DNA of 60,231 nucleotides, counting the filler. It is 2 parts of 2 records of this genome, joined end to end, with 100 filler letters (N's around TTAATTAATTAA, not from the genome) between each part and the next. Parts side by side here need not be neighbours in the genome. Positions count along the whole stretch, not along the records: positions 1 to 29,949 come from SRR2962707_3635; 1 more part is not named here. One strand, given 5' to 3'. This document shows, piece after piece, positions 1-60,231 of the stretch (positions within the stretch are counted from its first letter, which is position 1; each line of letters starts with the position of its first letter). The notes under the pieces are model-generated. The model ran no database searches. It saw nothing but the letters and a program-made list of their open reading frames with translations, and had not been told where the DNA came from. The position numbers and the translations under genes were made by a program.

Positions 1-40
1 TCCTGACAGATCTGTCTCGTCAGGAAGGGCCTTTCTATTT
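1..40 (+). terminator. Probable intrinsic terminator hairpin, truncated at the window edge
   Basis: TCCTGAC (1-7) pairs with GTCAGGA (19-25), followed by a T-rich tail; the left arm may extend outside the window. Confidence 0.4.
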
Positions 41-104
41 TAAGGATGTCTCCCTGCATTCCCAGTCAACCCTTGGTTAGCTTATTTTGATTTATTTTCG
101 GAAA

Positions 105-881
105 ATGAACAATGAAAAGTGCATCAACTGTGCCTCTCCGGTAGTTGGAAATTACTGTTCAAACTGCGGCCAGAAGGCTGAAGTACTTCCAATAACCTGG
201 AAGGGCTTAATAAGCGAACTTAGCTCTCGCTGGCTTGGGGCAGATAACAGGATCGTGCGAACATTTATTGGTCTATGGGCCAGGCCCAAAAAAGTAATTT
301 CAGAATATCTGGAAGGAAATCGTGTCAAATACATTGGGCCCCTGTCATACCTTGTTGTGATGAGTTTTTTGTATGTTTTATCATTCCAGTTGACTGGATT
401 CACTCCGGAGGAAATGATGAATGAAACCTCTCGAATGTTCCAATCGTCGGATCAGGAGCTTTCGGAAAGTCAGCAGCAGTTTATTAATGATTATACACAG
501 TTGTTTTCTAAAAATATGCGCTTGCTTGTAGGTGTCATTATACCTTTTACAGCACTTGCAATGACTATTTTTTACAAGAGGAGAAATTATTTACAAAACT
601 TTTTGATCATCAGTTATGTGGTCGCACAACTTTTATGGGTCAGTATGCTTGCAGTCGTTCTCGCGGCATACACAGACAACTTGTTTTTTACCGAAGGCCT
701 GATTGTTAATATAGTTTACAGTGTCATAATTCTAGGATTGATGAACCCTCAGAAGTCCCTCCTTTGGACCTATACTAAAGCCTTTTTAGTATGGGTCGTC
801 GGGTATTTGCTTTTCATGCTTACGATATCGATCAGTACTTTAATCTACATGATCACGTCGCTTCAGCAAACGAATGGCTAG
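105..881 (+). CDS. DUF3667 domain membrane protein with N-terminal zinc ribbon
   Basis: CINC...YCSNCGQK zinc ribbon, 'EYLEGNRVKYIGP' motif and several TM helices. ATG at 105 preferred over TTG at 87. Confidence 0.75.
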   Translation: MNNEKCINCASPVVGNYCSNCGQKAEVLPITWKGLISELSSRWLGADNRIVRTFIGLWARPKKVISEYLEGNRVKYIGPLSYLVVMSFLYVLSFQLTGFTPEEMMNETSRMFQSSDQELSESQQQFINDYTQLFSKNMRLLVGVIIPFTALAMTIFYKRRNYLQNFLIISYVVAQLLWVSMLAVVLAAYTDNLFFTEGLIVNIVYSVIILGLMNPQKSLLWTYTKAFLVWVVGYLLFMLTISISTLIYMITSLQQTNG

Positions 882-884
882 AGG

Positions 885-1532
885 TCACTTCACCCATCTT
901 TTTGACATAATTGAAATAAGTGGACTACCTATCCCAACGGGTAGGACCCAAAGCAACCACTGATAGGAACTTCCGGGCATAAAAATATTTGGATTTTGCA
1001 CGGCAAAAGCAGTGACTGCCGCAATGTAACTCCCGCCCATCGCCCCAATGTGTTGTTTTAGCCACCAGCCTTTTTCTACCTCCGGTTTTTGGATGAAAAA
1101 CTTCAGATCCTGGAAGCCATTTGACAAGGTGAAGAAACCAAACAGTCCGCACAGAAAAGCAAGTACCGTATTGGACGAGGTAAAGTACAGATTAACTCCA
1201 TAGATGATTATCCCTATACCAAATATCGAAGTGACTATTGCAACTGCCCAATCATACCATTTTTCACCACCTGCCTTTCGTCGCTTCAACACTCTGACTC
1301 CTACAAAAGATGCGTGAAATGTTAATACAGCAATAACCATCAAAAAAGCGCTGAATCGATAAAATAGGATAATACCCCAGGCACTCAAACAAATCCACCA
1401 CATAGCACCAACATATATCCTTCCAATGGTTTTGTGATTGGCTCCACCTTTTCGGTTAAACATTTGTACCAGCCCGAGGAGGAGAACAGTTCCACCGCAG
1501 ATGATATGAGAAATGATCAGAAATTGCTCCAT
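885..1532 (-). CDS. DUF2306-like integral membrane protein
   Basis: Conserved His motifs (SHIICG, KGGANHKTIGRIY, WWLKQHIGAMGGSYIAAVTAF) and about 6 TM helices; start at MEQFL. Confidence 0.7.
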   Translation of the reverse strand: MEQFLIISHIICGGTVLLLGLVQMFNRKGGANHKTIGRIYVGAMWWICLSAWGIILFYRFSAFLMVIAVLTFHASFVGVRVLKRRKAGGEKWYDWAVAIVTSIFGIGIIIYGVNLYFTSSNTVLAFLCGLFGFFTLSNGFQDLKFFIQKPEVEKGWWLKQHIGAMGGSYIAAVTAFAVQNPNIFMPGSSYQWLLWVLPVGIGSPLISIMSKRWVK

Positions 1533-1642
1533 CTTGAAATGCTTTATGCAATTCAATAACAGAAACCACCAATTCAAAAAATAACAATACCGAACTGTTG
1601 AAAAGGATAGATGAGTTGTATGATGCAAACTATCTTAGTTCT

Positions 1643-2155
1643 ATGTATCAGGCACTTTCCAAGATTTCGAGCACCTATTTCCCAAAGCAAAAGCACCGGC
1701 TTTTCAAGCTGTTTTTCAATTTGTCTCCGATGTACAGACGGACGACAGGGAGAGTGACCAAGGTGGAGCCGGATTTTAGCAGCGTTGAGGTAAAAATCCC
1801 GATCTCCTACAAAAACAAAAATTATGTAGGGACCATATTCGGCGGCAGTCTATTTGCGGCCACTGATCCCATTTACATGGTTCAGCTGATTCAAATTCTG
1901 GGAATGGACTATGTGGTTTGGGACAAGTCCTCAATGGTAAAGTTTAAACGCCCAGCCAGCTCAGATGCCTATGCTGTTTTTGCGTTTTCGGAAGATGAAA
2001 TCAATCAACTCAAGGCCGATATATCCGAAAAGAAAGAAGTAGATCTGGTGAAGCCGGTCTTACTCACGAGTAAAGAAGGCAAGCTTTTTTGCGAGATTGA
2101 AAAAGTGATTTACGTGGCGAATAAGGAATATTATAAGGAGAAAAAGAAGAGGTAA
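1643..2155 (+). CDS. Hotdog-fold thioesterase-like protein (DUF4442/PaaI-like)
   Basis: 'NKNYVGTIFGGSLFAATDPIYM' and 'VVWDKS..VKFKRP' motifs. Confidence 0.8.
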   Translation: MYQALSKISSTYFPKQKHRLFKLFFNLSPMYRRTTGRVTKVEPDFSSVEVKIPISYKNKNYVGTIFGGSLFAATDPIYMVQLIQILGMDYVVWDKSSMVKFKRPASSDAYAVFAFSEDEINQLKADISEKKEVDLVKPVLLTSKEGKLFCEIEKVIYVANKEYYKEKKKR

Positions 2156-2191
2156 GTGAAGCAGACACTTGGCAGATGGCTAAGTAAGACC

Positions 2192-3276
2192 ATGCGCTAT
2201 ATCGCATGTTAGATTCAGATTAATGGCAAGAACCCCAATAGTTCTGAAACACCTTCATGACCAATTTGTCGTTTTCCTGATTGCTCATGATCAAATGACG
2301 ATAAAGTTCTCCCCCATTTGTTTCGCTGCTATTTATGATGAAGTCGGGAGTTCCATCTTGATTCAAGTCACAAGCAAAAAGGATTTCAATGAAGTCATGA
2401 TGCTTAATGTTGATTTCGTTGATCAAATTTTGTATTACGAATCCCTCGCCATCAAATCCAGTTAGTCTTAGTTGATAGTCATTTATTTTCGGTCTCACAT
2501 TGCTGTTCATATGATTAATAAAGGCTGCAGAGTCAGCTGATCCAATAACGTCAAGTTTGTAGTCTATTTTCTTATTTCTGTCATATCCTACAGGAATGCT
2601 CATTCCAGGATAAAGAAATTTATTTTCGTGATTACCAAAGTCAATATTTGGAATTCTTGCTAGAAATATTTCTTGTTCATCAATTCTTTCGATAGTTCCA
2701 TATAATAATTCTGATTTTAAAGAATCTTGAGTTCGAATCTTGTAGTTAACATATCCATCTGGGCTGTAAAATGGTTCAATTGTAATGTCAATAGACTTAA
2801 TCTGATATGAGTTGTATCTTTTTTTGTAAACGCCATACCAATAAAGCTTTGTGTTGAGAAATACGTGATCTCCACACATTAATTCTCCCTCGAACAAGAA
2901 CTGTGATTGTTCTTGGCTGAAATCGGGATTGAGGTCTTGAATAGAATCAGTAAAATATGCATTGAAAGCATAACCTATATTACTCCCATATTGGACTGCT
3001 TCCCATTGACCTGGAAGATTTTCCAGTGTGTCGGGTTTGGGTTTCAAATCAGGATCATTCAGTTTGGTAACCATTTCACCAAAAGGAACACTAGTTTTTA
3101 TATTGGAGTTTTTGTTAGGATTAGTTCTTATATTGATTCCAGATTTAGAAATTACCATGAACTGATTATGCTTCATCCAGCTTTGTGAAAAACAGTTCGA
3201 GTAGATAAATAGCAATGCAATGATGCTTAAGAGCCTAGTGATCATAATTTGAATCTAACATCTACATATAGCGTAT
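2192..3276 (-). mobile_element. Putative integron-like gene cassette bounded by attC-like half sites (imperfect ~31-bp inverted repeats)
   Basis: On the gene strand, CGCTATAT-N6-GTTAGAT ends 7 nt before the ATG (3273-3253) and ATCTAAC-N5-ATATAGCG starts 5 nt after the TAA (2214-2195). The cargo is visibly AT-richer than its neighbours. Confidence 0.55.
2220..3245 (-). CDS. Secreted protein with N-terminal bacterial SH3 domain
   Basis: Signal peptide, then SH3b pattern 'SGINIRTNPN...VPFGEMV...W..VQYGSNIGYAFNAY'; C-terminal 'DLNQDGTPD' FG-GAP-like loop. Confidence 0.75.
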   Translation of the reverse strand: MITRLLSIIALLFIYSNCFSQSWMKHNQFMVISKSGINIRTNPNKNSNIKTSVPFGEMVTKLNDPDLKPKPDTLENLPGQWEAVQYGSNIGYAFNAYFTDSIQDLNPDFSQEQSQFLFEGELMCGDHVFLNTKLYWYGVYKKRYNSYQIKSIDITIEPFYSPDGYVNYKIRTQDSLKSELLYGTIERIDEQEIFLARIPNIDFGNHENKFLYPGMSIPVGYDRNKKIDYKLDVIGSADSAAFINHMNSNVRPKINDYQLRLTGFDGEGFVIQNLINEINIKHHDFIEILFACDLNQDGTPDFIINSSETNGGELYRHLIMSNQENDKLVMKVFQNYWGSCH

Positions 3277-3350
3277 AAAGTGTACTATATCTGCTTAAAT
3301 GTGATATAAAACTAATAAATACCTCCCTTACACCTCTTTAGTTTGATTCA

Positions 3351-3381
3351 GTCGTCCCACCACTCTGAGTGATGGGACGAC
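3351..3381. repeat. 31-bp REP-like palindrome, copy 1
   Basis: GTCGTCCCACCACTCTGAGTGATGGGACGAC; related copies at 18278, 23092 and 26234. Confidence 0.85.
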
Positions 3382-3423
3382 TTTTTTTTGCTTGCTGGAG
3401 AAATTGGTCAGTTTGGAAAGGAC

Positions 3424-4593
3424 TCACCCCTTAATCGGCATCCGCTTAAACTCCTTTGTTCGGTCAAACAGGTATCGATACGTGTGATGCGTTTTCACCA
3501 CATCACCGCCTACCTGCTCTACTACCTTAATCATCTTAGGATTAAAATCGCCGATCCAGTTCATCTCCAGGTCTTTGTATCGTGTGTACTTGTCCTGCAC
3601 CATCACTCTGGTGGCCATTATTAAGGCACCATCCACGCCTTTCCCTTGGTGCTCTGGAGAAATCCCAAACACGAGACCGATCATTTTGGTATTGGTCCGC
3701 ATGAGTTTGTGATAGAGAAACTTAAGCTTTCCGAGGAGGTCAAGCTTTCCGTTTACATGCTTAAACACCTGGTTTAGCTCAGGGATGTTAATGTAAAAAC
3801 CTACCGGCTTGTCTTTGTGATAGCCAAACCACATGATCTTTTCATCCATGATTGGCTTCATTTTTTTGATGATCGCATTGGCCTGTACGGAAGTCATTTC
3901 TGCCACTCCCGGATGTCTGGCCCAGGCATCATTATATACTGTTCGGAAGTCCTCTGCGTATTCCTTTAATTTCTTTTTTTCGATGTGCCTGAAGGTATAA
4001 TCAGGGTCTTTACTAGCGGCCTCAGCTTTTTCATATAATCGATCGCTTAGCGGATCCATCACCGGTCGCCCAAAGGTGAATTGCTTGAAATACATTTTGA
4101 ATCCGTAGGTTTCAAAAAGTTCTACGTAATAAGGGAAGTTGTAATTACACTGATAGTTCGGTGGTCGGTCAAATCCGTCTACCAACAGTCCCCACCAGGT
4201 ATCCCGGTCACCAAAATTGATCGGCCCATCCATGGCTTCCATGCCTCTTTCTTCCAGCCATTTTTTTCCGGTATCAAACAACAGGTTGGCTGCTTCCTGA
4301 TCATTGATGCATTCAAAAAAACCTACTCCACCGGTGGGTTGATCATTGTCTTTATTGACCGTCTTTTGATTAATGAAAGCAGCAATTCTTCCAATGGTTT
4401 CTCCATTGTCGTTTTGTAAGATCCATCGTGTACACTCACCATTTCTGAAAAACTTATTCACCTTCGGATCAAATACCCCGTTGATGTCTTTGTCAAGCGG
4501 TCGTATCCAGTTGGGCTCGTCCTTGTAAAGGCGAATGGGGAACTGCAAAAATTCGTTAGCTGTTTTCTTATCCTGTACTTCTATGACGTGCAT
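3424..4593 (-). CDS. YghO-like GNAT-fold protein (possible bacterial ceramide synthase homologue)
   Basis: 'GRIAAFIN..GGVGFFECIND', 'GPINFGDRDTWWGLLVDGF', 'YNFPYY' and 'EMNWIGDFNPKM' motifs; start at MHVIEV. Confidence 0.65.
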   Translation of the reverse strand: MHVIEVQDKKTANEFLQFPIRLYKDEPNWIRPLDKDINGVFDPKVNKFFRNGECTRWILQNDNGETIGRIAAFINQKTVNKDNDQPTGGVGFFECINDQEAANLLFDTGKKWLEERGMEAMDGPINFGDRDTWWGLLVDGFDRPPNYQCNYNFPYYVELFETYGFKMYFKQFTFGRPVMDPLSDRLYEKAEAASKDPDYTFRHIEKKKLKEYAEDFRTVYNDAWARHPGVAEMTSVQANAIIKKMKPIMDEKIMWFGYHKDKPVGFYINIPELNQVFKHVNGKLDLLGKLKFLYHKLMRTNTKMIGLVFGISPEHQGKGVDGALIMATRVMVQDKYTRYKDLEMNWIGDFNPKMIKVVEQVGGDVVKTHHTYRYLFDRTKEFKRMPIKG

Positions 4594-4652
4594 GGAGGCA
4601 AATTTTAGGCAAAGAAAGCCATTCAATTTTTAAATATTAAAAAAGCTAAGTT

Positions 4653-5333
4653 TTGAGTAGAAAACGAATCATCGTAACAGGAGGAAATCGAGGGATTGGA
4701 AAAGAAATTTGTCGACAGCTGGTAGAGCTAGGTCATGATGTGGTACTCACAGCCCGATCCGTTGAAAAAGGAGAAAACGCAGCGATTGAGGTTGGGGCAA
4801 AGTTTCGTGAGCTGGATGTTTCCAAAAAGGATAATATTCTGGAGTTTACTCAAAAGTATAAGGATGAGGTCGGTGAGCTGGATGTATTGATCAACAATGC
4901 AGGTATCCTGATTGATAATGGGATGAATGTTCTCAATGCTGATCTCGATGTGGTCCAGCAAACCATAGAGACGAATGTATACGGCCCCTGGATATTGACT
5001 CAGGAATTAGCGCCACTTTTAGAGAAATCTATCGACGGTCGAATCATTAATCTTTCAAGCGGGATGGGTGCGATTGACGATTTGCGAGCAGACCACCCTA
5101 CCTATCGTATTTCGAAAACAGCATTGAATGCACTCACACTGATGACTCACCAGCAAATTGGGGCCAGTGTAAAGGTAAATGCCATGTGTCCGGGATGGGT
5201 CAAAACCGACATGGGAGGATCGGGAGCGTCCAGGCCGGTAGAAAAGGGTGCGGAGACGGCCGTTTGGTTGGCCACTGCCGAAGAAATCCCAAGAGGAAAA
5301 TTTTTGAGAGATAAAAAGGTGATTGAGTGGTAA
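4653..5333 (+). CDS. SDR family NAD(P)-dependent oxidoreductase (carbonyl reductase-like)
   Basis: TGGNRGIG, NNAG, YRISK catalytic motif, CPGWVKTDMGG; TTG start. Confidence 0.9.
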   Translation: MSRKRIIVTGGNRGIGKEICRQLVELGHDVVLTARSVEKGENAAIEVGAKFRELDVSKKDNILEFTQKYKDEVGELDVLINNAGILIDNGMNVLNADLDVVQQTIETNVYGPWILTQELAPLLEKSIDGRIINLSSGMGAIDDLRADHPTYRISKTALNALTLMTHQQIGASVKVNAMCPGWVKTDMGGSGASRPVEKGAETAVWLATAEEIPRGKFLRDKKVIEW

Positions 5334-5334
5334 G

Positions 5335-6045
5335 CTACTGTACGCGAACAAACGCATAATCATTCACATCCCAGTCGATCACCAGGCCTCTTCCAACGCC
5401 TTTGGCCACTTCATCTCCATAAAGATGATGGACCAAGTAGAGCGCTACATCATACGATTTAGCACCTCCTGCTGAGGTGAGCAGGTTATCATGATGAACG
5501 AATGAAACCCCTTCATGAACGTTCAGTGATGGAAATGTTTCTCTGTATCTGGCAATATCAGAGGGGAAAGTTGTAGACTCTTTTCCATCAACTAGTCCAG
5601 CCTTTGCTAAAATGAATGCTCCATCACAAAGAGACATGACATATTCAGCTTTTCCACCGATCTCAGCCACCCAGTTAATTAGCGATTCATTTTCCAGGTC
5701 GGAATCCATGTTGTGTTCGGCACTTGGCACCACGAGAATATCAAGCTCAGGAAGATCTTCGCTTTCAAAAGAATAGTCAGGAAGTATTCTAAGTCCCTCG
5801 AAGGAGGTGATTGTATCCATGTTCTCTGCCACGGTGAACACCTTTATTCCACCATCGGTGTGGAAAATGGTGTGTTGAAAAATATCGAATGGAGCCATCA
5901 GCTCTGAGTTGTAAACTCCATCAATCATCAAAAAAGCTGCGTTGAATGATTCTCCTTTAGCTACAGGCTCAATGGTGATTGGAGCTTTTTCCTGAGTGGG
6001 TGTACAGGCAACCACAATTAGAAAACATAAAACCCAGATTCTCAT
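5335..6045 (-). CDS. DJ-1/PfpI family lipoprotein
   Basis: Lipobox VVAC, nucleophile elbow 'SLCDGAFILAKAGL', 'LLTSAGG'. Confidence 0.85.
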   Translation of the reverse strand: MRIWVLCFLIVVACTPTQEKAPITIEPVAKGESFNAAFLMIDGVYNSELMAPFDIFQHTIFHTDGGIKVFTVAENMDTITSFEGLRILPDYSFESEDLPELDILVVPSAEHNMDSDLENESLINWVAEIGGKAEYVMSLCDGAFILAKAGLVDGKESTTFPSDIARYRETFPSLNVHEGVSFVHHDNLLTSAGGAKSYDVALYLVHHLYGDEVAKGVGRGLVIDWDVNDYAFVRVQ

Positions 6046-6458
6046 GACACTTTCAGTTTAAGCTTGTCCCAAAGGCTCATGTTCTCCAATTGAGCCTTCA
6101 TTTTTTCGCCTACTTTTTCAATGGCCTTTAATGGGCGAAGCATCACTTTAAACTCGGTGATTTTTCCTTCTTCATTACATGTGATGATATCAACGCCATC
6201 AATGAGGAGACCATCAATTTCGGCATTGAATTCCAAAACGGCTTCCCGCTTATTTACGACCTCCTTGACATAATGGAACTTTGCATCCTCAAACATTTTT
6301 GAAGCAGCCAGCAAGTAGGCCATGACTATCTTTCGACCTTTTTGTGGTTTGAAAAGTATGGGAGAATAAAATACAGCGTCTTTGTCCAGCAGGGATTTCA
6401 GCAATTTTTTGTCATGGTGTTTCACCACATTGTGCCAGTTGCTGATGACCTCTTTCAT
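6042..6458 (-). CDS. SnoaL-like / NTF2 family protein
   Basis: 'DAVFYSPILFKPQKG', 'GVDII...GKITEFKVMLRPL'. Confidence 0.8.
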   Translation of the reverse strand: MKEVISNWHNVVKHHDKKLLKSLLDKDAVFYSPILFKPQKGRKIVMAYLLAASKMFEDAKFHYVKEVVNKREAVLEFNAEIDGLLIDGVDIITCNEEGKITEFKVMLRPLKAIEKVGEKMKAQLENMSLWDKLKLKVS

Positions 6459-6463
6459 CGCTT

Positions 6464-7717
6464 TTACAGCTTAAATGCTTCTTTCACCTGATCAACATAA
6501 TCCAGCTTCTCCCAGGTAAAGGTCTCAACCACTTTTTTCACTTCTTCTCCGCCGTTTCCTTTGAAAATTACCTGCTTTACTTCCGGTGTTCTTCCCATGT
6601 GACCGTAAGCTGCTGATTCGGAGTAAATCGGCTCTTTCAGTTTCAGTCGCTTAATAATGTGCGCAGGACGCATATCGAAGATTTTTTCTACGATCTTGGC
6701 AATTTCTCCATCCGTCATATCCACGTTGGAAGTCCCGTATGTATTTACGTAAATACCCATCGGCTCAGGAACCCCAATCGCATAAGAGACTTGCACCAGG
6801 ATTTCATCGGCCACTCCTGCTGCAACGAGGTTTTTGGCTATGTGTCTAGTTGCGTACGCAGCAGATCGATCCACTTTGGATGGATCTTTTCCGGAGAATG
6901 CGCCACCACCGTGCGCTCCTTTTCCTCCGTAGGTGTCTACAATAATTTTTCTACCTGTTAGTCCGGCATCTCCATGAGGTCCTCCGATCACAAACTTTCC
7001 GGTGGGGTTGATGTGATATTTGATTTTATCATTGAAGAGCTCCTGATTTGCTGGTTTAAGCTTGGCCTTCACCCGCGGAATCAGTGTGTTGATGATGTCC
7101 TCTTTGATCTTTTTCAGCATGTTGTCTTCATTGTCAAATTCATCATGCTGTGTGGAAACAACGATGGCGTCTATGCGCACCGGCTTGTTGTCATCGTCAT
7201 ATTCAATGGTTACCTGAGATTTTGCATCCGGACGGAGATACGTCATCTCTTTTCCTTCCTTGCGGATATCCGAAAGCTCCATCAGGATTCGGTGAGAAAG
7301 ATCTAGCGCCAAAGGCATATAGTGATCTGTTTCTTTCGTGGCATAGCCAAACATCATCCCCTGATCTCCGGCTCCCTGCTCGTCTTCAGAGTCTCTGTCA
7401 ACTCCCTGGTTAATATCCGGTGACTGCTCATGGATGGCTGAGATTACCCCACAGGAGTTGCCATCAAACATGTACTCTCCTTTTGTGTAGCCGATGCGGT
7501 TAATTACCTCTCTTGCGATCTGTTGTACATCCACATAGGCTTGGGTTTTTACCTCACCGGCCAATGTCACGAGCCCGGTTGTCACCATGGTTTCACAGGC
7601 CACCTTGCTATCAGGATCGAAAGCAAGAAAATGATCAAGCAAAGCATCGGAAATTTGATCGGCAATTTTATCCGGGTGTCCTTCGCTTACAGACTCTGAA
7701 GTGAATAAATAGGGCAT
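6464..7717 (-). CDS. metK: S-adenosylmethionine synthetase
   Basis: [28 protein letters not shown] signatures; start at MPYLF. Confidence 0.98.
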
Positions 7718-7750
7718 ATATCTTCGTTTGTGTTCTTTAAAGTTGGTCGG

Positions 7751-7758
7751 CAAATTTA
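7751..7758 (-). promoter_or_regulatory. Bacteroidota primary-sigma -7 element (TAAATTTG) for metK
   Basis: Matches TAnnTTTG about 35 nt upstream of the ATG. Confidence 0.55.
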
Positions 7759-7777
7759 GAAGATTCGGTGAACTCCA

Positions 7778-8488
7778 TCAGGGGAATTGACCAAAACTGA
7801 ATATTGCAGGTATTTTATGTATCTGAATGTCAGTCTTCTGCCACTTTGATACTGGTTGAGTCAGGATTTTTTCGTTTGAACCGGAGATATCAGCAGCGAT
7901 GCTTAACAGTGTATCAGGCCGGCAGGTCTTTAAAATGTCCTTGATTAACTGATGATTTCGGTAGGGTGTTTCCATGAAGAGTTGGGTGTAGCCGGATTGA
8001 CTCAGTTTTTCGAGCTCCCTGATTTTTTTCTGTCGTGGGTTTTTATCGATTGGTAAATAGCCATGAAAGGTAAATTGTTGTCCATTGAAGCCGGAGGCAA
8101 TGAGTGCCATTTGAATAGATGAGGTTCCGGGCATAGGTACTACCTGAATACCCGTCTGATGTGCAAAGCTGACGGCCAGATTCCCAGGGTCCGCGAGGCA
8201 AGGAACGCCTGCTTCTGAGATCATCGCCATGTCCTCTCCGTTTCTGGCAGCTTCAAATAGCGGATACATCTGTTCCCAGTTTGATTTTTTATCCAGAATC
8301 CGAAACTGTAATTCATCTATCGTAATGCCCGCTTTCAGGCTGCTAATGAATCTTCGGGCGGTTCGAACATTTTCCACGAAGTAGTGCTTTGTATTTTTAA
8401 GCACTTCAGTAACCATCGGAGAAACAAAGGATGCGTCATTGTCCGTTGATAGATAGGTAGGAATCAGAAATAATTTACCTTGACTCAT
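7778..8488 (-). CDS. RsmI-like tetrapyrrole-methylase-family SAM-dependent methyltransferase
   Basis: 'GKLFLIPT', 'ISEAGVPCLADPG', 'FTFHGYLP', 'FMETPYRN'. Confidence 0.85.
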   Translation of the reverse strand: MSQGKLFLIPTYLSTDNDASFVSPMVTEVLKNTKHYFVENVRTARRFISSLKAGITIDELQFRILDKKSNWEQMYPLFEAARNGEDMAMISEAGVPCLADPGNLAVSFAHQTGIQVVPMPGTSSIQMALIASGFNGQQFTFHGYLPIDKNPRQKKIRELEKLSQSGYTQLFMETPYRNHQLIKDILKTCRPDTLLSIAADISGSNEKILTQPVSKWQKTDIQIHKIPAIFSFGQFP

Positions 8489-8695
8489 ATGGGCAAAATA
8501 TTGATTTTAATTGGATTGGTACTAGTCGTTGTTGGAGCAATTATGGAGTTTGCTCCGAATGTTCCGCTGGGAAGGCTTCCGGGGGACATTCGTATCGAAA
8601 GAGAAAACTTCAGTTTTTACTTCCCAATCACCACGTGTATTTTAATCAGTTTAATATTGATGCTGTTTGGTTATTTATGGAATAAAATCAGGTAA
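8489..8695 (+). CDS. DUF2905 family small membrane protein
   Basis: 'LGRLPGDIRIERENFSFYFPITTCILIS' signature. Confidence 0.9.
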   Translation: MGKILILIGLVLVVVGAIMEFAPNVPLGRLPGDIRIERENFSFYFPITTCILISLILMLFGYLWNKIR

Positions 8696-8704
8696 CATTT
8701 CTCC

Positions 8705-8791
8705 AACCACAAAGGACTAGAGAAATCACAGAGGACACTGAGTGAAACACTCTATTTTTCTCCGTGTACGTACTCTAATATCTCTGTGGTT
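8705..8791. repeat. Degenerate AACCACAGAG...CTCTGTGGTT-type palindromic element
   Basis: Starts AACCACAAAG, has internal CACAGAGGACACTGAG, ends CTCTGTGGTT; lies between convergent genes. Confidence 0.5.
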
Positions 8792-8809
8792 AAAAAAAAG
8801 ATCAGCTTT

Positions 8810-9571
8810 TTAGCTCAAAAACTCCATTACCATTTCCCCCAATTCATTTGGTTTCTCGGCATGCACCCAATGGCCTGCATCTTTCACTGATGCAATCAAT
8901 GCTTTTGGAAAATGCTCACGAATCAGGTCATGGTCCTCATCCGTGATGTAATCTGATTTGCTTCCCGCAATGAACAACGTGGTGCCATCAAAACTCACAT
9001 CACCTTCAAGCCCTTCTCCCACGTTTTCTACTGCCCGTTCAATGGCGTCCACATTCAGCTTCCAGCCAAAGCTTCCATCCTTTTTTCTATCCAGGTTTTT
9101 CAGGATAAACTGACGAACACCAAAGTTGGATATCACCTTGGCCATTTGTTCATCCGCATCTTTCCTGTTTTCCAGATTTTCCAGGTCTACTGAGTGAAAC
9201 CCTTCAAATATCTGCTGGTGGTGAGGAGGGTAATATTTTGGTGCGATATCCACCACAATTAATTTATCCACCTTATCCGGATGTTGGGTAGCCAGGTGCA
9301 TGGCCACTTTCCCCCCCATGGAGTGCCCAAGAATGTGGGCTTTGGTTAGGCCTTCATCATCCATCAACTCTACTACATCTTTCACCATTACATCATAGTC
9401 AAACTCATCACTATGTGGTGAGTTACCATGATTTCTAAGGTCCACCAGATATACTTTAAACTTTTCAGCGAAAACCTTCCCGAGTGTTTGCCAGTTGTCA
9501 GACGAGCCAAACACCCCATGCATGATGATGAGGGGTTCGCCTGTTCCTAATGTTCTAAAATTTAGTTTCAT
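8810..9571 (-). CDS. Alpha/beta hydrolase, YbfF-like esterase
   Basis: HGVFGSSDNW, DLRNHG, GHSMGG nucleophile, AGHWVHAE. Confidence 0.9.
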   Translation of the reverse strand: MKLNFRTLGTGEPLIIMHGVFGSSDNWQTLGKVFAEKFKVYLVDLRNHGNSPHSDEFDYDVMVKDVVELMDDEGLTKAHILGHSMGGKVAMHLATQHPDKVDKLIVVDIAPKYYPPHHQQIFEGFHSVDLENLENRKDADEQMAKVISNFGVRQFILKNLDRKKDGSFGWKLNVDAIERAVENVGEGLEGDVSFDGTTLFIAGSKSDYITDEDHDLIREHFPKALIASVKDAGHWVHAEKPNELGEMVMEFLS

Positions 9572-9683
9572 TGAATTGAAATCGATCGATAGGCTTAATA
9601 AATGACAAAAACGGGCATTTTGTTCATTTACCTACCCACAAAATGGTTTTGACTCAAAGTTACATATTACCTTCACGAGCTTT

Positions 9684-11042
9684 ATGAACTCGATCAGCAC
9701 ATTTCTGGCAGATGCGGTGAACTTTATTTGGGGACTGCCATTGCTTATTCTTTTGCTTGGCGGAGGTTTTTTTCTGCTTGTTTATTCACGATTCCTTCCC
9801 TTTCGATACCTCAGACATGCCATTAATATTTTAAGAGGAAAATATGATGATCCCAACGACCCGGGAGAGATCAGCCATTTCCAGGCGCTGAGTGGAGCTC
9901 TTGCTGCCACCATCGGCATGGGAAATATCAGCGGTGTTGCATTAGCTATTGCGGCGGGAGGCCCTGGTGCCATGTTTTGGATGTGGATGAGTGCGTTTGT
10001 TGGAATGGCCACCAAATTCTTTACCTGTACACTAGCAGTGCAGTTCAGAGGCAAGGATTCCGAAGGGGAGCTGCAGGGAGGTCCAATGTACGTTATCAGG
10101 GAAGCACTAGGTAAAAAATGGATGCCATTAGCCGGGTTCTTTTGTGTAGCAGGTTTCTTTGGAGCGACACCCGTCTTTCAGACGAATCAAATGGTGGCGG
10201 TATTTAAAAATGTAGTGCTGGTACCTATTGGGGTGGAAAGTTCCTTTATCGTTAACCTATCCATAGGAATTGTGATTGCCACTCTTGTGGCCATAGTGAT
10301 TCTTGGGGGAATCAAACGGATTGGAAACGTTGCTTCCAAGCTGGTTCCTTTTATGGTTGTCCTATTTGTGATCAGCGTGCTGGCTATTATGATCACCAAT
10401 CCGGCGGAAATCATCCCATCTTTTCTTTTCATCATCGAGGATGCATTTACAGCCAAGGCAGTATTAGGGGGAGCAGTAGGAGCAGTTATAGTGGAAGGGG
10501 CAAAACGTGCAGCATTTTCAAATGAAGCAGGTATTGGAATGGCACCACTCATGCATGGAGCAGCTAAAACGAAAGAACCGGTACGTGAAGGATTGGTAGC
10601 TATGTTAGGGCCTACCATTGATACTATCATCATCTGTACTATGACCGGAGTTTGTATCATAATCACTGGCGTCTGGAATAGTGGCGAAGCTGATGGTATT
10701 GTAATGACGGCCAGTGCCTTTGAGAAAGGGTTACCTGGCTTTGGTCCCGTTGTATTAATGGTCTGTGTAATGGTATTTGCCATAACGACCATTTTTGGCC
10801 TGGCTTATTACGGTCAAAAGTGTCTTTCATTTTTGATCGGGGCGAAATATGGCAGGTATTTTTACTACTGGTACATTGCGCTGGTGCTGGTTGGATCGGT
10901 TGCATCCTTAGCAGATGTGGTCAACCTGGTTTTTGTAGCCTACGGGTTAATGGCGTTTCCAACCATGATTTCAACCGTAATACTCGCTCCTAAAGTGATG
11001 GAAGCAACGAAGAAGTATTTTAGTGAAGTATATAAATCGTAA
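9684..11042 (+). CDS. Sodium:alanine/glycine symporter (AGCS family)
   Basis: 'ATIGMGNISGVA', 'GGPGAMFWMW', 'GGPMY', 'FSNEAGIG'. Confidence 0.93.
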   Translation: MNSISTFLADAVNFIWGLPLLILLLGGGFFLLVYSRFLPFRYLRHAINILRGKYDDPNDPGEISHFQALSGALAATIGMGNISGVALAIAAGGPGAMFWMWMSAFVGMATKFFTCTLAVQFRGKDSEGELQGGPMYVIREALGKKWMPLAGFFCVAGFFGATPVFQTNQMVAVFKNVVLVPIGVESSFIVNLSIGIVIATLVAIVILGGIKRIGNVASKLVPFMVVLFVISVLAIMITNPAEIIPSFLFIIEDAFTAKAVLGGAVGAVIVEGAKRAAFSNEAGIGMAPLMHGAAKTKEPVREGLVAMLGPTIDTIIICTMTGVCIIITGVWNSGEADGIVMTASAFEKGLPGFGPVVLMVCVMVFAITTIFGLAYYGQKCLSFLIGAKYGRYFYYWYIALVLVGSVASLADVVNLVFVAYGLMAFPTMISTVILAPKVMEATKKYFSEVYKS

Positions 11043-11071
11043 TCATTTGGAATGCTGGCACTTAGATGTCA

Positions 11072-11079
11072 TATCTTTG
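11072..11079 (+). promoter_or_regulatory. Bacteroidota -7 promoter element (TATCTTTG) for trkA-trkH
   Basis: TAnnTTTG 23 nt before the ATG; TTTG at 11046-11049. Confidence 0.55.
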
Positions 11080-11102
11080 CGCCCAATATCATTTAAGATA
11101 GG

Positions 11103-12443
11103 ATGAGAATTGTAATAGCTGGAGCCGGTGAGATGGGTTTTCATCTTGCAAAGCTTTTAACCGCTGAAGAGCAGGATATTGTAATCATAGATTCCAATCC
11201 GAATGTGTTGGAATATGTGGGTCAACATCTGGATGTGAGTACGGTGCGCGGAAGCTCTACCTCCCCTCGAATATTGAAGGAAGCCAACATTGGAAAGGCG
11301 GATCTTCTGATAGCCGTAACATCCATTCAGGAAACAAACATCACCACGTGTATTCTTGGTAAAAGCCTGGGAGCAAAAAAGACCATCGCCAGGATTTCGA
11401 ATGTGGAACTTCTCCACCTACGAGACGAATTGAACCTGAGCAATGTCGGAATAGATGAGATTATTTCTCCTGCGTCACTGGCTGCTCGAGAGATCAAGAG
11501 GCTGTTAAAGCAATCAGCACTTACCGACACATTCGAATTTGAGAAAGGCATGCTTTCTCTCGTAGGAATCACAGTGGATGAGGGCTCTCAACTATTCGGA
11601 AAAACATTGACAGAAACAGCCTACCTCAATCCTGATCACAATTTCACCACGGTTGCCATCCTTCGGGACAATAAAACGATTATTCCATATGGTGAGAATA
11701 AGTTTCAAAAAGATGATCACGCTTATTTCATTGCTCAGCCGGACGGTATTGAGCGTGTAACTGCACTGGCAGGAAAGGAAAGCTTTGAAATCAAGAACGT
11801 GATGATTCTGGGAGCCAGTAAGGTGGGAATACATACAGCTAAGCTGCTTAGCAAAAAGTACAACATCAAATTAGTAGAAGCTGACAAGGAAAAATGTCTG
11901 CATCTGGTTGATGAGCTACCGGATACCATGATCATAAATGGTGATGGCAGGGACATCAACTTGCTTAGGGAGGAAAGTATTGATCGGATGGATGCCTTTG
12001 TGGCATTGACCGAAAATTCGGAGACGAATATTATGGCTTCATTGGTGGCCAAAAATCAAGGAGTGAGGAAAACCATTGCTTTGGTAGAAAATGTGGATTA
12101 TATCCACCTATCTCAAAGTATTGGCATTGATACGTTGATCAATAAGAAATTAATCGCAGCAAGTTTTATTTTCAGATATATTCGAAAAGGCGAAGTACTA
12201 AATATCGCGGGTATTCACGGTGTGGATGCAGAAATTCTGGAGTTTGAGTTAGGAGAGAAATCACGTATTGTTGAGCAGCCATTGAAAGATCTGGATTTCC
12301 CGAAAACGGCAATCGTGGGAGGAGTCATAAGAGATGGACGGGGAATTGCAGTAAGAGGAAATTTTGAATTCAAACCAAAGGATCGCGTAGTAGTTCTTTC
12401 AAAACCGGAATGTATTAGAAAAGTGGAGAGCTTCTTCAAATAG
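11103..12443 (+). CDS. trkA: Trk potassium uptake NAD-binding subunit
   Basis: Two RCK/Rossmann units (IAGAGEMG; ILGASKVG), 446 aa, adjacent to trkH. Confidence 0.95.
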   Translation: MRIVIAGAGEMGFHLAKLLTAEEQDIVIIDSNPNVLEYVGQHLDVSTVRGSSTSPRILKEANIGKADLLIAVTSIQETNITTCILGKSLGAKKTIARISNVELLHLRDELNLSNVGIDEIISPASLAAREIKRLLKQSALTDTFEFEKGMLSLVGITVDEGSQLFGKTLTETAYLNPDHNFTTVAILRDNKTIIPYGENKFQKDDHAYFIAQPDGIERVTALAGKESFEIKNVMILGASKVGIHTAKLLSKKYNIKLVEADKEKCLHLVDELPDTMIINGDGRDINLLREESIDRMDAFVALTENSETNIMASLVAKNQGVRKTIALVENVDYIHLSQSIGIDTLINKKLIAASFIFRYIRKGEVLNIAGIHGVDAEILEFELGEKSRIVEQPLKDLDFPKTAIVGGVIRDGRGIAVRGNFEFKPKDRVVVLSKPECIRKVESFFK

Positions 12444-12446
12444 TTC

Positions 12447-13910
12447 ATGTATTTTAACTACAACTTTAAGGTCATATTTAAAGTTATTGGGATCCTCCTG
12501 TTAATTAACGGGGGCTTCATGCTCACCTGCCTGCCCTTTAGCTTTTACTATAATGAAGGCGACCACCTGGCACTCATTAGTTCTTCGCTCATCACCTTAG
12601 GTATCGGAGCGCTTTTGATGCTCCTAACCCGAAATCTCCAAACCAATGAAATGCGTAAGAAGGACGGTTATCTCATTGTGACAATGGGATGGCTTTCTAT
12701 GTCGTTTTTTGGGTCACTACCTTACATAATCAGCGGCTCGATACCGGACCTTACGAATGCCTTTTTTGAAACACTATCTGGTTTTTCTACAACCGGAGCT
12801 ACGGTGCTTACTGATATTGAATCGGTTCACAAAGGGATATTATTTTGGAGAAGCCTGACACAATGGATTGGTGGTATGGGGATCATCGTATTAACGGTGG
12901 CCATTCTTCCACTCTTAGGGATCGGGGGAATGCAGCTCTTCGTGGCAGAAGCGCCCGGAATCTCTCCTGACAAGTTGCAGCCCAGAATCAAAGAAACAGC
13001 CAAGAGACTATGGATCATCTATTGTGGGTTAACAGTAACCGAGCTGATACTCTTATGGGTTGGGGGCATGAGCTTCTATGATGCGATCAATCACAGTCTT
13101 ACTACTATGGCTACCGGAGGGTTTTCAACCAAAAATGCCAGTATCGCTTACTTTCAGGATCCGTTCATTCAGTATGTCATCATCTTCTTTATGTTCATGG
13201 CTGGCACCAACTTTACCATGACCTATTTTGCCTTACACGGCAACTTCAGAAAGGTGCTGAGAAACGAAGAATTTAGGTTTTACCTGTTCTTTTGTATTGC
13301 TGCGTCGCTGATTGTTGGACTCATTATTTTCAACCTTGGTCATGACACTTTTGAAAAATCCATTCGGGATGCATTGTTTCAAATCATCTCGGTGGTAACA
13401 ACGACCGGATACGTGACGCATGACTATACAGCATGGACCTCTTTCCTCACCGTCTTATTCTTCTTGTTGATGTTTGCCGGAGGTTCAGCGGGTTCCACAG
13501 CAGGGGGAGTCAAATTGGTGCGACATATTTTGCTCATTAAAAACAGTTTGCTTGAGCTCAAACGGATTTTGCATCCATCAGCAATCATCCCGGTTCGCTT
13601 CAATGGAAAATCGGTGAGCAGGGACATCACTTTCAATGTGCTTGCATTCATCATGATTTATATACTGATTGTTTGCTTTGGTGCGATTGCTGTTTCTTCT
13701 TTCGGCATTGATTTCAACACTTCGCTCGGTGCAGTGGCTACCACTTTAGGTAATATTGGGCCGGGAATCGGAGATGTAGGGCCTGTGGATAATTTTGCTC
13801 ATCTGCCAACGGGGGTGAAATGGATTCTTTCGTTCATGATGCTTCTTGGACGTCTGGAGCTTTTTACCGTCCTTATCCTCTTCACACCATTTTTCTGGAG
13901 AAAAGTTTAA
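12447..13910 (+). CDS. trkH: Trk potassium uptake membrane subunit
   Basis: SGFSTTGAT, TGGFS, TTTGY, GSTAGGVK and LGRLE motifs. Confidence 0.95.
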   Translation: MYFNYNFKVIFKVIGILLLINGGFMLTCLPFSFYYNEGDHLALISSSLITLGIGALLMLLTRNLQTNEMRKKDGYLIVTMGWLSMSFFGSLPYIISGSIPDLTNAFFETLSGFSTTGATVLTDIESVHKGILFWRSLTQWIGGMGIIVLTVAILPLLGIGGMQLFVAEAPGISPDKLQPRIKETAKRLWIIYCGLTVTELILLWVGGMSFYDAINHSLTTMATGGFSTKNASIAYFQDPFIQYVIIFFMFMAGTNFTMTYFALHGNFRKVLRNEEFRFYLFFCIAASLIVGLIIFNLGHDTFEKSIRDALFQIISVVTTTGYVTHDYTAWTSFLTVLFFLLMFAGGSAGSTAGGVKLVRHILLIKNSLLELKRILHPSAIIPVRFNGKSVSRDITFNVLAFIMIYILIVCFGAIAVSSFGIDFNTSLGAVATTLGNIGPGIGDVGPVDNFAHLPTGVKWILSFMMLLGRLELFTVLILFTPFFWRKV

Positions 13911-13963
13911 GGCCTTTCAACAGATTGCGTCATCTTTGAGCGATTTCATCAAAAAATGAATAC

Positions 13964-15058
13964 ATGAATATTCTCGGCTACATTATCTGGACTTTCGATC
14001 CGGCCATCTTTACCGTTCCATTCACAGACTATGCTCCCCGGTGGTATGGAGTGTTGTTTGCAGTAGGATTTCTACTATCTCAGCAGGTTTTCTTTCGAAT
14101 TTTCAAAGCAGAAGGTAGACCGGAGAAAGATGTGGAGCGCATTACCGGTTACATGGTTTTGGCCACAATCATAGGTGCAAGGTTAGGTCATTGCCTGTTT
14201 TATAATCCGGAATATTATCTCTCCAACCCCATCAAGATACTGATGGTATGGGAAGGAGGCCTGGCCAGTCATGGAGGTGCCCTGGGGATTTTGGTAGCTA
14301 TCTATTTATTCTGCAGAAAATACAACTATCGATATCTGTGGGTTCTCGACAGGCTTGTGATAGTGGTGGCATTGACCGGAGCGATGATTCGAACGGGGAA
14401 TTTGTTCAATTCTGAGATGGAAGGCACCCTTACCAATTCTAATACGGGAATTGTCTATGCGCGTGCTACATATGATGTGCTCAACTACTCAGAAGATATA
14501 GACGATGTATGGTTTGAAAAAGGAGGAGAGATGCAGAGTGATGAGGATGGGTTTGTCCCTATTACCGCTTATATCGAATATCGACGCGGGTATAAGTTCG
14601 AAATGAAGGATAAGATGTTTGTTGAAAATCAGTTAAAAAGCACACTAGGCAGATATGGAGAAGTGACAGAACATGTGGATTTTGGCGATGGCCCTTTAGC
14701 TTATAAAAATTATCAAAAGGATGGTAAGGAGATCGTTGAAATAGCAGCCATTGGAAAAGTGAGACATGCGGCTCAATTGTATGAAGCCATCTATTGTGTA
14801 GTGCTGATGATTGCGCTTTACTGGCTGTGGTATAAAAGGAGAGATGTACTGCCAGAAGGATTCAACTTTGCCTTATTCATGATCGTGCTTTGGTCGCTTC
14901 GATTTGTGGATGAGTATTTTAAAATGAATCAGGAGGCTTTTGAGGAAGGGATGGTGCTTAACATGGGTCAGATATTGAGTATTCCGCTAACCATTGCAGG
15001 TGTAATTCTGATGATCTGGATCTTTACCAGAGATCGGAAGATGTCGGATTTCAAGTAA
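13964..15058 (+). CDS. lgt: Prolipoprotein diacylglyceryl transferase with enlarged head domain
   Basis: RWYG, GARLGHC, EGGLASHGG, RTGNLFNSE, RHAAQLYEA, GQILS. Confidence 0.92.
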   Translation: MNILGYIIWTFDPAIFTVPFTDYAPRWYGVLFAVGFLLSQQVFFRIFKAEGRPEKDVERITGYMVLATIIGARLGHCLFYNPEYYLSNPIKILMVWEGGLASHGGALGILVAIYLFCRKYNYRYLWVLDRLVIVVALTGAMIRTGNLFNSEMEGTLTNSNTGIVYARATYDVLNYSEDIDDVWFEKGGEMQSDEDGFVPITAYIEYRRGYKFEMKDKMFVENQLKSTLGRYGEVTEHVDFGDGPLAYKNYQKDGKEIVEIAAIGKVRHAAQLYEAIYCVVLMIALYWLWYKRRDVLPEGFNFALFMIVLWSLRFVDEYFKMNQEAFEEGMVLNMGQILSIPLTIAGVILMIWIFTRDRKMSDFK

Positions 15059-15063
15059 GACAT

Positions 15064-15097
15064 AAAAAAAGGGAGCAATTAGCTCCCTTCGTTTTTT
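15064..15097. terminator. Bidirectional intrinsic terminator
   Basis: A-tract, AAGGGAGC/GCTCCCTT hairpin, T-tract between convergent genes. Confidence 0.8.
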
Positions 15098-15112
15098 CTT
15101 GCCGGATGAATA

Positions 15113-15355
15113 TTATTCCATCTCGTCAGCTGCCTCCTCTGCTTCAGCAGCAAGAGAATCAACTTCTGCTCCCATTTCTTCAACAGCAGCATCAACTGAG
15201 TCTGCTACATTATCAGCAGCATCTTCCATTCCATCCATCGCTTCTTCGGCAGTTTCTTCAACTGCGTCTTCTGATTCAGAGTCTGAAGATGATGAAGATG
15301 ATGTGCATGCACCTAGGAATGCAACCATAGCTAATAGTAATAGTACTTTTTTCAT
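15113..15355 (-). CDS. Small acidic low-complexity lipoprotein
   Basis: MKK + hydrophobic stretch + LGAC lipobox, Ser linker, Ala/Glu/Asp-rich mature part. Confidence 0.75.
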   Translation of the reverse strand: MKKVLLLLAMVAFLGACTSSSSSSDSESEDAVEETAEEAMDGMEDAADNVADSVDAAVEEMGAEVDSLAAEAEEAADEME

Positions 15356-15486
15356 TTTTGGTCAGGTTTTAAATTCAACCCTTAAAATTAGGAGTATATC
15401 ACTCATAAACAAACGAAAAACGCTATTTCGTGAAAATAAACCGAAGAAAAGTTTATCATTTTGAGATCCATTTTTGATTTTTTCGG

Positions 15487-15580
15487 ACTGACTAGTTGTC
15501 TTATTTTCCCGTAAAAATCTTGCTTGCCACTGACATCTTGTCTTGAAATAGTGCAAAAATTTCTTTGGAATAGCATTTGA
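15487..15580 (+). promoter_or_regulatory. Repeated ACTGAC-N3-TTGTCTT sites and sigma54-like promoter upstream of clpB
   Basis: 16-mers at 15487-15502 and 15529-15544; TGGAATAGCATTTGA at 15566-15580 has -24/-12 spacing. Confidence 0.45.
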
Positions 15581-15612
15581 CATCTTCCGATCGTACAAGA
15601 ATCAGTAGAAAA

Positions 15613-18228
15613 ATGAATTTCAATAATTATACAATCAAAGCGCAGGAAGCCTTACAAAAAGCAACTGAAATTGCTTCCGGCGGAGGGCAACAAGTAATTG
15701 AGACCGGACATCTGCTTCGGGCCATATTGATGTCGGATGAGAACCTGATATCCTTTCTTTTAAAGAAACTGGGTGCTTCAAAGCAAATGATTGAGGCACC
15801 ACTTGATGAGTTGATGCAAGGTTATCCGAAGGTTTCAGGTGGACAACCGTACTTGTCAAACGATGCAGCAAAAGCACTTCAAAAGGCAGAGAAATATCTG
15901 AAAGATTTTGGTGATGAGTATGTGGCGGTAGAGCACATCATCTTGGGAATTTTGTCCGGGTCTGATAAACCGGCACAAATTTTAAAGGATGCAGGCTTTC
16001 AGGAAAAGCAGCTGATAGCAGCAATTAAAGAATTGCGAGGAGGAGAGAAAGTAACAGATCAAAATGCCGAGTCTAAGTATCGTTCACTCGAGCGATATTC
16101 CAAAAATTTGAATGAGCTGGCCAAAAAAGGAAAGATTGATCCGGTAATTGGTCGAGATGAAGAGATCAGAAGGGTGCTACAGATTTTGGCAAGGAGGACA
16201 AAAAACAACCCGATTCTGCTTGGTGAACCAGGTGTAGGAAAAACGGCTATTGTTGAAGGGATGGCTCAGCGAATTGTAGATGGGGATGTGCCGGAGAACC
16301 TGAAGTCAAAAACCATTATCTCTCTGGATATGGGCTTGCTGGTAGCAGGTGCCAAATACAAAGGAGAATTTGAAGAACGTCTAAAGGCAGTAATCAAAGA
16401 AGTGACTGACAGTGATGGAGAGATCATCCTTTTCATTGATGAGATCCATACGCTGATTGGAGCTGGTGGAGGAGGCGAAGGAGCCATGGATGCGGCTAAC
16501 TTATTGAAACCTGCGTTGGCACGAGGGGAGCTTCATGCCATTGGAGCGACCACTTTGCAAGAGTATCAGAAATACATCGAAAAGGATAAGGCACTTGAGA
16601 GACGATTCCAGGCCATTACGGTGGATGAGCCGAGTGTGTCCGACGCTATTTCCATCCTTCGTGGAATCAAGGATAAATACGAAGTACACCATGGTGTAAG
16701 GGTGAAAGATGATGCGGTGATAGCAGCGGTGGAACTCTCTCATCGATACATCGCAGACCGATTTCTTCCGGATAAGGCCATTGACCTGATGGATGAAGCA
16801 GCCTCCAAGCTGCGGATTGAGATTGACTCACTGCCAGAAGAACTGGATGAGCTAAACCGACGCATTATGCAGTTGGAGATTGAGCGGGAAGCGATTAGAA
16901 GGGAAAAGAACAAGGATAAAGAGAAGCAATTAAACAAGGATATTGCAGATCTTGAATCTGAACGAGGGGAGCTGAAAGCAAAGTGGGACAATGAGAAATC
17001 CGTTATTCAGGGATTGCGTGAGACGAAGGAGAATATAGAGAACTATAAGCTGGAAGCTGAGCGCGCGGAGCGTTCGGGTGAGTATGATAAGGTTGCAGAG
17101 ATACGCTATGGGAAAATTGTGGAGGCGGAAAAGAAGCTGGCCGATTATCAGGAACAGCTTCATGAGATGCAGGGAGAAAAGTCCTTATTGAAAGAGGAGG
17201 TAGACGCTGAAGATATTGCGGAGGTTGTGGCCAAGTGGACGGGAATTCCTGTTTCCAAAATGCTGCAAAGTGATCGTGAAAAACTGATCCATCTGGAAGA
17301 GGAACTTGGGAAAAGAGTGGCAGGTCAGTCAGAAGCGATACAAGCGGTATCTGATGCGGTAAGAAGAAGCAGGGCAGGATTGCATGATCCGAAACGGCCG
17401 ATTGGTTCCTTCATCTTTCTGGGGACCACCGGGGTTGGTAAGACAGAGTTGGCCAAGGCATTAGCTGAGTACCTGTTTAACGATGAGAACTCCATGGTTC
17501 GGATTGATATGTCTGAGTACCAGGAGCGTCATGCTGTAAGTCGATTAATAGGTGCGCCTCCGGGATATGTAGGGTATGATGAGGGAGGCCAATTGACAGA
17601 GGCTGTCAGAAGGAAGCCATACAGCGTGATCTTGCTTGATGAGATTGAAAAAGCTCACCCGGATGTTTTCAACATTCTGCTTCAGGTGTTAGATGATGGA
17701 CGGTTGACGGATAATAAAGGTCGTGTGGCGAACTTCAAGAATACGATCATTATTATGACGACCAATATTGGTTCCGGGTTGATCCAGGAAAACTTTGAGA
17801 AGCTGGATGACAAAAATCCTGAGCCGGTGATTGAGGAAACAAAGAATCAGGTCTTTGAACTATTGAAAAAGTCCGTGAGACCCGAATTCCTTAACCGCGT
17901 AGACGAAACGATTATGTTCCGACCACTGAGCAAAGATGACCTTCAGAAAATAGTTGGCATTCAGTTTAAGCTGATCCAGAAAAGGTTGAAGGAGAATGGT
18001 ATTAAGATTGAAGCTGACAATAAGGTGCTTGCTCATCTTGGAAAGATAGGTTTCGATCCACAGTTTGGAGCCAGGCCATTGAAACGAGTGTTGCAGCGAG
18101 AAATTTTGAATGAATTGTCAAAAGAGATTCTTGCCGGCAATATCGAGAAGGACTCAGTGATTGGAGTAACACTCAGTGATCAGGGTACGATTGAATTTCT
18201 GAACCTTGATAAAGTTGAAATAGAATAA
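15613..18228 (+). CDS. clpB: ATP-dependent chaperone ClpB
   Basis: Two AAA+ modules ([16 protein letters not shown]), [10 protein letters not shown], long coiled-coil M domain, GARPLKR. Confidence 0.98.
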
Positions 18229-18277
18229 ATGCTGAAAGAAGAGACTTGTTAAATTATCAGTCTCACTTTTTAAGCAA

Positions 18278-18308
18278 GTCGTCCGACCACCTGGAGTGGT
18301 GGGACGAC
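18278..18308. repeat. 31-bp REP-like palindrome, copy 2
   Basis: GTCGTCCGACCACCTGGAGTGGTGGGACGAC between convergent genes. Confidence 0.85.
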
Positions 18309-18313
18309 TTTTT

Positions 18314-18838
18314 TTATTTAAAATAATTTGTACTGAGGAGGCGCATGCCATTCATTCGTAAATAAACAGCCGCCTGACCTCTATGATGTGATACATGTTC
18401 ATGTGCTTTCTGAATCCACGCCAAACGAGTGATTTTAAAAGGTCCCCTTTCCACCATTTCTCCAAAGGTGTTTTCATCCATGTTTTTGATGGACACTATC
18501 GCAAAATCAAAGCTTTCTGTGACCATCCGCTTCACCTCTTCCTTTGATTGAAGGTTCGGGTCTTTTTCCAGGTTCGCATTAGCATAGATTCTATCAGCCC
18601 CGGTACCATTACTCACCAGTCCTATGGTTCCCTGCGATGCATGTAGAAATTGTTCAGCATAGGTCCTGACCTCATCTGTTGGTTTGTAGCCAAACTTATC
18701 CGCTGGCATGGCATCTACATATTCCAAAGACAAGGCTTTGGCTCGTTCATAATCAGCCACCAGTGATTCTATGCTGGTTTGCGCAAAGCAAAAGCTCGCA
18801 GTAGTCAATAGAAGGGTTAGGCATACATTCTTTTTCAT
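18314..18838 (-). CDS. Secreted DinB family protein (probable 1-nt frameshift near the C-terminus)
   Basis: Signal peptide, 'YKPTDEVRTYAEQFLH', 'HEHVSHHRGQAAVYLR'. Confidence 0.85.
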   Translation of the reverse strand: MKKNVCLTLLLTTASFCFAQTSIESLVADYERAKALSLEYVDAMPADKFGYKPTDEVRTYAEQFLHASQGTIGLVSNGTGADRIYANANLEKDPNLQSKEEVKRMVTESFDFAIVSIKNMDENTFGEMVERGPFKITRLAWIQKAHEHVSHHRGQAAVYLRMNGMRLLSTNYFK

Positions 18839-18913
18839 GGGAGTCATGTTTGGTTTCCCAAATAACAGGAATGCATCCTAAATCCCTCACGTATTTATTT
18901 TAAGCAGTAAACT

Positions 18914-20056
18914 TTATTCAATTTTTACTGAATAGATTTTTCCGTCATAGCATCCAAAAACAACCTGGTTTTTCGTGAATGCCGGAGAGGACAGTGTGGT
19001 CATTGGTGTTTCATACCTGTCTATCTCTTCCCCTGTCATTCTATTCAAAAGATAAAGAAAGCCACTTGCTGCCGGGTCGTATCCGCTTCCGGCGGTATAG
19101 GCAAGCCAATCTTTGGTTACCACTGCCTTTGTGTAAATGTTGTTTGTTCCGTTGTTATGAGCCCATAGAGGATTGCCCCAGCGTGTGCCAAAGGCATACA
19201 TCGTGAAATTATCTGAGCCACCTATGTAAAGTGTATCATTGTAAATGACCGGATCACCAATGATCCACCCACCTTTTTTATCTGTATATGTCCAATCTTT
19301 TTCACCGGTAGATTCCTCAAGGACATTCAGCATGTGATTCCGAGCACCGAAGAACAGTAAGCCATTGTGAATGATAAACTCAGAAACCACTCCGCCAAAA
19401 GTTCCATAGGGCTTTTCACCCCGGTAGGTTTTCTTTTTCCAAAGTAGTTTCTTTTCGGGTAGCGAGTAACAGTAAACAAACCCGCCCCAGTCACCAAAAT
19501 AGAGCTTTCCATTATCAACCATGGGCGATGACCTAACAGGGAAATTACCTTCAACTGAATATTCAAATTCGACTGTTCCGTTTTTGGCATTTAATCCATA
19601 CAGCTTTCCATTTCCGCATCCTACGTAAATGACACCTTCGTATAGAAATGCCGTCGACCTTTTGTCATCGTACGGATCTATTTTGTACGGAAACTTCTTT
19701 CCATCATAATCAAATATGAATGGCTTCATGTACGGATCAAATTTCCAGATTTGCTTTCCGTTGTTCGCATTCACAAGGTAAAAGATGTTGGCCGATTCAA
19801 AGAAAATATTGCCATCTACCCAGGTTGCTTTAGCCTGGATATTTCCTCCTGTTTCAAACTTCCATTTTTCCTTTCCATTAAGGTCAAGTGCATAGAAATC
19901 ACCTCTTTCATTACCTACAAATATGGTTTCTCTTTGAATCAATGGGGAGGCGATAATGCGATCAGAGGTTTGAAAGCTCCAGTTTGGATTGAGTAACTGT
20001 GCAAAGCAGGAATTGATCAAAATCAATCCGAGCATAGATGTCGTAAGTCGTTTCAT
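18914..20056 (-). CDS. Secreted PQQ-like (BamB-type) beta-propeller protein
   Basis: Repeated 'SSP...G.LY.G..DG..Y.L....G...W' blades and a signal peptide. Confidence 0.85.
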   Translation of the reverse strand: MKRLTTSMLGLILINSCFAQLLNPNWSFQTSDRIIASPLIQRETIFVGNERGDFYALDLNGKEKWKFETGGNIQAKATWVDGNIFFESANIFYLVNANNGKQIWKFDPYMKPFIFDYDGKKFPYKIDPYDDKRSTAFLYEGVIYVGCGNGKLYGLNAKNGTVEFEYSVEGNFPVRSSPMVDNGKLYFGDWGGFVYCYSLPEKKLLWKKKTYRGEKPYGTFGGVVSEFIIHNGLLFFGARNHMLNVLEESTGEKDWTYTDKKGGWIIGDPVIYNDTLYIGGSDNFTMYAFGTRWGNPLWAHNNGTNNIYTKAVVTKDWLAYTAGSGYDPAASGFLYLLNRMTGEEIDRYETPMTTLSSPAFTKNQVVFGCYDGKIYSVKIE

Positions 20057-20126
20057 AATTAGTCTGTTTTATTTTGAACCTCCAACTTACTCGAAAGCCA
20101 GATTTATGCAGGACTTGAATGTTTTC

Positions 20127-20147
20127 AAAACCTTGGTAAAACCTTGG
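20127..20147. promoter_or_regulatory. Tandem AAAACCTTGG direct repeat (11-bp period), candidate operator
   Basis: Exact 10-mer at 20127-20136 and 20138-20147 in a divergent intergenic region. Confidence 0.5.
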
Positions 20148-20163
20148 CAGTATAATTCAGGTA

Positions 20164-21396
20164 ATGTTTGATAAGGAATACATATCAAAATGCAGAAAGC
20201 AAATTGAGAAAGATCTCAACCTTGATCCCGCTAACCTCATGGAGCGAGACTATGAATACCTGCATGAAGTAATCCTGGAAAGAACAAAAACAGACCTGAG
20301 CACTTCTACATTGCGCCGATTGTGGACGGATAAATATCAGGGGGTGCCCCAGATCAAAACACTGGATGCGCTGGCACAGCTACTTGGATATTCGGGCTGG
20401 CATGCATATAAGAAAGCCATATCATCTAAGCCACATTTGAAAAAGCAAAGCAACCGTACCTTGTTGTACATCATGGGGGTCCTGGTTTTGGCATTTGCCG
20501 CTACCATTCTTTTGACCTCAACAGATAAAGCAATCGGTGAGGTGAAGCTTAATCCGGAGGTCTTGATTTATGATGGAGTGCCGGCCACCATAGGATTTAA
20601 CTATTCTGTCTTGAACCCGGGTGTGGAGATTGAGCTCTCGTGGAACCCGTACGAAAGAACAATGCTAAATCCAGGAGGAAATTTTTATTCAGGCACCTAT
20701 TATTATCCTGATTACCATCAGGCCAAGCTGATTTTCGAGGAACAAGTGCTGGCACGGGAATTTGTGCATGTGACCACTAAAGGATGGCATGCATTGATAA
20801 TGGATTCGGGGATGGACACGCATCCGCAATATGTGGATAGCATCGATTTTATTTATTCAGATAAATTGGCAATCAACGATGAGCTACTCAAGAAGGCTAC
20901 TGACAAGTCTGCGGACGTTTATTCAGTATTTACCTTGTCCAATTCATCATTAGGTCAATTATCGGGGGATCATTTTTCCCTTGTCGCCAATTTGGGAATG
21001 AAGCCCATTCCAGAAGGTCCTTTGTGTCTCATTTATGAAGTGCTGATAAAGGGAACTAGTGGGAACATTCGGATTCCGATCTCTCAACCGGGATGCTACG
21101 GAGTTGCCACACTTGCATGTGCAGAAAAAAGAATGACCGGAAAGCTTAACGATTTATCCAATTTGTCCATTGACTTAACACAGCCGCATCAGGTAAAAAT
21201 CTCATGTCAAAGCAAAATGTTATCTGTGGAAGTAGGGAGCAATCAACCTTTCGAGTTAAGCTATGAAGAAGAAATTGGACAACTGAAAGTCATCAAATTT
21301 ATTTTCAACGGACTGCCTGAGGTTACAGCTTTTGAGTTGAAAGATGAGCATAATAAAAAGATGAAGGTAAATGATTGGTATCCATTCAATGAATAA
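20164..21396 (+). CDS. Hypothetical membrane-anchored protein: N-terminal HTH-like domain, one TM helix, periplasmic beta-rich domain
   Basis: 'LSTSTLRRLW...PQIKTLDALAQLLGYSGW' Xre-like segment, TM near aa 100-118, 'YYYPDYHQAKL' PKD-like strand. Confidence 0.65.
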   Translation: MFDKEYISKCRKQIEKDLNLDPANLMERDYEYLHEVILERTKTDLSTSTLRRLWTDKYQGVPQIKTLDALAQLLGYSGWHAYKKAISSKPHLKKQSNRTLLYIMGVLVLAFAATILLTSTDKAIGEVKLNPEVLIYDGVPATIGFNYSVLNPGVEIELSWNPYERTMLNPGGNFYSGTYYYPDYHQAKLIFEEQVLAREFVHVTTKGWHALIMDSGMDTHPQYVDSIDFIYSDKLAINDELLKKATDKSADVYSVFTLSNSSLGQLSGDHFSLVANLGMKPIPEGPLCLIYEVLIKGTSGNIRIPISQPGCYGVATLACAEKRMTGKLNDLSNLSIDLTQPHQVKISCQSKMLSVEVGSNQPFELSYEEEIGQLKVIKFIFNGLPEVTAFELKDEHNKKMKVNDWYPFNE

Positions 21397-21472
21397 ATTT
21401 CCACTTGTCCGGGAACGATATTCTGGAAAATTCTCTTAAATTTATTTATCGATTACCCGTAACAAATACGTC

Positions 21473-21640
21473 ATGACTGCACAAGAAATTGAATCCCAGA
21501 TCAAAGAATTAGAGTCCAAGCTTACCGGAGACATGTTTAACGACATGGAGATCAAAGACAAGATCCATAATTTGAAGATGAAGCAAAATGGTACTCGTCC
21601 CATGAACTCCGAGATTGAATGTGTCGGGTGCGGGAGTTGA
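21473..21640 (+). CDS. 55-aa protein ending in CxxCGS (not in ORF track)
   Basis: Translated by hand: MTAQEIESQIKELESKLTGDMFNDMEIKDKIHNLKMKQNGTRPMNSEIECVGCGS*. Confidence 0.8.
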   Translation: MTAQEIESQIKELESKLTGDMFNDMEIKDKIHNLKMKQNGTRPMNSEIECVGCGS

Positions 21641-21708
21641 TCGAATAGTTTTCCCGGATCATCTATCAGTTCGTATACATAGTTAGGATTATCAAGTAAA
21701 TCTTAGCT

Positions 21709-21786
21709 ATGCGCAAGTACTACTACATATTTCGCGCTACCGTTGCATTTCTTTCAATAGCACTCTTCATAAGCACCTGTGCTTAA
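21709..21786 (+). CDS. Possible 25-aa hydrophobic micropeptide (not in ORF track)
   Basis: MRKYYYIFRATVAFLSIALFISTCA*; signal-peptide-like. Confidence 0.3.
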   Translation: MRKYYYIFRATVAFLSIALFISTCA

Positions 21787-21848
21787 TTGGTTTTGATTGT
21801 GCGGAAGCCATTTGGATTTTAGCCTGTCTTTAAACAAAGACATCTAAT

Positions 21849-23069
21849 ATGATTGCTAAAGTTGTTCAGGCGATATTACTATTCCTAATTAGCGCCCCGT
21901 TTTCCCTTTTAGCTCAGAATGAACCTTCCTATGACTACATCGCCAGCTATGGTGAACATGGTCACAGCAGTTTAGCTGTCGTCCGAAAGGAAAATCGCTA
22001 CGGTTTAATCGATAGACAAGGCAAGGAAGTTCTGCCGCTGGAATATGAAAAGATCTATTCCTTTGGCCAGTCAGGTCTAAACTGGGCAAAAGTTCAAAAA
22101 AATGGGAGATATGGCTACATCGATCGTGCGGGGGCGATTGTAGTAAAACCGGTGTATGATCGGATCTATGAATTTGGAGATAAGAATGTAAACTGGGCCC
22201 TGGTACTAAAGAATGGACTCTATGGCTTCATCGATCGGTCAGGTGCTGAGGTGGTCCCCTGCATTTACAGTGACATCAACTCTTATGGATCCTATGGAGT
22301 AGCATGGGCGCGAGTGGAAAAGGACGGCTTGTACGGTTTCATTGATCGGAGTGGGAAAGAAATTGTGCCAACGACATACACTCGGATAGGAAGTTTTGGT
22401 TCCATTGGAGCGGATTGGGCGAAGGTGGAGAAAAATGGACTGGAAGGCTTTATCGACAGAAGTGGCAAAGAGATCATTGCGCCCAAGTATACGTCTGTAT
22501 CATCTTTTGGCACGATAGCCAGTCATTGGGCGCGAGTGGAAATGAATGGACTTTACGGATTGATTGATCGCACCGGCAAGGAAGTCATATCACCCAAATA
22601 TGAACGCATCTACAATTTTGGAAGCAAAGGGGCTTCTCATTTGGCATTGGTTCGAAAAAATGGGCTTTATGGTTTTATTGATAAAACAGGGGATGAGGTA
22701 GTCCCTCCGATTTATGATCGCATTAGCTATTTCGACAGGGAAGACTCCAAATGGGCATTAGTGGAGAAGGATGGAAGGTTTGGCTTTATTGACAAATCAG
22801 GGAAAGTGGTGGTGCCTGTTGCTATGGCAGACCTGAGTGGGAGCTTCCATGAGCTAAGTGATCACTTCAGCTCTCGTGGCACTCACATTGGAAATTTAGG
22901 AGCAGTAAAGAAATTCTGGGTAAGTGATTTTGTGGGAAAGTATGCGCTTATCAAGAGCAAAAAGACCTGGAAGCTGGGCGTGATCGATAAAGAGTTTGAA
23001 GTGGTTGTCCCCGTCGAGTATCAGAAGATCATGGTAGATGAAGAGGGAAATATCCACGTATGGAAATAG
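21849..23069 (+). CDS. Secreted WG-repeat protein
   Basis: About eight 38-aa repeats 'WA.V.KNG.YGFIDRSG.E.V...Y..I..FG' after a signal peptide. Confidence 0.9.
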   Translation: MIAKVVQAILLFLISAPFSLLAQNEPSYDYIASYGEHGHSSLAVVRKENRYGLIDRQGKEVLPLEYEKIYSFGQSGLNWAKVQKNGRYGYIDRAGAIVVKPVYDRIYEFGDKNVNWALVLKNGLYGFIDRSGAEVVPCIYSDINSYGSYGVAWARVEKDGLYGFIDRSGKEIVPTTYTRIGSFGSIGADWAKVEKNGLEGFIDRSGKEIIAPKYTSVSSFGTIASHWARVEMNGLYGLIDRTGKEVISPKYERIYNFGSKGASHLALVRKNGLYGFIDKTGDEVVPPIYDRISYFDREDSKWALVEKDGRFGFIDKSGKVVVPVAMADLSGSFHELSDHFSSRGTHIGNLGAVKKFWVSDFVGKYALIKSKKTWKLGVIDKEFEVVVPVEYQKIMVDEEGNIHVWK

Positions 23070-23091
23070 TTAAAGCTCCCAAAAAAAGAAA

Positions 23092-23122
23092 GTCGTCCAA
23101 CCACTTCGAGTAATGGGACGAC
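23092..23122. repeat. 31-bp REP-like palindrome, copy 3
   Basis: GTCGTCCAACCACTTCGAGTAATGGGACGAC between convergent genes. Confidence 0.85.
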
Positions 23123-23146
23123 TGACTCAGGAAAAGAAGCTGGCTC

Positions 23147-23980
23147 TTATTTAAAAGCTTCCTCAAATAATTCCTTCATTTTTTCCCAGCTGGCACTGTC
23201 AGCTTCAGCATTATATGCCAGTGGCATTTCAAACTTGGCCGCAATAGAATCTGCAGCTTTGCTGGTAAAGCTATGAACAGCACCCTCATAATTGACAAAC
23301 TCATAGTTTGCTCCGGCTGCATCCATGGCAGCTTTAAAATCTTCGATCTGTTGTTCTGGCACGAACTGGTCATCTGCCCCATTGGCCACAAATACCCGAG
23401 CTTTTACTGCCCCTGAGTCCGGCATGACAGGTAGACCTAATCCTCCGTGAAAGGAAGCGACGGCATCCAGATCATAGCCTGAGTTAGCCATGCTGAGAAC
23501 GACAGACCCACCAAAGCAGTAACCGATCGCACCGATTTTTTCATCGTCCACATTCGGGTGATTTTTCAATGTTTCCAATGCGGCATCAAATCGTGCTTTT
23601 GCTTCGTCAAAATTCCCCATGACCATACCTGCAAACTCACCGGCTTCATCCGGGTGAGCCGCTTGCTTACCTTCTCCATACATGTCTACTGCAAGTGCTA
23701 CATAGCCGAGTTCGGCCAGCATATCTGCTCTCTTTCTGGAGTATTCGTTGTGCCCCCACCACTCGTGAACAACCAAAATTCCAGGGCGCTTAGAGGAGTC
23801 ATTCACGTCAAGCGCCAGGTATCCGATCATGGTTGTAGAGTCCGTGGCGTATGATGTCACTTTCCCTATTACCTTGACAGGCATTTCTTCCGGGGCGTCA
23901 CTATCAGATTCTTTTTCGGTGCTGGTACATCCAATCAAAAATGCACCGAGCAACATTCCATAAAGCAGTTTGAATTTCAT
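23147..23980 (-). CDS. Dienelactone hydrolase family lipoprotein
   Basis: LIGC lipobox, HEWWG, GYCFGG nucleophile, AVHSF. Confidence 0.92.
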   Translation of the reverse strand: MKFKLLYGMLLGAFLIGCTSTEKESDSDAPEEMPVKVIGKVTSYATDSTTMIGYLALDVNDSSKRPGILVVHEWWGHNEYSRKRADMLAELGYVALAVDMYGEGKQAAHPDEAGEFAGMVMGNFDEAKARFDAALETLKNHPNVDDEKIGAIGYCFGGSVVLSMANSGYDLDAVASFHGGLGLPVMPDSGAVKARVFVANGADDQFVPEQQIEDFKAAMDAAGANYEFVNYEGAVHSFTSKAADSIAAKFEMPLAYNAEADSASWEKMKELFEEAFK

Positions 23981-24065
23981 CTTATTAGGTTTTTAAGTTT
24001 AGTATAAAGGTAAACAGGAAAGAACGATGTACTGTTCCGAAAAATGGTGAGCTAAAGTTTCCTTG

Positions 24066-24713
24066 CTACTCTTTGATTCTTAACTCATCAGATAACTCGT
24101 TCGTATCAGAGTCTTTTCTGACAAATCCATGCTGGAGTAGCAGTTCCTTACAGTGGTTGATTCCATTCACTAATCCATCACCGATTTGTTTACGTTTCAG
24201 TCCATCTGTTATTAATGAAACCACCTTTTCCCAGTCGTCTTTCTTCACCTGCGCATTGATTCCTTCATCCCCCATTACGAGAACAACATGCTCAAGCCTG
24301 CTTACGTAAATCAATATCCCAACACGCTCCTTTGTATCATATACCTTTTCATTAAGGAATGCTTCCTTAGCTCGCAATGAGATCATCTCCATTGCCCGCT
24401 CATCCGAAATGAATACTCGCTTGATAACCGGAAATAATACAGGTAAAAAATACCCAAACATCATTAGGGCCAGGATTACCACAAAGGCTTCTAAAAAAGA
24501 AAGAGCGGGAAGCAGCCAGGTATAAGAAAGCATGGCTATGATTGCTAAACCTGCTATCCCAAGAATTGCACCCAGGTGCCAGGATACTTCGGAGTAGTCA
24601 TCGCTCTGTCTGGTAAAGAAGGGCACGATTTCTCCACAGGACTCTTTTTCGAGCGCTTCCACAGCCTCTTTTACCCGATGTTTTTCCTCTTTTGTAAATA
24701 TGTATTTTTTCAT
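24066..24713 (-). CDS. TPM-domain membrane protein (LemA-associated)
   Basis: 'ALEKESCGEIV', 'TKERVGILIYVSRLEH', 'NELSD'; start at MKKYIF. Confidence 0.85.
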   Translation of the reverse strand: MKKYIFTKEEKHRVKEAVEALEKESCGEIVPFFTRQSDDYSEVSWHLGAILGIAGLAIIAMLSYTWLLPALSFLEAFVVILALMMFGYFLPVLFPVIKRVFISDERAMEMISLRAKEAFLNEKVYDTKERVGILIYVSRLEHVVLVMGDEGINAQVKKDDWEKVVSLITDGLKRKQIGDGLVNGINHCKELLLQHGFVRKDSDTNELSDELRIKE

Positions 24714-24726
24714 TTGTTCTAATATT

Positions 24727-25599
24727 TTACCATCCGCCGGAAGCACCGCCCCCGCCAAAACCTCCGCCTCCACCGGAGAAACCGCCTCCACCGCCCCAGG
24801 AGGAGCCACCAACATATCCGCCATAGTATCCACCTCCGCGTCTACCACCTCCTGAGCCTCTGCCATTAAGGAAGATTAGAGCAAAAAAGGATGCAAAAAC
24901 TGCAGAAATGAAGTTTACCACCAGCCAAACCACCAGAAACACAATAGAGATCACAATCAAATTGCTTTTCAAATTTCCCAGCTTATTGGCGAGTGCTACT
25001 TTGACTATTACGACAATAAATATCAAAACAACAATTCCAATAAAGAAAAGCAGACCAATGGTTTTATCATTTTTGGCTGTGGTCGTAGATGTAACTTCTG
25101 GCAATTCCTCACCATCTATTAGTCCGATTATAGCCTCCATTCCTTCTTCAATCCCCAAATAATAGTCACCATCTCTGAAGTGAGGTACGATGATGTTGTT
25201 GATGATCCGCTTGGCATATGCATCAGGAATAGCTCCTTCAAGTCCATAACCAACCTCTATTCTTACTTTCCGATCATTTTTTGCAACTAATAATAAGACT
25301 CCATCATCTACATCACCGCGTCCAAGTTTCCATTGATCCACCACTCTGATCGAGTATTGTTCGATGGTTTCCGGCTTGGTGCTGTTTACCGTTAGAATCG
25401 CCAGTTGACTACCCTTTCGGTTTTCCAAGTCCTCTAACTGACGGGTAAGAAATGATTCTTCTGAAGTTGACAGCAAGTTGGCTAAATCCGTAACACGAGT
25501 CTCAAGCTTTGGGACGTCCTGCGAATCTTGAGCGATGGATGGGCTGATGGTGTTAATACCGATCAGCAATAGAACTATTGATTTAAGGTATGATTTCAT
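24727..25599 (-). CDS. TPM-domain protein (YgcG family) with Gly-rich tail
   Basis: 'DDGVLLLVAKNDRKVRIEVGYGLEG' and a GGGGASGGW C-terminus. Confidence 0.92.
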   Translation of the reverse strand: MKSYLKSIVLLLIGINTISPSIAQDSQDVPKLETRVTDLANLLSTSEESFLTRQLEDLENRKGSQLAILTVNSTKPETIEQYSIRVVDQWKLGRGDVDDGVLLLVAKNDRKVRIEVGYGLEGAIPDAYAKRIINNIIVPHFRDGDYYLGIEEGMEAIIGLIDGEELPEVTSTTTAKNDKTIGLLFFIGIVVLIFIVVIVKVALANKLGNLKSNLIVISIVFLVVWLVVNFISAVFASFFALIFLNGRGSGGGRRGGGYYGGYVGGSSWGGGGGFSGGGGGFGGGGASGGW

Positions 25600-25626
25600 A
25601 TCTTCGATGAAAATAAATAAATAAAC

Positions 25627-26217
25627 ATGAATAAGCGATTAATCACCATACTGATCATTGTTGTTGTTGTTTTTCTGGGGTACAATTTCTTCGCAGGGAA
25701 GTACAACAGCATGGTATCACTGGATGAAGAAGTGAATACCGAGTGGGCCAATGTTGAAACTCAATATCAGCGGAGATATGATCTTATTCCAAACCTGGTG
25801 AATACGGTGAAAGGTTTTGCTGAGCAGGAACGTGAGGTGTTGACCCAGGTAACTGAAGCTCGTGCAAAGGCATCCAGCATTCAGATAGATCCATCCAACC
25901 TCAATGAAGAAGCGCTGCAAAATTTTGCGAATGCACAGGGTCAATTGAATTCTGCTCTTTCCAGATTGTTGGTTACGGTGGAACGATATCCTGACTTGAA
26001 ATCAAATCAAAATTTCCTGGAATTGCAGGCCCAACTGGAGGGAACAGAAAATCGTATTTCTGTGGCGAGGACACGCTACAATGAAAAAACAAAGACCTAC
26101 AATACGTACATAAGGAAGTTTCCGAACACCATGCTTGCCGGGATGTTCGGGTTTGAAAGGAAGCCACTATATGAGGCTTCTGAAGGAGCAGAAGATGCTC
26201 CGACTGTACAGTTTTAA
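25627..26217 (+). CDS. lemA: LemA family protein
   Basis: 'QRRYDLIPNLV', 'ERYPDLKSNQNF', 'EGTENRI'. Confidence 0.95.
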   Translation: MNKRLITILIIVVVVFLGYNFFAGKYNSMVSLDEEVNTEWANVETQYQRRYDLIPNLVNTVKGFAEQEREVLTQVTEARAKASSIQIDPSNLNEEALQNFANAQGQLNSALSRLLVTVERYPDLKSNQNFLELQAQLEGTENRISVARTRYNEKTKTYNTYIRKFPNTMLAGMFGFERKPLYEASEGAEDAPTVQF

Positions 26218-26233
26218 TGCTTAGTGAGACAAA

Positions 26234-26264
26234 ATCGTCCCACCACTTTGAGTGGTGGGACGAT
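26234..26264. repeat. 31-bp REP-like palindrome, copy 4
   Basis: ATCGTCCCACCACTTTGAGTGGTGGGACGAT between convergent genes. Confidence 0.85.
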
Positions 26265-26278
26265 TTAATATGTATTCC

Positions 26279-26962
26279 TTATTGAAGTGTAAAGTTTACC
26301 GGAATCCTCATTCTTACTTTGACCGGCACACCCCTTTGCTTACCCGGACTATAGTTCGGAAGTAATTTCAATACACGAACGGCTTCTTCATCACATCCAG
26401 CACCAATACCTTTTAATACCTCAATATTGGTTATAGCTCCTTGTTCATCTATAACGAATGAAAGTGTTACTCTCCCCTCAACTCCAATGCGTTGAGCAGC
26501 TTTCGGGTATTTGATGTTTTCTGCAATAAACGTTAACAATGCAGCATCTCCACCCGGAAATTCAGGCATATCTTCTACTCTCTCAAAAGGTGCATCAGGT
26601 ACGACCTCAATGGCTTGTGTTTCACCTGTGATTAAATCCTCAATTTCATCCTCAATAATCGGGTCATCAATTTCCACAGCTTTCGTAAGTTCTTTCACTT
26701 CTTTGATCTCTATTGCTGCTGAGACCACCTGTTTTTCAACCTTAGGTTTGGGCATTTCAGGAATATCGTGTTTAGTCACTTTTGGCTCTTCCATGATAAA
26801 CCAGGGCTCTTCTATGGGGGGATCAGCATCTAACACCGGATCCACCGGAGACTTCCACTCAAAAGCAACAATGGTCAATGAGAGGGCGACAATCATTCCG
26901 ATTCCAAAGAACACAGGCCTTCTATGCTCCAGGTCATACTTTTTGTTTTTCTTTAATTCCAT
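26279..26962 (-). CDS. tonB: Energy transducer TonB
   Basis: N-terminal TM ending AFEWK, Pro-rich linker, 'MPEFPGG...IKYP...EGRV...CDEEAVRV' TonB-C domain. Confidence 0.9.
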   Translation of the reverse strand: MELKKNKKYDLEHRRPVFFGIGMIVALSLTIVAFEWKSPVDPVLDADPPIEEPWFIMEEPKVTKHDIPEMPKPKVEKQVVSAAIEIKEVKELTKAVEIDDPIIEDEIEDLITGETQAIEVVPDAPFERVEDMPEFPGGDAALLTFIAENIKYPKAAQRIGVEGRVTLSFVIDEQGAITNIEVLKGIGAGCDEEAVRVLKLLPNYSPGKQRGVPVKVRMRIPVNFTLQ

Positions 26963-27026
26963 AATTCAAGCGTTTATTAGGTTTTCAATCGTTAGATCGA
27001 AATAAAAAGCATGAATCATGCCTGAA

Positions 27027-27542
27027 TTAATTTAGAAAGTCATTGATGTGTTTGACAAGATCTTCAAAAACCTCTTTTTGGGGGAGTAAGTCTTCCTTAT
27101 TTGCTCCGGCCATCGGTCGCGCTACAGTCTGATGTGATTCCTGAAGGAATTGCTCGCAGAGTTTTAAATCTTTTAAAATAGGGTTGTTACGATCCATCGA
27201 ACAGGCGTGCCGGAATTCATCGAGATACGCCTCATACCATTTGCCGGCACTGCTAAAGGTTACAAGGGAGGTGAAAAACAGCTCGAGTACATGGTCTCTT
27301 CCGCTGACCGTGGTAAGTCGTGAAGAATCAAAAGACTTTTCCTGAAGTGACCAGAGCTTGAAGATATTTTCAGATAAATCGCTGTTTGCCGAATAGATTA
27401 CATCGGTGCGGTACAAAGAAGAAATGACAAGTGAAGACCCTTCGGAGAGAGATTGAATGAGCGACTTAAAATTTTGTGCTGTTTTATCTCTGAAGCAGAA
27501 AGGAGGGGCTTCTTTTCCTTGTATGTGAATGCAATGAAGCAT
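27027..27542 (-). CDS. Hypothetical protein resembling the glutamyl-tRNA reductase N-terminal domain without the catalytic Cys
   Basis: 'LVISSLYRTDVIY' resembles HemA 'ILSTCNRTE.Y'; recognised by eye only. Confidence 0.5.
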   Translation of the reverse strand: MLHCIHIQGKEAPPFCFRDKTAQNFKSLIQSLSEGSSLVISSLYRTDVIYSANSDLSENIFKLWSLQEKSFDSSRLTTVSGRDHVLELFFTSLVTFSSAGKWYEAYLDEFRHACSMDRNNPILKDLKLCEQFLQESHQTVARPMAGANKEDLLPQKEVFEDLVKHINDFLN

Positions 27543-27545
27543 AGA

Positions 27546-27926
27546 TCATTTGCTGATGGCTATTGCTCCTTTCAAGATACGCTGAATTTCTGATTGTTGG
27601 TGTGTGATGGCAAAATCCATCGCCGTTTCTCCTGCGTTGTTCACAACAGAAGTATCTGCTCCCCGATCAATCAGCATTTGAGCGATATCAGCATAGCCCT
27701 TGAATGCGACACCCATCAGGGCGGTATTGCCGGAGGCATCCTGCGCATTGATATCCGCTCCTTTTTCGAGTAAGAACTCAGCTATTTCCTTTTTATTCAG
27801 GTAAGTAGCCATTATCAATGGAGTGAAGCCTCTTTCATCAGGCTTGTTTACTATATCCGGTCTTTCTTGGATCAGACGTTTAATCTGTTCAAGATTTCCG
27901 GCATACATAAGCTGTGCTAGTTCCAT
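27546..27926 (-). CDS. Ankyrin repeat protein
   Basis: GFTPLIMA, GNTALMGV and GETAMDFA repeats. Confidence 0.92.
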   Translation of the reverse strand: MELAQLMYAGNLEQIKRLIQERPDIVNKPDERGFTPLIMATYLNKKEIAEFLLEKGADINAQDASGNTALMGVAFKGYADIAQMLIDRGADTSVVNNAGETAMDFAITHQQSEIQRILKGAIAISK

Positions 27927-27940
27927 AAATGTTAAAAGTT

Positions 27941-27978
27941 AAAGAAAGGGCTCAAAGCTTGTTGAGCCCTTTACTTTT
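27941..27978. terminator. Hairpin terminator downstream of katG
   Basis: AAAGGGCTCAA/TTGAGCCCTTT stem. Confidence 0.65.
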
Positions 27979-27994
27979 TCAAAGTATTAAAATA

Positions 27995-29949
<1,955 letters not shown>

Positions 29950-30049
29950 NNNNNNNNNNNNNNNNNNNNNNNNNNNNNNNNNNNNNNNNNNNNTTAATTA
30001 ATTAANNNNNNNNNNNNNNNNNNNNNNNNNNNNNNNNNNNNNNNNNNNN
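29950..30049. other. Artificial contig spacer (N44-TTAATTAATTAA-N44)
   Basis: 100-nt block with a six-frame stop linker at 29994-30005. Confidence 0.97.
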
Positions 30050-30050
30050 A

Positions 30051-30128
30051 AATACATTCAGCGATCAGGAAATACCGGAAGCTGTGGTTCAGATATCAAA
30101 GGAAAACGCTGAGTGTATTTTCAAATAG
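30051..30128 (+). CDS. Possible 3' end of a gene truncated by the gap
   Basis: Open frame NTFSDQEIPEAVVQISKENAECIFK* whose stop abuts the convergent permease stop. Confidence 0.35.
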   Translation, partial: NTFSDQEIPEAVVQISKENAECIFK

Positions 30129-32540
30129 CTATTCTGCTCGAAGGGTTTCGGTCGGGTTCTTGTTCGCATTGATCCATACCTGCGAAAGGATAGTTGTAAG
30201 AGCTATCGTCCCAACAATTATTAATGTCGGTATGAATATCGTGTAATCTACTGGGGCATGAGAGGCCATCTCATTAACCCAAAGCCCATTCACCCACATT
30301 GCAAAAGGAATTGCAATGAGAGAGGTTATGGTAATCATCACGAGAAATCCTTTACCCATGGATAGGGTCAGGGACTGAAATGAAGCACCCAGTACCTTTC
30401 GAATACCTATCTCTTTTACCTTGGTTTTCAATTCGAAACTAACCATTCCGAGAAAGCCCAGTCCGGTAATGGATAGCGCTATCATAGCCACATAGGCCAG
30501 GATATTCCCCAGATCGTAGAAAAACTGATAGAATTCGTCCAGTTGCTCATTTAGAAAACCTCCTTCATATTCTCTGGTTGCGTCAAAGGACGTCCATGCT
30601 TCTTGAAACTTCTTATTCTGAGCAATCATATCTTCACTTCTAACTTTAAGGTATGCGTATTCATATCTGTCAGGCATGATTCTTAAGGCAAGTGGACGTA
30701 TTGATTTCATCAATGGCTCCCAATGATAGTCTTTAACGACACCAATGATCTGCAGACCAAGTGTATCCAATGTCATTGTTTCACCTATCGCCTGACTGGC
30801 AGATTCGAATCCATACGTCTCTACAGCCGTTTGATTGATTATGAGAAACTTTTCATTTTGAGCGGAAATGTCTTTGGGGAAATTTCTACCGGCAATCAGC
30901 TCCAGTTCCATTACATCAATATAATTTGGATCGACGGAGAAATAATACAATGTAATTGGTTCCTGATCTTTTTTCCATTGAGCTCCGCCTCCATGGGACC
31001 GTCCTACTGCAGGATGATGGGAGGTAAAAGTCACATTCTCCACTCCTGAAATTGACTCGAAATGCTGTTTGATGGTAGATGGGTTCTGTTTGTGGGTATT
31101 TATATAGAAAACCTCTGATTCATTAAACCCATAATTTGAGTTGACCAAAAACTCTCCTTGCTTGTTGAGGATGAGTATGGTTACGAGCATGATAATGGAT
31201 AGACTAAATTGAACACTGATCAGCGTTCGCTTTCCGGTAAGGTGTTTGAATAGTGATCGTTTCCTTGATCTAACTCCGGAGATGCTTCCTTTTAGCGAAT
31301 TGACTGCTTTGATTTTCGACAGAAAAACAGCTGGACCAATCCCGGTAAATAGTCCTAATATTAGTGTGAATAGAATGAAATAACCGTACGTGCCAATTGA
31401 GTCCTCCAGGGATATGCCAATCATGCTAAAAATCCATATCTCATTGAATGAGACGATTAGGAAGCGATATATCAGTACCGCAAGTAGTAGGGATATGAAT
31501 GCTGTAATTACCGACTCAGTTAAAAACTGTGATATGATTTGCTTTTTGCTGGCACCATTTACTTTTCTTATCGCTATTTCCTTCGCTCGACTGAGGGCTT
31601 TGGCAATGGATAGGTTGGTATAATTGATTGAGGCGGTAACCAGAACAATGAATCCCAAAAGCCCGAAAAACACCAGTACAAACCAAGGTAAGGTGAATGC
31701 AATTTCATTGGCAGTCAATCCACCAGGAACAATATCATTCATAGACTGAAGTCGAAAAACCATTTCTTGTTCGTCCTCCTCATATTCAATTTTCTCTGCT
31801 GCAAGCTTATTAATAGCATCCTCAGCCTCATTTTTGAATGAAGGATCACTCAAAACCAAATAGTTATATCCGCTCCAGTGTTCTTTCCAGCTATTGTAGC
31901 TATCACGGACCAGATCTTTTTCTGCAAGCATTGGAAGGGTACTCAATGACCCCAATGCTTCAAATTGCATATGTGTTTTTCCAGATGGGCGTTTGACCAC
32001 ACCTGTAACCTTATAACTCCCATGGTCCTCAAATTCAATGGTCTGACCCAGCGCAGATTGATCCGGAAACAATTTTTCAGATAGCTCCTCACTCAAAACA
32101 ATGCTAAATGGTTCCAGCAATGCGTTCTTGTTTCCCTCCTTTAGTTCAAAACCAAAAACATCAAAGAATGCCTCGTCAGCATAAAGTGATTGAATGTTTA
32201 AGATCTTATGTGGAGACCTTATTTCGCCTCGGAAATAAGAGTTGAGGTTGCTGCCATCCTGGATATACGAATATCGCTCGACGAGCTCGTTTTTAAAAGG
32301 AAGGGGAGAGGAGGCATACTTTTCATCGAACGGACCCTCGTGCCCTTTGGCATCAGTGGTGATACGGTATATTCTATCGGCATGTGGATGGAATTTATCA
32401 TATTGGAAGTGATCATACACCAATAAAATCAAGACAAGGCACACAGACATACTCAGTGACAAGCCGAAAATATTTAATCCGGTGAATAGCTTGTGCTTCC
32501 ATAGATTCCTGAAAGCAATGGTAATGTAGTTCTTTAGCAT
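30129..32540 (-). CDS. MacB/FtsX-type ABC transporter permease
   Basis: 'MLKNYITIAFRNL', duplicated MacB-PCD/FtsX halves, 'KEIGIRKVLGA', 'NP.ETLRAE'. Confidence 0.92.
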   Translation of the reverse strand: MLKNYITIAFRNLWKHKLFTGLNIFGLSLSMSVCLVLILLVYDHFQYDKFHPHADRIYRITTDAKGHEGPFDEKYASSPLPFKNELVERYSYIQDGSNLNSYFRGEIRSPHKILNIQSLYADEAFFDVFGFELKEGNKNALLEPFSIVLSEELSEKLFPDQSALGQTIEFEDHGSYKVTGVVKRPSGKTHMQFEALGSLSTLPMLAEKDLVRDSYNSWKEHWSGYNYLVLSDPSFKNEAEDAINKLAAEKIEYEEDEQEMVFRLQSMNDIVPGGLTANEIAFTLPWFVLVFFGLLGFIVLVTASINYTNLSIAKALSRAKEIAIRKVNGASKKQIISQFLTESVITAFISLLLAVLIYRFLIVSFNEIWIFSMIGISLEDSIGTYGYFILFTLILGLFTGIGPAVFLSKIKAVNSLKGSISGVRSRKRSLFKHLTGKRTLISVQFSLSIIMLVTILILNKQGEFLVNSNYGFNESEVFYINTHKQNPSTIKQHFESISGVENVTFTSHHPAVGRSHGGGAQWKKDQEPITLYYFSVDPNYIDVMELELIAGRNFPKDISAQNEKFLIINQTAVETYGFESASQAIGETMTLDTLGLQIIGVVKDYHWEPLMKSIRPLALRIMPDRYEYAYLKVRSEDMIAQNKKFQEAWTSFDATREYEGGFLNEQLDEFYQFFYDLGNILAYVAMIALSITGLGFLGMVSFELKTKVKEIGIRKVLGASFQSLTLSMGKGFLVMITITSLIAIPFAMWVNGLWVNEMASHAPVDYTIFIPTLIIVGTIALTTILSQVWINANKNPTETLRAE

Positions 32541-32630
32541 CCTTTTGGTTTTTGAGTTTATTGTATGACAATGGGTAGGTTAAAGATGTTGCAGTAACAG
32601 AAAGGTTGTAAGATTTTTTTGAAACATTTG

Positions 32631-32672
32631 TTCGACATTTACGAATTATATATTAATTTCGATTTTGTCGAA
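32631..32672. promoter_or_regulatory. Paired TTCG-N7-CGAA palindromes, candidate PadR operator
   Basis: TTCGACATTTACGAA (32631-32645) and TTCGATTTTGTCGAA (32658-32672) directly upstream of the PadR gene. Confidence 0.55.
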
Positions 32673-32686
32673 TAAATAATAATACT

Positions 32687-33016
32687 ATGAAAGGAACGAA
32701 CCTGGGAGAGTTAGAAGAGATCACCTTACTGGTAGTGGCAAACCTGTATGACAATGCTTACGGCATTTTAGTCAAACAGGAAATTGAAGACCGATGCAAT
32801 AGATCCATCACTATCAGTACGGTTCACAATGTTTTGCAACGATTAAGTGATAAAGGCTTCCTGGAATCAAGGTATAGTGATCCGACTCCTGAGCGAGGGG
32901 GGAGGCGAAAGTTGCTTTTTCGTGTAACTGCAGCAGGTCAAAAAACGCTTGAAGCTTCAAAAGCTATGCGAGATGAATTATGGTCAGGTATTCCTAAGCT
33001 GGCCTTTGAAAAATGA
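32687..33016 (+). CDS. PadR family transcriptional regulator
   Basis: 'LGELEEITLL', 'AYG', 'TPERGGRRK' wing motif. Confidence 0.92.
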   Translation: MKGTNLGELEEITLLVVANLYDNAYGILVKQEIEDRCNRSITISTVHNVLQRLSDKGFLESRYSDPTPERGGRRKLLFRVTAAGQKTLEASKAMRDELWSGIPKLAFEK

Positions 33017-35682
33017 AACCTCACCCTCCTATAATATTAGAGCGACTAATTTCCACTTTTTGTAAAAAGGACTTGTGGGAATCAATTGAAGGTGACTTGT
33101 ATGAATTATTCCTCATGGACTTAAAGGAACGAGGCAAGTACCGCGCAACACTTAATTATCTCTTGAATGCCATTGCATTCCTGCGATATCATCGACTAAG
33201 AAAAACTCAAAAATCAAATACTAATATGGGACTAATGAAAAACTACATGAAGGTTTCCCTTCGTGATTTAACCAGAAGCAAGACGTTTACATCTATCAAT
33301 CTGGTCGGGTTGGTATCAGGGATGGTCGTGTCATTGTTTATGCTGCAGTACATTCTGTTTGAGTCAAACTTTGATCAATTTCATAAGGACAAAGACAACA
33401 TCTACCGGGTCATTAATGACAGGTATCAAAATGGTGAATTGATTCAGCATGGTACAATCACCTATCCTGTGATCGGTCCAACAATGAAGAAGGACTTTCC
33501 GGAGGTGGCATCATATACCCGCATGACCATGAGCACCCGAAACTATGTGAACCATGAGAATGAATTGTTTCTTGCCAGTCAAATGTTGATAGCAGATCAG
33601 TATTTTCCTTCCTTCTTCAGCTTTAAGTTTATAGAAGGCGATCCATCAACCAGCCTTGATGAACCTTTTGAAATGGTTTTAACAGAAACATTTGCGGAAT
33701 CCTTAGTGGATGAAACCGGTGCATTATCCAACCTTATCGGAGAATCTGTTAAGTTAGATTTTGGCCCCAGGCCATTTAAGATTACCGGGATTATGGAAGA
33801 TCCGCCAGTAAACTCGCATCTTCAGTTTACAATTCTCGTTTCCTATCAAACCTTTATAGAATTGGCCGGAGAGGGTGCAGATAAAAGTTGGGAATGGTCT
33901 GACTTCTATCACTATATCAAGCTGAAGGAAGGAGTAAAACCCAATAGTCTTGATTCCAAACTTGCGGATTTTGGAATCAGGTACTTTAAAGAAGGAGAGG
34001 TGTCAGGTGGAGTGGAGAAGTTTTACCTACAACCTCTGGAAAAGGCTCATTTGGATGACTCCATGGAGTATGAGATTGGTAAAGTGACAGATGGTGAAGT
34101 GATCTGGCTCATGCTATCGGTGGCCGTGTTCATCATTATCATCGCATGGGTTAATTACGTGAATTTAAATACCGGACGTGCAATACAACGAGCCAAAGAA
34201 GTGGGGGTAAGGAAATCTCTAGGAGCGACCAAATCGCAGATCATCAAGCAATTCATTATTGAAACTTTTATGATTAACCTGATAGCACTTGTACTTTCAG
34301 TAGGACTCGTCTACTTGTTTCAGCCCATGTTTAATCAGCTGATCGGATTGGAATTGAGTTTGAAGGTTTTATGGAATTCAACCATTTATAACATTCCTTT
34401 TCCTCTTTTCAGTATCGTCATTCTTTTAGTTAGTTTATCAATAGTAGCCATTTATCCGGCGTACTTAGTCACCAGATTCAGCACCCAGGACATTATTAAG
34501 GGAAGTTTTAACCTGGATGGAGAAATTAACTGGTTAAGAAAAGGCTTGGTTGTATTTCAGTTTGTAGTAGCTATCGTTTTGATCACCGGATCATTGGCAA
34601 TAAACAAGCAATTGGATTTTATGGTCAATCGTGATCTGGGTGTGGACATAAAAAACACAATGATTGTGCATGGACCGGCATATGCTGAATGGGATAGTTT
34701 ATTTATTCAGAAAGTCGACCATTTTAAAAATGACCTGGAACAGTTATCGGGTATTGAAGTGGTGACCGCTTCAACTCGAGTTATTGGTGATCGGCTGGGT
34801 CGTCTGTTCAATATAAAATCAAGTGCCGATCCTGAGGCAGACAACTTAACGATTAGCTTTATTAATACCGATCATGATTTTACTGAGTTGTATGACTTGA
34901 ACCTTGTGGCAGGTAGGGATTTTACCCTTTCGGATCACAATTTTGATGGGAGTAAAGTGAAAAACATTGTGATCAATGAATCTGCTGTGGAGCTATTGAA
35001 ATTTAAGAACTCCTTGGAAGCAGTTGGTCGATCAGTTCATTTCAGAAACAAGGACTGGACGATTATTGGGGTGGTGGAAGACTTCCATCAGCAATCTTTG
35101 CACAGTCCAATAGAGCCAGTCTTTTTAATACCTTATTATGAAACTAATCAGAACTATGCGCTAAAGCTTAGTTCTACTCCATCTGAAGGACTAATTAGTA
35201 AGGTAGAGCAATTGTATTCATCTACGTTTCCGAATAATCACTTTGATTATTACTTCCTCGAAGATCAATTCATGAATCAGTACGATTCGGATTTTAAATT
35301 AAATAAAGCAGCTCAAGTTTTCACTTTCTTATCTATTCTTATCGCGTCCCTTGGACTTTACGGTCTCGTTTTGATGACCATCATCAGACGGACGAAGGAG
35401 ATTGGTGTTAGAAAAGTGCTCGGTGCTAATTTGTTTCAAATACTCATGAAGCTGTCCCATGAATTCTTTCTACTTATTCTTATGGCAATATTAGTTGGGG
35501 TTCCTTTGAGCTACTTCTTTCTGAATCGTTGGAAGCAAGGCTATGCCTATTCAACTGATCTCGAATGGTATACACTCTTAGTCGGATCCATCATCCTATC
35601 TCTTATTTCGATCGGAACAATCCTCTTTCATGTAAGAAAAATTTCAGGTAATGATCCTGTTAAAGCTTTGAGGTCTGAGTGA
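33013..35682 (+). CDS. MacB/FtsX-type ABC permease with N-terminal permease-prefix domain
   Basis: 'PP..LERL....C...E.IEGDLYE.F' prefix followed by the permease core; overlaps the PadR stop codon. Confidence 0.9.
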   Translation: MKPHPPIILERLISTFCKKDLWESIEGDLYELFLMDLKERGKYRATLNYLLNAIAFLRYHRLRKTQKSNTNMGLMKNYMKVSLRDLTRSKTFTSINLVGLVSGMVVSLFMLQYILFESNFDQFHKDKDNIYRVINDRYQNGELIQHGTITYPVIGPTMKKDFPEVASYTRMTMSTRNYVNHENELFLASQMLIADQYFPSFFSFKFIEGDPSTSLDEPFEMVLTETFAESLVDETGALSNLIGESVKLDFGPRPFKITGIMEDPPVNSHLQFTILVSYQTFIELAGEGADKSWEWSDFYHYIKLKEGVKPNSLDSKLADFGIRYFKEGEVSGGVEKFYLQPLEKAHLDDSMEYEIGKVTDGEVIWLMLSVAVFIIIIAWVNYVNLNTGRAIQRAKEVGVRKSLGATKSQIIKQFIIETFMINLIALVLSVGLVYLFQPMFNQLIGLELSLKVLWNSTIYNIPFPLFSIVILLVSLSIVAIYPAYLVTRFSTQDIIKGSFNLDGEINWLRKGLVVFQFVVAIVLITGSLAINKQLDFMVNRDLGVDIKNTMIVHGPAYAEWDSLFIQKVDHFKNDLEQLSGIEVVTASTRVIGDRLGRLFNIKSSADPEADNLTISFINTDHDFTELYDLNLVAGRDFTLSDHNFDGSKVKNIVINESAVELLKFKNSLEAVGRSVHFRNKDWTIIGVVEDFHQQSLHSPIEPVFLIPYYETNQNYALKLSSTPSEGLISKVEQLYSSTFPNNHFDYYFLEDQFMNQYDSDFKLNKAAQVFTFLSILIASLGLYGLVLMTIIRRTKEIGVRKVLGANLFQILMKLSHEFFLLILMAILVGVPLSYFFLNRWKQGYAYSTDLEWYTLLVGSIILSLISIGTILFHVRKISGNDPVKALRSE

Positions 35683-35717
35683 TGCTAAGGAGTTTGGAAT
35701 CGATGAAGTGTAGCCTT

Positions 35718-36503
35718 TTAGAGATTGCGATCCAGAATAGCTTTCCAATCGATTTCAAACTCTTTTTCCTCAAACCCCTCCGGTAATTGATAGGAGAGTG
35801 CCCCCTCTATCCGATTTTTGGAATTAGGATGTGTGGCTATGATTTCCAAATCATCAGGATAGGTTTTTTCTTCTGCCTTGAGTTTGGTAAAAAAGTGCGC
35901 AAGGCGTGCCGGATTGATCTGCACTCTGGTCATTAGGTCATAGGCAAATTCATCCGCCTCACGTTCTTGCTTTCTATCAAATCCGGTAGAGATTAGAATC
36001 TTGGAGATTTCGGAAATCATCACTGCATCTCCACCACTAAGAACCGCCACAAGTACACTGAGTCCCAACTCTTTCATTAGCCTGTCCACAAGGTCTCCAT
36101 TTTCGTGATGACCAATCTCATGCGCCAGGATTCCGGCGACTTGCTCGGGGTTGTCGGCAAACTTCAGAAGGCCTGAAAAAACATAAATATGTCCATCTAT
36201 TGTGGCAAAAGCGTTTACCTCGCTGCTATTATCAATGAGGTGAAATTTGTATTCGTATTTTTTCTCTCGGAGAGAATCAAGCAATCTCGAGGTAATTGGC
36301 GATAGCACCTTTTCTACGGTGCTGTCAGGATAAAATACAAATTCATCCTCCAGGTCGTCCATGATCAATTCGGCCAGATCTTTTTCCCTCTCCCTGCTCA
36401 GGCGAAACTCAGAGTCAGGCAGACTCAGTGGCCGCCAGGTGAAGGCGAGCCAGATGAGACCAAAAATCAATACAAGGATCAGCAGCTCACGCCAGACTTT
36501 CAT
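35718..36503 (-). CDS. M48 family zinc metallopeptidase
   Basis: VNAFA, LAHEIGH, EREAD, ATHP...RI; N-terminal TM anchor. Confidence 0.9.
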   Translation of the reverse strand: MKVWRELLILVLIFGLIWLAFTWRPLSLPDSEFRLSREREKDLAELIMDDLEDEFVFYPDSTVEKVLSPITSRLLDSLREKKYEYKFHLIDNSSEVNAFATIDGHIYVFSGLLKFADNPEQVAGILAHEIGHHENGDLVDRLMKELGLSVLVAVLSGGDAVMISEISKILISTGFDRKQEREADEFAYDLMTRVQINPARLAHFFTKLKAEEKTYPDDLEIIATHPNSKNRIEGALSYQLPEGFEEKEFEIDWKAILDRNL

Positions 36504-36985
36504 CGAGGAGGTAAATTTTGAATTTCACTTTCATCTACATCTTTCTTTTTGAAGACCATTTCATAAGAAAGTCTTCCAAAAAACAGGAAGTAGTACATTC
36601 TTCCTTTCCTGGCTTTTACCGCGCCTACGATGCTAAAAACAAAATAGGCGAGGTTAAATATGATCGCCATAATTAAATAGCCTTTGAACGTGTCGGTTAG
36701 TTCCCAGTCGAAAAAATAAATGCGAATGCCCCAGTAAACCCCAATGGCATTGATGATCGTCGTTGGGAGCTGACTGATAAGAGACTGTAAAGAATGAAAA
36801 TGCACAAACAGGCCTTTCGACCTGTTTGTGAAATAATATACGACAGCAGCGATGAGGTTGATGATGGGTAATGGCAGGCCTATGGCCACTGATGCAAACA
36901 TCATGAGGTATGAGCCCATGGCATCATCCTTTTCGCGCTCGCTAAGTTCGTTTGGTTGTGGTATGTCGTGGTATTCGTTACTCAT
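36500..36985 (-). CDS. DUF4870-like membrane protein
   Basis: 'FVHFHSLQSL', 'SIVGAVKARKG..YYF', 3 TM helices. Confidence 0.7.
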   Translation of the reverse strand: MSNEYHDIPQPNELSEREKDDAMGSYLMMFASVAIGLPLPIINLIAAVVYYFTNRSKGLFVHFHSLQSLISQLPTTIINAIGVYWGIRIYFFDWELTDTFKGYLIMAIIFNLAYFVFSIVGAVKARKGRMYYFLFFGRLSYEMVFKKKDVDESEIQNLPPR

Positions 36986-37566
36986 GGTTTTCCTGAAAAT
37001 GGCGGATACTCATCTGTCATAAATGACATATAAACATTTACTCGGGTGCCCCAGCGAAGTGTTCCTACATTGAACTCATGCCAGCTCTGAGGGTATTCTC
37101 CAGTAAAAAGGACCACCCACCATGCTAAAAATTGCAGCACCATTGTGGCGATGGTTCGAAAGAACAGCAAAAACATGTGTGGTAGAATTACATAGATGCC
37201 ACCCAACAATGTACGGAGGATTAATATTCCTCTGCTAAGTCTCTCCGGGTACGGAATCTCTAATGTGACATAGTCGTCTTTTGCATTGATTCCGAAGGGC
37301 GGGTAGCCATCACATAGATTATAGATGCGTGCATTCACTCGCAGGTTCCATCGATAAAGACCTTCCTGAAATTCAAAAAAGCTTTGTGGGTACTTTCCGG
37401 TAAAGAGCACGATCCACCAGGAAACGAAGGATAGAATGGCACCCCACAATGACACAAAAATCAAAAGGAAAATGTGAGGCAATACTATATAGATGGCCCC
37501 AAAAAGAGTCCTCAGAAGCAACTCTCCTCGAGAGTACCGCTCCTGATACTTGATGTCTAATTTCAT
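36982..37566 (-). CDS. DUF4389 domain membrane protein
   Basis: Two internal repeats 'SRG.L.LR....LPH...WW.VLFTG.YP...RW..RVN....D.YPPF'. Confidence 0.88.
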   Translation of the reverse strand: MKLDIKYQERYSRGELLLRTLFGAIYIVLPHIFLLIFVSLWGAILSFVSWWIVLFTGKYPQSFFEFQEGLYRWNLRVNARIYNLCDGYPPFGINAKDDYVTLEIPYPERLSRGILILRTLLGGIYVILPHMFLLFFRTIATMVLQFLAWWVVLFTGEYPQSWHEFNVGTLRWGTRVNVYMSFMTDEYPPFSGKP

Positions 37567-37738
37567 TTAAGTTAAGGTTAGGTTTTGATGTAATTTAATG
37601 AGTGAATGACAATTTGAAAAAGCTGAAGTCCTGAGCGGTATCAAGTGAACACTGAATGTCCAATAGGTCTACTTAATTGGCATATATGGTATAAATGCGC
37701 TAATTTGATTGACATTAACTAATTAAACCTAACTAATT

Positions 37739-38224
37739 ATGTCAGAAAGTAAATACGCAGGATTTTGGCTCAGATTTGTAGCCTACATTATTGATTACAT
37801 TATTCTATACGTTATCAATGGTTTTGTTATCATTCCAATCCTGGCAGCTGTTGGTCTTAGCATTGGCGCTGCGAGCGAAGGCTTTGATTTTAATACCATG
37901 ACAGAAGGAGACATCATTGCAATGGGCTCGGCGATTATGGGAGCCATCTTTGCAGGAGGTGTTCTGATGTTGATTATTTCCATTTTGTACTATGCTATCA
38001 TGGAAGCAAGCAAGTACCAGGCAACCGTTGGCAAGATCGCTTTAGGATTGAAGGTCACTGACATGAATGGTAAAAAGCTGGATATTGGCAAGGCAGCCTT
38101 GAGACAGATCGGGAAAATATTATCAGGAATCATTTTACTAATAGGTTATATCATGGCAGGATTCACTGAAAAGAAACAGGCATTGCATGATATGATTGCA
38201 GGAACACTCGTTGTGAAGAAATGA
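37739..38224 (+). CDS. RDD family protein
   Basis: 'YAGFWLRFVAYIID', 'QATVGKIALGLKV', 'QALHDMIAGTLVV'. Confidence 0.95.
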   Translation: MSESKYAGFWLRFVAYIIDYIILYVINGFVIIPILAAVGLSIGAASEGFDFNTMTEGDIIAMGSAIMGAIFAGGVLMLIISILYYAIMEASKYQATVGKIALGLKVTDMNGKKLDIGKAALRQIGKILSGIILLIGYIMAGFTEKKQALHDMIAGTLVVKK

Positions 38225-38247
38225 TGGAAAGAATTTTTGATGTTGTC

Positions 38248-38280
38248 AAAACCCCGAATCAATTCGGGGTTTCTCTTTTT
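38248..38280. terminator. Bidirectional intrinsic terminator
   Basis: AAACCCCGAAT/ATTCGGGGTTT stem between convergent genes. Confidence 0.75.
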
Positions 38281-38944
38281 AAGAAATACTTATTTCTTCC
38301 TGATTATAAAGCAGGCCATAAGTTTCTCCATCATTTTCTATTACGCAGGATAAAGGGAAAGGATGAGCTTTATCGTTATTGGGAATCCAATTTTTTTGAC
38401 TGTAGTCGATGGTAATAAAAAGGCCAGTTTCCCAGCCAACAGCACAAAACCGCTCATAGTCGCCACTGAATTTTGAAAGTCCACATTCCTCTTTGAGTTG
38501 ATTGAAAGTTGATTTTACGTCTGTGACGGGTAAACCGATTTCACTTATGTGCTGAAAAGATGAAGCATCGAAGTTATCAGCAGACGGAATCTTCAAATTC
38601 TTTCTGGCGATTAACTCGACAATGTTACCTGCAGGATCGTAAAAATAAAGTGCCTCAGCGTTCCAACTTTTGAAATCCACAATCTCATCTCCGTGAAAAG
38701 GGAGAACCTTTGTTTTGCTTTTGATCCAATTCAGTGCATCACCTATTTGATAGGAGGGGATGTTGATAGCAAAATGGTAATACATGCTTTGCTCTGAGTG
38801 CTCAAAAATCAAGTTGGTTTCACCTACTTTGAGCTTTGTTGAATCTTGGTTGCTATTAAGCAACTCTATGCCAAGTAGGTCAGTATAGAATGATTCTACT
38901 TCTTTTAGCTTGGAGGTGTAGAGGGTGAGCTCCTTGATTTTCAT
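38279..38944 (-). CDS. VOC/glyoxalase family protein
   Basis: 'FYTDLLG', 'YHFAINIP', 'YFYDPAGNIVELIAR', 'ISEIGLP'. Confidence 0.88.
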   Translation of the reverse strand: MKIKELTLYTSKLKEVESFYTDLLGIELLNSNQDSTKLKVGETNLIFEHSEQSMYYHFAINIPSYQIGDALNWIKSKTKVLPFHGDEIVDFKSWNAEALYFYDPAGNIVELIARKNLKIPSADNFDASSFQHISEIGLPVTDVKSTFNQLKEECGLSKFSGDYERFCAVGWETGLFITIDYSQKNWIPNNDKAHPFPLSCVIENDGETYGLLYNQEEISIS

Positions 38945-38959
38945 TTACAATTAAGATAC

Positions 38960-38987
38960 AAAAAAAGCCCCAAATTGCTTTGGGGCT
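38960..38987 (-). terminator. Intrinsic terminator (sRNA / ptrB 3' end)
   Basis: AGCCCCAAA/TTTGGGGCT stem followed by a T-tract on the minus strand. Confidence 0.85.
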
Positions 38988-39048
38988 AAATCTATCAGCT
39001 CTTAAAATAGTTTAACCTAATCGTATTATGAGAGTGGTGATAGATTGT
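38960..39048 (-). ncRNA. Candidate ~90-nt small RNA (two hairpins, ECF-type promoter)
   Basis: ATAACC-N16-CGTGTAA upstream (39081-39053), long stem AATCTATCA/TGATAGATT with loop CGATTAGGTTAAAC, then a terminator hairpin with a 7-T tract. Confidence 0.55.
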
Positions 39049-39113
39049 TCGGTTACACGTATAGAATGCTTAAAGGGTTATCATTTGATAAGAAAAATTG
39101 AAACATTTTTTAT

Positions 39114-41282
39114 TTATTCTTCGATTCCCTCAAGATCCAGTAAAAATGCGTACTGAAGGGCAGTAGTCTTGTATCGCTTAAATCTACCCGAAGCACCGCC
39201 ATGTCCGGCTTCCATATCCGTGTCCAAAATGAGCGTATTGTCATCTGTTTTCATATCTCTCAGTTTGGCTACCCATTTGGCCGGCTCCCAATATTGTACC
39301 TGGGAATCGAATAAACCGGTAGTTACCAGCATGTTTGGATAATCCTGAGCGGTTACGTTATCATACGGCGAGTAGGACATCATATACTCGTATGATTCAA
39401 GCTCCTTAGGATTGCCCCATTCATCAAACTCATTGGTTGTCAATGGAATAGACTCATCCCACATGGTAGAAACTACGTCTACGAAAGGTACGGCTGCCAG
39501 AATGCCTCTGTAAAGCTCAGGAGCCATGTTTACAACCGCTCCCATTAGCAAACCACCTGCGCTTCCGCCTTGAGCATACAAGTGTTCAGGTGATGTGTAT
39601 CGTTCCTCGATGAGGAACTTTGAGCAGTCAATGAAATCATTGAACGTATTGATCTTTTTGAACATTTTTCCATCCTCATACCACTGACGGCCCATCATCT
39701 GACCCCCTCGGATATGTGCAATTGCGAATGCAAATCCTCTGTCAAGAAGACTCAATCGAACGGAGCTAAAGCTGGCATCAATGGTTGCACCGTAAGACCC
39801 GTATCCATATTGAAGTAATGGACCATTTCCATCTTTCTCAAATCCTTTTTTATAGACAATGGATATTGGCACTTTTTCTCCATCACGAACAGTAGCCCAT
39901 ACGCGTTCAGTTACATAATCATCCGGGTTGTGTCCGCCCACTACCTCCTGACGCTTCATTAATGTTTTCTCCTTCGTCTCCATGTTGTAATCATAAGTGG
40001 AGTTTGGAGTGGTCAACGACGTATAGCCGAATCGAAGGGTTTTGGTGTCAAATTCGGCGTTGGTTGAGATATAAGCATTGTAAGCTGGCTCACCGAAATC
40101 AAGGTAATGTTCGTCTCCTGACTCCTGATTGATGATTCGCAGATTGGTCAACCCATTTTCACGTTCATCAACTACCATGTATTCGTTGAATAGCTCAATA
40201 CCTTCAAGCAAGACATTATCTCGATGTGGAATTACTTCTTTCCAGCTGGATTCATTCGTGTTGTTCACGGAAGTCTCCATGAGCTTAAAGTTTGTTGCGT
40301 CACGATTGGTGACGATATACCACTTGTCTTTAAAGTGAGAAATACCATATTCATGTGCATTTTCATCCCGTGGGATAAACTGTTGGAAGTCACCTCTTGG
40401 ATTAGTTGCGTCCAGTACATGGTAATCGCTTACCAGTGTACTACTATTCCATATGATCACATAATCATCAGACTTGGATTTATACACACCTATGTAGAAA
40501 GACGGATCTTTTTCATGGTAAACCATTACATCCATTTCCGGTTGCGTTCCCAGTTCGTGTCGGTAGATTTTTTCTGAAAGGAGTGACACTTTGTTCTTAG
40601 CCGTGTAAAAAAAAGTCTTGTTATCATTGGCCCACGCACCACTTCCGGTAGTGTTTTCAATCTGGTCATCCAGGTATTCTCCTGTTTCCAGATTCTTAAA
40701 TCGAATGGTGTAGATTCTTCTGCTGAGCGTGTCTTCTGCAAAAGCAAGGATTTTATTGTCAGGGCTTACATTCAGACCACCAGCTGAATAGTAGCCATAA
40801 CCTTCCGCCATTTCATTTACGTTGAGAAGGACTTCCTCTTCAGCATCCAGGCTTCCTTTCTTCCTGCAGTAGATTGGATACTCTCCTCCTTCTTCATATC
40901 GGGTATAGTACCAGTAGCCGTTTGATTGATAAGGCACCGATTCATCAGTTTGCTTTATCCTCCCAACAATTTCGTCATACAATTTTTGCTGAAGGTCTTC
41001 GGTATGAGACATAACCTGTTGAGTGTAGTCATTTTCAGCATTCAGATATGCGAGGACTTCCTTTGTATGGTCGTCTGGTTCCTGAGCGCGTTTTTGTTCG
41101 TCAGTCAACCGCATCCAGAAATAGGGATCTATCCTGGTCTGGCCATGTTCCTTTAATACAGTATCAGCCTTCGCTGCAACGGGCGCATCCGGTCTCATCT
41201 TTTTATCTTCAGTTTTTTGATTGCTACATGCCAGTAGGAGGGTAAGTCCTGCAAGCATAGTCAGTGATTGGAGTTGTTTCAT
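39114..41282 (-). CDS. ptrB: Oligopeptidase B (S9A), lipoprotein form
   Basis: LLAC lipobox, DPYFWMR, YGYGSYG, GGSAGG, DSQVQYWEPAKW, GHGGASGR. Confidence 0.93.
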   Translation of the reverse strand: MKQLQSLTMLAGLTLLLACSNQKTEDKKMRPDAPVAAKADTVLKEHGQTRIDPYFWMRLTDEQKRAQEPDDHTKEVLAYLNAENDYTQQVMSHTEDLQQKLYDEIVGRIKQTDESVPYQSNGYWYYTRYEEGGEYPIYCRKKGSLDAEEEVLLNVNEMAEGYGYYSAGGLNVSPDNKILAFAEDTLSRRIYTIRFKNLETGEYLDDQIENTTGSGAWANDNKTFFYTAKNKVSLLSEKIYRHELGTQPEMDVMVYHEKDPSFYIGVYKSKSDDYVIIWNSSTLVSDYHVLDATNPRGDFQQFIPRDENAHEYGISHFKDKWYIVTNRDATNFKLMETSVNNTNESSWKEVIPHRDNVLLEGIELFNEYMVVDERENGLTNLRIINQESGDEHYLDFGEPAYNAYISTNAEFDTKTLRFGYTSLTTPNSTYDYNMETKEKTLMKRQEVVGGHNPDDYVTERVWATVRDGEKVPISIVYKKGFEKDGNGPLLQYGYGSYGATIDASFSSVRLSLLDRGFAFAIAHIRGGQMMGRQWYEDGKMFKKINTFNDFIDCSKFLIEERYTSPEHLYAQGGSAGGLLMGAVVNMAPELYRGILAAVPFVDVVSTMWDESIPLTTNEFDEWGNPKELESYEYMMSYSPYDNVTAQDYPNMLVTTGLFDSQVQYWEPAKWVAKLRDMKTDDNTLILDTDMEAGHGGASGRFKRYKTTALQYAFLLDLEGIEE

Positions 41283-41356
41283 TTGAGTGCATTTTTAGGT
41301 TGGTAAGTTCCCGAATCACTCAAAAAAAACCTAATTGATTTTTATGACTGGTAAAT

Positions 41357-41387
41357 AAAAAAGACAGGCTAAATCTACCTGTCTTTT
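41357..41387. terminator. Intrinsic terminator downstream of hbd
   Basis: AAAAGACAGG/CCTGTCTTTT stem. Confidence 0.7.
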
Positions 41388-41406
41388 ATAATGGATTTAG
41401 TACTAA

Positions 41407-42294
41407 TTACTTAAACATTTCGCTTACAACCAAATCTTTCGATCCTGGCGTGTACTTATAAAATCCTTCTCCAGTTTTTGCGCCCAGGTAGCCAGCAGTT
41501 ACCATATTCACCAATAGCGGGCATGGCGCATATTTTGGATTACCAAAACCTTCATAAAGTACATTCATAATGGACAGGCAAACATCCAGTCCAATAAAGT
41601 CAGCCAGTTGAAGTGGACCCATTGGGTGAGCCATACCAAGTTTCATTACTGTATCAATTTCTTCTACTCCGGCAACTCCCTCGTGAAGCGTGATTATCGC
41701 CTCATTGATCATAGGCATCAAAATTCTGTTAGCCACAAATCCCGGGTAGTCATTTACTTCAACCGGAACCTTTTTCAGGTTCTTGCTCATCTCCATGATG
41801 GTACTGGTTGTTTCATCTGAGGTAGCATAACCACGAATGACCTCAATCAACTTCATCACCGGTACCGGGTTCATAAAGTGCATCCCGATTACTTTTTCTG
41901 GCCGTTTCGTTGCTGCGGCAATTTTGGTAATCGAGATGGAAGAGGTGTTAGTTGCCAGTATCGCTTTATCGGGAGCATTGGCATCCATCGTCTCAAAAAT
42001 CTTCTTCTTAATGTCGAAGTTTTCAGTTGCGGCCTCTACCACCAGGTCAGCATTTTTGACTCCTTCTTCGGTGGAGGTAAAAGTGGTGATATTTTTCAGT
42101 GCCGCATCTTTATCAGCTGCTGAAATTTTTTCTTTCTGAACCATACGATCCAGATTTTTAGTAACGGTAGCTATCGCTTTTTCGAGTGCCGCTTCGTTGA
42201 TGTCGATTAAAGCAACATTAAATCCATTTTGAGCAAAAACGTGCGCGATCCCATTCCCCATAGTACCGCTTCCTATTACTGATATGTTTTTCAT
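41407..42294 (-). CDS. hbd: 3-hydroxybutyryl-CoA dehydrogenase
   Basis: GSGTMGNGIA, ATNTSS, GMHFMNP, HPMGPL, GAKTGEGFY. Confidence 0.92.
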   Translation of the reverse strand: MKNISVIGSGTMGNGIAHVFAQNGFNVALIDINEAALEKAIATVTKNLDRMVQKEKISAADKDAALKNITTFTSTEEGVKNADLVVEAATENFDIKKKIFETMDANAPDKAILATNTSSISITKIAAATKRPEKVIGMHFMNPVPVMKLIEVIRGYATSDETTSTIMEMSKNLKKVPVEVNDYPGFVANRILMPMINEAIITLHEGVAGVEEIDTVMKLGMAHPMGPLQLADFIGLDVCLSIMNVLYEGFGNPKYAPCPLLVNMVTAGYLGAKTGEGFYKYTPGSKDLVVSEMFK

Positions 42295-42351
42295 TTTGAT
42301 TTTTTAGGTTCTATTTAAAAAAACAGGGCTATTCTGAACTTGTTTCAGAAT

Positions 42352-42378
42352 AAAAAAGCCCTGAGCATCGTTCAGGGC
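42352..42378 (-). terminator. Intrinsic terminator downstream of fbaA
   Basis: GCCCTGA/TCAGGGC stem plus a minus-strand T-tract; a second palindrome TATTCTGAA/TTCAGAATA lies at 42330-42352. Confidence 0.7.
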
Positions 42379-42389
42379 GCTTTGATCGT

Positions 42390-43454
42390 TTAGCTGTTTT
42401 TTCCTACACAGTTCAAATCTTCAAAAGCTACTTTTAATCGCTCCACAAAAGATTTTTCTGCTTCTCTGATCCAGACTCTCGGGTCGTACTTTTTCTTATT
42501 GGGCTTATCATCACCTTCCGGATTTCCAATTTGTCCCTGTAGGTAGCCTTCATTTGCCTGATAATATTCTCGAACACCATCCCAATAAGCCCACTGAAGA
42601 TCAGTATCAATGTTCATTTTAATGGCTCCATATGTGATTGCCTCACGAATCTCTTCTCGTGAAGAACCTGATCCACCATGAAATACAAAATTAACAGGGT
42701 TGTGACCTGTACTATGCTTTTCTTCGATGTGATCCTGAGAGTTCTTAAGGATAATGGGAGTCAGCTTCACATTCCCTGGTTTGTAAACACCATGCACATT
42801 GCCGAAAGCCGCGGCTATAGTGAAATTATCACTAACCTCTTTCAATTTTTCGTAGGCATATGCTACTTCTTCAGGCTGAGTGTAAAGCATGGAGTTATCA
42901 ATGCCAGTGTTATCTACTCCGTCTTCTTCTCCACCGGTAACACCTAGTTCGATTTCCAAAGTTATACCCATTTTAGTCATGCGCTTAAAGTATTCGACAC
43001 ATGTTTCAATATTCTCCTCAATAGGCTCCTCTGATAAGTCAAGCATGTGTGAAGAGTAAAGTGGTTTGCCGGTCTGCTCAAAATGTTTTTCTCCTGCATC
43101 AAGCAATCCATCAATCCATGGAAGGAGTTTTCGGGCTGCATGGTCAGTGTGAAGAATCACGGTAACTCCATATGCTTCTGCCAATTGATGAACGTGGTGA
43201 GCTCCCGCGATACCACCGGCTATTGCTGCAGCCTGATCATCATTAGAAAGCCCCTTGCCAGCCATAAATGCGGCCCCACCATTGGAGAATTGGATCATAA
43301 CAGGAGAGTTGACATCTCTGGCTGCTTCCAAAACGGCATTCACCGTGCTTGAGCTGGTTACGTTTACCGCTGGTAAGGCAAAGTTGTTTTCATTAGCATA
43401 ATTGAGAAGGTCTGTCACCTCCTGTCCGGTTAGAACACCAGGTCTGAATTTCAT
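42390..43454 (-). CDS. fbaA: Class II fructose-bisphosphate aldolase
   Basis: LHTDH, SSHMLDLS, ELGVTGGEED, GNVHG, FHGGSG, KMNIDTD. Confidence 0.97.
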   Translation of the reverse strand: MKFRPGVLTGQEVTDLLNYANENNFALPAVNVTSSSTVNAVLEAARDVNSPVMIQFSNGGAAFMAGKGLSNDDQAAAIAGGIAGAHHVHQLAEAYGVTVILHTDHAARKLLPWIDGLLDAGEKHFEQTGKPLYSSHMLDLSEEPIEENIETCVEYFKRMTKMGITLEIELGVTGGEEDGVDNTGIDNSMLYTQPEEVAYAYEKLKEVSDNFTIAAAFGNVHGVYKPGNVKLTPIILKNSQDHIEEKHSTGHNPVNFVFHGGSGSSREEIREAITYGAIKMNIDTDLQWAYWDGVREYYQANEGYLQGQIGNPEGDDKPNKKKYDPRVWIREAEKSFVERLKVAFEDLNCVGKNS

Positions 43455-43493
43455 TGTGTAAGGATTTGAGAGTTATAAACAGAATTTGTTCCG

Positions 43494-43501
43494 CAAATAT
43501 A
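43494..43501 (-). promoter_or_regulatory. Bacteroidota -7 promoter element (TATATTTG) for fbaA
   Basis: TAnnTTTG about 40 nt upstream of the ATG. Confidence 0.55.
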
Positions 43502-43531
43502 ACTTCCTCCTTACGGAATGAAAATGATGAA

Positions 43532-43678
43532 TCATGCTTCGTTGTAGGCCTGCTGCACAGACTCTGTGTCTATCTTGGGATCAGAATCGATAAGCTGTGA
43601 TTCTCTATCCCATTTGTAGCTGGCTAAAGCGAACAGGATGACTAGGTACAGAAGTTTGATTAGGATTTTCCACTTCAT
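43532..43678 (-). CDS. 48-aa putative membrane-anchored/secreted peptide (not in ORF track)
   Basis: MKWKILIKLLYLVILFALASYKWDRESQLIDSDPKIDTESVQQAYNEA*, preceded by an ECF-like promoter. Confidence 0.55.
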   Translation of the reverse strand: MKWKILIKLLYLVILFALASYKWDRESQLIDSDPKIDTESVQQAYNEA

Positions 43679-43833
43679 AGACCTTTTGGACACACGATTG
43701 ATTCTAAAGGTTTAAAGGAGTTGAAAAAAATGAGGGTTTGTAGACGAAAGGTGCATATTCTTAGACGAATGAAAATGGCGCAACACTTTGAGATTGAGTT
43801 TGTTGACCTTTGAGCTGCGCCATAGTCCGTTCA

Positions 43834-44169
43834 TTATTTGTCGTCCATTTCCCTTTTCATCATTGCATAGTAAATAAGGAATCCGATGGAGATACTTACT
43901 GCCTCAATTCCATAGGGCATTGCCTCGTCACCATCTAAGCCCATTGAGTCAATTACAATTAGCCCCAAGCCACCAAACAAAACGATAAGCCCCCATTTCA
44001 GGGCACTGTGCCTGTTATCTTTTTTTGTAAACAGGTTAGCAGTCTCTGAATTGACCATGTCTTTATCAATGAGTTTCTTTTTCAATGAGTAATTAGTGAG
44101 CGTGGTTACAAAAAGAATCACTGATCCGAAAACCGATATGATTGCTATAATTGGTATTAAATCGTTCAT
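43834..44169 (-). CDS. DUF6249-like small membrane protein
   Basis: TM, 'KKKLIDK', 'ALKWGLIVLFGGLGL', 2 more TM; divergent from the ECF sigma gene. Confidence 0.65.
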   Translation of the reverse strand: MNDLIPIIAIISVFGSVILFVTTLTNYSLKKKLIDKDMVNSETANLFTKKDNRHSALKWGLIVLFGGLGLIVIDSMGLDGDEAMPYGIEAVSISIGFLIYYAMMKREMDDK

Positions 44170-44204
44170 GATTGTTTAATTTTTATGTTGAACATCTTTT
44201 CCGG

Positions 44205-44288
44205 TTGGACAGCACAGGGTTATGGAAATGTTGCAGCGGGTAAAAATATTTTTTTCAGTGCAACATTGGAAGTTTTAAAACTGACATA
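44205..44288. promoter_or_regulatory. Back-to-back ECF-type promoters
   Basis: Minus strand GCAACA-N17-TGTCCAA (44234-44205); plus strand GCAACA-N16-TGACATA (44260-44288). Confidence 0.55.
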
Positions 44289-44297
44289 TAGGTATCC

Positions 44298-44843
44298 ATG
44301 CAAGAAAAAGAACTGGTACGTCAGGTATTGAACGGGAGCGATTCTGCTATACGGTTACTCATAAGCAAATATGAGCGACTGGTAGTACATATGGTGGCCA
44401 GAGCTGTATCAAATGATATGGACAGGGAAGAATTGTGCCAGGATGTATTTGTAAAAGTGATTGATAAACTCAATACTTTCCATTTTGACTCGAAGCTTTC
44501 TACTTGGATTGCAACCATTGCTTATCGCATGGCCGTGAATTTTGCGAAGAAGAGAAAAATGGATCAGGTTGGTTTGGATGAAGTGGAATTTAGAATAGGA
44601 GATGAATCAAAAACGACAGAAGAGGTTGATATGAAGCGTTTTATATTGAAATTAGTAGATCAATTACCTGTTAATTATAAAACGGTCCTGACGCTGTTTT
44701 ATCTGGAAGGATTTAGTTACCCTGAGATTGTGGAGGTGACAGGAATGCCGGAGGGAACAGTGAAGAACTACATTCACCGAGCAAGACAGAAATTAAAAAA
44801 GATTGTAGAAGAGCAAGCAAGAAAGGAGGTAGCATTGCTATGA
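44298..44843 (+). CDS. ECF RNA polymerase sigma-70 factor
   Basis: 'ELCQDVFVKV', 'LSTWIATIAYR', 'FSYPEI....GMPEGTVKNYIHRAR'. Confidence 0.95.
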   Translation: MQEKELVRQVLNGSDSAIRLLISKYERLVVHMVARAVSNDMDREELCQDVFVKVIDKLNTFHFDSKLSTWIATIAYRMAVNFAKKRKMDQVGLDEVEFRIGDESKTTEEVDMKRFILKLVDQLPVNYKTVLTLFYLEGFSYPEIVEVTGMPEGTVKNYIHRARQKLKKIVEEQARKEVALL

Positions 44844-45181
44844 CAAAACGAATAGAAGATTTGATAGATGAGGCACTAAAGTCAGAACCCTCATTTCAAT
44901 TAAGAAAGGATTTTAAAGATCGGGTGGTACACGCCATTCGGAAAAAAGAAAAAGCGAGCCAACGTAGGCTTTACCTTTGGATGGCACTGGGAACGCTTGT
45001 GATATTTGGCTTTGGATATGCAACCATCGCTTATTTTATGCCCGCTGTGTTGGAGAATTTCGGTGGAGCAGTGAATTCATTGGAGAACTTGGTGCCACTT
45101 GGAGTGCTAGCAGGGGTGATTGTTTTTATCATTCAATACCTGGATAAGAAACTGGTCAAGGATCGCATGCTCCATATTTGA
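44840..45181 (+). CDS. Putative membrane anti-sigma factor
   Basis: Overlaps the sigma stop codon; 'P...L..DF..RV' N-terminus and 2 TM helices. Confidence 0.6.
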   Translation: MTKRIEDLIDEALKSEPSFQLRKDFKDRVVHAIRKKEKASQRRLYLWMALGTLVIFGFGYATIAYFMPAVLENFGGAVNSLENLVPLGVLAGVIVFIIQYLDKKLVKDRMLHI

Positions 45182-45189
45182 TTTTTATA

Positions 45190-45582
45190 TTAAAGAAATG
45201 GCTGATCGATAGGTTCCCAAAGTTCGATTTTTCGACCTTCCGGATCCATGATCCAGCCAAACTTTCCGTACTCAAACTCTTCTATTTCACCGATTACCTC
45301 TACACCTTCTTCCTTTAGGGTTTCAAGTAGTTCCACCAGGTTTTCTACCCGGTAATTGAACATGTATTCTTTCTCGCTCGGACCAAAATATTTGGTGTCG
45401 GCACTGAAGGGACTCCAGGCGGTAGTACAAACCTTCTCCTTGTCTTCGTGATCTCTCCACTTAAACAGACCACCATATTGGTCTGATTCGATCCCAAGGT
45501 GATCATTGTACCATTTTTTCATTTTTTCAGGATCATTAGTCTTGAAGAAAATACCTCCGATTCCTGTCACTCGCTTTTTCAT
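45190..45582 (-). CDS. VOC/glyoxalase family protein
   Basis: 'VTGIGGIFFK', 'YGKFGWIMDPEGRKIELWEP'. Confidence 0.92.
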   Translation of the reverse strand: MKKRVTGIGGIFFKTNDPEKMKKWYNDHLGIESDQYGGLFKWRDHEDKEKVCTTAWSPFSADTKYFGPSEKEYMFNYRVENLVELLETLKEEGVEVIGEIEEFEYGKFGWIMDPEGRKIELWEPIDQPFL

Positions 45583-45665
45583 AGGCTTGTTCGTTTTGAG
45601 CCAAATAAAACAAAAAAAAAGACGGGTGGGAAATGAAAAGCAAAAATCACCTGAAAGGATGAGGG

Positions 45666-45920
45666 TTATTTACCCTCTTTACATTCCAGGTATTGTTCCA
45701 TTGCTCTTTCAGCCTCTGCTTGGGCCATAGCCGCTTCTGCGGCTCGTTGCTCAGCTAAAACTGTCAATTGGTCTGCTCTTTCTTTTTCAGCCTCTGCTTC
45801 TTGCTGAGCTACTTCAGTTGCCATCATGGCCTTCTCTGCTTCATCAGCTTTGATAAACACATATGCAAAAAAGAAAAGGGAAGTAAAGATCAGAATAATG
45901 ATTAGGATGTTCTTTTTCAT
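45666..45920 (-). CDS. Small TM + coiled-coil protein (paralogue 3 of 3)
   Basis: MKKNILIIIL...FIKADEAEKA...LECKEGK. Confidence 0.75.
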   Translation of the reverse strand: MKKNILIIILIFTSLFFFAYVFIKADEAEKAMMATEVAQQEAEAEKERADQLTVLAEQRAAEAAMAQAEAERAMEQYLECKEGK

Positions 45921-45927
45921 GATTAGG

Positions 45928-46170
45928 TTACTTTGACTGACATTCTGCTAACATTCTTTCAGCCTCAGCTTGAGCTATTCTGGCTTCAGCTGCTGCATTC
46001 AGGGCTTGTTGTTTAAGTTCCTCAGCTTGTTCTTCAAGTCTAATTACCTGGCTTCTCTGATTTTGTGCCTCAATAGCAGCTTTCTCAGCTTCATCTGCTT
46101 TAATAAAAGCATACGCAAAGAAGAATAGAGTCGTTAATGCTAAAATTATGATTAGGATGTTCTTTTTCAT
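45928..46170 (-). CDS. Small TM + coiled-coil protein (paralogue 2 of 3)
   Basis: MKKNILIIIL...FIKADEAEKA...AECQSK. Confidence 0.75.
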   Translation of the reverse strand: MKKNILIIILALTTLFFFAYAFIKADEAEKAAIEAQNQRSQVIRLEEQAEELKQQALNAAAEARIAQAEAERMLAECQSK

Positions 46171-46186
46171 TGTGATTAATTAAGTG

Positions 46187-46864
46187 TTATTTGGATGATT
46201 CACAATCTGCAAGGGCTTGAGCAGCAGCTTCTTCTGCCATAGCTTGTAATTCTACGGCCCGGTCTCTCAGTTTTTCTACCTCCTGTTTCTGCATCTCAGC
46301 TTCTATACGTGCTTTTTCTGCTTCATCCGCTTTTATGAAGGAGTATATCAAAAATGAGACACATAATAATCCCATGATGCAGAAGGTAATGATTTGTGTG
46401 CTTTTGTTCATTTGTCTTCGAATGATTAGTCGATCCAGTAAATATATAAATGCTAAAAAAGTAGCGATCAGTGAAGTAAGTATAGTTTCAAAATAGGTTG
46501 CCGGTAGTAAGGCAAATACACCAAGCATTTTTAAGTAATCAACCCAATGTTTTTCTGTTCTCCCTTTGAATCGCTGGAAATAAATAAATACTAAAATGGC
46601 AGCTGCCAGGGCAGGTAACCAGCTACCAACAAACACATATTCCCTTCTCACCTGAAGAGATATGAGCCAGAATACTAAAGCGATCACTGTTGGTTTGCTC
46701 CATGATTTCTCAGGATTTTCAAGCAGAAAATAATAGATGACGAGAACACCAAAGAGCGTAAGAAACATCAAGCTACTAGGCTCAGTGTTTAAAAAGTTTT
46801 TACTTATGGCTATACCGGCCATGAATAGGATCCATGGGAGCCCATACTTCAGCGCATCTTTCAT
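46187..46864 (-). CDS. Multi-TM protein with C-terminal TM + coiled-coil module (paralogue 1 of 3)
   Basis: About 6 TM helices, then ...FIKADEAEKA...ADCESSK. Confidence 0.75.
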   Translation of the reverse strand: MKDALKYGLPWILFMAGIAISKNFLNTEPSSLMFLTLFGVLVIYYFLLENPEKSWSKPTVIALVFWLISLQVRREYVFVGSWLPALAAAILVFIYFQRFKGRTEKHWVDYLKMLGVFALLPATYFETILTSLIATFLAFIYLLDRLIIRRQMNKSTQIITFCIMGLLCVSFLIYSFIKADEAEKARIEAEMQKQEVEKLRDRAVELQAMAEEAAAQALADCESSK

Positions 46865-47003
46865 TCGATGGATCGGATCAGGTTAAATTTTATTAAAAAT
46901 ACTGGTTTTGGCGTACTCTTTGAACCGCTCACAAAAAAACTGCTATTTTTAAAATCAATCTTTTCAATATTGCGTTGAAAGAATACGTCTAAAATTTAAG
47001 TAC

Positions 47004-49058
47004 ATGAACAAGTTGTTGTTGATAGTCGGGTTTGCACTTCTTACCTCGTTTGGTGTTTCTACAGAATATAGCGAAGACATTCAGTTCTTCATTGCAGGTG
47101 ATACCCTGAAAACACTGGAGCCTAAGGAAGAGCACCCAAGTGAAGCATATGTGATTACCAACCTTTTAAAGCGCATCCATTACAGGAAGCTTGCTTTAAA
47201 TGATTCCATTTCATCTGTGATTTTCAATAATTACCTGGAATCGCTTGACCCTAACAAGGCCACTTTCTATGCCTCAGATATTGAGGGATTTGAATCTTAC
47301 CGATACAAACTGGATGATCAGATTCCTGAAGGCGATCTTCAGTTTGCATATGATGTATTTGATATTTACCGAAAGCGTTCACTCAGCCAGATCGACTATG
47401 TTTTTGAGCTTCTTAAGACAGAGTTTGACTTCTCGAAAGAGGAGCATTATGTTTTTGACCGTGAAGATGCCAACTGGCCTGAAAATCAGGAGGAGCGTAA
47501 TGAGATTTGGCGAAAAATTATTAAAAATCAGGCACTAAGCTACAAGTTAGCAGGACGTGACTGGGATGATATCTCTGAAAGCCTGACCAAAAGATATCAG
47601 CGAATTCAAAAGGCCATCTATCAATACAACAGTGAGGATGTATTTCAGAGTTACATGAATGCATACACCAATGCGTATGACCCACATACGGATTACTTCT
47701 CACCACCCGACGCTGAAAACTTTCAGATAGACATGAGTCTTTCCCTGGAAGGTATAGGTGCTCGATTAATGCAAAACCTGGATTATACGCAGGTCGCGGA
47801 GATCATTCCCGGTGGACCAGCTTATAAGAGTAAGCAACTGCATAAAGATGATAAAATAATCGGGGTTGCTCAGGGGGATGATGGTGAGTTTGTGGATGTC
47901 ATTGGCTGGAGGCTGGATGACGTTGTAGCCCGAATTCGAGGTGAAAAGGGATCTGTTGTTCGATTGCAGATATTGAAGGCCAGTGAAGGGATCAACGCAT
48001 TACCTGACACATTGCGCCTGGTTCGAGAAAAAATCAATTTGGAGCAACAGGCGGCTAAATCTGAAATGATTCCGATCACTGAAGGTAACACCACCTATAA
48101 TCTTGGTGTGATTACGGTTCCCAGCTTTTATCTAAACTTCGAAGAGTTACGCGCCGGAAAGGAAGATTACAGAAGCACAACCAGAGATGTGAAGAAACTG
48201 ATTACGGATTTGGAAAGTCAGGGCATGGATGGATTACTCATTGACCTTCGGTTTAATGGCGGTGGTTCCCTGCAGGAGGCAATTGAGATGAGTGGTCTAT
48301 TTATCCCCGATGGTCCGGTCGTGCAGGTGAGAAACTATGATCAATCCGTTGATAAAATGGATGATGAAGATGGGGGTGAGGTGTTTTATGATGGTCCACT
48401 GGCCGTGTTGGTAAATAGAGGAAGTGCATCAGCTTCTGAAATATTCTCCGGAGCGATTCAGGATTACCGCAGAGGGGTGATCATAGGAGAGAGCACCTTT
48501 GGAAAGGGCACGGTTCAGAATGTAATTGACCTAAGCAGATACATCAGAAATCCTGAGCTGAATTTGGGGCAGGTTAAAATGACACTTGCTAAGTTTTACC
48601 GTGTGACAGGAAGCAGTAACCAACGTGTAGGAATAGCACCCGATGTGCATTTTCCTTCCATCTACTCTCAGGAAGATTTTGGAGAGGCGAGTCGTGAAAA
48701 TGCATTGCCGTGGGACGAAATAGCGAGTGCGAAATTTAATCCAACGAATACGATTTCAGAAGAATTGCTGGATCATCTGAATGCCCTTTACCGAGAAGAT
48801 TTGAACACAGATCCGGATCTTCAAAAACTTGTCAGAGACATTGAAAAAGCAAAAGAAAACCGCAATCGCAAATCTGTATCGTTGAATCTGGAAACAAGAA
48901 AAGCAAACTCAAACAATGATGAAGATGACCTGGCTACTGCGGTTGACAATTCAGATATTGTTGAGAAGGACGAAATAGATGAAAAGCTGAAGAAAGATCC
49001 TTATTTGAAGGAGGGACTCAAGCTATTGGCAGCCATGAAAAAATATAAAATAGGCTAG
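47004..49058 (+). CDS. prc: Carboxy-terminal processing protease (S41A, Prc/Tsp)
   Basis: DPHTDY, LEGIGA PDZ, DLRFNGGGSL, SASASEI, FGKGTVQ. Confidence 0.93.
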   Translation: MNKLLLIVGFALLTSFGVSTEYSEDIQFFIAGDTLKTLEPKEEHPSEAYVITNLLKRIHYRKLALNDSISSVIFNNYLESLDPNKATFYASDIEGFESYRYKLDDQIPEGDLQFAYDVFDIYRKRSLSQIDYVFELLKTEFDFSKEEHYVFDREDANWPENQEERNEIWRKIIKNQALSYKLAGRDWDDISESLTKRYQRIQKAIYQYNSEDVFQSYMNAYTNAYDPHTDYFSPPDAENFQIDMSLSLEGIGARLMQNLDYTQVAEIIPGGPAYKSKQLHKDDKIIGVAQGDDGEFVDVIGWRLDDVVARIRGEKGSVVRLQILKASEGINALPDTLRLVREKINLEQQAAKSEMIPITEGNTTYNLGVITVPSFYLNFEELRAGKEDYRSTTRDVKKLITDLESQGMDGLLIDLRFNGGGSLQEAIEMSGLFIPDGPVVQVRNYDQSVDKMDDEDGGEVFYDGPLAVLVNRGSASASEIFSGAIQDYRRGVIIGESTFGKGTVQNVIDLSRYIRNPELNLGQVKMTLAKFYRVTGSSNQRVGIAPDVHFPSIYSQEDFGEASRENALPWDEIASAKFNPTNTISEELLDHLNALYREDLNTDPDLQKLVRDIEKAKENRNRKSVSLNLETRKANSNNDEDDLATAVDNSDIVEKDEIDEKLKKDPYLKEGLKLLAAMKKYKIG

Positions 49059-49109
49059 GCAACCATTTTTGGATTTCTTCATCTTTACATTGAAACCAAT
49101 CTTTAAGTC

Positions 49110-50018
49110 ATGAAGAAATTATTAGTAATAGGTCTTGTCGCACTTTCATTTTCGTCGTATTCCCAAAATGTTTTAGCTAAAGCTGAATTGGAGGCGGAAA
49201 ATGTAGATGAAGTTCGAATAGAAGGCTCTTTTGTAGATGTCTATGTCAACACTGGGGAGCGTGTCTATTTTAAAGGGAAAATCACCGGTAGTGGGGATGA
49301 AGGAGATTATCGGTTCGAGACCGATATCGTGGGTAAGACACTTGTCATTCGCGTCGATAGGAAATCAAACAGAAATTGGCGCAATTATCGAATTTCAGAA
49401 TCACGAATTGATCTGACCATTACAGATGGAGTTAAGTTGGATATTGATAATTCATCAGGAGATGTAAATGTTGCCAACCTTCGTGCTTCCTCTTCTAGTA
49501 TTGAAGCAACCAGCGGCGACATCACCCTTCGCAGCATAGTGGCCAACCTAAATGTAGAGACCTCAAGTGGGGATATCGACATTGATGGACTCACTGGTGA
49601 TTCAGAAATTGAATCTACTAGTGGTGACCAGGAGATTTACAACTCAAGAGGGAATATTGAAACAAGAGCCAGCTCGGGAGACATTACGATTTCTGGTTTC
49701 AATGGGAAAATCGAAATTCAGGCCACTTCAGGAGACGTAGATGTTAGAAAAGGAGTGGGTGCCCTGAAGATTCGCACGTCTTCAGGAGAAATTGACGGAT
49801 ACGGTATCGAAGTAAATGATAACTGCTATTTTGATGCAACCTCCGGAAATATTGAAATGGATTTTGTGAATGATCTCGACGATCTAAGCTTCGATCTGAC
49901 CGCAACTTCCGGAGATTTGGAAGTAGGAAACCGATCCGGTGAAAAACGTTTGGTGATTGATAGAGGAGGAATAAAGATAACCGGAACGACATCAAGTGGC
50001 GATCAGGAATACGAGTAA
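49110..50018 (+). CDS. DUF4097 beta-strand repeat (adhesin-like) secreted protein
   Basis: Signal peptide and many '(T/S)SGD(I/V)' repeats. Confidence 0.85.
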   Translation: MKKLLVIGLVALSFSSYSQNVLAKAELEAENVDEVRIEGSFVDVYVNTGERVYFKGKITGSGDEGDYRFETDIVGKTLVIRVDRKSNRNWRNYRISESRIDLTITDGVKLDIDNSSGDVNVANLRASSSSIEATSGDITLRSIVANLNVETSSGDIDIDGLTGDSEIESTSGDQEIYNSRGNIETRASSGDITISGFNGKIEIQATSGDVDVRKGVGALKIRTSSGEIDGYGIEVNDNCYFDATSGNIEMDFVNDLDDLSFDLTATSGDLEVGNRSGEKRLVIDRGGIKITGTTSSGDQEYE

Positions 50019-50094
50019 ATTCAACTAAATAAATTCTTAACACCCAATTGTTAATATAATTTCGTATTTCCTTGAAGAAGAAATTGCGAAAGCT

Positions 50095-50652
50095 TTGGGT
50101 AGAATTATTTTAAAAGAAGGAGAGCCAATACCTGAAATAAATATAGTCGACATATTTGGCGGTGCTGTGAATGAAGAGTCGTTAAAAGGTAAAAAGCTTT
50201 TGATCGCATTCTACCGGCATGTGGGTTGCCCTTTTTGCAATATTAGGGCCCACACTCTTCAATTGGCTTATCCGCATTTGAAAAAGATGGGCATGGAAAT
50301 GATCTTCTTTTTTGAGTCTACGCAAGAGCTGTTGTTAGCTAACCACTTTTACGAAAATATGTCCCCGGTACCAATTATCTCTGACCCTGAGAAAAGGTGG
50401 TATGATAAGTTTGGTGTGGAAAGCTCACGAAGAAAATCAATAAAGAGCCATATAATTTTCCTCATTCAAACTGCTTTGGTGGCTAAATTCAAAAGACTTC
50501 CTGTTCATTGGATGGCAGGTGATGAATCTTTTAATACAATCCCAGCAGAATTCCTGGTAGATGAAAATGGGATCCTGAGAAAAGCAAATTATTGGAACAA
50601 TCTGAAAGATCGTATTTCAATGGACACGATAGTATCTTTTATGAATACTTAG
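50095..50652 (+). CDS. AhpC/TSA-like redoxin
   Basis: 'FYRHVGCPFCN', 'ISDPEK..Y..FGV', 'IPAEFLVDENG'; TTG start. Confidence 0.85.
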   Translation: MGRIILKEGEPIPEINIVDIFGGAVNEESLKGKKLLIAFYRHVGCPFCNIRAHTLQLAYPHLKKMGMEMIFFFESTQELLLANHFYENMSPVPIISDPEKRWYDKFGVESSRRKSIKSHIIFLIQTALVAKFKRLPVHWMAGDESFNTIPAEFLVDENGILRKANYWNNLKDRISMDTIVSFMNT

Positions 50653-50819
50653 AAAGGAAATAAAAAATGGACTGGAACTCTCCAGCTTTTCGAACTTGCA
50701 TTTTTACATTGAGCAACTTGGAACTCAGAATGGGTGAGGTCAAATCTACTTTTTGTTTAATAGCAATCAATTGGACATTTTTGCCGGTGATCAATTTTTA
50801 ACCTAACCTAAAACCCAGT

Positions 50820-52799
50820 ATGGAAAAACCCTATATTGATTCAAATACCAGCTTACCTGAGATTACCGTAAAGGCGGTCGTTCTTGGAGCACTTTTGTCC
50901 ATTATTTTATCAGCAGCCAATGCCTATTTCGGATTGTTTGCGGGTCTCACTGTCTCTGCATCTATCCCTGCCGCAGTGATATCAATGGCATTATTAAAAG
51001 TCTTTAAAAACTCAAATATCCTAGAAAATAACCTTGTCCAAACAGCGGCCTCAGCAGGGGAGTCATTGGCAGCTGGTGTAATCTTTACCATACCTGCACT
51101 TGTCATCATGGGCTATTGGGAGGAATTCAACTACTTCGAAACCATGGCCATTGCTCTATGCGGAGGTGTGCTTGGTGTCCTTTTTACGATTCCTTTAAGG
51201 AAAGCATTGATAGTAGAAGAGAATCTTAAATTTCCGGAGGGTGTAGCTACGGCAGAAGTACTAAAGACCGGCGAAGAAGGTGGGAAAGCTGTTAAATACC
51301 TTATCTGGGGATCAATCATTGGTGGCCTATTTAAACTGGCAGATTCATTACTGAACCTGTGGAGTGGATTATTTGAAAAGGCAGCCTTATTTGGACAAAA
51401 ATTTTATGGATACTTCAGCCTAAATCTTTCGCCGGCACTCGTGGCAGTTGGATACATTGTAGGTCTAAACATCGCCTTCCTTGTATTTTTTGGTGGGGTG
51501 ATTACTTGGTGGATTGGAATGCCGATATATATTGGATCGAATGGGTTTGACACTGTTGCTGCAGAGCTGGTTGCTTTAGGGAAGTTCAGCAGTGTTAGCG
51601 AAGTGAATGCTGATAACATTGGTAACGCACTATGGAGTGCTAAAATGCGATACCTGGGGGTTGGAGCTATGGTGGTTGGGGGCCTTTGGGCGCTGTTGAG
51701 CCTGGCCGGATCTTTAGGAACTGCCTTTAAAGCTGGAATTTCTGCTTTCAAAAAAGGCGGTACTTCCATGAAGGATCAAATCAGAACTGAAATGGATACC
51801 CCAATGTCCTGGGTAATCATTGCTATTGGTGTTTTAATTGTGCCAATATTCCTGATATACCAATCTGCAATTGTGGATATCACGGTATCCACAACTATGA
51901 CCCTAATCATGATAGTGGCAGGATTCCTCTTCGCCGCTGTAGCCGGTTATATGGCTGGACTAGTAGGTAGTTCAAACAACCCAATTTCAGGCGTGACGAT
52001 CGCAACCATCCTTTTTGCATCTATTCTACTTCTCACTTTAATGGGAACAGGAAATGAAATGGCTGGAGCAGCAGGAGCGATCCTCATTGGAGCTGTTGTT
52101 TGTTGTGCTGCAGCAATCGCCGGAGATAATATGCAGGATTTAAAAGCCGGGCACATCCTGGGAGCTACACCATACAAGCAACAAATTATGCAAATTGTAG
52201 GTGTGGTAGCAGGGGCGCTTGCAATTCCAATCGTTCTAAACATTCTTTTGATTGGTAATGGTATCGGTGCACCAACGCCAGAACAACCTGAATCTCTTGC
52301 CGCACCACAAGCCACTTTGATGATGAGTGTTGCAAAGGGAATATTCGGTGGAGGATTACCATGGAACATCATTTATGTGGGTGCTGCGATAGCAGTAGCA
52401 ATCATCGCGTTTGATCAATACCTTAAAAGAAAGGGATCTGATTTTAGAATGCCTGTTCTGGCTGTAGCTGTTGGATTGTATCTTCCTTTTGAGCTTGACT
52501 CATCCATTTTTGTTGGTGGTGTGCTTGCATATCTTTTGACCAGAGCGACAAAATCAAATAAGAATATAGAGAAGGGAAATAATGCAGGCTTATTGCTGGC
52601 ATCAGGACTTATCACAGGTGAGGCCCTGATGGGGATTCTGATAGCAGGACTAACTGTAGGGGTAATGAAGTCAGGAGGAGATCCAAATGCAATGCGAATC
52701 TTTGAGAACGCCTCCAGCTGGCCTGGCCTGATCATTTTTGGATTGATCATCTATTTCATTTATAAAGTAGTAATCAAAGTATCTAAAGAGGAAGAATAG
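50820..52799 (+). CDS. OPT family oligopeptide transporter
   Basis: 'ILENNLVQTAASAGES', 'FPEGVATAEVL', 'SSNNPISG', 'MQDLKAG', 'APQATL'. Confidence 0.93.
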   Translation: MEKPYIDSNTSLPEITVKAVVLGALLSIILSAANAYFGLFAGLTVSASIPAAVISMALLKVFKNSNILENNLVQTAASAGESLAAGVIFTIPALVIMGYWEEFNYFETMAIALCGGVLGVLFTIPLRKALIVEENLKFPEGVATAEVLKTGEEGGKAVKYLIWGSIIGGLFKLADSLLNLWSGLFEKAALFGQKFYGYFSLNLSPALVAVGYIVGLNIAFLVFFGGVITWWIGMPIYIGSNGFDTVAAELVALGKFSSVSEVNADNIGNALWSAKMRYLGVGAMVVGGLWALLSLAGSLGTAFKAGISAFKKGGTSMKDQIRTEMDTPMSWVIIAIGVLIVPIFLIYQSAIVDITVSTTMTLIMIVAGFLFAAVAGYMAGLVGSSNNPISGVTIATILFASILLLTLMGTGNEMAGAAGAILIGAVVCCAAAIAGDNMQDLKAGHILGATPYKQQIMQIVGVVAGALAIPIVLNILLIGNGIGAPTPEQPESLAAPQATLMMSVAKGIFGGGLPWNIIYVGAAIAVAIIAFDQYLKRKGSDFRMPVLAVAVGLYLPFELDSSIFVGGVLAYLLTRATKSNKNIEKGNNAGLLLASGLITGEALMGILIAGLTVGVMKSGGDPNAMRIFENASSWPGLIIFGLIIYFIYKVVIKVSKEEE

Positions 52800-52802
52800 A
52801 CT

Positions 52803-52909
52803 GTTCGAAAGCGAACGAGAATAGTGTACACCTGGCTTCACTTACTGCAATGAGGTTAGGTGTATTTTTTTGTAAATCAGCCACTTAAACAATCTGGCAT
52901 GGTTTTGTT
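52803..52909 (+). promoter_or_regulatory. Possible sigma54-type regulatory region (palindrome, IHF-like site, TGGCA box)
   Basis: GTTCG-N4-CGAAC at 52803-52816, AATCAGCCACTTA at 52875-52887, TGGCATGGTTTTGTT at 52895-52909 (spacing 1 nt short). Confidence 0.35.
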
Positions 52910-52936
52910 TTATATTAATATGAAAACCAAAACCTC

Positions 52937-55363
52937 ATGTTAAAAAATTATCTTAAAACGGCCCTTCGGAACCTGTCACGAAACAAAGTTTATAGCTTCC
53001 TCAACGTATTAGGACTTGCTCTTGGAATAGGTTGTGCGCTTGTGATTTATAAGGTTATAGTTTTTGAAAATAGTTTTGATAAACATCAGGAGAGCTATTC
53101 GAACATATACCGGGTCGTCGGTCAGGGGATTAGGGCGGGAGAGGTAAGCAAAGGGATGGGAACACCTCATCCGGTAGGACCCGCCTTAAGGGAAGATTAT
53201 CCGGACATTGAGAAAGTAGCCAGGGTTCATTATGTGTGGAGCAATCAGATCAATGTGAATGATGGGACTGAGACCAAAAAGTTTTTATTGGAAGAGGGAG
53301 TCGTGTTTCTGGATCCTGAGTTTTTTGAGGTTTTTACTATTGAATTTATTGCTGGTGATAAAGAATCCGCTCTTACAGAACCAAATACTGTGGTAATATC
53401 TGAAGGGGAGAGCCGTAAGTTCTTCGGCTTTGAAGAAGGCAAAGAAGGTCTTGCTGTTGGTAAAAAAATCAATGTTGGAAATAGGCAAGATTGTAAAATA
53501 GTTGGAGTGATAGCTGACCCTCCAGAATCCACTAATTTTCCATTTACTGTATTACTGGACTATAACTCGCAGGATGTTCAAAATCCTTATTTTGGTGATG
53601 GAAAACAATGGAACTCCACTAGTTCAAGTACAAATACATACATATTGGTGGGTGAAGGGTTTGATCAACAGGCGTTTGATACCAAGTTGATTGATTTTGT
53701 TGATAAGCACTACGAGGAAGGTGCTTCCGAAAGAAGACGCTTTGTTACACAGCCACTCTCCGATATACACTTTGATGACGAATACGGAAATTATGTTTAC
53801 TCAACCTCTCCTGAACTTATCAAAGCTTTAGGAGTCATTGCTATTTTCCTAGTCCTGACTGCCTGCATCAATTTCATCAACCTGGCCACAGCACAAGCTG
53901 CTAATCGATCCAAAGAAATAGGAATCAGAAAGGCAATTGGAGGATATACAACTCAGTTAGTTGTTCAGTTTTTCACTGAAATCACACTTATCACCCTGGT
54001 AGCATTATTCTGTTCGTTGGCGATTGCAGAGTTTTTATTCGTTCAGTTAGAGGAAGTTATTGGCACACGCCTAAGTTTAGATCTTTTTAGTGGATTTGAG
54101 ACAATTGGATTTCTGATTATTCTATTGGTATTGGTCAGCTTCCTGTCGGGTTTTTACCCTTCTATCCTTCTCAGTGGGATGAACACTGTAAAAGCACTCA
54201 AAAGCAAGATCACGGCAAAAGATCATTCCGGTGGTCTCAATATTAGAAAAGCACTGGTAGTAGCTCAATTTACCATCTCTCAGTTTCTTATCATCGGCAC
54301 AGTGATCATTTCTGCGCAAATGAAGTATTTCACTGAAAAGGATTTGGGTTTTGATAAAGAGGCCATCATTAAGAGTTATTTACCCGAACAGGATGAGGTG
54401 AAAAACCAGAGATTCAAAACGATGATGCTGGAGGAGCCAGGCATAGAGTACGTTACCTTTTCTTTAAGTTCACCAACGGGCAATTCAAACTCTCATTCGA
54501 ATTTCAACTATCCACCATTAGATATTGAAGAGGACTTCAATGCCAGTTTTAAACCGGCAGATGAAAGCTACATGACTTTATATGGACTTGAATTACTTGC
54601 AGGAAGAGATCTGAGAAAGGATGATAGTAGCAATTACGTGATCGTCAATCAGCGAATAGCCGACCTTATGGGCTTTAAAGATAATTATGAAGGAGCCATA
54701 GGTGAACGTCTAACCTCCGGCTGGAATGGTGATAAAAAAGTCATAGGTGTTATGAAGGATTTTCATTCGCGGGATCTTAGTGAGGGTTTTCAATACGTGA
54801 TGTTGCTCCGAGAGCCGAATGTTTATTACGAGATGGCATTCAAGACGAGGGATGGCGCAAACATTAAACAAGCCATTACCCACTTTGAAGACACATGGGA
54901 GCGTGTGTATCCTGAATATGTTCAGGATTGGCAGTTTTACGATGAAGAGTTAGCAGAAAACTACGAGCAGGAACAGAGCGTAGCAACGCTTATGACGACC
55001 TTCTCCGCGGTATCAATTATAATTGGATGCCTGGGGTTATATGGGCTGATTGCGTTTATTTCAGCTAACAGCACCAAAGAGGTAGGGATTCGAAAAGTAC
55101 TGGGGGCATCTATCGCCAGCATCATCGGAAAGTTTACCAAAGAAGTATTTGTTCTAGTGATCATTGCTTTTCTAATTGCAGCACCGGTAGCGTATTATAT
55201 CCTGAATCAATGGCTCAACGATTATGAGTTTAGAATTGATATAGGAATTGGATTTTTTGCTCTTGCCTTTTTGGCAACACTCATAATAGCCGCAATTACA
55301 GTTAGTCATCGCACGGTAAGCACAGCATTAATCAACCCGGCTACCACTTTGAAAGACGAATAA
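52937..55363 (+). CDS. MacB/FtsX-type ABC transporter permease
   Basis: 'MLKNYLKTALRNL', 'RSKEIGIRKAIG', 'KEVGIRKVLGA', 'NPATTLKDE'. Confidence 0.92.
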   Translation: MLKNYLKTALRNLSRNKVYSFLNVLGLALGIGCALVIYKVIVFENSFDKHQESYSNIYRVVGQGIRAGEVSKGMGTPHPVGPALREDYPDIEKVARVHYVWSNQINVNDGTETKKFLLEEGVVFLDPEFFEVFTIEFIAGDKESALTEPNTVVISEGESRKFFGFEEGKEGLAVGKKINVGNRQDCKIVGVIADPPESTNFPFTVLLDYNSQDVQNPYFGDGKQWNSTSSSTNTYILVGEGFDQQAFDTKLIDFVDKHYEEGASERRRFVTQPLSDIHFDDEYGNYVYSTSPELIKALGVIAIFLVLTACINFINLATAQAANRSKEIGIRKAIGGYTTQLVVQFFTEITLITLVALFCSLAIAEFLFVQLEEVIGTRLSLDLFSGFETIGFLIILLVLVSFLSGFYPSILLSGMNTVKALKSKITAKDHSGGLNIRKALVVAQFTISQFLIIGTVIISAQMKYFTEKDLGFDKEAIIKSYLPEQDEVKNQRFKTMMLEEPGIEYVTFSLSSPTGNSNSHSNFNYPPLDIEEDFNASFKPADESYMTLYGLELLAGRDLRKDDSSNYVIVNQRIADLMGFKDNYEGAIGERLTSGWNGDKKVIGVMKDFHSRDLSEGFQYVMLLREPNVYYEMAFKTRDGANIKQAITHFEDTWERVYPEYVQDWQFYDEELAENYEQEQSVATLMTTFSAVSIIIGCLGLYGLIAFISANSTKEVGIRKVLGASIASIIGKFTKEVFVLVIIAFLIAAPVAYYILNQWLNDYEFRIDIGIGFFALAFLATLIIAAITVSHRTVSTALINPATTLKDE

Positions 55364-55478
55364 ATCAGGTTTTAGGGATGGTCTGTTAATCAGGCTGTCC
55401 CATTATAAAATTTGGCACTCAAGGCCTGCTAAACTTTCCATATATTTGACGGATTCGCAAATTTGCAATACGTGATTT

Positions 55479-56963
55479 ATGAGTAAAGAACAGTTTAGTA
55501 ACCGCTGGGGTATCGTGCTTGCGGCATTAGGAATGGCGATTGGAGCAGGAAACCTTTGGCGTTTTCCAAGGTTAGCCGGACAATATGGTGGTTCCTTTAT
55601 CCTTCTTTGGATTTTGTTTCTATTTATCTGGTCCATTCCATTGTTACTTTCTGAGTTTGCAATAGGTAAAAAATTTAAAAGTGGAGTTATCGGAAGCTTT
55701 GCCCGGTTTGCAGGAAAGAAGTACACATGGATGGGATTCTTCATCACGATTTGTACACTGGGCATAGCCTTTTATTATTCAATCGTCACTGCATGGTCTT
55801 TCAGATATCTTACTTTCTCTTTAGGAAACCTTTTTAGGGAAGCCACGCTTCAGGAGTCACTTCAGGCCAATCCCGACTATTTGACTAATTTCTGGAATGG
55901 CATTTCAAATGGGGACTGGGTTACGGTAATTGTATATATCTGCGTCATTTTCCTTGCAGCATTTATCCTGATTCGGGGAGTTAAAAATGGATTAGAAAAG
56001 GCAAACAAGCTTTTGATCCCCAGTCTTTTTATTCTGCTCATCATTATTGTGATTGTATCGCTGAATATGGAAGGCGGGGTACGAGGGTTGGAATACATGT
56101 TTGCTATCGACTGGACACTTTTCAGTGATCCGACAATCTGGATAGAAGCACTTTCACAATCGGCATGGAGTACAGGTGCAGGATGGGGGTTAATGATGAC
56201 GCTTTCAGCATTTTCCAGAGATAATGAAGATGTTACGCTAAACACGTTTATAGGAGCATTTGGAAACAACACCGCATCGCTTCTATCGGGGATGGCCATA
56301 CTGCCAGCTGTTTTTGCATTGGCAGCTTCCGATGCTGAGGCGATTTCCTTTCTGCAGTCCGGCAATCAGGCATTGACCTTTACCATTATTCCTATGCTTT
56401 TTGCGAATGTACCGGGTGGGGACTACCTCTCAGCACTTTTTTTCCTAGCATTGTTCGTTGCTGCATTTAGTTCATTGTTGCCAATGATCGAGCTGTTTTT
56501 GCAAAACGTGTCAGATTTAAACATCTCCAAACGAAAGATGCTGGTTGTTGTAATTGTCTGCTTTATCGCATTCGGTTTTCCTTCAGCATGGTCACTTGAT
56601 TATTTCTCAAATCAGGACTGGGTCTGGGGAGTGGGTTTGATAGTAACTGGGCTTTTTATTTTGATTGGTGTTGCCATGAACAATCCAACAAAATTCAAAG
56701 AAACAACCATTGATGTAGGATCGGATATGACATTACCTTCCGGCTTTTTTAAGTTTGCTATTTTCGCCAACATCGCCATCGGGTTTTTCCTTATTTATTG
56801 GTGGCTATCGCAGGATTATAGTGCCACCTGGTTTAATGAGCAGGGCCAGTGGGATTTATTTGGTGTTTACAGTAATGCTTCAACCATCACCCAATGGGGA
56901 GTGGTTATCATAGTGGGGTTGGTACTAAATGGATATTTGTATAAAAAATTCGTAAAACAATGA
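55479..56963 (+). CDS. Sodium-dependent transporter, NSS/SNF family
   Basis: 'GMAIGAGNLWRFP', 'GGSF', 'GLEKANK'. Confidence 0.92.
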   Translation: MSKEQFSNRWGIVLAALGMAIGAGNLWRFPRLAGQYGGSFILLWILFLFIWSIPLLLSEFAIGKKFKSGVIGSFARFAGKKYTWMGFFITICTLGIAFYYSIVTAWSFRYLTFSLGNLFREATLQESLQANPDYLTNFWNGISNGDWVTVIVYICVIFLAAFILIRGVKNGLEKANKLLIPSLFILLIIIVIVSLNMEGGVRGLEYMFAIDWTLFSDPTIWIEALSQSAWSTGAGWGLMMTLSAFSRDNEDVTLNTFIGAFGNNTASLLSGMAILPAVFALAASDAEAISFLQSGNQALTFTIIPMLFANVPGGDYLSALFFLALFVAAFSSLLPMIELFLQNVSDLNISKRKMLVVVIVCFIAFGFPSAWSLDYFSNQDWVWGVGLIVTGLFILIGVAMNNPTKFKETTIDVGSDMTLPSGFFKFAIFANIAIGFFLIYWWLSQDYSATWFNEQGQWDLFGVYSNASTITQWGVVIIVGLVLNGYLYKKFVKQ

Positions 56964-57070
56964 GCACAGGAGCAATCATAAGTATGATCGTCATCCTTAC
57001 GGTGGTAATAGGAGGCTTCATTTATTTTTTAACAAGAGCAATAAAAAAAGAAAGAAATATCAATGGATAA
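56960..57070 (+). CDS. 36-aa MetS-like NSS transporter small subunit (not in ORF track)
   Basis: MSTGAIISMIVILTVVIGGFIYFLTRAIKKERNING*; ATGA overlap with the transporter stop. Confidence 0.75.
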   Translation: MSTGAIISMIVILTVVIGGFIYFLTRAIKKERNING

Positions 57071-57533
57071 AATTGACCCGTTAAACCAAGTAGCAGACTT
57101 TCATAAGACGTTTCGTCACCCCATTTTAAGTACCCCGACCATACCATCCGAGGATAGGTGCAAATTGCGGGTTTCACTCATTGCTGAAGAGCTTAAAGAG
57201 CTGCAGGAAGCCATAGATGATAAGGACCTTGTAGAGATAGCGGATGCACTTTGTGATATTCAGTATGTACTTTCCGGAGCAGTCCTGGAATTTGGGCTGG
57301 GAGAAAAATTTCGGGCTTTGTTTGAGGAGGTGCAGCGCTCAAATATGAGTAAAGCCTGTGATACGGAGGAAGAGGCTCAAAAGACGGTGCAATATTATAA
57401 AGAGGAAAGAGACACAGAAGGATACTACGAAAAGAGAGACGGAAAGTATCTGGTCTTTAGAAAAGGCGATAACAAAACCTTGAAGTCAATTAACTACTCT
57501 CCGGCAGATTTGAAATCCATCCTTGAAAAGTAG
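57063..57533 (+). CDS. MazG-like nucleoside triphosphate pyrophosphohydrolase
   Basis: 'LIAEELKEL', 'EIADALCDIQYV', 'EVQRSNMSK'. Confidence 0.88.
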   Translation: MDKIDPLNQVADFHKTFRHPILSTPTIPSEDRCKLRVSLIAEELKELQEAIDDKDLVEIADALCDIQYVLSGAVLEFGLGEKFRALFEEVQRSNMSKACDTEEEAQKTVQYYKEERDTEGYYEKRDGKYLVFRKGDNKTLKSINYSPADLKSILEK

Positions 57534-57566
57534 GGATTTTGCTTAACCGGTTGTTTATAAAATGTT

Positions 57567-58169
57567 ATGAAACGACCTCACTTATTCATTGCTTTTCTAT
57601 GTGTCCTGGTCTTTGCTTGCAATAGTCAAAAAGTCAGGATCCTTTTTGTAGGAAATAGTTTGACATACACAAACAATTTACCCCAACTGGTAGAAGAAGA
57701 AGCAAAGAGTAGGGGAATCAAAGTAAAATCTACGACCTTGGCATTTCCTAACTATGCAATCGTCGATCACTGGATTGATGGAGAGCTACAAAAGCGGATC
57801 ATGAGCAAGGATTATGATTATGTGGTTGTTCAGCAGGGACCCTCGTCCCAGCCGGAAGGAAGAAAAATGCTGATAGAGGATGGCGCTCTACTTAAAAAGC
57901 TTTGTGATAAATATGATACGAAGTTCGCCTATTTTATGGTTTGGCCATCACAGACCTATTACCATACGTTTGACGGAGTGATAAAGAATCATCGTGATGC
58001 AGCTCAGCAAAACGAAGCGATCCTTTGTCCGGTGGGTGAGGCATGGAAGGCATATTTCGATGAGAACGATGATTTTTCATTGTATGGTACGGATGGATTT
58101 CACCCCTCTCCCAAAGGAAGCAGGCTAGCTGCACAGGTTATAGTAGATACGCTTTTAGGTGATGGATAG
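57567..58169 (+). CDS. SGNH/GDSL-like hydrolase lipoprotein
   Basis: VFAC lipobox, FVGNSLT block I, DGFHPS block V. Confidence 0.88.
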   Translation: MKRPHLFIAFLCVLVFACNSQKVRILFVGNSLTYTNNLPQLVEEEAKSRGIKVKSTTLAFPNYAIVDHWIDGELQKRIMSKDYDYVVVQQGPSSQPEGRKMLIEDGALLKKLCDKYDTKFAYFMVWPSQTYYHTFDGVIKNHRDAAQQNEAILCPVGEAWKAYFDENDDFSLYGTDGFHPSPKGSRLAAQVIVDTLLGDG

Positions 58170-58563
58170 TCTAAAACAATATGCTGACCTGCCTATTCGC
58201 CTTTCTGTAGGCTTTCATTTAATATATGGAACGCAGGACAATGTGTTTTCATGGGAAAGAATGCTTGAATTCAGGAACTTTCTAGAAGCTTTCAGCATGC
58301 CGTTTCCCTTACTTTCTGCGATCATATCGGTTTATGCACAGTTCATTGCAGGTATCCTGTTTATTATCGGATATAGGGTAAAGGAAGCGGGACTAGTGAT
58401 GATATTTAATTTCATTGTGGCCATTTTACTAGTTCATTTGAACGATCCCTACCCCAATATCTACCCGGCAATTTCGATGCTGGCAGGAGCTATTTTCCTC
58501 GTTTTTTATGGAACAGGTAAAGTAAGTATTGATCATTGGGTGAAAAATAAAAAAGACGACTAG
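58162..58563 (+). CDS. DoxX family membrane protein
   Basis: 'IRLSVG', 'PFP...A', 'AILLVH', 'GTGKVSID'. Confidence 0.85.
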   Translation: MDSLKQYADLPIRLSVGFHLIYGTQDNVFSWERMLEFRNFLEAFSMPFPLLSAIISVYAQFIAGILFIIGYRVKEAGLVMIFNFIVAILLVHLNDPYPNIYPAISMLAGAIFLVFYGTGKVSIDHWVKNKKDD

Positions 58564-58604
58564 TCTAGTCGTCTTCATAGTAGAGTAGGTGATTGTGTGA
58601 ATTC

Positions 58605-59069
58605 TTAGTTGACTTTGGTCATATAGACATTCCGATCCCGCTCATGTTCATCGCTCACCAGAATGCCATCAATTAGTTTCCATTCGTCATCATCAGAGCT
58701 GATATTAAAATCATCGTCATCGTCCTCAATATCTTCGATAACCAGATAACCCCTTTTGTTGATGTACCATGAGCCTCTTTCGGTCTCCGTTTCATCATAG
58801 GCATTTACAGTGATCTTTAAATCATTGTCCGCCTGGAACTCAAAATAGATTTCTATGTCTTCCATGATCCCACCTACAAAGCCAGAAATGGCTTTAATGA
58901 AAACCTCTTCCAGCATTGAGTCAGCTTCCTCTGCTTCTTCCTCCATTTCTTCACTGATATCAATAACCAGTTTCCATGTACCAATGATGTCTTTCTCTTT
59001 GACTTTTTGAGCATCAGAAAAAAATGAGATGCATAAAGCGAAAACAAATAGTGCAATAGTCCTTTTCAT
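58605..59069 (-). CDS. Secreted hypothetical protein (lipocalin-like 'IIGTWKL' start)
   Basis: Signal peptide MKRTIALF...SDA; acidic, beta-rich mature domain. Confidence 0.65.
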   Translation of the reverse strand: MKRTIALFVFALCISFFSDAQKVKEKDIIGTWKLVIDISEEMEEEAEEADSMLEEVFIKAISGFVGGIMEDIEIYFEFQADNDLKITVNAYDETETERGSWYINKRGYLVIEDIEDDDDDFNISSDDDEWKLIDGILVSDEHERDRNVYMTKVN

Positions 59070-59166
59070 TTTTTGTTGTATTTTGTTATGCAAGGTACTA
59101 GTTATACTCAATTGATTTCAAAAGGTTTCATATCTAGTAAACTATCCATGACTGATCACTATTTTA

Positions 59167-59174
59167 TACCTTTG
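59167..59174 (+). promoter_or_regulatory. Bacteroidota -7 promoter element (TACCTTTG) for ffh
   Basis: TAnnTTTG 23 nt upstream of the ATG. Confidence 0.6.
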
Positions 59175-59197
59175 CACTTCGATTTTTAAGAAGAATT

Positions 59198-60231
59198 ATG
59201 TTTGATAGTTTAAGTGTAAAGCTGGATAGGGCGTTCAAAACGCTAAAAGGTCAGGGACAGATCACAGAGATCAATATCGCCTCTACCATTAAGGAGATTA
59301 GAAGGGCGTTGGTAGATGCTGATGTGAACTACAAGGTGGCTAAGGATGTGACTGATAAGATCAAGGAAGAAGCATTGGGTCGTGATGTTCTAATTGCTGT
59401 ATCTCCGGGGCAGTTGCTAACCAAGATCGTTTCTGAGGAATTAACCAAGCTGATGGGTGAGACGAACGTTCCCATTAGCATTGAAGGAAACCCAAACATT
59501 ATTCTGATCTCTGGTTTACAAGGTTCAGGTAAAACAACCTTCAGTGGAAAGCTTGCTAACCATCTCAAAAAGCAGGGACGAACCGTCTTACTGGCGGCTT
59601 GTGACATCTATCGACCGGCGGCAATTGATCAGCTGAAGGTGTTGGGTGAGCAGATAGGAGTGGAGGTATATGCCGAGCCTGAAAATAAGGATGCTGTACA
59701 GATAGCTAAGAATGCAATTAAGTACGCGAAGGAAAATGGCAAGAAATCCTTGATCATAGATACAGCTGGTCGTCTGGCAGTAGATGAGCAGATGATGAAT
59801 GAGATTTCTAATCTGAAAGAAGCAGTGAAGCCAGCTGAAACGCTTTTTGTGGTTGACTCCATGACGGGTCAGGATGCAGTGAATACGGCTGCTACCTTTA
59901 ATGAACGATTGGATTTTGATGGTGTCGTACTCACAAAGCTTGATGGTGATACACGAGGTGGTGCCGCGCTATCTATTCGTAAAGAGGTTGAAAAGCCAAT
60001 TAAGTTCATTTCTACTGGAGAAAAACTGGATGCGATTGATCTATTCCATCCGGATCGTATGGCCAGCAGAATTCTCGGAATGGGGGATGTGGTCAGTTTG
60101 GTAGAGCGTGCTCAGCAAAACTATGATGAGGATGAAGCCAGAAGAATTAATAAAAAGATTCGTAAGAATCAGTTTGGCTTTGATGACTTTCTTTCTCAAA
60201 TGGAGCAGATGAAGAAGATGGGAAGCATGAA
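59198..60231 (+). CDS. ffh: Signal recognition particle protein, runs off the window end (not in ORF track)
   Basis: Translated by hand: MFDSLSVKLDRAFKTLKGQG..., GLQGSGKTT, DIYRPAA, DTAGR, TKLDGDTRGG, RILGMGD. Confidence 0.97.
   Translation, partial: MFDSLSVKLDRAFKTLKGQGQITEINIASTIKEIRRALVDADVNYKVAKDVTDKIKEEALGRDVLIAVSPGQLLTKIVSEELTKLMGETNVPISIEGNPNIILISGLQGSGKTTFSGKLANHLKKQGRTVLLAACDIYRPAAIDQLKVLGEQIGVEVYAEPENKDAVQIAKNAIKYAKENGKKSLIIDTAGRLAVDEQMMNEISNLKEAVKPAETLFVVDSMTGQDAVNTAATFNERLDFDGVVLTKLDGDTRGGAALSIRKEVEKPIKFISTGEKLDAIDLFHPDRMASRILGMGDVVSLVERAQQNYDEDEARRINKKIRKNQFGFDDFLSQMEQMKKMGSM

Follow-up and report, generated by a model that had tools for sequence, protein, structure and literature searches.

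Between two chromosomal genes of Ekhidna (Cytophagales, Bacteroidota) lies a gene for a predicted SH3-domain protein whose ends are bracketed by an inverted repeat. The locus raises the question of whether this gene is a resident of the chromosome or a mobile unit that was captured there. We analyzed it within its window, by which we mean the whole 60,231-nt stretch of DNA under study, and in comparison with genomes of relatives. We conclude, with a probability of roughly 80%, that the SH3 gene is one cassette of an integron-like gene-capture system of Ekhidna that is driven by a tyrosine recombinase. Statements about this system at the scale of whole genomes refer to the relatives (Ekhidna sister genomes), and all evidence for recombination is comparative.

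The boundaries of the unit have the geometry expected from the first-pass annotation, which had noted attC-like spacers of 5 and 6 nt at the two sides. On the left, an 8-nt box (CGCTATAT, 2195-2202) precedes a GTT triplet (2208-2210), with 5 nt of spacer between them. On the right, 6 nt separate an AAC triplet (3257-3259) from the perfect complement of the box (3266-3273). The cassette ends pair over 10 contiguous nucleotides including GTT/AAC and over 14 of 15 positions overall. Longer arms (2206-2222 and 3245-3261) are complementary at 16 of 17 positions (94%), and outer arms (2192-2202 and 3266-3276) reach 91% over 11 nt. Every boundary string quoted in the first-pass annotation is present in the sequence, and the repeat and intact box that it described were recovered. 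It had also portrayed a gene that fills its unit and is AT-richer than its surroundings. Of the 1046 nt that separate the cores, the open reading frame (ORF) does occupy 1026, and its GC content (0.347, against 0.42 for the window) is the lowest among the 55 non-overlapping window ORFs of at least 100 aa. The GC profile drops to 0.29-0.37 across the unit from 0.42-0.47 in the flanks. The SH3 gene also ranks first among these 55 ORFs for inverted repeats between the start and stop flanks, with a perfect run of 12 and a best 17-mer of 16/17 (runner-up values, 10 and 14). The 12-mer occurs twice in the 60 kb, both times at an end of the SH3 unit. Ten GTT/AAC complementary pairs of at least 9 nt are present in the whole window, and the SH3 pair is the only one that combines a gene-boundary position with boxes. 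We found no second cassette in the 60-kb window. The features of the locus are collected in Table 1.

Table 1. Features of the SH3 cassette and its flanks, in positions of the window.
Feature	Position	Strand	Basis or remarks
Truncated attC-like site belonging to the cassette	2148..2210	-	nhmmer (E 1.1e-13, matching 171-236 of the 239 model positions), blast, alignments
Cassette body	2211..3256	-	1046 nt from GTT core (2208-2210, + strand) to AAC core (3257-3259, + strand); ORF, 1026 nt
Cassette-specific inverted repeat, arm x	2211..2222		Overlaps the SH3 stop codon
Cassette gene, predicted 341-aa exported protein	2220..3245	-	N-terminal hydrophobic helix, SH3b domain at about residues 22-102, all-beta remainder
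Cassette-specific inverted repeat, arm x'	3245..3256		Includes the final base of the start codon; pairs with 2211-2222 with one mismatch
Junction of the cassette with an apparent site remnant of its upstream neighbour	3257..3290	-	Alignment to the G001 element and attI-like sites; motif-level, ~45 nt
Candidate Bacteroidota -7 promoter box TAGTTTTA (gene strand)	3307..3314	-	7/8 match to TAnnTTTG

The SH3 label of the product held at the level of fold. The Pfam match to SH3_3 is weak (E 0.0015; 19.1 bits, under the cut-off of 27), but structure comparison of the predicted model (pLDDT 89.4) confirms an SH3b fold (match to 4krt_B, with Z 10.1 and an rmsd of 2.8 across 69 residues). A Foldseek search of the protein against the PDB gave no match at E ≤ 0.001, and the SH3 domain alone is recognizable. 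The neighbouring gene that had been labelled GNAT has no Pfam match. Homologues of the SH3 protein comprise 354 representative proteins at E ≤ 1e-3. A search of 5.8 billion proteins returned just one close relative, at 92% identity, and none of the 56 pattern matches in JGI metagenome contigs involved a relative of the SH3 protein. Distant SH3-family genes from five other genomes of the bacterial family (L010-L014) had no cassette-type pairs at the ORF (0/5).

The DNA to the left of the unit belongs to a repeat family whose copies measure ~235 nt; the window retains the initial ~63 nt of one. Read on the gene strand, this stretch consists of an AAC core (2208-2210), a 5-nt spacer (2203-2207), the box ATATAGCG (2195-2202), and ~45 nt of element body, with the stop codon of the hotdog gene (2153-2155) inside its far end. 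The far ~170 nt, including the box-spacer-GTT end, are missing, in line with the first-pass annotation, which had noted that the L'-R' arm is absent downstream. Matches to the family were present in 9 of the 11 Ekhidna genomes searched, and blast located the repeat at five further places in G057 and G166. Alignments and the model agree that full copies measure ~235 nt and end sharply at GTT, and some metagenome contigs share just 2159-2211 with the window and diverge beyond. The element contains a small hairpin (CATGCG..CGCATG) that carries G-T changes in some copies. No Rfam family matched it, neither in the window nor in a full copy.

Elements of this kind form arrays in the sister genomes. 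They are 109-235 nt long, are built as AAC-spacer-box ... box-spacer-GTT, and tile rows of mostly single-gene, co-oriented cassettes. Each array starts ~30-55 nt past the stop codon of a XerA/IntI-like tyrosine recombinase. The nearest genome (G001) has 17 chained pairs among 21 in 24 kb, beginning 28 nt after the recombinase stop, and G409 has 13 chained pairs among 24 in 16 kb. Sister elements that differ in sequence and length all share this attC-type architecture with complementary boxes. The boxes co-vary, being complementary at 7.1 of 10 positions within an element versus 4.4 of 10 between elements. Cassette ends follow a rule: the first 6-7 nt of a cassette, counted from the GTT in front of it, form the reverse complement of its last 6-7 nt, which adjoin its own AAC. 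A partner, defined as at least 9 contiguous complementary nucleotides at a distance of 100-1500 nt, was found for 23 of 30 element ends. In the controls, shuffled ends had a partner in 3 of 600 cases and ends on the wrong strand in 0 of 30. At least one of the seven ends that lacked a partner (L020) reflected a mis-chosen GTT and does pair at 9 nt. The pair in the window conforms to the rule.

The position of the crossover is indicated by a duplication in G001. A ~910-nt unit (an element plus a PIN toxin-antitoxin pair) occurs there twice, 100% identical and with different neighbours. Identity runs from TAAC to AACG, placing the breakpoints within the AAC core, and comparison of the two copies in this way shows crossover within the GTT/AAC core. 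The unit in the window and the duplicated G001 unit both agree with the definition of a cassette as an ORF that lacks a promoter, carries its own site, and has crossover boundaries in the GTT core. We also observed one cassette with differing right-hand partners in G409 and G407. Most cassettes encode ORFans or toxin-antitoxin pairs, a content typical of chromosomal integrons; 12 of the 17 G001 cassettes have no Pfam family, and a few Ekhidna cassettes carry immunity-like domains (MORN_2/TonB_C, DUF3885). Loci with homologous recombinases in other taxa carried chains of at least four pairs downstream in 9 of 26 cases and upstream in 2 of 26.

The first-pass annotation had suggested looking for the same boundaries around unrelated ORFs near a tyrosine recombinase. 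The architecture recurred in exactly that setting, but the exact motif did not: the composite CGCTATAT-N3-4-ATGTTAGATTCA, with up to two mismatches, was found in none of 8 Ekhidna genomes. Single matches with two mismatches occurred in 14 of 401 family genomes, where a reversed control matched too. The SH3 cassette is thus the only one with these exact arms.

These comparisons bear on the view that the SH3 gene is an ordinary chromosomal gene, with a dispersed element of the terminator or 3'-UTR type downstream and an inverted repeat produced by chance or by pairing of mRNA ends. The element hairpin, with its G-T changes, and the distant SH3-family genes that are not cassettes would suit such a gene. 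We find this view scarcely credible given the repeat statistics among the 55 ORFs, the lowest GC content in the window, the lack of an Rfam family for the element, the cassette-end rule, the G001 duplication with its breakpoints in the core, and the linkage of arrays to a recombinase.

An inverted repeat that exactly brackets a gene might also mark an invertible segment, with the arms as invertase targets and the SH3 gene flipped relative to outside promoters or terminators. A terminator-like hairpin on the + strand (3350-3382) would suit the flipped orientation; this hairpin is, however, a dispersed repeat. Matched ends flank cassettes throughout the arrays, where full sites are direct and units duplicate and swap neighbours rather than flip. 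A tblastn search detected no recombinase of the array-linked family in the 60-kb window, which agrees with the first-pass annotation. Contigs from four metagenome runs contain a single orientation, a weak argument since contigs hide rare forms. We consider inversion very unlikely.

We reached a similarly unfavorable view of a MITE-like, gene-carrying transposon with terminal inverted repeats, mobilized by a transposase encoded elsewhere. The ends could be read as terminal inverted repeats of ~24 nt with one indel, and one G409 array has a gene for an IS200-like Y1 transposase close by. Such an origin is nevertheless highly improbable. The arms differ for every cassette, which would require a transposase without a common target except GTT/AAC, and the composite terminal motif fared as described above. 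The left arm runs on into the 235-nt element outside the repeat, the extra DNA relative to the congener G166 exceeds the repeat-bounded unit, and reading by eye noticed no direct repeat at the unit ends. The IS200-like gene had separately suggested REP/RAYT-type repeats, an idea that we dropped because the elements are directional, cassette-tiled, and linked to a tyrosine recombinase.

On the gene strand, the right flank of the cassette, at which it is joined, contains a short hairpin (3266-3271 with 3285-3290), the box CGCTATAT (3266-3273), a 6-nt spacer (3260-3265), and the GTT core (3257-3259). Alignment with an element of G001 (L138:15345-15572) revealed AAC-ATCnAn-ATATAGCG...CTATATC in common. 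The nhmmer element model did not match the right flank (3231-3430), which is too short and diverged for this method, so the assignment rests on motif-level likeness. By this comparison, the flank seems to derive from a genuine site of the system, with the AAC-N6-box-hairpin layout of the G001 element, rather than from a random secondary site. The first-pass annotation had proposed a cassette of a little-described Bacteroidota recombinase system stranded at a secondary site; the sister arrays support the former part of that proposal, and the site-like flank speaks against the latter. The candidate promoter box lies 47 nt upstream of the GTT core; G057 and G411 have TATATTTG at a similar spacing in their attI-like sites. 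Its assignment uses TAnnTTTG, the Bacteroidota -7 consensus.

The cassette could have reached this place by other routes. An array fragment might have come by illegitimate or homologous recombination or in a larger rearrangement, or a recombinase might have inserted the cassette at a chance GTT with an accidental upstream likeness. Both flanking sites are mere fragments, and the whole 857-3423 region varies between species. Three loci in sister genomes (L041, L045, and L051) repeat the lone-cassette pattern, with a truncated element on one side of a single cassette, an AAC-N6-hairpin site on the other, and no recombinase within the 2-3 kb examined. A chance GTT is at odds with the upstream flank, in which the hairpin, box, and 6-nt spacer of genuine sites are all present. 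We judge these routes unlikely as a whole, and nothing distinguishes the decay of a small array in situ from the import of a fragment.

The SH3 gene varies in presence among relatives. Its protein was not found in G001 or in three Ekhidna genomes that were searched. An empty site, which the first-pass annotation had proposed to seek in relatives, is present in one congener (G166), where the hotdog stop codon is separated by 12 nt from the stop codon of the next gene. The extra DNA relative to G166 (2156-3423) is larger than the repeat-bounded unit. The region absent from G001 (857-3423) exceeds the cassette too, so something else lies behind a share of the variation at this locus. The SH3 gene, which was not found in three genus genomes and whose site is empty in G166, is non-syntenic, and unrelated ORFs in sister genomes share its architecture beside a tyrosine recombinase. 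A syntenic gene, with no other ORFs bounded in this way, was what the first-pass annotation had named as evidence against its own reading. The window sequence is contained in five DNA sequencing runs from two studies, and no RNA run was listed. Among the contigs from four runs, identical ones span both junctions, and the only arrangement present is that of the window. They included no joints, circle, inversion, or empty-site form, and contigs drop rare forms. With a truncated site, no direct sign of excision would be expected in them.

The sister genomes show how such cassettes are organized. A XerA/IntI-like recombinase is followed, 30-55 nt past its stop codon, by an attI-like site ending in GTT and then by tiled, co-oriented cassettes of low GC content, most with a single gene. 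Each cassette ends in its own attC-like imperfect palindrome, composed of AAC, a 5-nt spacer, a box, variable DNA, a second box, a 6-nt spacer, and GTT. With matched cassette ends, the site in a circular cassette would close into a longer stem. The SH3 cassette may have been brought in by site-specific recombination, its target being a small array or site that has since decayed. Still present in the window are both matched ends of the cassette, ~63 nt from the start of its own site, and ~45 nt of the joined site. Because the far ~170 nt of its site are lost and the window has no recombinase, the cassette is probably immobile and no longer excisable. Any expression of the SH3 gene would depend on the short upstream remnant. 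The cassette is a decayed remnant of small consequence, and its worth is as a pointer to the system.

The array-linked recombinase scored 225.7 bits on the XerA/integron integrase model NF040815 (cut-off, 220), and Pfam identified Phage_integrase and Phage_int_SAM_4. On TIGR02249, the sister-genome recombinases scored 197-220 bits (219.9 for the best) against a cut-off of 265, skipping model positions 185-239. We compared the recombinase with PDB structures 5HXY, 4A8E, and 2A3V. XerA was the best sequence match (E 3.8e-38), followed by VchIntI4 (2A3V; E 5.9e-35), which matched in two stretches. The additional, IntI-specific domain around patch III defines integron integrases and is regarded as essential for attC recombination. 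The array-linked recombinases of the sister genomes lack this domain, and the system is therefore integron-like or rAID-like rather than a canonical integron. The integron-like reading of the first-pass annotation is supported, with the refinements that the sites (~109-235 nt) are not of integron size and that the recombinase lacks the IntI-specific domain. In G001, the recombinase gene (L138:18594-19484, - strand) has 17 cassettes downstream. A conserved, divergent Zn-ribbon-like ORF lies beside the recombinase. Our reading of G407 and G409b had placed the recombinase divergent from the array, which proved wrong: in G001, G411, and G057 it is upstream and co-directional, with the Zn-ribbon ORF on the other side. 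Relatives of the recombinase at 49-52% identity are encoded in Bacteroidales and Bacteroides MAG contigs (L067, L109, L122).

We compared the Ekhidna system to integrons. attC sites are 57-141 nt long, and the repeats of Vibrio are homogeneous within a genome. Ekhidna sites are likewise homogeneous within one genome but measure 109-235 nt. They have the 5/6-nt spacer asymmetry that Stokes et al. reportedly described for attC in 1997. The complementary part of the R box runs 6-7 nt past the triplet in Ekhidna, and the recombinase is co-directional with the array, both of which differ from integrons. Promoterless single-gene cassettes, AAC/GTT palindromes, ORFan and toxin-antitoxin cargo, and lone or integrase-less clusters are features in common with chromosomal integrons and CALINs. 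Chromosomal integrons and CALINs (attC clusters without an integrase) consist of promoterless single-gene cassettes with an AAC...GTT palindrome (PMC4889954, PMC9024848, PMC8876359), and crossover occurs in a GTT core common to the attI-type site (PMC8876359). IntegronFinder surveys report essentially no integrons in Bacteroidota (PMC9024848; bioRxiv 10.1101/2024.07.02.601686). Also comparable are archaeal XerA and an "integron-like" subgroup of simple tyrosine recombinases (PMC8138268). XerA is the top sequence match of the Ekhidna recombinase, which also passes NF040815. In contrast to XerA, which resolves chromosome dimers at dif, the Ekhidna gene heads cassette arrays and has a Zn-ribbon-like partner ORF.

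We encountered such platforms in Cytophagales, Flavobacteriales, and Sphingobacteriales, and a look-alike in Desulfitobacterium. It is conceivable, at somewhat less than even odds, that they represent an unrecognized, phylum-wide class of integron-like platforms with XerA/IntI-like recombinases that lack the IntI domain and with sites of up to 235 nt. If so, the view of Bacteroidota as integron-free would be overturned. In the literature that we could search, which excludes most subscription journals, integron-like or rAID arrays were linked to neither Ekhidna nor Cytophagales nor Flavobacteriales. The window cassette and the sister genomes together provide a testable definition of the site and the position of the crossover. 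The tiled pairs of GTT+x and x'+AAC are a simple signature for finding arrays that attC models and IntI profiles miss, and the system offers a natural test of whether cassette recombination needs the IntI-specific domain.

By its published description, the closest comparison within the phylum is rAID-1 of Bacteroidales, which the Ekhidna system resembles. A cluster of rAID-1 (recombinase-associated acquired interbacterial defence) consists of a XerD/Xer-like tyrosine recombinase followed by co-oriented short genes of low GC content, whose intergenic sequences are repetitive and "reminiscent of integrons" (Ross et al. 2019, bioRxiv 10.1101/471110; PMC12247911). The same sources note a conserved motif past the recombinase stop, ahead of the first gene, describe rAID-1 for Bacteroidales only, and state that recombinase homologues above 50% identity are restricted to that order. 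The criterion for a rAID, as given in the later paper, is a tyrosine recombinase upstream of and co-directional with at least two short genes below 41% GC (PMC12247911). The window itself, having no recombinase, does not show this architecture. In G001 and G411, the recombinase is upstream of and co-directional with the array, and Ekhidna arrays also have intergenic repeat motifs, a motif after the recombinase stop, and a few cassettes with immunity-like domains. The cargo of rAID-1 is orphan immunity genes that act against contact-dependent toxins; that of Ekhidna differs in being mostly ORFans and toxin-antitoxin pairs. Site anatomy, crossover point, and a cassette-end rule are absent from the available portions of the rAID-1 descriptions (bioRxiv 10.1101/471110; PMC12247911), which characterize the system by gene content alone, and the 2025 paper calls the mechanism of rAID biogenesis open (PMC12247911). 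If rAID-1 is the same system, the AAC-5-box ... box-6-GTT sites, the cassette-specific stems, and crossover in the core would supply that missing mechanism.

The SH3 gene (2220-3245, minus strand), which encodes a product of 341 aa, is enclosed by an inverted repeat (see table). We ranked the 55 non-overlapping ORFs of at least 100 aa in the window by the inverted repeat between their start and stop flanks. The SH3 gene came first, with a perfect run of 12 and a best 17-mer match of 16/17; the next-best ORF values were 10 and 14. Its GC content (0.347) was also the lowest of the 55, followed by 0.378 for the next ORF and set in a window of 0.42. The 12-mer at its boundaries did not occur again elsewhere in the window. 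The arms quoted in the first-pass annotation are present, and this repeat and base composition indicate that the cassette boundaries it proposed are real.

Pfam supports the SH3 label weakly (E 0.0015, below the cut-off). The assignment was confirmed by a confident predicted structure (pLDDT 89.4), where residues 22-102 superpose on cell-wall-binding domains of the SH3b type (Z 10.1, rmsd 2.8, 69 aligned, 4krt_B). The remainder of the model is all-beta, without a clear structural match. We did not find the protein in G001, the nearest genome in the genus Ekhidna (Cytophagales, Bacteroidota), or in three genus genomes searched, and matches in family genomes were few and weak (5/201). One close relative (92% identity) was present among 5.8 billion proteins, and the family is diffuse, with 354 representatives at E<=1e-3 and 3 at E<=1e-30.

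Features of the SH3 locus and genes at array recombinases in sister genomes
Feature	Position	Description	Source
ORF left boundary, + strand	2195-2222	CGCTATAT-CGCAT-GTT-AGATTCAGATTA	read from sequence
ORF right boundary, + strand	3245-3273	TAATTTGAATCT-AAC-ATCTAC-ATATAGCG	read from sequence
Inverted repeat arms	2206-2222 / 3245-3261	17 nt, 94%	repeat finder
Inverted repeat arms	2192-2202 / 3266-3276	11 nt, 91%	repeat finder
Gene-strand order 1: upstream site remnant		hairpin, box CGCTATAT, 6-nt spacer, GTT	
Gene-strand order 2: cassette		11 nt, ORF, 9 nt	
Gene-strand order 3: cassette's own site		AAC, 5-nt spacer, box, ~45 nt body; breaks off at hotdog gene 3' end	
Array recombinase, G001 (-)	L138:18594-19484	296 aa	
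CxxC...CxxC ORF, G001	L138:19560-19970		
CxxC...CxxC ORF, G411	L044:4657-5073		
CxxC...CxxC ORF, G407	L048:3967-4389		

The left boundary of the unit (2147-2215) recurs at five other places in two sister genomes, G057 and G166, and copies were matched in 9 of 11 genus genomes. Their alignment defines an element of ~235 nt that is 85-94% identical between copies, starts at AAC and ends sharply at GTT. No Rfam family corresponds to it. A profile built from 18 full copies had a single match in the 60 kb, at 2148-2213 (E 1.1e-13). This match is limited to model positions 171-236 of 239, in agreement with the first-pass description of a downstream site without its far arm.

Related sites lie between the cassettes of arrays in sister genomes. 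These sites are 109-235 nt long and differ widely in sequence. Oriented so that GTT comes last, all read AAC-N6-box ... box-N5-GTT; the gene-strand reading is AAC-N5 ... N6-GTT. Box complementarity was 7.1/10 positions within an element versus 4.4/10 between elements. Spacers of 5 and 6 nt are also those of integron attC sites, as the first-pass annotation noted. In both, an asymmetric spacer that stays unpaired separates the paired R boxes from the paired L boxes, and the middle varies; by this comparison the array sites have the architecture of attC sites.

A simple signature marks the ends of cassettes. In an element oriented so that GTT comes last, the 6-7 nt directly beyond GTT form the reverse complement of those preceding AAC at the next site, over a distance of 480-1100 nt. 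Scored as at least 9 contiguous complementary nt with the triplets counted in, the rule held at 23 of 30 ends, compared with 3 of 600 shuffled ends and none of 30 on the wrong strand. One of the seven misses (L020) was a mis-picked GTT that paired at 9 nt on separate inspection. The boundary pair in the window, with 10 contiguous nt and 14/15 overall, is typical. When chained, such pairs tile entire arrays, with 13 cassettes in G409 (from 24 pairs in 16 kb) and 17 in G001 (from 21 pairs in 24 kb). Array genes all lie on the same strand and fill their units. The cargo is mostly ORFans (12 of the 17 cassette proteins in G001 have no Pfam family), plus toxin-antitoxin pairs and a few immunity-like domains. 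The 13-cassette array has no recombinase nearby; an IS200-like Y1 transposase gene (L033:8865-9479; Pfam Y1_Tnp, E 5.6e-08) is situated a few kb from one of its ends.

A ~910-nt unit comprising an element, a PIN toxin gene and a small partner ORF is present twice in G001 at 100% identity. The identity runs from TAAC to AACG and the neighbours differ on both sides; on the gene strand, the mobile unit is therefore the gene or genes together with the site downstream of them, and the cut falls in the GTT/AAC core. Integron cassettes behave alike, with their crossover after the first base of GTTRRRY and before the second (PMC8876359). On its right, the cassette with the end AGAATCAGTC has one partner in G409 and another in G407. 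In joined G409 contigs (L033+L034), an identical stretch of ~40 nt (AAC-AATTAT-ATAAACG...) occurs at 17077-17282 and from 25540 onward, with one copy within the array, where it is joined to the right half of a different element type, and the other at the array end. This stretch may be a hybrid site that arose when an attI-like and an attC-like site recombined.

The top matches to TIGR02249 (integron integrase) in five Ekhidna genomes sit near elements. In G001, a site (AAC-TATAAT-hairpin, plus strand) begins 28 nt past the recombinase stop and is followed by the 17 co-directional cassettes, with a 136-aa Zn-ribbon-like ORF divergent on the recombinase's other side. G411 has the full layout, including this ORF, and in G057 the attI-like site adjoins a recombinase gene fragment. 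On the gene strand the site after the recombinase carries TATATTTG, then a hairpin, a 6-nt spacer and GTT. TATATTTG fits the Bacteroidota -7 box, TAnnTTTG, and the site looks like the equivalent of attI plus promoter. The divergent CxxC...CxxC ORF (136-140 aa) always has this orientation relative to the array recombinase and matches no Pfam or NCBIfam family; it may encode a recombinase partner or regulator. We found no gene for an array-type recombinase in the window, as the first reading had stated for an integrase.

On the gene strand, the SH3 cassette lies between two site remnants (table). AAC-ATCnAn-ATATAGCG...CTATATC is common to the upstream remnant and a G001 element (L138:15345-15572), and the remnant has the AAC-N6-hairpin plan of the attI-like sites; it is too short for nhmmer and may derive from either kind of site. 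The cassette's own site lacks ~170 nt, including the far box-spacer-GTT, so excision of the cassette is probably no longer possible. The SH3 cassette itself is a relic. Other single cassettes in sister genomes (L041, L045, L051) are likewise bordered by a truncated element and, at the opposite end, an AAC-N6-hairpin site, with no recombinase in the flanks examined. Stranded single-cassette remnants are common. In metagenomes, contigs identical to the window span both junctions of the SH3 unit, and none showed a joint, inverted or empty form. Further contigs match only 2159-2211 and then diverge, as expected of other element copies.

The locus varies among relatives. In G001 all of 857-3423 (the DUF2306, DUF4442 hotdog and SH3 genes) is absent, and the DUF3667 gene and a 400-aa gene lie ~55 nt apart. 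G166 and G057 retain DUF2306 and hotdog. The empty-site comparison proposed earlier was run: in G166 the hotdog stop is followed after 12 nt by the stop of the 400-aa gene; here the site of the SH3 unit is empty. G057 carries a different 220-aa gene there on the opposite strand. G166 has ~1.2 kb extra between DUF2306 and hotdog, and 857-3423, which lies between convergent genes, is a small hot spot where genes turn over. The 400-aa gene (3424-4626, minus strand) is 76-88% identical in nucleotide sequence in G001, G057 and G166; its protein, earlier labeled GNAT, matched nothing in Pfam at E<=0.01. A palindromic hairpin at 3350-3390 (16-nt arms, 94% complementary, then a T-run) is a dispersed repeat with nine further G001 matches and loose ends of metagenome contigs at 3350, 3382 and 3388. 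It looks like a REP-type or terminator-type element.

In GTDB species genomes, 508 candidate places were considered, and 448 of them encode recombinase relatives at 43-55% identity, ranging over Bacteroidota orders and some other phyla. We scanned 26 loci, counting chains of at least 4 pairs and setting chains of 3 aside as noise-like. Such chains lie downstream of the recombinase at nine loci (four in Ekhidna, and Marinoscillum, Pedobacter, Rubrolithibacter, Sediminicola and Desulfitobacterium) and upstream at two (Maribacter and Ekhidna To15), both with attC-like arms. The Desulfitobacterium sp. Sab5 locus (L123, 8978-14100 and beyond) has eight tiled cassettes with sites of ~62 nt, downstream of a recombinase that shares 48% identity with its Ekhidna counterpart; this Firmicute carries an integron-like array.

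What makes the SH3 cassette interesting is the system behind it, together with the simple signature that reveals this system. Accounts of integrons in this phylum differ: IntegronFinder surveys list for Bacteroidetes only In0 elements and one Salinibacter integron (PMC9024848), a 2024 preprint places Bacteroidota among clades found without integrons, and two papers count it among integron-bearing phyla without detail. In the literature searched, which left most subscription journals outside its coverage, we found such arrays described neither for Ekhidna nor for Cytophagales or Flavobacteriales. The array recombinase passes NF040815 (XerA/integron integrase; 225.7 bits, cut-off 220) and fails TIGR02249 (219.9, cut-off 265). 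Its two matched stretches omit model positions 185-239, and its closest solved relatives, archaeal XerA and then VchIntI4, again match in two stretches; the recombinase thus lacks the IntI-specific domain. PMC8138268 and PMC9668308 call this domain essential or defining, and on account of its integrase the system is not an integron in the strict sense. The rAID-1 arrays of Bacteroidales have the layout of the Ekhidna arrays: a Xer-like recombinase comes with co-oriented genes of low GC, and the intergenic motifs are repetitive and "reminiscent of integrons" (10.1101/471110). A 2025 paper still terms the mechanism of their biogenesis open (PMC12247911). Given the cassette-end rule, tiled arrays and recombinase linkage in sister genomes, the initial proposal of a stranded integron-like cassette is essentially right, and the SH3 unit belongs to an integron-like, rAID-like system.
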